DNA of 29,834 nucleotides from Cirrosporium novae-zelandiae. Its lineage: Eukaryota. The stretch spans positions 310,001 to 339,834 of the forward strand of contig JAPETS010000034.1 in the NCBI GenBank assembly GCA_026023565.1, in the 5' to 3' direction. This document shows, in pieces, positions 1 through 29,834 of this stretch; within the stretch, counting starts at the first letter, position 1, and every line of letters begins with the position of its first letter. A model generated the notes under the pieces. The model saw only the letters and a program-made list of their open reading frames with translations. It was not told where the DNA came from and did not search any database. A program made the position numbers and the translations under genes.

Positions 1-1378
1 TATTGACGATTCCCTGCGGTTTGTATTTTGGAGGCGAAATTTCACACTCGTGAGCCCTCACCAAAGCCCACTCAGACTTTTGTCCTGTTATCAGAGGCAA
101 ACTCATTGCCATCTCAGAGTACGTCACTTGGGCTCCCAAAGCTACACAAAGTCGACGGAATGGTAAGTTGCCTTGTGTAGTTAATGGAGCAAGGACTGGA
201 GTTTCAGCACCAAAGTAGACTCGCCTCTTCTCCGAGGGAAGGAAAGGTGGTTCAGTATAAGCAGCCCTGTTATCAAGGGTCTCTTGTGAAGGCTTAGATG
301 TTTTATCTGTCATCTCTATTTTGCAGTCATTATCATTATCCCTCCCAGACTTGTAGATTTTTCCAAATTCTTGAGCATTTTTCTCCAACCAGTTGTTATA
401 GGCATCTGCCTTAGGTGTTTGCATCTTCTTTCGAGAAAGAGACATCTTCTGTACTGTAGATACGTTGTTCACTGTATTAAGCTCCATATCTGGGGAGCCA
501 GACATCTTCTCGTCTTTTCGACTTTCATTTTCTATCAAAACAAGCTCTTTACGCCCATCTTCAGTCACCTGTTCTCTCATATGAGATCCGACGAAGCGGC
601 ATTTCCAACCTGAGCCACACTTGCCTTTTGTACTCCAAATAGGGCATTTGCCATCAAATGTAGTCAGGTCAGCTCTTTTATAGTTTGTCAAATACTTGCG
701 TAGGTCATGCTCAAATTTGCACTTCTCTCCAAACTGGCATTCCTTGGGGGAAAATTCTGGATAATTGGCTCGAGATGAGCAAAGGCCCTTCTCGTCCCTT
801 GAGCTGCCAAAATCTCGGTTTGTGTTTTGGCCCTTGGCCTTTCCACGTTTCTTACGGATACCGGGTTCGGCACTTCCCAGAGTCGCCTCCGCGGCATCAT
901 CATCAGCCGCTGGTCTTATATCACGGGCATCTTTACATCCTGGTACGCTTATCAAGAATCTGAAGGGGGGGTATTAGTTAGTACGAGCCTGGACAACGGG
1001 ATCCGAGGAGGCAACAAACTCAGCCTTGATTGGAGCTACTCCTTTCTTCCTCTCTGTGGCGGGAGTGTCAGTAGCGGTGTGATTCAAATCGGAATTTGGG
1101 GAGGATTTCAGCGGCTCCTCGAGCTTGATTCTTTTGGCAGGCAACTGCTCCAGGTCGTCCGAGGATGTTTCCGTATTGGGGGCGAGAGCTAACCCACACC
1201 TCTCACGCTTCTCCCCCCCTGTTCCACCAGAATCCTCTGGTCGTGGAGACGCAGGGGGAACTGCTGGGGATGTCATTGGCTCTGGTGGTGGAGCAAGAAG
1301 CGAGTTCCCGGAATCAAACGGGTTTGCTGGAAGCGCCTCAGCTTGGTGGTTTTGCATATTAAAATGTTGATCATTCAT
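1..1378 (-). CDS. DUS3: tRNA-dihydrouridine(47) synthase Dus3; 3' part lies beyond the window start. Exons 1378-1020 and 959-<1
   Basis: ATG at 1378. A 60-nt intron (960-1019: GTTTGT donor, TACTAAC branch, TTCAG acceptor) joins KGVAPIKAE to FLISVPG. Exon 2 encodes two CCCH-like fingers ([47 protein letters not shown]) and the start of the Dus domain ([29 protein letters not shown]). It is absent from the ORF track because the frame has no stop within the window. Confidence 0.93.
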
Positions 1379-2616
1379 GATTTCATCCAAATATTCACAA
1401 GCTGACGCGGGTTGACGTTAGAGGCGGTCACGAATCAAAACGTTTAAATGAGTTCCGATGAACTTAAGAGGTTAGTATTAAGCTGTAAGTGTAAGTAATC
1501 AAGGTTGGGTATGACAGGAATTTCCAATTGGTAGAGGCTTGATGGGGAGCTGAACGTTATGCTTCCGTATGGGATGGGAAAAACAGGAAACGACAGTCGG
1601 TTGTGCTTGCAGTACTTGAAAGTTAAAGGAATTTTACTCGATTAGGTATCCAGCAGCGGATCTTGCTTCTCTTGGTCGGCTTGGTCCTACCAAAACGCCG
1701 CCATACACGGGCCAAACCAACAGGAAGTACCGGAAATAAAACGATGAAAGAAAACGGATGGATGGGTGGATGGAGAAAAAGATGATAATTAGGATAGAAA
1801 GAGTTTCAGGATATGTCTTAATAAGTTCATAATCATCTACTGTATTGGATGAGAATCTAGACCTTTACTCTGGCCCTCCCCCCCTCTCTCTGGAACCCCC
1901 TTCCATTCCCTCCACTTCTTTTTTTCCCTCGGTTCTGGGTTACTCGCCAGTAAAGTGGTCTCAGGGTCTAACTAAACAAGAGAGAGAGAGAGAGACCTTT
2001 TTCATGTCAGGGACCTTACCTTGGAGCCATTATTGGTAACAATAAATAATATAGATTACCCACTGATCCATTAGTGAAGTACCTGAGGTATTTGTTACAT
2101 TGTTATTCTTCACCATGACTATTTATTTCCTTACGTACATATCCTGGTTCATAGGGCGAATTCAGCGAGTGGTTTCAATGCTATTTCGTAATTAATCGAT
2201 AGGTTGGAGTCTTGTAACTGCTCTTTATAAAGTGGTCCACAAATAAATCCCCATCGCTAATAACCCCGTAGTTACATGGTAGGAGAGCATAGTATACTAA
2301 GTAGCATAGTACGCAGAGTATAAAAAAGCATTACCAAATCTCCGGTCCCCTCCACCTTTGGTTTTCGCCCGACCTTATTACACAGCACTAACAAAAGTAG
2401 CTCAGTAGGTAGATTGGAAAGAAAGCACATGCCACAGGACAGGACCAAAACACACAAACACACAAACACATAAACACACGGACACACGGACACACATACA
2501 GATAGATGCCGACAACAGAACGGATATTCATAGTTTTAGTTATTCTTTTGGCTCAAACATCCATAATCATCCCTTCTTCTCTCCTTACTTACCTGCTTAC
2601 TTACTTACTTACTCTG

Positions 2617-3075
2617 TTACTCCACAAACGTCTTTTGATCTACCCCCCCCCCGACACAACTAATTACACTAAAAAGTATCCAAGGTCCCTTGGCGCTTGT
2701 TTCTTCCTCGTCTGGGTCAATTCGGTAGTTGCTCATTAGCTTGGTAGGTCCACGGCCAATCTTCTTGAATAGTGCAAGGCTGGGAGGCTCACGGACATGG
2801 TCGTCGTCACTGAACTTGACACCGTCCCACAAATTCATAAATACAAAGTCGCCAAGCGACTCATGGTTCACTACAATGCCCGAACACCATGCGTCGCAGG
2901 CTAACTAACTTAGTGTTAATATTACACTTACTCTTATTACTGTTGGTCCAATGTTGGCGTCAACACACATAGGCTGATCTCTGATGGATTTGCCAATCTT
3001 CATTTGGACCGTTTTGGTATGTCGAGTCTTTTTGATCTTCATTACATTCCCAAGTGAGAAGGATATAGTCGACAT
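2617..3075 (-). CDS. Possible orphan small protein or pseudogene (~140-152 aa); frame interrupted by one TAG at 2907-2905
   Basis: The ATG at 3075 is in the same frame as ORF 2617..2871. The single internal TAG ends an intron-like GTAAGT...ATTAAC...TTAG segment. Sequence complexity is normal while the flanks are microsatellite-rich. No recognisable family. Confidence 0.3.
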
Positions 3076-4418
3076 AGTCGAGGAATCATGGATGGAACAG
3101 GAGACGGCAAGGTTTAAACGTGGAATAAACTTCTGGTCTGAGACAGACTTACAGACTTAGAGATGAGACAAGACAGATGGTCAAATTACTGTGTATATAG
3201 TTCAATCATGGTTGCATATATGAACCTTGGGAGGATTGGAGGAACTGCCGTGACGGGTCGATCTTGATATGATTGATTTAGATATGAATTGATACGATTT
3301 GATCAAGATCCGATGATTGGCGATACCACATGAAACTTAGGATTGGGTAAAGGTGACGGCATGTGGTTTGTGATTTTTGGCTTCCCATTCAGCCGTCCAA
3401 CTGCGACGGCAGTTTTTCATCTTCCATGTCTTCTAGGCATCTTCTAGTCAGTTACCGTGCTGTATGTACCATGTGGGTGAGGCAAGAAGATACATGAGAG
3501 ACAGTCAAAAGTTTGTCGAAGACGATGGTGGAGGGGATGGATGGAGTCCGAATCGGCCCCATATGGTTTTCTAGGTTGTCGGGTTGACCGCATGATTGAC
3601 AAGGGGGGGATTCCTTGCAGAAAAGAAGGCGCGTAGAGGTACAATAGGAATTAAAGGGTAAGAAAGGTAAAGAGAAACATAGTCCGAGGACGAGTAGGAG
3701 CTGTTCGCAAAATGTGCAAAGGGCAAAGTTGCAAAGTTTGGTCGTTGCGACGAGCAATGGGCAATAGGCAATTGTTTGTTGAATAAGCGATTGGAGGGGC
3801 AATTTTGGTTGAGAGTGCGGGGGGGGGGGGGATTTCTGAGGCATGAGATGGGAGGGACTAGGAGGGACTGACTGAGGGACCGAAGGACTTGACAAGGGGA
3901 GGAGGGGGGAGGGCAAGATGGGGACGGTGACAAACCTGGTTAAACTTGGGGCTTTCGGAGTGCCGGTGGATCTAAAGAGGTTTAGACAATTAAATGATTA
4001 ATTAACGACCGCTATTAGTTACCTACCTAGTTACCGTGTGTGACTGACTCTCTAACTACTGTGTAATTGTAATGATTACAACAACATCAACAACAACAAT
4101 CTGACCCTCCAGTTTCCTTGCTTTTTATTTTCTATTTTCTATTTTTTATCTTCTCCTTTCCTAATAATTACTTCGTTTCTTCGCTTCTTCAAGAATGCCT
4201 GTTCTTACCTTCGCTTGGTCGTTGTCGGCGTCGGTGTTGGTGTCGGCGTCGTCTATGTTCGTCGGCTCGTCTGGTCGCCTAATAATTTCTATCAAAGGGT
4301 TTCATTTCATTTTAAAGTGTGAATAGGCTGCTTCAAGCTGAACTTGTCTAATTACTGAATTACTGGCAAATGCATGATATAGACTTTAAGCATGGTAGCC
4401 ACACCACGGTACATGTTC

Positions 4419-4469
4419 TGTAGTGTATGTAGTGTATGTAGTGTCTGTAGTGTCTGTAGTGTCTGTAGT
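4419..4469. repeat. 9-bp minisatellite (TGTAGTGTM) x~5.7
   Basis: tgtagtgta x2, tgtagtgtc x3 and a partial unit, read directly. Confidence 0.9.
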
Positions 4470-5065
4470 TGACTGCTGTCATGTATTACTCTGCACCAAA
4501 AGGAAAAAGGCGGCTAAAAGTCAAGTCTGGTTTTCTAGAAGGCTTCCACGTCTCCGTGCTTATTTATTTGATGTGCAATAGAAAGTGCCTGTGCATTGCA
4601 TTGGCCTGCCATGATCCCACGATTTCCCTCATTTCCAACCATATCGGCTCCAATTTTCAAAAGCGGGTCAGCAACACACAACCGCAACGTCAAGGTGTCA
4701 ACACCACTGGTTAGATTTTGGTTAGATGGATTTTAGTCTCTTCCACTCGGACCCAACTTTCTTTCCCTGGAATTAGCAACCTGTCCGACGACTGGTTTCA
4801 TGCTTCCTGTAACTAGAGGAGATGCTTTCATTCGGGGGTGAAAAAGGTCCAGTGGGTGCAGTACGAATAGTATGAGAGGACGTACGATGTTGATTTGGAT
4901 GGCGAGCGGTTTTTTTTTTCAACACCATGTCATTTTGGATTAATTGAATTGATTAGACTAATCAAACATTAGCTATTCTGTGTATCGTTAGACGAAGGTG
5001 AAGGTGCCGGTAAGCCGATTCAGCCTGCCACATATGCATAGACACACCCACACACATATTAACAT

Positions 5066-5170
5066 TACATACACTACATACACTACATACACTACATATA
5101 CTTAGATACACTACACGCTATGCTACACGCTATACACTATACACTATACACTACGCACTACGCACTACAT
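5066..5170. repeat. 9-bp minisatellite (ACACTACAT) x3 followed by degenerate 7-bp units (ACACTAT/GCACTAC)
   Basis: Read directly. The 9-mer is the reverse complement of the unit at 4419. Confidence 0.85.
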
Positions 5171-6743
5171 AACATCGTTCACACATACTTAGTTTACCTT
5201 ACAGTCTATCATTACTTTTCTCTCCCATGCCCCATGCTGCACCTCATCGGAGAAAAGTCAATGGAATCTCAGCCAACAAGCCCACCCCCCCCCCCAGAAT
5301 ATCCTCATAATCTAACAATGGCGATAATATAATAAAAATAAAAAATAAAAAATAATAGTAATAATAATACCAATAATGATGATAAGGAATAGTAATTTAG
5401 ATCAAAAATCAAAAATCAAAAATCAACGAATAAATAACTTTATGATCAATCCTCCACCAGCTAGGACGAGGTTGATCCTCGCATTGGAAATTTGGGAATT
5501 GTTCGAACACGAGGGACTTCTGGGAATTAGTGGTCTCGGATTCCCAAAAAGGTATCTGGCTGGCGGGTTGTTTGATATTCGCATGTCGTAACTGATCTAC
5601 CCAAGATCCACTGCAGTCGTTGGCTCGTTGGCTCGTTGGCTCTCAGGCGGCTTTCAGGCCTTGCTCAGACCCCTCCCCATAGCCTCTCACACCTCTTACG
5701 GCTCTTTCTTTTGTTTTCAAAGTTTCAGGGACCACGAGGGTTTCGACATGCGTAGGCATTTTGCCTTTTAAACCCTCTTTTTTTGTACTTTGGAGAGGTT
5801 TGGAAAGTTTGGAGTAGTTAAATCAATATGGGCAAAGATCTGGGAATCCTTGAGAAATACTTTGAAAAAGACCTGGAAATCTGGGACACACACCCACGAC
5901 ACCCACGACACCCCCCTCCCTCCTCTTCAACAGCCTCCAACAGCCTCCAACAACCTTCAACACCCACGATTCACCGTCCCCAAAACTTACCTGGGGTCGG
6001 GAGAGAGCCACGTTTTCGGAGGTGAAATCTCCTTTAGGTTGTTCGAGTCGCTTCTCTGCCTTCCCAATTTTCTGACTTTGAAATCCTATCTACAAAATAT
6101 ATACCAATGTACCTTTCCCATTCCCCTTTTTATCCTTTCCAGCCAAGCGAATGGATCTTCGACAATTGTGCGGTGAAGATGAACAAAGGTACCTCATGGA
6201 AGAAAAATAATAATAGTAATAGCAATAATAATAATTAGGGAAAAATAGAATAACAATAATAATCAATCAATAGAAACGAGTCAACTCCCTAGTGACATGT
6301 TGCTTTTTACATTTTTTTGTTTTTTTTTGTTTTTTCTGTTTTTTTTTTTTTTTTGCTTTTTTACAAGGACCGGGGAGTGGACTGATTTGTGAAAGTTCCC
6401 TTGACCGCACGTCAGAGTACTTTAGGTGATTTTTAGGTAGATTTTAGGGTAGTAGTTTGTCTGGAGACACCCAAATCAAGGGACATGTGCGATTAAACGG
6501 ACTCAACGACTGAAATGGAGAGGGACGAGGGAAGCAACAAGCAAGACAGAGCGAGAGATGCAGGGAAAGCGACAAGAGGATGGTCCCCTTCGTAATGATT
6601 GCATAAGTCTAACAAATCGAACAAATCGATCAAATCGATCAAATCTAATAAATGCTAACCATTTTAATTTGTATACGTATGTTCTTCTGATGAGTCTGGT
6701 ATCTATCTACCTAATTACTAAGTAGGTATGCATGTATGGTATG

Positions 6744-6745
<2 letters not shown>

Positions 6746-6793
<48 letters not shown>
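6746..6793. repeat. (TAA)16 microsatellite
   Basis: Perfect trinucleotide run. Confidence 0.97.
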
Positions 6794-6795
<2 letters not shown>

Positions 6796-7460
6796 GCTAG
6801 CCATCATCAGCCGCTGGGAGTTGTTGTGGCATGGGCTATGGGCTATGGGCTATGGGCTTTTTGCTTTGGAGGGGGTCCATGTCGTCCATGACCTCGTACT
6901 TTGGAAACCATTTCACTTATTTCGACTACTTTTGGCTACTTTGACTCTTTGACTCTTTTTTGCCTTGACCTTGACTACTTTCAACCATCCATGGTCCTTG
7001 TCTTTAGCGAATGATCCGGCCTCTCTCCGGGAAGTTTGATTTAAGCAACTGTGCGCCCACGGACGGACTCGAACAATTTGATCTCATCGCAAATAACCCA
7101 TCTATTTGATATCTACCGATTTGAGTACTATAACTGGTCTTGCCACCAACCTCCTCTAAATATCCCCCCTCCCCCAAAGCTCCTGCACCTGACATCCCAC
7201 TTTCTCATTGTTGCGAGTCTTCATATAATCAAAAACACAACCACAAACCACAAACCACAAACCACAACCCCCCCCCCCTCAGCCTTACTCACCGCATTCG
7301 CATAAACGACACACTATCCATCTACCACTATCTAGAACACTTATCGTCCGAGTGAATCTATTGCGACAACGTCAGCGATTCCACACACGGACTCCACCCA
7401 TTCACTCTCTCTGTACTGATTACGGTCTTCGAAGGCCTTTGATCTGATTAAACCGCCATC

Positions 7461-7748
7461 CTGGATTCACTATCAGACACTCCCCCCCCTCTTCAATATT
7501 CTCCCGTCCTAAGTGATCGGGATCGTTCTTCGACGAGAGAAACCACTCCAATCGGAACCCCAACTGGAGAATTTGGCCTCAAACGTCCCGAAAAAGAGCG
7601 AGATTTATTATATCCTTGGTGTCAGAAGCCGAACAGTACGCCTTGTAAGCAACTCGGCGATTTTGTCGACGCCACTCTTCTCGATTCAGACACAGATCTT
7701 GGGAATCCTCTATTTCCTTTATTCGACGACGAATCGGGAGACCATATA
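7461..7748 (+). CDS. SFP1: Putative CUG-initiated 96-aa N-terminal extension of Sfp1
   Basis: In frame with the ATG at 7749 and stop-free back to the TAA at 7449-7451. The CTG at 7461 has context ACCGCCATC-CTG-G (A at -3, G at +4). No ATG in any frame between 7014 and 7748. Confidence 0.6.
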
Positions 7749-9698
7749 ATGGCCACCACAGCATCCCCCATCGATATTGCCCCCTCACGCAACTCGCCAC
7801 ATGGCCCTCAGACTTCCAATCTCACTGCTGCACTCCACCAAATGGGCAATGGAGATATGCTGCTGAGCTCCAACTGGAACAGTGAGCGAGGACTCACCCG
7901 CCCAGATTCCTTTAGCAATTATGGTTTCAGCAGTCAGACCAATGGCGCAAAACCAATAAATGTCAAAGGCTCAGGAGCCAAGGAACGACGAGAGAGCCTT
8001 GCTGGAAGTCTGATTGCAGGAATGAGCTGGGGCGGCATATCGGTTGGAAGCTTTATTCGAGATGAGTATGTATTCCCATGCAAATAAATACCCCATCCAA
8101 GAATCGGTTGATAAGGGCCGGATACCATCGACCCGCATGGCTTTATCTTTATTTTCTAGAATCATTCCACGCCAGTTGAGCCCAAAGGCTAATTTTGCCA
8201 CAGTATGATGATGACTGGAACTTCACCATTCACAATGCAAACACCCTCCTTTCATTCCTCGTCATATCTGCCGAAACTTGAAGCAAATTTTATGAGAGAT
8301 TTCAGCTGCTGCAACATGAAACTTGCTTCGCTGCACGAACTTCTGGCGCATTACGAGACGGCACACGCAAACCAAAATTTTACGTCAACAACAATGCAGA
8401 AGGCGATGCAACCTAATTTTATACCCGATAACAAAACATCCCTCTCTAATGGAGCCTCCAAAAAGATCCAGGAACAAACACAGCAGAATCATACTATTAA
8501 CAACCAAAATGGCCAGTCAATGTACGGCATGGATGCTGCAATGACACAATCGACCCCCCAGCAATCCCAGGCACAACTTAATGTCAACCGTCGACCTCGT
8601 TCAGAAGATATGGATGACATCGACGACATGGAGATGGATGACGTTGAAGACGATGAAATGACCCCTCCTCCAAATCCCCTCCAGAACTCGCAGTCTTCAC
8701 AGCAAACTTCATTTGGGAGAACCCAAGTACCACCTTTGAATATGGGAGGCTTGAATATGATGCAGTCCCAAGGAATGCGAAACTCACAGCCTTCCACCCC
8801 AGTCACTGGCCGGCCTTCACAACTTTTCCAGAACAATCCTACCGTATCATCTGTGAACACCCCTACATTGACAACAGCCAATCCCCTGGCAAGACAGACT
8901 CGTGGCACCCCAGACTCATCTGCGCCCGGGACACCCGGGGAGCTCGATCAGGATGTATTTGGCCTCGGTCCCAATATGAACAGCGCCTACAGCATGCTTT
9001 TGAACGGGCAAAATTCAGGATACGGCTTCCCTAATATGAATTTCATGGGTAACGGCTATGATATGATTGACTACTGCATCGATGATCCTGCTAAGCATCT
9101 TCTGGGTGAAAATGGTGGCCCTCACGGTTCCCAGAATCAAGTTCACACCAGACTGGGAGGAAATCAGCACTATGGGGCCGATAGCGAGATCGCCCGAAAT
9201 ATTCGCCAACGACAATTGCAAGCCGGTTTGCCGGATACTAGCGTAGGGCAAATGCCGGGAGATGAGCCAAAGCCGTTCCGATGCCCTGTTGTAGGGTGCG
9301 AAAAGGCTTACAAGAATCAAAATGGGCTCAAGTACCACAAATTGGTAAGCCCATTTGCAAGACACATTAATTTGTATTAGCTAATAGTGAAATAGCATGG
9401 CCATAACAGTCAACGCTTGAACGACAACGGCGACGGCACATACTCGATTGTCGATCCAGAAACATCGATGCCATACCCCGGAACGATGGGCATGGAAAAG
9501 GAGAAGCCTTACAAATGCGACCATTGCGGGAAACGATACAAAAATCTTAACGGTCTCAAATACCACAAAACACATTCACCTCCTTGCAATCCGGAAGCCG
9601 GGATAACTGCCCTAAGCCCAGCAGCGCTACAGCAGCAGGGTGCCAACGTCAATGTCGCTGGCGCTGGATTAACAAATCTTGGCGATCCTATGATATGA
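7749..9698 (+). CDS. SFP1: Split C2H2 zinc-finger transcription factor Sfp1 (586 aa from the ATG). Exons 7749-8065, 8204-9344, 9396-9698
   Basis: Motifs GMSWGGISVGSFIRDD, YLPKLEANFMRDFSCC..LHELLAHYE, KPFRCPVVGCEKAYKNQNGLKYHKLHGH and EKPYKCDHCGKRYKNLNGLKYH. Introns 8066-8203 (GTATGT/GCTAAT/CAG) and 9345-9395 (GTAAGC/GCTAAT/TAG) restore the frame. Confidence 0.95.
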
Positions 9699-10520
9699 CT
9701 ACTCTCTCACCCCTTCTAATGATTTTGTCTCCTCCTTCGATTATGTATTAACACCAACATGCGGTTTACGCTCTCTCTTACTTTCAACCAGTCATAAACC
9801 GGATAACAGTGCTTGATATGAAATGATGTGAAAATGGATGGCGCCAATGCTTGCCTCGATATAAGATTGGGGCAAAATGGCGCACATACACACCCAAAAG
9901 TATAAAAAATATACACTTAATGAGGGTCGCTGGATTCGTGGGGGCGGCTGTTATAGCAATGCGATGCATTTCCAGGCGCTCTCGTTTCAACAACCCCCTG
10001 CTAATCGGCGGCATGGGCTGCGGGAGTTTCCTGGGTACTTTTGTTATGTCTCGTTTTTATGATACCAAGATTGTCGACGGCCAGACAGCTAGAATTGTCT
10101 TTATTTCCTTTTGGAAGTCTTTGTTTGTGTTTGGGAAGCAGGTAGCGGTCGAGGCAAAAGTCATTCGTATGTTTATGAGTAGGGTGGGTTTTATACCCGT
10201 GGATGGCGTCCAAACACCCTGGCAGGATCTATGTTTTCAGTCTTTTTTTTTTGGTATCGGGGGGCTTTGTTAAAAGTCTTATCATTCTGGGGATTATACT
10301 ACAGGCTTAAAAGGATAGACCGGTGATGAATTACAAGCAAGATGTGCGATTGATTTGCTCGTGGTGGGCAAGACAAAGCATAGATAGGAATACCAATATA
10401 TTCTTTTACGATTGATTGCATGACATGCTCCATGATAGAAGATACAAAAGTAGTTGTAGTCGAAGGACTCAAGGCTGAAGGGAGAGAAAAGATCGCAGTT
10501 ACGGATAGCTGATTTATAGA

Positions 10521-10541
10521 CCAATCAGAAGACGCCATTGG
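10521..10541. promoter_or_regulatory. Pair of CCAAT boxes (CCAAT 10521-10525 in ACCAATCAG; ATTGG 10537-10541) ~200 bp upstream of ATP synthase subunit g
   Basis: Match to the HAP/CBC consensus upstream of a nuclear-encoded respiratory gene. The motif is short, so it may be chance. Confidence 0.4.
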
Positions 10542-10726
10542 CTTCACACCCAAACTATTGTCTAAAATCCTAAACTTCCCGATCTCATCCACCACCTTTC
10601 AGGACTCCAATCACCAACTTACACGCCAGCCAAACAGGGCATTCGTCCCTCCTCTTTCAATTCATATCCGTCCCTCAACCTCTCCACTCTTTCTTTTCTA
10701 CTTATCTAATTTCAGTCAGCGACGCC

Positions 10727-11681
10727 ATGTCCTCGTCTCTCGTCACTACCCGCGCACTCCTGCGACATCAACAATTCACAACCCGCCGACTTCTCTTCTC
10801 TCAGTCTCGGACTTCCTTTGCGCGATCCGCTTCAACTTCTTCAGAAGCAGCACAAAAGGCCAAGGAGTCCGCCGCTTCCGCCGCGGCAAAGGCGCAAGAA
10901 ACATTTAGCAAGGTAACAGCGGCAGCCGGGCCGGCTCTCACCAATGCTATAAAAGGAATGAGCAATGCTACGTTAGGGATAGGCAAGGCATTGGGCAATG
11001 TTGGAGGACGGTCCGGAAGATTAATTGCATTTGTGCAGTGTAAGTTGGATCAATTGTTTGTCATTCAACACCTGAGAAAAGTATCCAATTGGGAAGAAAA
11101 TATACTGCCTGTGCTTGTGCTTGGGCAGATTTTACAACGTCAAGATATATGCTCTTGCCAGCAAATTCTAGAAATCGTTGGATCGTCTAGTCTCGTCTCT
11201 TTTCTTTCCCATGAAGGCCTTACGGTCACTTCAATTGATGCATCGTTAGGCTAAAAAGCTAATCTTTTCACAGCCATGATCCCTCCGACAATGTACTACT
11301 CCAAAGTCTTCTTGGAGCTTGCCAAACTTGTCGTCGAAGCCCGTAAAATGACTCCCCCGTAAGCCCCCGGTCTTCTTGCTATTCAAATTCAAATGGAACT
11401 AACCGGTGGCCTGGCACAGTCCTGCGGAATCTTTCAACACGTATTACAAGATGATCATGGAAAATATCAGACAGCCCAGGTCCCTCTTAACACGTGTAAC
11501 CAAGTCCCCCTTGACACCCGAGAGTGCCCTCCAACAGCTCCGAAATGTCGATCGTCAGCAAGCAGCCAACGCCGCCGTTATATTCGCCGAGGTAATGGGA
11601 TTCTTTACTGTTGGAACTATGATTGGACGTATGAAGATTGTGGGATACAGAGGTGGAAATACTCATCATGAGGAACATTAG
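10727..11681 (+). CDS. ATP20: Mitochondrial F1Fo ATP synthase subunit g (219 aa). Exons 10727-11039, 11274-11358, 11420-11681
   Basis: Arg/Ser-rich presequence, IPPTMYYSKVFLELAKLV..RKMTPP, and C-terminal AEVMGFFTVGTMIGRMKIVGY (GxxxG). Both introns are canonical (GTAAGT..GCTAAT..CAG; GTAAGC..ACTAAC..CAG) and in phase. Confidence 0.93.
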
Positions 11682-12467
11682 ACAAGTTCAGTGGAAGTGA
11701 TAGGGGAGAAAAGCGATAGAGTTGGCGGTGTATTATTGTGCTGCATAATTGATGCGATGTGCTGGAATCGGACAGAAGTTGATTATGATATTAGCGGGGA
11801 TGTCGTGCAAGTGTCCTCTCTTTGAAAATTGAGTTGGGCTCTCTACCCAATGCATGTGCCTCTGTCGTCTGCCAGGTCTTATCGGCTTCTCCGAAGGATT
11901 TTAAGATGGCCACAGCAGTTAGAAAACGCAACTGGCATTACTGTGCGGAGGAGGTGGACTGGTCTGGCCCTCTCCCTGTACATCTAAGTGTACATATATA
12001 TTTGGATGACGATAGAGAGATTTCTGCTTTTGCCTCGCTCGTGTACACCTAGTCTAAAAAAGGAAGAAGAATTCTAAATAATGTTTTCTCATGGCTGCGG
12101 AGAAGTGTGAGTCTCCCCTGGAGCCTCTGGCTGCGCCCACATGCCAATTCAAGGCCGAGGTATGAGGAACATGGTCGGAATCGATGGGAATAATAACAAA
12201 GTTATAATATTATCGCATCATTGCAAGTAGGGCCGGCGATGTCTGCGCTTGTCAGCCACAGACCAACCGATTCCCTTGGCATCCTTGCGAGGTTGTAGCT
12301 GAAGTTCAACCTTGCTGCCGCTTCCGACCTGCTATATTTTCAATGGCAAGGAAGTGATAATAATAGCAACAATAATATCCTCTTGCCATCATAATACCCT
12401 ATACCTACCCAAAACACCATCAATAAACTTGCCCTTCGGTGAAAGCGCCGCAAATCACTAGAACACC

Positions 12468-14729
12468 ATGTCCGACCCCACCACTGAAGCCCCTCCGTCC
12501 TCTGTCCACCCGCTGTTCTACAACTATCCCACCCCCAAAGAAGCACCGGAGACTCCCTACTCTGCCGAAATCAAACCAGTCCCAGCTCTGCGAGGTCTTC
12601 CCCTAGCCATTGCCGCTTCAGCGTGAGACGAATGCACAACACTCCTCATCCCCAGAGCTTACGCTAATTGCTCCTCTAGCGTGTCAAACATTGGACCCCT
12701 ACAAACAATACTCTGGAAGACTGCAGGCTTCGGGGGGTTGAGAGATATCAATGAGCTAGAAGATGAGCAGCCGAGATATGAGCCTACCGTTATCCCTGTC
12801 AAAGATGTAGAAGTCGAAGGAGGTGAGAGGACGAATGGAGATAGAAAAGAGGAAAAAGATTATATGGACGACGGGAAGGATGATCGCGAGGGATCAAAAA
12901 GCTATCACTCCATCTCGTGGTACCATTCTCAATACCTCTCCGGGTCCCTAACCCCCACTGCCGTCGCCAAAGCCCTCCTTCCCCTCATCCGTCGCGATAC
13001 AAACCCTCCTGGACAGCATTCGGTAGCATGGCTGTCCACGAACCCCGAGCGCGTTCTTGCAGCCGCAGAAGCCTCCACAGAGCGCTACCGGGAGGGGAAG
13101 CCACTAGGACAGCTGGACGGAGTTCCAGTGGCGGTGAAAGATGAGGTAGATGTAGAAGGGATGCCCAAGTGTTTAGGTTCGAGGATAGATTTTACGCCGA
13201 AAGAAAACATCACAAGCTGGTGTGTGAAGAAGTGGGAAGAGGAAGGCGCAGTGGTGCTGGGGAAAACGAATATGCATCAATTGGGACTAGGTACGTACAA
13301 GGTCCATTCCATATCTATATCCATATCCATGTCCATGGTCCATGTGTAGATGCCTGAAAAGAAACCGTCACCGTATTTTTGTAAATGCCCCCCATGTCAC
13401 CACATAATCCGCCATAAGCCAAACCTTGAAACCCGCTGCATACAATTTTTGATACCACATCCATCAGGACTGTTCCATCCGTGTGTTCCACCACACACCC
13501 GACGCTGACGCAACTACTACCAAACAGATACCACAAACCTAAATCCCCACATGCAAACCCCACTGAACCCGCACTCGCCCTCACCCACCAACCTGTACTA
13601 CACAGGCGGGTCCTCCGGCGGATCCGCCCACACCGTCTCTCTAAACTTAGTACCCCTCTCCCTCGGCGCCGACGGCGGAGGGTCAATCCGAATCCCCTCC
13701 TCCTTCTGCGGCCTGTACGGCCTAAAACCAAGCTCGGGACGCATCTCCGCCGCGCCAACCCCGTCTCTGGCCCCGAGCTGCGGCGTCATCGGGCCCCTCG
13801 CAAGTAGCATTGCAGACCTGCGCACGGGGTACGAGATCCTGGCTCGCGCGGACCCCTCTCACCCAACGTCATCGCTGTTCCCACCGCCCTCCCAACCCCT
13901 CCACGCAACACCACCAGCAACCAAACACCTGGGCATCTACGCTCCCTGGTTCACCCCATCCGCATGCCCAGACCCCGAAGTCCGCCGCCTGGTACAACGC
14001 GCACTAGACTACTATACCTCCCCCGCGGGCGGCTCCTACACCCTAACACCCATAACCCTCCCCTACCTCCCCGCGGGCCAAAACGCCCACGCCATGACCA
14101 TAATGTCCGAAATTACCTCTGGAATTTCCCCCACCCACATCCCCCTCTTCACCCCCGCCAACAAGCTCCTCCTCTCCACCTCCGCGGCGACACCCGCCCA
14201 CGACGTGCTCCTGGCCCAAAAGCTCCGCAACCTCCTCATGCGCCACCTCGCCTTCCTCTACCGCAAATATCCGGGCCTCATAATCGTAAGTCCCACAACA
14301 CCCATGCGGGGGTGGAAAGTGGGGTCCCTGGCCACCGATTTAGGAAAATACGGTGCCAGCGAAAGCGACGCGCAGCGTTTATGCATGCGATACGTCTGGC
14401 TCGCAAATTTCACGGGATGTCCTGCGATTTCGTGTCCTGTTGGATACGTAGAAAGTAATAACAGCAATACCAATACCAATAACATTAACAACAACCAAAA
14501 AGAAAAAGACAAGAAAGTGAAAGAAGAGGAAGAAGAAGGCAAAGGCCTACCAATCGGCCTAATGGGCATGGGAGAATGGGGCAGCGAGGTAGAGTTGCTG
14601 AGGTTTGCGGAAGATGGAATGGGCGTGCTTGGGAAGGGGGGGTTGAAACCCCCCGGGGAGTTGGTGGGCGCGGTGGGGGGGAAGGGGTTTCCGGGGTTTG
14701 TGAATATTGAGGCGATTATTGGGAGGTGA
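12468..14729 (+). CDS. Amidase-signature family enzyme, FAAH/GatA-like (655 aa). Exons 12468-12622, 12680-13290, 13528-14729
   Basis: [10 protein letters not shown] (catalytic Lys), [16 protein letters not shown] (cis-Ser), [23 protein letters not shown] (nucleophile Ser), [14 protein letters not shown]. Introns GTGAGA..GCTAAT..TAG and GTACGT..GCTGAC..CAG are in phase. Confidence 0.92.
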
Positions 14730-15073
14730 GATGATGGGGGTGGTGGTGGTAGGAGGGGAGAGGAGGGTAGGGGATGGGAAGGGGGGTGTATAACCCAGTA
14801 GAGTGGAGTAGTTGTTCTCATGCCTGACCTGACCTGACTTGCTATTTTACGTACTGTATTGGATGTATGGATGGATAGATGGATGGATAGTCAACGATAT
14901 AGATAGATATACACACACACACCTTCGGTAATTAGACTCAAAACTCAAAACTCAATCAACATATGCCATATCATATCAAACTAGGAAATTTCTCTTTCGC
15001 ATTTCCAATTATCCATCCAAAAAAAAGGTTTTCAAGTTTTCAATTCCCACCACTCTTCATCCATTTTTTTTAT

Positions 15074-17431
15074 CTAATCATCATCAATACCACTCCATTC
15101 CTCCTCTTCCCCAACCCCTCTTCCTTCCCCCATCCCCTCTATCTTCCCATCTCTCTCCCTCCCCTTCCGAGCCAAACTCCCCCTAACAGCCCCCCTCCTC
15201 CGATTCTCGACCCTCCTCTCAAACCCACTCTTAGTACTAATCCTATTTCTGCCACCCTCCAACTTCCTCTCCCTGATGCCACCCTGGCGCTTAAGTTTCT
15301 GCCTCTCCTTTTTCGACACGTCTGGTAGGGTATCGAGTAACCATTTCGGGATAGAAGAAGAAGAAGAATTCTCCCCCTTTTCCTTTTCCCTTTCGTTGGT
15401 GGTTTTTTCGTTTTTGTTGTTGTTGTTATTATTATTATTATTTCCCTGTTGTTGTTCGGCACGCACTTTCTCGCTTGCGGCGATGACGTTGGCGACGTTC
15501 TTCACGTAGGGGATGTCCTCCTTGGTGTAGAAGGTTATAGCGACTCCGCCCTCGCGGCCCGCGCGTCCGGTTCTCCCCACGCGGTGGACGTAGCCTGCGG
15601 CGCTTGCGGGGACGTCGTAATTGATGACTGCGTTTACGCCGCGGAAATCGACGCCGCGGGCTAGGAGGTCGGTTGTTATGAGGACCCAGACCTCGCCTTT
15701 TCGGAAGTCTTTGAGGGCTTTCTCGCGGATGTGGGAGGGGAGGGAGGAGTGGAGGACTGCGAGGCGGGAGGAGCCGCCGGCTGAGGGAGGGATGTCGTAT
15801 GCAAGTTCGGCGTGTAAGGCTGTGGCGCGGAGGATGGTTTGGGTGAAGATGAGGAAGGGTGGGTACATGGGTGGGAGATCTGATGATTGGGATGCTGGGT
15901 GTAGGATCTGGCGTATGGCTAGAAGCTTGCCTTGCTCTGTAGCGGTGTAGATCAGCTTATGTGTGATGGAGGGGAGGGCCGTGTCTTTAAGGCCGACTAT
16001 AAGACGAATCAGAGGGCCAGATGAAACGGTGCGTGGGCGACCATGGTGGGTGGAGAGAGCTAAAGTCTCGATCGATGATGATATTGTTGCTGACCATAGA
16101 GATACGCGGAGGGAGGGGTTCGTGCATGCTGCCCATATGGTAAGGGTTTCGGTTCGGAAGAGGGGGTCAAGAAGGACATCTGCTTCGTCAAAAACGAGGT
16201 GATGGACGGTAGGTAGGGGGTATGGCTCAGCCTTTTGAGCATTTGGTGACATTGCATGGAGAAGCGCTAGTGGAGTGCTGACAATGATGTCGGCTTTGGT
16301 TATAGAAGTTTTGGATCCTGTGTTCTGTTCTCTGTCTGAGGTGGACCCATCGCTATCTTCCTCGGAAGAACTTTCTTCTTGTAGTTTGGCGACCTGCTGA
16401 TCTTCCTCCTTGCCTGTAAATAGATTGATGCCCTTTCTCATAACAACAAGTTTGATAGAAGTTCCCTTTGCTAATTTCCTTCCTTCTTTGACTATTTGGT
16501 GTGCAAGTTCTTTTGTAGGAGCAAGTATGATCGCCTGTGGGCCATTTTGTCTTCCTTCTTTTACGCCTTCAGCGTCTTGCTTGATAATATCTCTCTTCTT
16601 CAGTATAGCGTTCACAACAGGTATTAAAAAGGCCAGAGTCTTCCCACTTCCCGTAGGAGCAATAGTTAATAAGTCCACGCCCGTTTCGATTCTCTGATCC
16701 TCCGTAGGTATACTTTCAGTCTTTCCAAAACCCTCGACATCCTCAACGGATCCAAGCAACAAAGGCAAACTCCCCAACTGCACCTCAGTAGGAATCCTAA
16801 ACCCTTGCGCCTTGATATTTTCAATCACAACTTTTGAAACCCCATACCGACTCCGTAACTGACCAAACGAAGAAAGCGGTTGTGGATAGAGGCTCTTTGG
16901 CTTCGACTTTTTTTCTAGTACTGGTGTAAGCTCCTGGCGCAGCTTCTTTTTCTTCTTCTTAGATTTGGAGTCCTGTGTAGATACATCTGATGGCGAGGGA
17001 GTGGTAGAAGCAGAGAGGACGGTAACCTTGAGCTTATGTTCCCGAAGAATCTTTCTGCATTCGTCCGAACTCAGCCATTCCGGGTCTGAAGAGCTCGAGT
17101 CCTGGATATCCGTAGCTGTAGATGGCGCATCATTTGTGGTTTCAACATCTCTTTTCTTTGACCTGGAATTTTTTGCGGTCCTTGTATCAGATCTCCTCCC
17201 CTTGCCAAAGAAATCTATATCTGCAGTAACTTCAGCCTCGTCCCTCTTGCGCTTTTTGTTGTTTCCAGCAGAATTTGCCGATTCATTATGACCTTTGGGG
17301 CCAAAGTTGGATCCGAAAATTTGAGGGGATTCGGGATCGCCAGCTGAGGGTAACGCTCTAGTGGGTGCAATTGTTGATGACTGTTTCTTCTTGAGATTTG
17401 TTGACCGTTTCAATAGTCGTAATGGATCCAT
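15074..17431 (-). CDS. ROK1: ATP-dependent DEAD-box RNA helicase Rok1/DDX52, 18S rRNA processing (785 aa, intronless)
   Basis: Starts MDPLRLLKRST. Q motif GFRIPTEVQ, APTGSGKT, APTKELA, DEADVLLDPLFR, SAT, TDLLARGVDF and YVHRVGRTGRAGR. ATEQGKLLAIRQ and PPFLIFTQT are typical of Rok1. Confidence 0.94.
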   Translation of the reverse strand: MDPLRLLKRSTNLKKKQSSTIAPTRALPSAGDPESPQIFGSNFGPKGHNESANSAGNNKKRKRDEAEVTADIDFFGKGRRSDTRTAKNSRSKKRDVETTNDAPSTATDIQDSSSSDPEWLSSDECRKILREHKLKVTVLSASTTPSPSDVSTQDSKSKKKKKKLRQELTPVLEKKSKPKSLYPQPLSSFGQLRSRYGVSKVVIENIKAQGFRIPTEVQLGSLPLLLGSVEDVEGFGKTESIPTEDQRIETGVDLLTIAPTGSGKTLAFLIPVVNAILKKRDIIKQDAEGVKEGRQNGPQAIILAPTKELAHQIVKEGRKLAKGTSIKLVVMRKGINLFTGKEEDQQVAKLQEESSSEEDSDGSTSDREQNTGSKTSITKADIIVSTPLALLHAMSPNAQKAEPYPLPTVHHLVFDEADVLLDPLFRTETLTIWAACTNPSLRVSLWSATISSSIETLALSTHHGRPRTVSSGPLIRLIVGLKDTALPSITHKLIYTATEQGKLLAIRQILHPASQSSDLPPMYPPFLIFTQTILRATALHAELAYDIPPSAGGSSRLAVLHSSLPSHIREKALKDFRKGEVWVLITTDLLARGVDFRGVNAVINYDVPASAAGYVHRVGRTGRAGREGGVAITFYTKEDIPYVKNVANVIAASEKVRAEQQQGNNNNNNNNNKNEKTTNEREKEKGENSSSSSIPKWLLDTLPDVSKKERQKLKRQGGIRERKLEGGRNRISTKSGFERRVENRRRGAVRGSLARKGRERDGKIEGMGEGRGVGEEEEWSGIDDD

Positions 17432-18093
17432 TTTCGAAAATTTGGAGGAGATTTTGCATTGGATAACAATTCTCACAGCGACGAAGTAAAAAATAACGGG
17501 ATTTGCCGCGTTATCTTTTTTCTCTTTCTTTGTTTTTTACAATCTTCCGTCTTCCGTATCTCATAGCACCACCATACCTTGGTGGCCATAACTCTCCCCA
17601 ATTTGACTACTTCGTGTTTGAAAGTTGCTTTAAATCGTACCACTTTTATAAGAAAAATATATAGTATATTCTTAGAATATTTCCCTATTACTTTAAATCA
17701 TTTTAGCTACGCATGTATCTAACATCTATCTATTGTCTGTTGGACATCCGGCATTTCCCCGTTACATACGAGACGGGAAAGCTGTTTCAGCCATTTCTAA
17801 AGTCTGAGTCTCTATCTGAATCACTAATTATCCCCTTAACTCAAAAGAAGCCATTCGAAAGCAATGGTAATATTTCAACTCATTATCTGCAAGTCATCCT
17901 TTCCGTTTATTCTAGATGCTGATACTTTCTTCCATACCCCGTCGTTAGGCCTGATGGATTGAGCCATAAGAATATCTATTCTTTCTCTCTGTCCGTCTTT
18001 CTTTTCCATGTCAGTTCCTGGATTGGTTCCTGCAAAGGAGCTGGTACCTTTGGATTTGGCCAACTGCTACCTCCCCTATCTATATTAGAGCCA

Positions 18094-19530
18094 ATGACCA
18101 CCAGGAGTTGGCAGGACTGGTCTGCCCTCCTGAGAGAGTTTTTCCGCAAACTCTTTGCGCGCCTGAGACATTATCCTACATCCGCAGACCTGGCAGCATC
18201 CAGTATCCTTAGGTTCGCCTTTCTGGACTCTGCCCCTCAGCTTTCATCGATATCAAGTTTTTCATCCTTGCCCACATTTACCTCGAGCCAATATTCCGTA
18301 CAGACCCCTTGGCCTGCAGATGAGATATCTCTGCCCGAACCAATACCCAACGGTCGACCAATACAATATGTCTCAGATCGTCACTCTTCTCCAAAGTTAG
18401 TTGTCCTACCAGAATGTAGAAGGGCGGCTATGGCAGTGGGGGTTGAACATGCGGATATTCTCCTGTCAACTACGGGGTTCGGCAAGACTCCGCGCGCTAC
18501 CAGCGCGGCATCGGCTCATACCTTGCGCAGGGTTAAGGCGAGGGGGAAATTGAAAGGTAGCGGTACATACGCAGCAATGTCCCTAGAGGGATCCCACGGC
18601 GATCCTAGCGGCTTGTCCGACATGTATGCCACTGAGAGTAATCCATCGAGCCTTATGATCAAGCCACGAGATGACGTCGTTGCGGCGGACACCTTGCACG
18701 ACCAGCGGCTTTTCAGGACATTCTGCGTTATTGACGTGCAAGGGCGAGTTAGGTTTGTCTCATCTGATTTGCTACCGGCACAGAATCCGGCAACCGGTCA
18801 CGACCTGTTCCTAGATTGCGGCAAGGGGCGGGAAGGCCGTTTCGAGACCTTGGTGGACTCTGAGGCAAACGGTAAAGGTTCGTGCCACTCAATATTGATC
18901 AGTGAGCTATTGTCAGCCGAAACAGGGCGATTATGTTATGAACTGGCCTCGTTCGTCGACGTCACTTGGTCTTATAATATGGGTATGCTGGATGAAGAGT
19001 TGTTAGAATTGGAAGGAGACCACAGGGCGAAAAATAAAATGAATGTTACTGAGGGGGGGAATCCATTGGAGGACTTTGACCGCTGGCCCCAGTTTAGGGA
19101 AGAACGGGAGCGAAGGTCAAAGGCGCATGTTCGAAATAGCAGCAGCAACACGGCTACATTCGACAATGACTGGTCGATTCTACGAGCCTTCGAGGAAGAG
19201 ATTACAAGTTTCTATACTACCTACTTCGTCCTCAGTCCTTGGGAAGAACAAAGCGGCTGCTATAGGATTTCCCATGTATCGCCAGAGTTGTATCGCAGTC
19301 GAGAGTATATCGAGGGACATTTCGAGCACACATCTACGAGGACGATCCGGAACCTAGCACAACGTCTAGGAAAGGGTGAGAGTGTGGTTACAACGATCAA
19401 GTGGGGATCTCATGCAATTGAAAAATGGCTATATTGCGTGCCCTTATTCGACCCATTACTGAGCTGCAGCGACCGCTGGGTCTGCTTCTTGGTGGATAGA
19501 GGATTGCCTAACTTCTGGGACCCGGAATAA
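18094..19530 (+). CDS. Hypothetical protein with two PAS-fold-like domains (degenerate LOV-like plus C-terminal PAS-like); start codon uncertain
   Basis: 478-aa intronless ORF. FCVID..VRFVSSDL and SILISELLSAETGRLCYELASFVDVT resemble the first and last strands of LOV/PAS-PAC. YFVLSP..RISHVSPEL..LGKGESVVTTIKWG..KWLYCVPL..WVCFLVD resembles the C-terminal PAS-like domain of fungal RGS-LOV proteins. Confidence 0.7.
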   Translation: MTTRSWQDWSALLREFFRKLFARLRHYPTSADLAASSILRFAFLDSAPQLSSISSFSSLPTFTSSQYSVQTPWPADEISLPEPIPNGRPIQYVSDRHSSPKLVVLPECRRAAMAVGVEHADILLSTTGFGKTPRATSAASAHTLRRVKARGKLKGSGTYAAMSLEGSHGDPSGLSDMYATESNPSSLMIKPRDDVVAADTLHDQRLFRTFCVIDVQGRVRFVSSDLLPAQNPATGHDLFLDCGKGREGRFETLVDSEANGKGSCHSILISELLSAETGRLCYELASFVDVTWSYNMGMLDEELLELEGDHRAKNKMNVTEGGNPLEDFDRWPQFREERERRSKAHVRNSSSNTATFDNDWSILRAFEEEITSFYTTYFVLSPWEEQSGCYRISHVSPELYRSREYIEGHFEHTSTRTIRNLAQRLGKGESVVTTIKWGSHAIEKWLYCVPLFDPLLSCSDRWVCFLVDRGLPNFWDPE

Positions 19531-19877
19531 GCTTTCAACATTTGCGGATAAACCAGAACCTTGGACCACTTTGTCTGCAGAAATTATTCCGCCATGAAAT
19601 CATTGTGAAAGGATTCTCCGCTGAGAGGGTTTTTTTTCGCTCTCGTTCTCTTAGGTCGTATGATGGAAACGCCGTCGCATTCATCCGAATTAGCCACAGG
19701 ACACCAATGAGTTTTTGGTTGGAAATCAAATTCCAAGCCCGCAGCTCTGGGATCCATGGTTCAGGTATGCTCAGATTAAGTGAGAGAGTAATATTGATCA
19801 TATGTCTTACTTTGTTTTCAAAGATGCCTGATTAAGAACAGGAAGCAGAAAGGTTGACTACTATGGGAAAAGGTTTG

Positions 19878-20030
19878 GTGGAGTACTGGAGAAGGAAACG
19901 AATTCGGGCTTGACACGACCATGGCACCCCGCTATGGGTAAGTACGGCTAAGTTTTAGGTGTGGTAGGTGGGGACCGGTAATCGGGAATGGGGAGGATTA
20001 ATTGGGGATACACTGGGGCCCCTCGGTAAA
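19878..20030. promoter_or_regulatory. Cluster of CreA-type (SYGGRG) and XlnR/AraR-type (CGG..TAA) motifs upstream of the arabinitol dehydrogenase
   Basis: SYGGRG at 19878, 19886, 19927 (reverse), 19968 and 20013. CGGCTAA at 19945; CGGTAA at 19976 and 20024. Confidence 0.5.
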
Positions 20031-20307
20031 ATTGAATGCGAAAGGCTTGCCCCGGTGCCCAGACCGTTCGCCATCAGAAGCATCGCAATACTCAGCTGCC
20101 AGGAAAAAGATCACCATCTGAAACACCAACTCATCACGTTGTGCAGTGCTTGCTCTTGCTCTTAAATTCAAGACCCAGACGACCTCACATTAACACCATC
20201 ATCCACCAGCATCGCCTCACTGCTCGAATATCCACTCACCATACATTCAATTGACTCAGTTCCCTCCTCCTTACCATACCCCACATTATCAACTCATATC
20301 ACCAAAC

Positions 20308-21458
20308 ATGGCCGCGCAAGCAGTTAAACCAAACATTGCAGTTCACACCAACCCAAAGCACGATCTCTGGATCGCCCCTGCTAGTCCTACCCTTGAGGAG
20401 GTCCAGAAGGGTGAGGGTTTGAAAGATGGATATGTGACAGTGGGAATCAAAAGCACTGGAATTTGCGGGTATACTTTTTTGAAAAGGATTTTAATGAATG
20501 CACCACTGACAATTTCTGTAGTTCTGATATTCATTTCTGGCATGCTGGTTGCATTGGACCTATGATTGTCACTGGCGATCATGTTCTTGGCCATGAATCT
20601 GCTGGTATAGTTCTTGCTGCACATCCCTCCGTAACCTCCCTCAAGGTTGGAGATCGTGTCGCCATTGAACCTCAGGTCACTTGCACCGCCTGTGAACCAT
20701 GCCGCACAGGTAGATATAATGGTTGTGAAACTGTCGATTTCCTTTCTACCCCACCAGTTCCTGGTTTGTTGAGACGATATGTCAACCACCCCGCCAGCTG
20801 GTGCTACAAGATTGGGGACATGTCTTATGAGTACGGTGCAATGCTAGAGCCTCTGTCAGTGGCACTTGCAGGTATTGAACGAGCAAACCTGAAGCTTGGT
20901 GACCCAACTTTAATCTGTGGTGCTGGACCCATCGGGCTCATGTGCCTGCTCTGTTGTAAAGCTGCAGGGGCCACCCCTGTCGTCATTACAGACATCGATC
21001 AGGGCAGATTAGATTTTGCCAAAAAAATCGATCCCAATGTCAAGACTGTTCTCATCGAAAAGGGTGCAAGCGATGAAGATATTGCAGCTAAGATTAAGAC
21101 GCTCGCAGGAGGCCCCATCGCCATTGGTCTCGAGTGCACCGGTGTCGAAAGCAGTATTTCTACTGCTATCTGGTCTATGAAATTTGGAGGAAGGATAATG
21201 GTGATTGGTGTTGGCAAGAACCTAATCAACATCCCATTTATGCGACTGAGTGTCATGGAAATCGACCTTCTTTTCGAATACCGATATGCCAACACCTGGC
21301 CCAAGGCTATCCGTCTTGTCAACGGTGGTTTCATCGATCTCTCGAAGCTAGTCACCCACCGATTCACTCTGGACGACGCAATCAAAGCATTCCAAACGGC
21401 TGCAGATCCCAAGACAGGCTGCATCAAGGTGCAAATTAAAGACGAAATAGATTGTTAG
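20308..21458 (+). CDS. lad1: L-arabinitol 4-dehydrogenase, Zn-dependent MDR family (365 aa). Exons 20308-20468, 20522-21458
   Basis: [38 protein letters not shown] (restored by the 53-nt intron 20469-20521), LGHESAG, structural Zn [35 protein letters not shown]. Confidence 0.93.
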
Positions 21459-24400
21459 ACGATGATTTCATACACGTTAATGAAATGGGGGGCCGGGTTG
21501 GTTTTTTTGTAAGGAAAATTAGTTAAGGACATGAAACTCATTTCGGGGTAGACACAATTGAAATATTTTTTTGGGTAGTTTTTCACTCTTGGTTGAACGA
21601 ACATCTAACCATAAGAGAGGCATAACAAACTGACAAATAAATTCCATATATAACAGTAGCAGACAAAAAAAAAATCAACTAAAAAAGTTGGAGAACTGGA
21701 GTGCGTGCGCACCTACCTACCTACCTACCTACCAACCTCATATCATGGGAGGAGCAAACGAGGGCACAGCACAGCCAGCCTTATCTCAGACGCACATAAC
21801 GCCAGAAAAAAGAAGAAAAAAATTCCTTCGTAGCAAAGCAAGCAAAGGCTTGATCTTCGATGTAAAGCTCGTATTTGGTTCGCGAAAAATCGGAATCACA
21901 ATCACAATCTCCCTATCTTCCTATCTCCCCATTTTCCAAGGAGGGACTGACTGGCTTAACTTTCCATCATCGTGTGTTTTGAAAGGTGTGTGCAGAAATC
22001 TTTTTCATCAATTGAAAAAGCGAGCGACGAACAATGCATTCATCTTGGAAGTGTTTGGTAAGAAAAGAAAAGAGAGGAATAAAAGAATGTTTGGTTCGGA
22101 TAGAGCACCTTTTTTTTTTGAGGCAGGGATCATTAATGTTGTTGTGGCGTTGGTCTTGTGAAAATGACCGGGGAGGGGGATGGATGATGCGAGACCGGTC
22201 TCGGGGCTTTGTTACAAGGATTGACTATTGTAATCCCAGTAACAGTAACGGCGGCGGTCGAATTGAATTGCATCATGTCCTCTCTTTCTCGCTCACACAC
22301 ACACAAGGGGAAACCATTGATGACCTGATAAACGAAACACAACGAAAAAAAAGAATCTAGTGTTTGGTGTGTGTGTGTGTGTGAGAGATTTTTGAAAAAA
22401 AAATTGTTGTTGAGCAAAAATGATGATGATGATGAAACCCCCAACAACATCGATGGCGAGGATATGAAAGGGTTGGCGGCACGGCCCATCCGCACAAACT
22501 CGGACTGGGGAGGAGCCTGTACTTTTCCCGGTTATTTGAACCGTTGGCTCGAGCGTTCAGGGGGGGGAAGGGAGGCGAGGGGGGGTTGTGTGTAAGGATG
22601 AGCGACTCGGACAACCTCCATTACAACGGCTTTGTGTCGCCATAAAAATAACAATAGCGTAGTACACACACAAAAAAAGGTCGTCCTTCATCGGAAGCAG
22701 TAAGCCTGTTCCCCGGGCGATCCTCGAGGATGGACGCATGAACAATAGAGATTATTCCCGTCATATTAGCTACAACAAATGCCGTTTACGTGATAGTCAT
22801 GCTTAGATAGAGGGTCGAAAGTGAATCCACCAGGGAAACAACATTTGGCTCAGCAAAGACAGAAAGAAGAATTTTAAACAACCGCTTTTTCTGGATGGGT
22901 TGCGGTCAGGTCCAAGGAAACAAAACATGGTAACCCTGCGATAGCAGTCGCATTGAATCATGGAGTGAGAAATGCCGGCCCACCATCTCCAAGGGAAGTC
23001 ACCTTATTGATAGAGATTTGGACGCGGGAAGTTGGCCCCGCCGAGAAAAGAGTGGAATGTGGAGTACGAGTAGGATCTTGATGCCAACAAGTTATTTGAA
23101 AGCGAAATCTCCGGACAACATGCCTCCTTCATGCACCCTTATCAAGTTATCACGTACCTAGCGATCTGTCTAATATGAAGCTAGACGCCACAATAAAAAT
23201 CCACAGTCATTGATCATTGACCCTCGGACTATATATGTGAATTCAGCTTGCGCCTAGTCTGCATCGCCGCTCTTGCGTAATATGGAAAGTGTTGACGGGG
23301 GGGAGGGAGCAGCCCCTTGTAGCCACGTTTATTTGTCTCCTTGTACCTGTAATGGGATTCGCAAAGGGGTGGTGGTAATCGGTGCATGAAGACCGAGGAG
23401 GAGTTTCAGCCATGACGGTCATGGTCAAGATGAGGCCCAGTATTCTGGCTGATGTATTTGACGCAGAATCGCTTGGGTCGAGTCATTCTGCAGAAACTTG
23501 TCGACGCCATATCGCGCTTAGCAGGGACGAAAGGTGATGGAAACCGGGTAGACTCGTAACCTCCAAGTACAGTTTCAGCAGGTAAGCTCAAAAGCCTGGA
23601 CCATAAATCAGTCACTTCACATACCATTCATCTGCAGTAGGACCAAATCGGATTCGGAAGGACGACCGATCAGAGCTTGGACTTTTCCCTCTAGACTTGA
23701 TCTGCAATCGCACCAGTCATGGCAATGGGCCTGTGGGAATTCTAATAAATTGACGAGTCGGATGCAACTGTAATTATGATTAGATGGTTGGGTCCACTTA
23801 CCACCAAGCCTATTAGCTAATTTTCATCCCCCTGCAGAGCTCACCACCACCCAAACGCTTTTTTTTGGTTTTTTTTTTCTTTTTTGCTATGTTTCTTTTC
23901 TTTTGTGTGTGTGTGTGTGTGTATGTATGTACGTTTCGTTCGTTCGTTGATGATGGATGGGGATAGATAGATCAGTCTACCTCATTTAATGGGGACGGAT
24001 GGTCCATCTTGAAAAAAGAACCGATCAAATCAATACCTAACCTTTCTTATCTTCGTCCTATCTTCCATCTTCTCATAGCTGGTCGGGAATAAAAGCAAAT
24101 TCAGTGGCAATCATCACAAAAATTAATTTGGATTGATATTAACCGATGCCACTTTTGTATATTGTAATGTATGAGGTTGAAATATAAGGTATGCCGGGTC
24201 TATAATCCAAAACTGCATTAAAATAGGGGCAGTGAATGTAGGTACTTTAACAATTTCAAATGTATTGGACGATGGATAATATTTGAGACTGGATTTGTGG
24301 CTGGACTAGTTGGAATCTGATGGGATTCGGCCGCTTATTCGTTCAACTTTACATTCCCCGACGTCGGCATCTTAGAGCTTCAGTAGGTGATGATAATGGA

Positions 24401-26888
24401 TTCAATTGTATCCAAAGGTCCAGACAGGAATTAAAAAGGGTGTGGGATCGAGGATTACGGGGCGCATATGGTGAGAATAGTAAGTATGACGAAAACTTTT
24501 GCTGCTGATTTTCCATTTTCATTTCCATTTGCATTATCATTTGGTTTTTGGTTTTTTTTTGTTCTTCTTGATTCATGGTCTGAAAAAAAATTTAAAATTA
24601 AATGACCGCTATGGCAATTGGAAGAGAGAGAGGTTGCTTCGAGATGGTTGAGAGAAAAAAAATTTCCGATATCATTTGGAGCCAAGCCTTGGTCGGTATA
24701 GACTCATAGAAAATAGAGGTAGTTTGTACCTTGTAGGGATTTATTAAACAAATATAACCATGTACTCGGACATTTCGCTCCAGATGGCTCATTGGAGTGA
24801 GATTCACGAGATGGGCTCAGGTACTCAAGTGGTCCTGTTAATGATGCTATTTTTCCCATTGTTTCAGTCAAAGGGAACTGGTTCTGTAGATCCTGAGGTC
24901 GTTTTTTCGGCTACGTCCCGTCGCCTATCAAGCCGTCTGGTGATTGCCAAGTTACGCACAGTAGCTATTTCGGAGAAAGAGTACTTTTACATCTGGGGCA
25001 CTGGCTGAATACTGGAGAGTAGGAGAGAAAGAGGAAGGCAAAAGAGGCTTGAACGGCTATGACTATCGATAACTCTTATGCTTGTATGCGGAGACTGATA
25101 CAGATGAGGCGCTCGCCAGATACCTTGTTGAGACGTGCGTATATTTTTGTACTCTACCTTGGTTCACTCTCCTGTTCTTTTTACCTTGACCTTTTACCTT
25201 TACCCTGCATGAATTATAATGATGACTATGATGACGACCCATGGATGGTTCAGGACTTTGATACCTGGATACTTTGCAGCCCTTTATGACTTAATGGCTT
25301 CTTCCCTGAGGATGAACCGACGAGAGAAAGGGTACAAAGCAGGGTAAAGTGGCTTCCAAATCCCAGGTCAAAGGTATCATGATCCCTGCAGCACTTGCAG
25401 CATCAAAATTTTGTCCAGTCCGGAGATATGCTACGATTCATGCCTCCTCGGCAACGCCCTGTCTGATGACGGGTTCCCAAATAGTCGACTGTCGGTATGA
25501 GATTGACTGGATTGAATGGACTGAAGGGGATTGAATGGATGAATTAAATGAAAAGAAATGGATAGTCGTGCTCAAATTGGTCGACATGAATAGAAACATG
25601 CTGTCTCAAGTTGGTACGGATCTAATTATTATGGATATTACTATGGAGATGATTTTCCATTGATTCGAATGCCGCCGTGGGATTAGACATAGGGAGCCGT
25701 GGGAGCCCACAGTGAACAGTGCTGAGCCGATCAGAGAGGGCTATTTTCAATAGCCTGGTGATTCTGGGCGTAGTGTCGGAGAAGTCGATAAGGCAAAGTT
25801 CGCACACTGCCACTCGCTCGAATGTCTAAATTACTCGAATTGTCTGAGCACCAGAGACTGTCAGAGTAAGTCGTCGGTAGTCAGGTAGTCAGAGAGTAGT
25901 CAGAGTGGGGGATTTGAACTATTCAAACCATTTCAGCTTTTCGCGCACGCGCACACACCTTTTTTGAATTTAGCCATCTTTAGGAGATGTTTAGGTGGAT
26001 GTTTAGGTCTTGTGGGTAAGGACCAAGACAGTCAACTAAGGCGTAACAGCGGGGATTCTCACACCACTAAACCTTTACTAACAATTGAAGAACGAATGAA
26101 TAATCCCCCCAGAAATCAAACTTGAATGCATTTGATTGAGCTCTAGGACTCTTCCCCCAATCGAGATACGATGGTACTTTTGGAAGGGACTCCATCGGTT
26201 TCGAGATTGTCCAACATAGTTGCTTGGATCCTTTGCCTGTGTTTAGTAGAACCATTGATTTACTTATTTTTTTTGGTTCCATTCGCCAGCCTCGTTCATT
26301 CTGTCGTTCTCTAATCCATTCAGAGAGATTCACTTTCACTTTCTTTCTCTTTCTCTCAATCTGTTGACGGGCAAAGAAATCTAAGCGACCAACCTTCTTG
26401 CATCATTCACTCACTACATGGATTCCGAGAGAGAGGGGGTAGCCCTGTAACCCTGTAACTAGAATCGGTCGATTTTAAGCTAATAGGCAGTGAAGACCGG
26501 TGGAGGTCCGGCTCTCTTCTCATAGCTCAATGGCTTTTTTTTTTTCTTCTCTTTTCTCTCTTTCTCTCTTTCGTGTGTACAAAAAAGGTAACTCAGAGGT
26601 AATGAGGATGTACTCCAGTAACCAGTCATGAAGCCAAGAGAAGCAGTCATACTGCATTTTCACAGTACGTACATGTACATAAACATACTAGTTGGTTACT
26701 ATTACTGTAATTGTTACAGTTATTAATTCATTATTCCCTGGATTCCCTTAATTAACTAAATCCCACCATAATTTCATCGGGACATCGGAATTGACCCAGA
26801 TGGCCCTTTTCCAGGCGGGTACCATTCCTACTATAGCACAAATGCACAAAGCACCTTGGAGTACAACAGCGGAGACCCAATACCATAG

Positions 26889-26940
26889 TACATACATACA
26901 CATACATACCTACATACATACATACATACATACATACATA
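26889..26940. repeat. (TACA)n tetranucleotide microsatellite, slightly imperfect
   Basis: Read directly. Confidence 0.9.
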
Positions 26941-27024
26941 GTGAAGAAATGAAAAAAAAAAAGAGAGGGAGAGAGAGACAGAGAGAAAAAAAAAAAATAG
27001 TAACTAAGGGGGTCCTCTCTTTTC

Positions 27025-27060
<36 letters not shown>
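27025..27060. repeat. (ACCCAT)6 hexanucleotide microsatellite
   Basis: Perfect run, read directly. Confidence 0.92.
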
Positions 27061-27064
<4 letters not shown>

Positions 27065-28002
27065 CATACATACCTTAACCAAACAAAGTAGCCAAGTAAT
27101 TAATTAATTCTTCTCTCTCTCTCTCTCTCTCTCTCCTCTCTACTCATCTCTTCCCCCTTCAATACCATGTCCCTGCGGTCGCCTATGATCAAATCGCCTC
27201 TTACCTTTTACAATCTTTACTACAATCCCACCAACCCCCCCAAAAAAAACTAAGCTTGCTTCTTGATTCGAGCTTGCTTATTCCTTAATTATCTGTAGGG
27301 GAACTTAAAGAAACTAAAATACTAAGTACCTACCTCTAAAGTAATAATCAAGTAACCACTAATTAATTAATACTCCCCCCCCCAAATGCGCAGTGGAGAC
27401 TAACCACTATTATGCCACTATCGCGCGCTCTCTCGTTCTCTTTTACTCTCCCCTTCTCTTACCTCGGACAGTTTTTTCTCTATCGACCGAAATGCACCAA
27501 TACGCAAGGCCCTGCCACTGGTGCTTGAGTGTTTAGACTAAAGAACAGGGAACAACAGGGAATGGGCGATCTTAGCCGGCAACTTAGGGTGTCTTGCATC
27601 GCCCCAATTTAGAACCTTTCGGGGGTCCCTGCTCGAGGTAGCGCGAACCTCTTTTCAGTGAAGTCCTAGACAGTACTGGATTCCTTGCGAAGTTGCAAAA
27701 TTGAAAACGCTGCTGCTTAGCTGCGAGATTATCCTAGATAGGTTGACGATAGGTGGTCGGAGAGCCTGTCACTGGCTCTCTCCCACATCATGACTACAGA
27801 CTAGGCTCTGGCTGCCTGCAAAGACGGCATTTTGTACTTGACCCGCCTAGGTATGACAGCGAACATGCTCTAGACGCGTTCATACTTCAACGATGTTTAA
27901 ATATCTCCCAACACGCCTGAGCTCCATTGATTCTCCTACTGATGATCGGGAGGTCATGCTAATATTACGGTCGTTTTTTCCTCCTTGGGGTCGGCTTTCG
28001 TC

Positions 28003-29712
28003 ATGATTTCTTGGTGCTACTTCAGGTTATTCAGCGCTCTATTGTCAGTTACGATTTTTCCCCCCTTCACCATCGCCAACACCAAAGAAGCCCTCCCGCC
28101 CCCTCGCCAGCTTCGTTGTTGATGGCAGCGTGTCTATGCTGGGATTGTGATGCTGATAATTGACCTACAGCCTCTACCGCTACCTTCGTTATGTCATCAA
28201 CTTAGTGGCTTTCGTGAGATTTCGCCCGATCCAACCTCCAGAAGATCCCCAGCTCTCCTCGCAAGATGTCACCGTCATCTTGCCCTCCCTCGAAGGAGAT
28301 GGCTCGGAATTGATGGAAACCATCCGATCCATCCTCGCCGCCGAACCCTTTGAAATTATCCTCGTCACAATCAAGGCCAAAGAGCAGCGGGCCAAGGAAT
28401 TCGTCAAGTCCATGGATACCTCGCGAGTTCGCGTCTTGAGCGTCGATAATCCCAACAAGAGGCGACAGATGGTCAAGGCCATTCCTGCGGTCAAGACCAA
28501 AATCACCATATTTGCCGATGACGACGTGACCTGGCCATCCACCATCTTGAAATGGATCCTGGCGCCCTTTGATACAAATGAGCGTTATGGTGGAGTTGCA
28601 ACATGTCAACGGTTACGTCGCAAAGAGAATATGAGCCTACCGGAATGGGTGTGGGGATATCTGGATGCTCTATATCTGGAACGACGCAACTTTGACTGTG
28701 CTGCAACGACCTACATGGACGGCGGCGTGCCTTGCCTTTCCGGACGAACGGTTGCTTACAGAACGGAGATCCTCCAGAACCCAGAATTCACGCAGCAGTT
28801 CTGCAATGAACACTGGCTGTTCAACTACCAGCTGAACGCTGACGATGACAACTTCATCACGCGGTGGATGGTATCTCGTAACTGGGAAACCTACATCCAA
28901 TATCACCCCGAGGCCGAGGTATTGACTACGCTGGAAGACAATCCAAAATTTTTGTACCAGTGCCTGCGATGGGCGAGAAGTAATTGGAGGAGTAATTTGA
29001 AGACTATGTTTTGGGAAAGGCACACATGGAGGTTAGTCGCATGCCCACTATTTCTTACCTTTCCTTTCTTTTCTCTCTATCTCGGAGGATGAACGGAGGT
29101 GTGGTGGTAGTTTGGAGTAGTGATAGCGGTAGTGGTTGGTGGGGTCATGGGGCAAGTCTCCAAGTCTCGACTGTGGTAAAGAGTTTTTTTTGCTTGAAAG
29201 ATTTCGAGTTAAGAAGAAGAAGAGTTAGATTGGGGTACGGAACCCGAGACGGGGAGCCTGAGGCGATAATTGTGGGATTATGCAATTGAGAGAGCTGAGA
29301 AAGACCTATGGCTTGTTAATTTTGGGGCTTGGGTTGGCTTGTTTGGCTTTTTTTTTTTTCATCGAATCAAGGTTTTTGACGTGTTGGTTGTCTGTGCACA
29401 GTGCGCTGACCAAGATTGACATTTAGGCGACAACCTTACAGCACCTACGCTGTACAATTGACCACCCTATCGCCACCAGCCTTTATTGGTGACTTTCTCC
29501 TGGTCTTCCTGTGCCACAAGACTTTGGAGCAGTCCCAATTTTACTGGTCCGCTTTGATCTGTTTGGCGGTATGGATGTTTATCAGCAAATTCATCAAATT
29601 GATGGGACATTACATTCGATATCCTGTCGACTTCCTCTTATTGCCAGTCTCCATATTATTCGGGTATTGTCATGGTATCATCAAGATGCATGCTATGTTG
29701 ACATTGAGTAAC
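28003..29712 (+). CDS. Cps1/CpsA-like processive glycosyltransferase family 2 (polysaccharide synthase), 3' partial. Exons 28003?-28043, 28171-29031, 29427-29712; the next intron runs off the window
   Basis: N-terminal TM LFSALFLYRYLRYVIN, DVTVILPS, NKRRQM, FADDDV (DxD), CLSGRTVAYR, ADDDNFITRW, QCLRW (QxxRW) and C-terminal TM helices. Introns GTCAGT..GCTGAT..CAG and GTTAGT..GCTGAC..TAG are in phase, with a donor GTAAGT at 29713. The start ATG is uncertain. Confidence 0.88.
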
Positions 29713-29834
29713 GTAAGTTTCCCCATCTTATCAACATGTTGCCTGAGTTTCTCTTCTCAGCTGGTCCACCGGTCCACCACCACCCCCCCCCCCCCTCCCA
29801 GTCCTGAACTTTGTTAAACCCTGCTGCCATTGGT

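Follow-up and report, generated by a model that had tools for sequence, protein, structure and literature searches.

A putative CUG-initiated N-terminal extension of the ribosome-biogenesis regulator Sfp1, conserved among filamentous and lichen-forming ascomycetes

Yeast Sfp1 is the main transcriptional switch of ribosome production and is often called a functional analogue of Myc; its TORC1-controlled activation of ribosomal-protein and ribosome-biogenesis genes is known for the yeast protein only. c-Myc itself is produced as CUG-initiated p67 and AUG-initiated p64 isoforms from one mRNA. In filamentous fungi, a conserved N-terminal extension initiated at near-cognate codons has been described for cpc-1 of Neurospora crassa, the orthologue of Gcn4 (Ivanov et al., 2017, mBio, PMC5487733), and that paper also discusses the bZIP factor IDI-4 of Podospora anserina, for which a CUG start has been proposed. 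Furthermore, leaky scanning past weak-context AUGs has been described as a source of dual isoforms in fungi (Wallace et al., 2020, NAR, PMC7049704). Conserved non-AUG N-terminal extensions are already known in fungi, to which Sfp1 would add a new case. No report of Sfp1 with non-AUG initiation was found in the literature searched, none of the 10 papers listed (of 296) on CUG initiation or leaky scanning names Sfp1, and nothing relevant on Sfp1 N-terminal isoforms in filamentous fungi came up. The available text of Ivanov et al. (2017; PMC5487733) contains no mention of sfp, zinc finger or C2H2, and the titles and abstract openings of the papers retrieved on non-AUG initiation in Pezizomycotina include none on Sfp1.

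The window (the whole 29,834-nt stretch of DNA analysed) contains an SFP1 orthologue in three exons, and the joined translation of 7749-8065, 8204-9344 and 9396-9698 is identical to a database protein of 586 aa (P0001), whose record is assigned to Cirrosporium novae-zelandiae, class Xylobotryomycetes. Moving the start to position 7461 adds 96 residues and yields a protein of 682 aa. The Sfp1 identity was taken from record names only, P0001 being a 'Transcriptional regulator of ribosomal biogenesis proteins' and orthologues being named 'zinc-coordinating transcription factor SFP1' or 'split zinc finger protein'. Two zinc-finger patterns, C-x4-C-x12-H-x3-H (with intron 2 inside) and C-x2-C-x12-H-x3-H, are readable in the translation, and the Pfam matches to zf-C2H2 (22 bits, cut-off 25.2) and zf-C2H2_aberr (17 bits, cut-off 27) are both sub-threshold. 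The features of the locus are as follows.

7014..7460, + strand: presumed 5' leader, ATG-free in all frames
7449..7451, + strand: in-frame TAA stop three codons 5' of the CTG, closing the SFP1 frame
7453..7460, + strand: conserved initiation context, -8 to -1, CCGCCATC, fitting the family consensus CCGYnA at -8, -7, -6, -5 and -3
7458..7460, + strand: ATC codon where AUG-class orthologues have ATG; potential weaker alternative near-cognate start
7461..7463, + strand: CUG proposed as the start of the long isoform, which would be read as Met by initiator tRNA; CTG in 37/37 plus 2/2 further distinct loci, +4 G in all
7461..7748, + strand: N-terminal extension of 96 codons, predicted to be disordered, with conserved motifs TPPPLxxSP, S-T-x-E-T-T-P-x-x-T-P and FPLF
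7749..7751, + strand: annotated AUG, Met100 of the alignment and putative start of the short isoform, in the strong context catataATGg
7749..8065, + strand: SFP1 orthologue, rest of exon 1; the model reproduces P0001 exactly
8066..8203, + strand: intron 1 (GTATGT...CCACAG)
8204..9344, + strand: exon 2
9345..9395, + strand: intron 2 (GTAAGC...AAATAG), interrupting the first C2H2 finger
9396..9698, + strand: exon 3, with the second C2H2 finger and the stop codon

We consider it likely that the SFP1 mRNA gives rise to both the 682-aa and the 586-aa protein through initiation at CUG 7461 combined with leaky scanning. Scanning ribosomes would meet CUG 7461 first, in the favourable context CCGYnA..CUG G, and a fraction of them would start there with Met-tRNAi, producing the 682-aa protein with its 96-residue disordered extension. 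The remaining ribosomes would pass 288 nt devoid of AUG and start at the strong-context AUG 7749, producing the 586-aa protein. From the comparative sequence data we infer that the CUG forms part of the mRNA and serves as a start, and that two isoforms are present.

The SFP1 frame is open for 99 codons from the TAA at 7449-7451 to ATG 7749, while the other two frames are closed by stops at 7510 and 7747 and at 7514 and 7646, respectively. As the TAA closes the frame, no upstream AUG within the exon can feed the extension. ATG is absent in every frame at 7012-7748, i.e. between the ATGs at 7011 and 7749, and this gap of 738 nt is the longest ATG-free stretch of the window on either strand (runners-up, 524 and 463 nt). 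When 7014-7748 was resampled under a first-order Markov model, the mean was 8.0 ATGs, with zero ATGs in 0.04% of 5000 resamples. Orthologous loci contain 32 ATGs in 12,426 nt of the equal-length stretch (273-474 nt) 5' of the start site, and in the 39 distinct non-AUG loci the interval from the nearest upstream in-frame stop, 3 to 143 codons away, to the CTG never contains an in-frame ATG. The original prediction had described 99 open codons following the TAA, no ATG up to 7749, and a CTG at 7461 with A at -3 and G at +4 (gccatcCTGg); a recheck of the frames and the context agreed on each point, and the letters of the predicted extension peptide match the translation.

The start region was compared across metagenome loci, with named species represented by proteins alone. 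The scan kept 80 loci, 69 of them with the start region, and the set of distinct DNA sequences comprised 51 orthologous loci plus the window, of which 39 lack an ATG at the site and 13 have one. The 39 non-ATG sequences (window included) form 12 clusters at 70% amino acid identity plus the unclustered pair L075/L077, and many of the loci are close relatives, so that they represent closer to 12 independent lineages than 39. The site codon is CTG in all 39, each time with A at -3 and G at +4. As controls, CTG accounts for 126 of the 513 other Leu codons of the same ORFs and for the invariant Leu of the PPPL motif in 9/37. Among 37 loci, the context comprises A at -3 (37), G at -6 (36), C at -7 (34) and C (26) or T (11) at -8. 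At -9 to -7, the codon takes the form NCC, in which the first base alone varies, a constraint on nucleotides and not on the amino acid. Further 5' than -12, the information content falls to background. At -2 and -1, the context of the window (T and C, respectively) is off the family consensus. The V-K residues preceding the CTG are conserved, with variation mostly at third codon positions, and taken alone could be read as coding sequence.

A near-cognate ATC (7458), overlooked in the original prediction, directly precedes the CTG in the window, at the position of the Eurotiomycete ATG. AAG|CTG was considered as a splice acceptor and rejected, since the AAG is replaced by AAA in four distinct loci and by ATC in the window. 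A search for a conserved hairpin 3' of the CUG with RNAalifold (14 sequences) yielded -0.23 kcal/mol and three trivial pairs, and the window's own fold has a z-score of 0.22; no conserved hairpin that might enhance CUG use was found.

The extension shows about 45-55% identity with the N-terminal ends of orthologous Sfp1 proteins. Among the 120 orthologues listed, 69 span at least 71% of the 205-aa query and reach into the extension, and the 96-aa extension alone matches 75 of 263 proteins (E<=1e-3 for a nominal database size of 2e12; best match P0121, 54% identity). Across 47 within-cluster locus pairs, differences per codon position amount to 0.129/0.098/0.342 in the extension and 0.339/0.335/0.337 in the 120 nt upstream of it, so that coding periodicity is absent upstream and begins at the CTG. 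The window retains every invariant motif position (P11, P12, L14, S17, P33, T36, P37 and F91). We regard the extension, on these comparisons, as real coding sequence. A Met within 16 residues of the PPPL anchor forms the N-terminus of 44 proteins, and 45 further proteins have [K/T/N]-L-[D/E] at the same place without Met. No Pfam family matched the N-terminal 202 aa. AlphaFold2, run on a 32-row alignment, predicted the extension to be without secondary structure (mean pLDDT 50.4), the sole helix being five residues long and located downstream of it (126-130), which fits a disordered extension but offers no hint of its function. A function as a phospho-regulated or activation module is speculative.

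The conserved open frame and synonymous-biased substitutions that had been proposed as checks were thus both found, in protein identity and third-position differences, as was a conserved near-cognate codon in the comparison of upstream regions (CTG in 39/39). The core of the original prediction, a hidden CUG-initiated Sfp1 extension that AUG-only annotation would miss, gains strong support from protein conservation, the invariant CTG with its Kozak-like context and the onset of periodicity at this codon.

Downstream of the extension, Met100 is nearly invariant in the alignment, and of 46 loci, 39 have a purine at -3 and 44 a G at +4. The 288 nt between CUG 7461 and AUG 7749 of the window contain no ATG in any frame. 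Among the 46 loci, 39 have no spacer ATG in any frame and seven have one, none of them in frame; in total, seven ATGs occur in 13,653 nt of spacer versus 224 in 13,578 nt directly after the Met. Two Penicillium-like short loci (L064 and L065) have no extension and carry an in-frame stop just 5' of the conserved Met; tblastn with 15 extension peptides found nothing significant in either (best E 0.19 and 2.4).

In Eurotiomycete orthologues, the annotated Met lies within one codon of the position of window CTG 7461, the AUG being one codon upstream, and the aligned starts read M-L-D-S in the AUG class and I-L-D-S in the window. All 13 AUG-class loci have a pyrimidine (T or C) at -3 and none has G at +4. 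The AUG state arose at least twice on the tree; judging by the aligned loci, CUG has been replaced by a poor-context AUG in Eurotiomycete-like lineages and at least one other. The poor context of these replacements suggests selection for deliberately inefficient upstream initiation. The upstream start appears suboptimal in all 52 sequences, being either CUG (39 loci) or a weak-context AUG (13 loci), and the predicted two-start architecture is conserved in several classes of Pezizomycotina, with a good-context CUG in most lineages. Leaky scanning, as originally suggested for this locus, is likewise supported, by the nearly ATG-free spacer, the conserved strong-context Met and the weak context wherever an upstream ATG is present.

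Alternative explanations have to account for the same observations. The extension could be an untranslated relic in this genome, with transcription starting 3' of 7461 or the CUG being ignored, in which case only the 586-aa protein would be made. This would agree with the off-consensus bases at -2 and -1 of the window, and both L064 and L065 and the short annotated Penicillium forms lack the extension and start at the downstream Met. However, the window lies on a branch (0.91 changes per column) that is easily long enough for a relic to have decayed, and yet the 99 codons are still open while the other two frames are closed, the identity to distant orthologues and every invariant motif position are retained, the CTG persists together with A at -3, G at +4 and the GCC-type context at -6 to -8, and no ATG has arisen in 738 nt. 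We therefore consider a relic very unlikely. A splice model, in which an upstream AUG exon joins the frame (e.g. ATG 7011, donor GTGCGC at 7051 and acceptor TATCAG ending at 7476), is frame-compatible, has a branch-like CTGAT motif about 30 nt 5' of the acceptor and resembles the upstream exons that gene predictors gave to some orthologues (e.g. P0030 and P0035). The TAA lies three codons before the CTG and no AG dinucleotide occurs between them, so a splice acceptor is impossible there and any acceptor must be located 3' of the CTG. Such an acceptor would make CTG-GAT-TCA and the -8 to -1 context intronic, yet these fit a consensus that is invariant across 12 clusters. Four distinct loci, with AAA before the CTG, lack an AG at this junction, GTGCGC is a poor donor, the intron would have to span 426 nt, and the upstream parts of annotated orthologues are mutually unrelated. 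Moreover, when up to 1.5 kb of upstream sequence from 25 loci in 11 clusters was compared by tblastx and blastn, no exon, uORF or other segment common to clusters was identified; the sole upstream matches link clusters 1 and 6 at 510-1500 nt upstream, are strongest in minus-strand frames and probably belong to a neighbouring gene. Splicing from an upstream AUG exon is very unlikely on these grounds.

Initiation at AUC 7458, instead of or besides CUG 7461, would place the start exactly at the ATG position of AUG-class orthologues, and this ATC has G at -3. Against this, ATC occurs in the window only, the other 38 non-AUG loci having AAG, AAA or ACC, and CTG is the only near-cognate codon common to all non-AUG loci. 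AUC is a much weaker start codon than CUG, and here it has C at +4. Overall, its use is very unlikely. A true ATG could also be concealed by an error of sequencing or assembly, given that ATC is one base away from ATG and that the sequence comes from a metagenome-assembled genome. However, Logan contigs, an independent assembly of the probable source run, match the window base for base at 7000-8100 (zero differences, word depth ~348, no variant reported), which indicates that the missing ATG is not an assembly slip, and 38 other distinct loci equally lack it; the chance of such an error is negligible.

If two isoforms are produced, Sfp1 annotations are wrong either way, being truncated as in the 586-aa model of the window or lengthened by spurious upstream exons, like many models from lichen metagenome-assembled genomes, and two-isoform Sfp1 would span several classes of filamentous and lichen-forming ascomycetes. 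The ribosome-synthesis regulator would itself be under start-codon selection, providing a route from translation status to ribosome biogenesis. The repeated exchange between a good-context CUG and a poor-context AUG represents an unusually clean natural experiment, which indicates selection on initiation efficiency and not on codon identity. It is possible, albeit doubtful, that the paired starts constitute an ancient conserved sensor, in which the cell's start-codon stringency and capacity for initiation (eIF1/eIF5 balance, eIF2 status) would be read out as the proportion of long to short Sfp1, the disordered, S/T-P-rich extension would alter the activity, localisation or stability of Sfp1, and translation status would feed back on ribosome-biogenesis transcription.

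Such a sensor would give fungi a counterpart to the CUG- and AUG-initiated forms of c-Myc. Like c-Myc, Sfp1 is a master regulator of growth and ribosome biogenesis for which a long CUG-initiated and a short AUG-initiated form are proposed here, but the two proteins are unrelated. With cpc-1, as described by Ivanov et al. (PMC5487733), Sfp1 shares the combination of a Pezizomycotina transcription factor and a conserved in-frame non-AUG extension found by comparative sequence analysis. It differs in that the cpc-1 leader has two uORFs whereas the Sfp1 leader of the window lacks AUG, and in that cpc-1 appears to use several near-cognate codons, as suggested by the designation 'NCC8' (PMC5487733), whereas the non-AUG Sfp1 loci have a single invariant CUG that related lineages exchanged for a weak-context AUG. 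IDI-4, too, is a transcription factor of a filamentous fungus for which a conserved CUG start has been proposed, but according to the same source (PMC5487733) it has the CUG start only, in contrast to Sfp1, where the CUG has a conserved AUG as its downstream partner. In the scheme of Wallace et al. (PMC7049704), sequence context sets the share of upstream and downstream initiation, to which the AUG-class Sfp1 loci with their pyrimidine at -3 conform, whereas Sfp1 would represent a CUG/AUG pair in a nuclear regulator. The closest counterparts are the long Sfp1 proteins of Eurotiomycetes, such as those of Histoplasma (P0004, 695 aa) and Aspergillus thermomutatus (P0023, 672 aa), which contain the same extension from their first residues but start at an AUG one codon 5' of the CUG position; in the AUG-class metagenome loci, that AUG stands in a weak context.

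The annotated exon model reproduces exactly the 586-aa database protein of this gene (P0001), which is 99% identical to the search query across the AUG-initiated part, and beginning the model at the upstream CTG adds 96 residues, giving the 682-aa long form originally proposed.

7449-7451, forward strand: in-frame TAA stop
7461-7748, forward strand: candidate 96-codon extension, starting at CTG 7461
7749-8065, forward strand: exon 1, from annotated ATG 7749
8204-9344, forward strand: exon 2
9396-9698, forward strand: exon 3

P0001 derives from a MAG of Cirrosporium novae-zelandiae (class Xylobotryomycetes in the NCBI taxonomy) and is named by its source 'Transcriptional regulator of ribosomal biogenesis proteins [Cirrosporium novae-zelandiae]'. 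Its orthologues carry names such as 'zinc-coordinating transcription factor SFP1' or 'split zinc finger protein', and the Sfp1 label rests on these source names. Two C2H2 fingers are visible in the C-terminal region of the translation, with Pfam scores below threshold.

The features initially read from the DNA are confirmed. After the TAA, 99 codons are open up to the annotated ATG, with the other two frames closed alongside; the CTG (gccatcCTGg) has A at -3 and G at +4. From the ATG at 7011 to that at 7749, all three frames are free of ATG, and neither strand of the 29.8-kb window has a longer such gap than these 738 nt (runners-up 524 and 463 nt). When 7014-7748 was resampled with a first-order Markov model (n=5000), the mean was 8.0 ATGs, and 0.04% of resamples had none. 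Low-complexity DNA also lies upstream of the gene, at 6746-6795, 6830-6858 and 7238-7279; it consists of an (AAT)n microsatellite, a tandem repeat of GGGCTAT, and a C-run preceded by (CCACAAA)n. Contigs of the Logan assembly break at 7238-7268, and this repeat is present elsewhere in the sample, because the very short contigs piled up there have a much higher word depth (~1350-1400 vs 270-348).

The extension is almost certainly coding. With the 205-aa translation of 7452-8066 as query, 69 of the 120 longer proteins among the matches listed include it (at least 71% query coverage, ~40-47% identity), and the remaining 51, including P0001, cover the query only from the annotated Met onward. An exhaustive HMMER search returned 242 proteins (E<=1e-3), many of them short exon-1 ORFs of metagenomes whose alignments begin at query residues 4-9, and the 96-aa extension alone matched 75 of 263 collected proteins (E<=1e-3 at a nominal database size of 2e12 residues; best match 54% identity). 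In the alignment, invariant or nearly invariant positions form three short motifs, TPPPLxxSP, S-T-x-E-T-T-P-x-x-T-P and FPLF. Across 47 within-cluster pairs, differences by codon position were 0.129/0.098/0.342 in the extension vs 0.339/0.335/0.337 in the 120 nt upstream. With AlphaFold2 predicting no structure in the extension (mean pLDDT 50.4; the sole element, a helix of five residues from 126 to 130, lies beyond the alignment column of the annotated Met on its downstream side) and Pfam returning no family for it, it looks like a disordered region carrying linear motifs, whose S/T-P sites suggest possible proline-directed phosphorylation.

Eurotiomycete proteins (Onygenales, Eurotiales, Chaetothyriales) have their annotated Met no more than one codon away from the window CTG in the alignment, as in M-L-D-S-T-A-S...PPLHYSP vs I-L-D-S-L-S-D-T-PPPLQYSP. 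Among the 263 proteins, 44 start with a Met at most 16 residues from the conserved PPPL motif, 45 have [K/T/N]-L-[D/E] at the start site without Met, 28 show other arrangements, some of them clearly forced upstream exons (P0030, P0035), and 145 lack PPPL. The Met-less type includes Lecanoromycetes, Coniocybomycetes and Dothideomycetes, and upstream of the site its 45 sequences are mutually unrelated and very different in length. Public models of CUG-type orthologues (P0010, P0017-P0019, P0030, P0035, P0045, P0051) carry spliced-in exons or N-terminal additions, 20 to >200 residues long and without relation to one another, which look like artefacts of predictors forced into an ATG; others (the Cladonia borealis protein P0112, P0001) are cut back to the downstream Met. 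Three singletons of the K-L-D-S group (P0021, P0126, P0147) begin M-D-S-R-D-T-PPPL, M-T-L-D-S or M-K-L-D-S, and scattered lineages therefore have an ATG at the site or 1-2 codons before it, as seen in proteins only.

A metagenome scan with alignment A1 yielded 80 orthologous loci, with the start region in 69; L053 is cut by a contig end and 10 lack an extension of the TPPPL type. Removal of identical copies left 51 distinct sequences (52 with the window) in two classes. Class A, without ATG at the site, comprises 39 distinct sequences including the window (12 clusters at 70% amino acid identity plus the pair L075/L077). All 39 have CTG at the start site, flanked by A at -3 and G at +4; elsewhere in these ORFs CTG encodes 126 of 513 Leu residues, and it encodes the invariant Leu of PPPL in 9 of 37 sequences. 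Among 37 class A sequences, G occupies -6 in 36 and C -7 in 34, with C or T at -8; the codon at -9 to -7 is NCC, its first base variable and the later two fixed, and the constraint therefore acts on nucleotides, not the amino acid. Upstream of -12, information content is no higher than background; downstream it has a three-base periodicity. Going back from the CTG, the frame meets its first stop after 3 to 143 codons (four loci reach the contig end first), and in no class A locus does an ATG in frame intervene. L075:2434-3330 and L077:1976-2959 have a divergent start, T-A-T-L-A-S in place of V-K-L-D-S; they keep the CTG together with CCG at -8 to -6, A at -3 and G at +4, and are ATG-free over 348-360 nt down to the conserved Met. 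The core of the original prediction, a hidden CUG-initiated N-terminal extension, is thus supported, and on these comparisons translation of the extension most likely starts at CUG 7461.

Class B (13 distinct sequences) has an ATG one codon before the former Leu position, where TTG, CTC, TTT, TTC or ATC now occur; this position has therefore been freed of constraint. At -3 of this ATG, 11 loci have T and 2 have C; +4 is T, C or A, never G. In a maximum likelihood tree of 52 exon-1 proteins, the AUG state takes two changes, one for a group of 12 loci and one for L070, which sits among CUG loci; a single AUG origin is still compatible with the tree if only starred branches are counted. L070:1441-2211 appears to have gained its ATG, which lies in a weak context (ctgctcATGt), independently. 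Weak contexts in both AUG groups argue that upstream initiation is selected to be inefficient. The window adjoins the 12-locus group (support 90/80), its placement unsure on a branch 0.91 long, and one may speculate that its ATC-CTG is an intermediate or reverted state between AAG-CTG and ATG-CTN.

The Met matching ATG 7749 is nearly invariant inside an otherwise poorly conserved stretch. It could be located in 46 distinct loci, of which 39 carry a purine at its -3 position and 44 a G at +4. From the upstream start to this Met, 39 of the 46 loci have no ATG in any frame and seven a single out-of-frame one, i.e. 7 ATGs in 13,653 nt of spacer (none in frame) vs 224 in the 13,578 nt directly after the Met; four further loci of one cluster, in which the Met was not placed, have a single ATG in a 273-nt spacer. 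ATGs are likewise scarce 5' of the start site (32 in 12,426 nt). L064:1493-1849 and L065:2959-3339, which resemble short annotated Penicillium and Aspergillus forms and match many such forms (560-575 aa), have an in-frame stop 4 and 13 codons, respectively, before the conserved Met, and no extension is detectable upstream of it. The downstream Met is therefore the only start in some lineages, and some Eurotiales seem to have lost the extension. In another lineage (L073:2878-3426, L074, L071), an ATG-initiated N-terminal region, M-R-S-V-S-D-W-F..., unrelated to the TPPPL extension, precedes the conserved PIDI/SNLT part. No conserved hairpin was found downstream of the CUG. From the sequence patterns we infer that the CUG lies within the transcript and is used, and that two isoforms are probably made through leaky scanning; a role of their ratio as a regulatory sensor of start-codon stringency is doubtful.

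The extension could instead belong to an upstream AUG exon, with ATG 7011 and donor 7051 joined to an acceptor ending at 7476, which does fit the frame. This acceptor would, however, place the conserved CTG-GAT-TCA and its context inside an intron, the window has no AG from TAA 7449 to CTG 7461, and no upstream exon conserved among 11 clusters was found, making splicing very improbable. The AAG/CTG boundary as a general acceptor was ruled out, as four distinct loci have AAA and the window ATC. Initiation at that AUC (7458) keeps a small probability in the window, but no other locus has the codon. An untranslated relic frame is unlikely, since motifs, context and the ATG-free state have all been kept, and so is a sequence error concealing an ATG, since over 7000-8100 the window is identical to the contigs that Logan assembled separately from the probable source run (word depth ~348).

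No literature tying Sfp1 to non-AUG initiation was found in a search with supplements and subscription journals outside its scope. Conserved near-cognate-initiated N-terminal extensions with leaky scanning are a known kind, of which c-Myc is an example. Another is N. crassa cpc-1, in a paper where no mention of Sfp1 was found (PMC5487733). The present case is notable for its reach over several Pezizomycotina classes, the CUG/AUG context swap and the identity of the gene.
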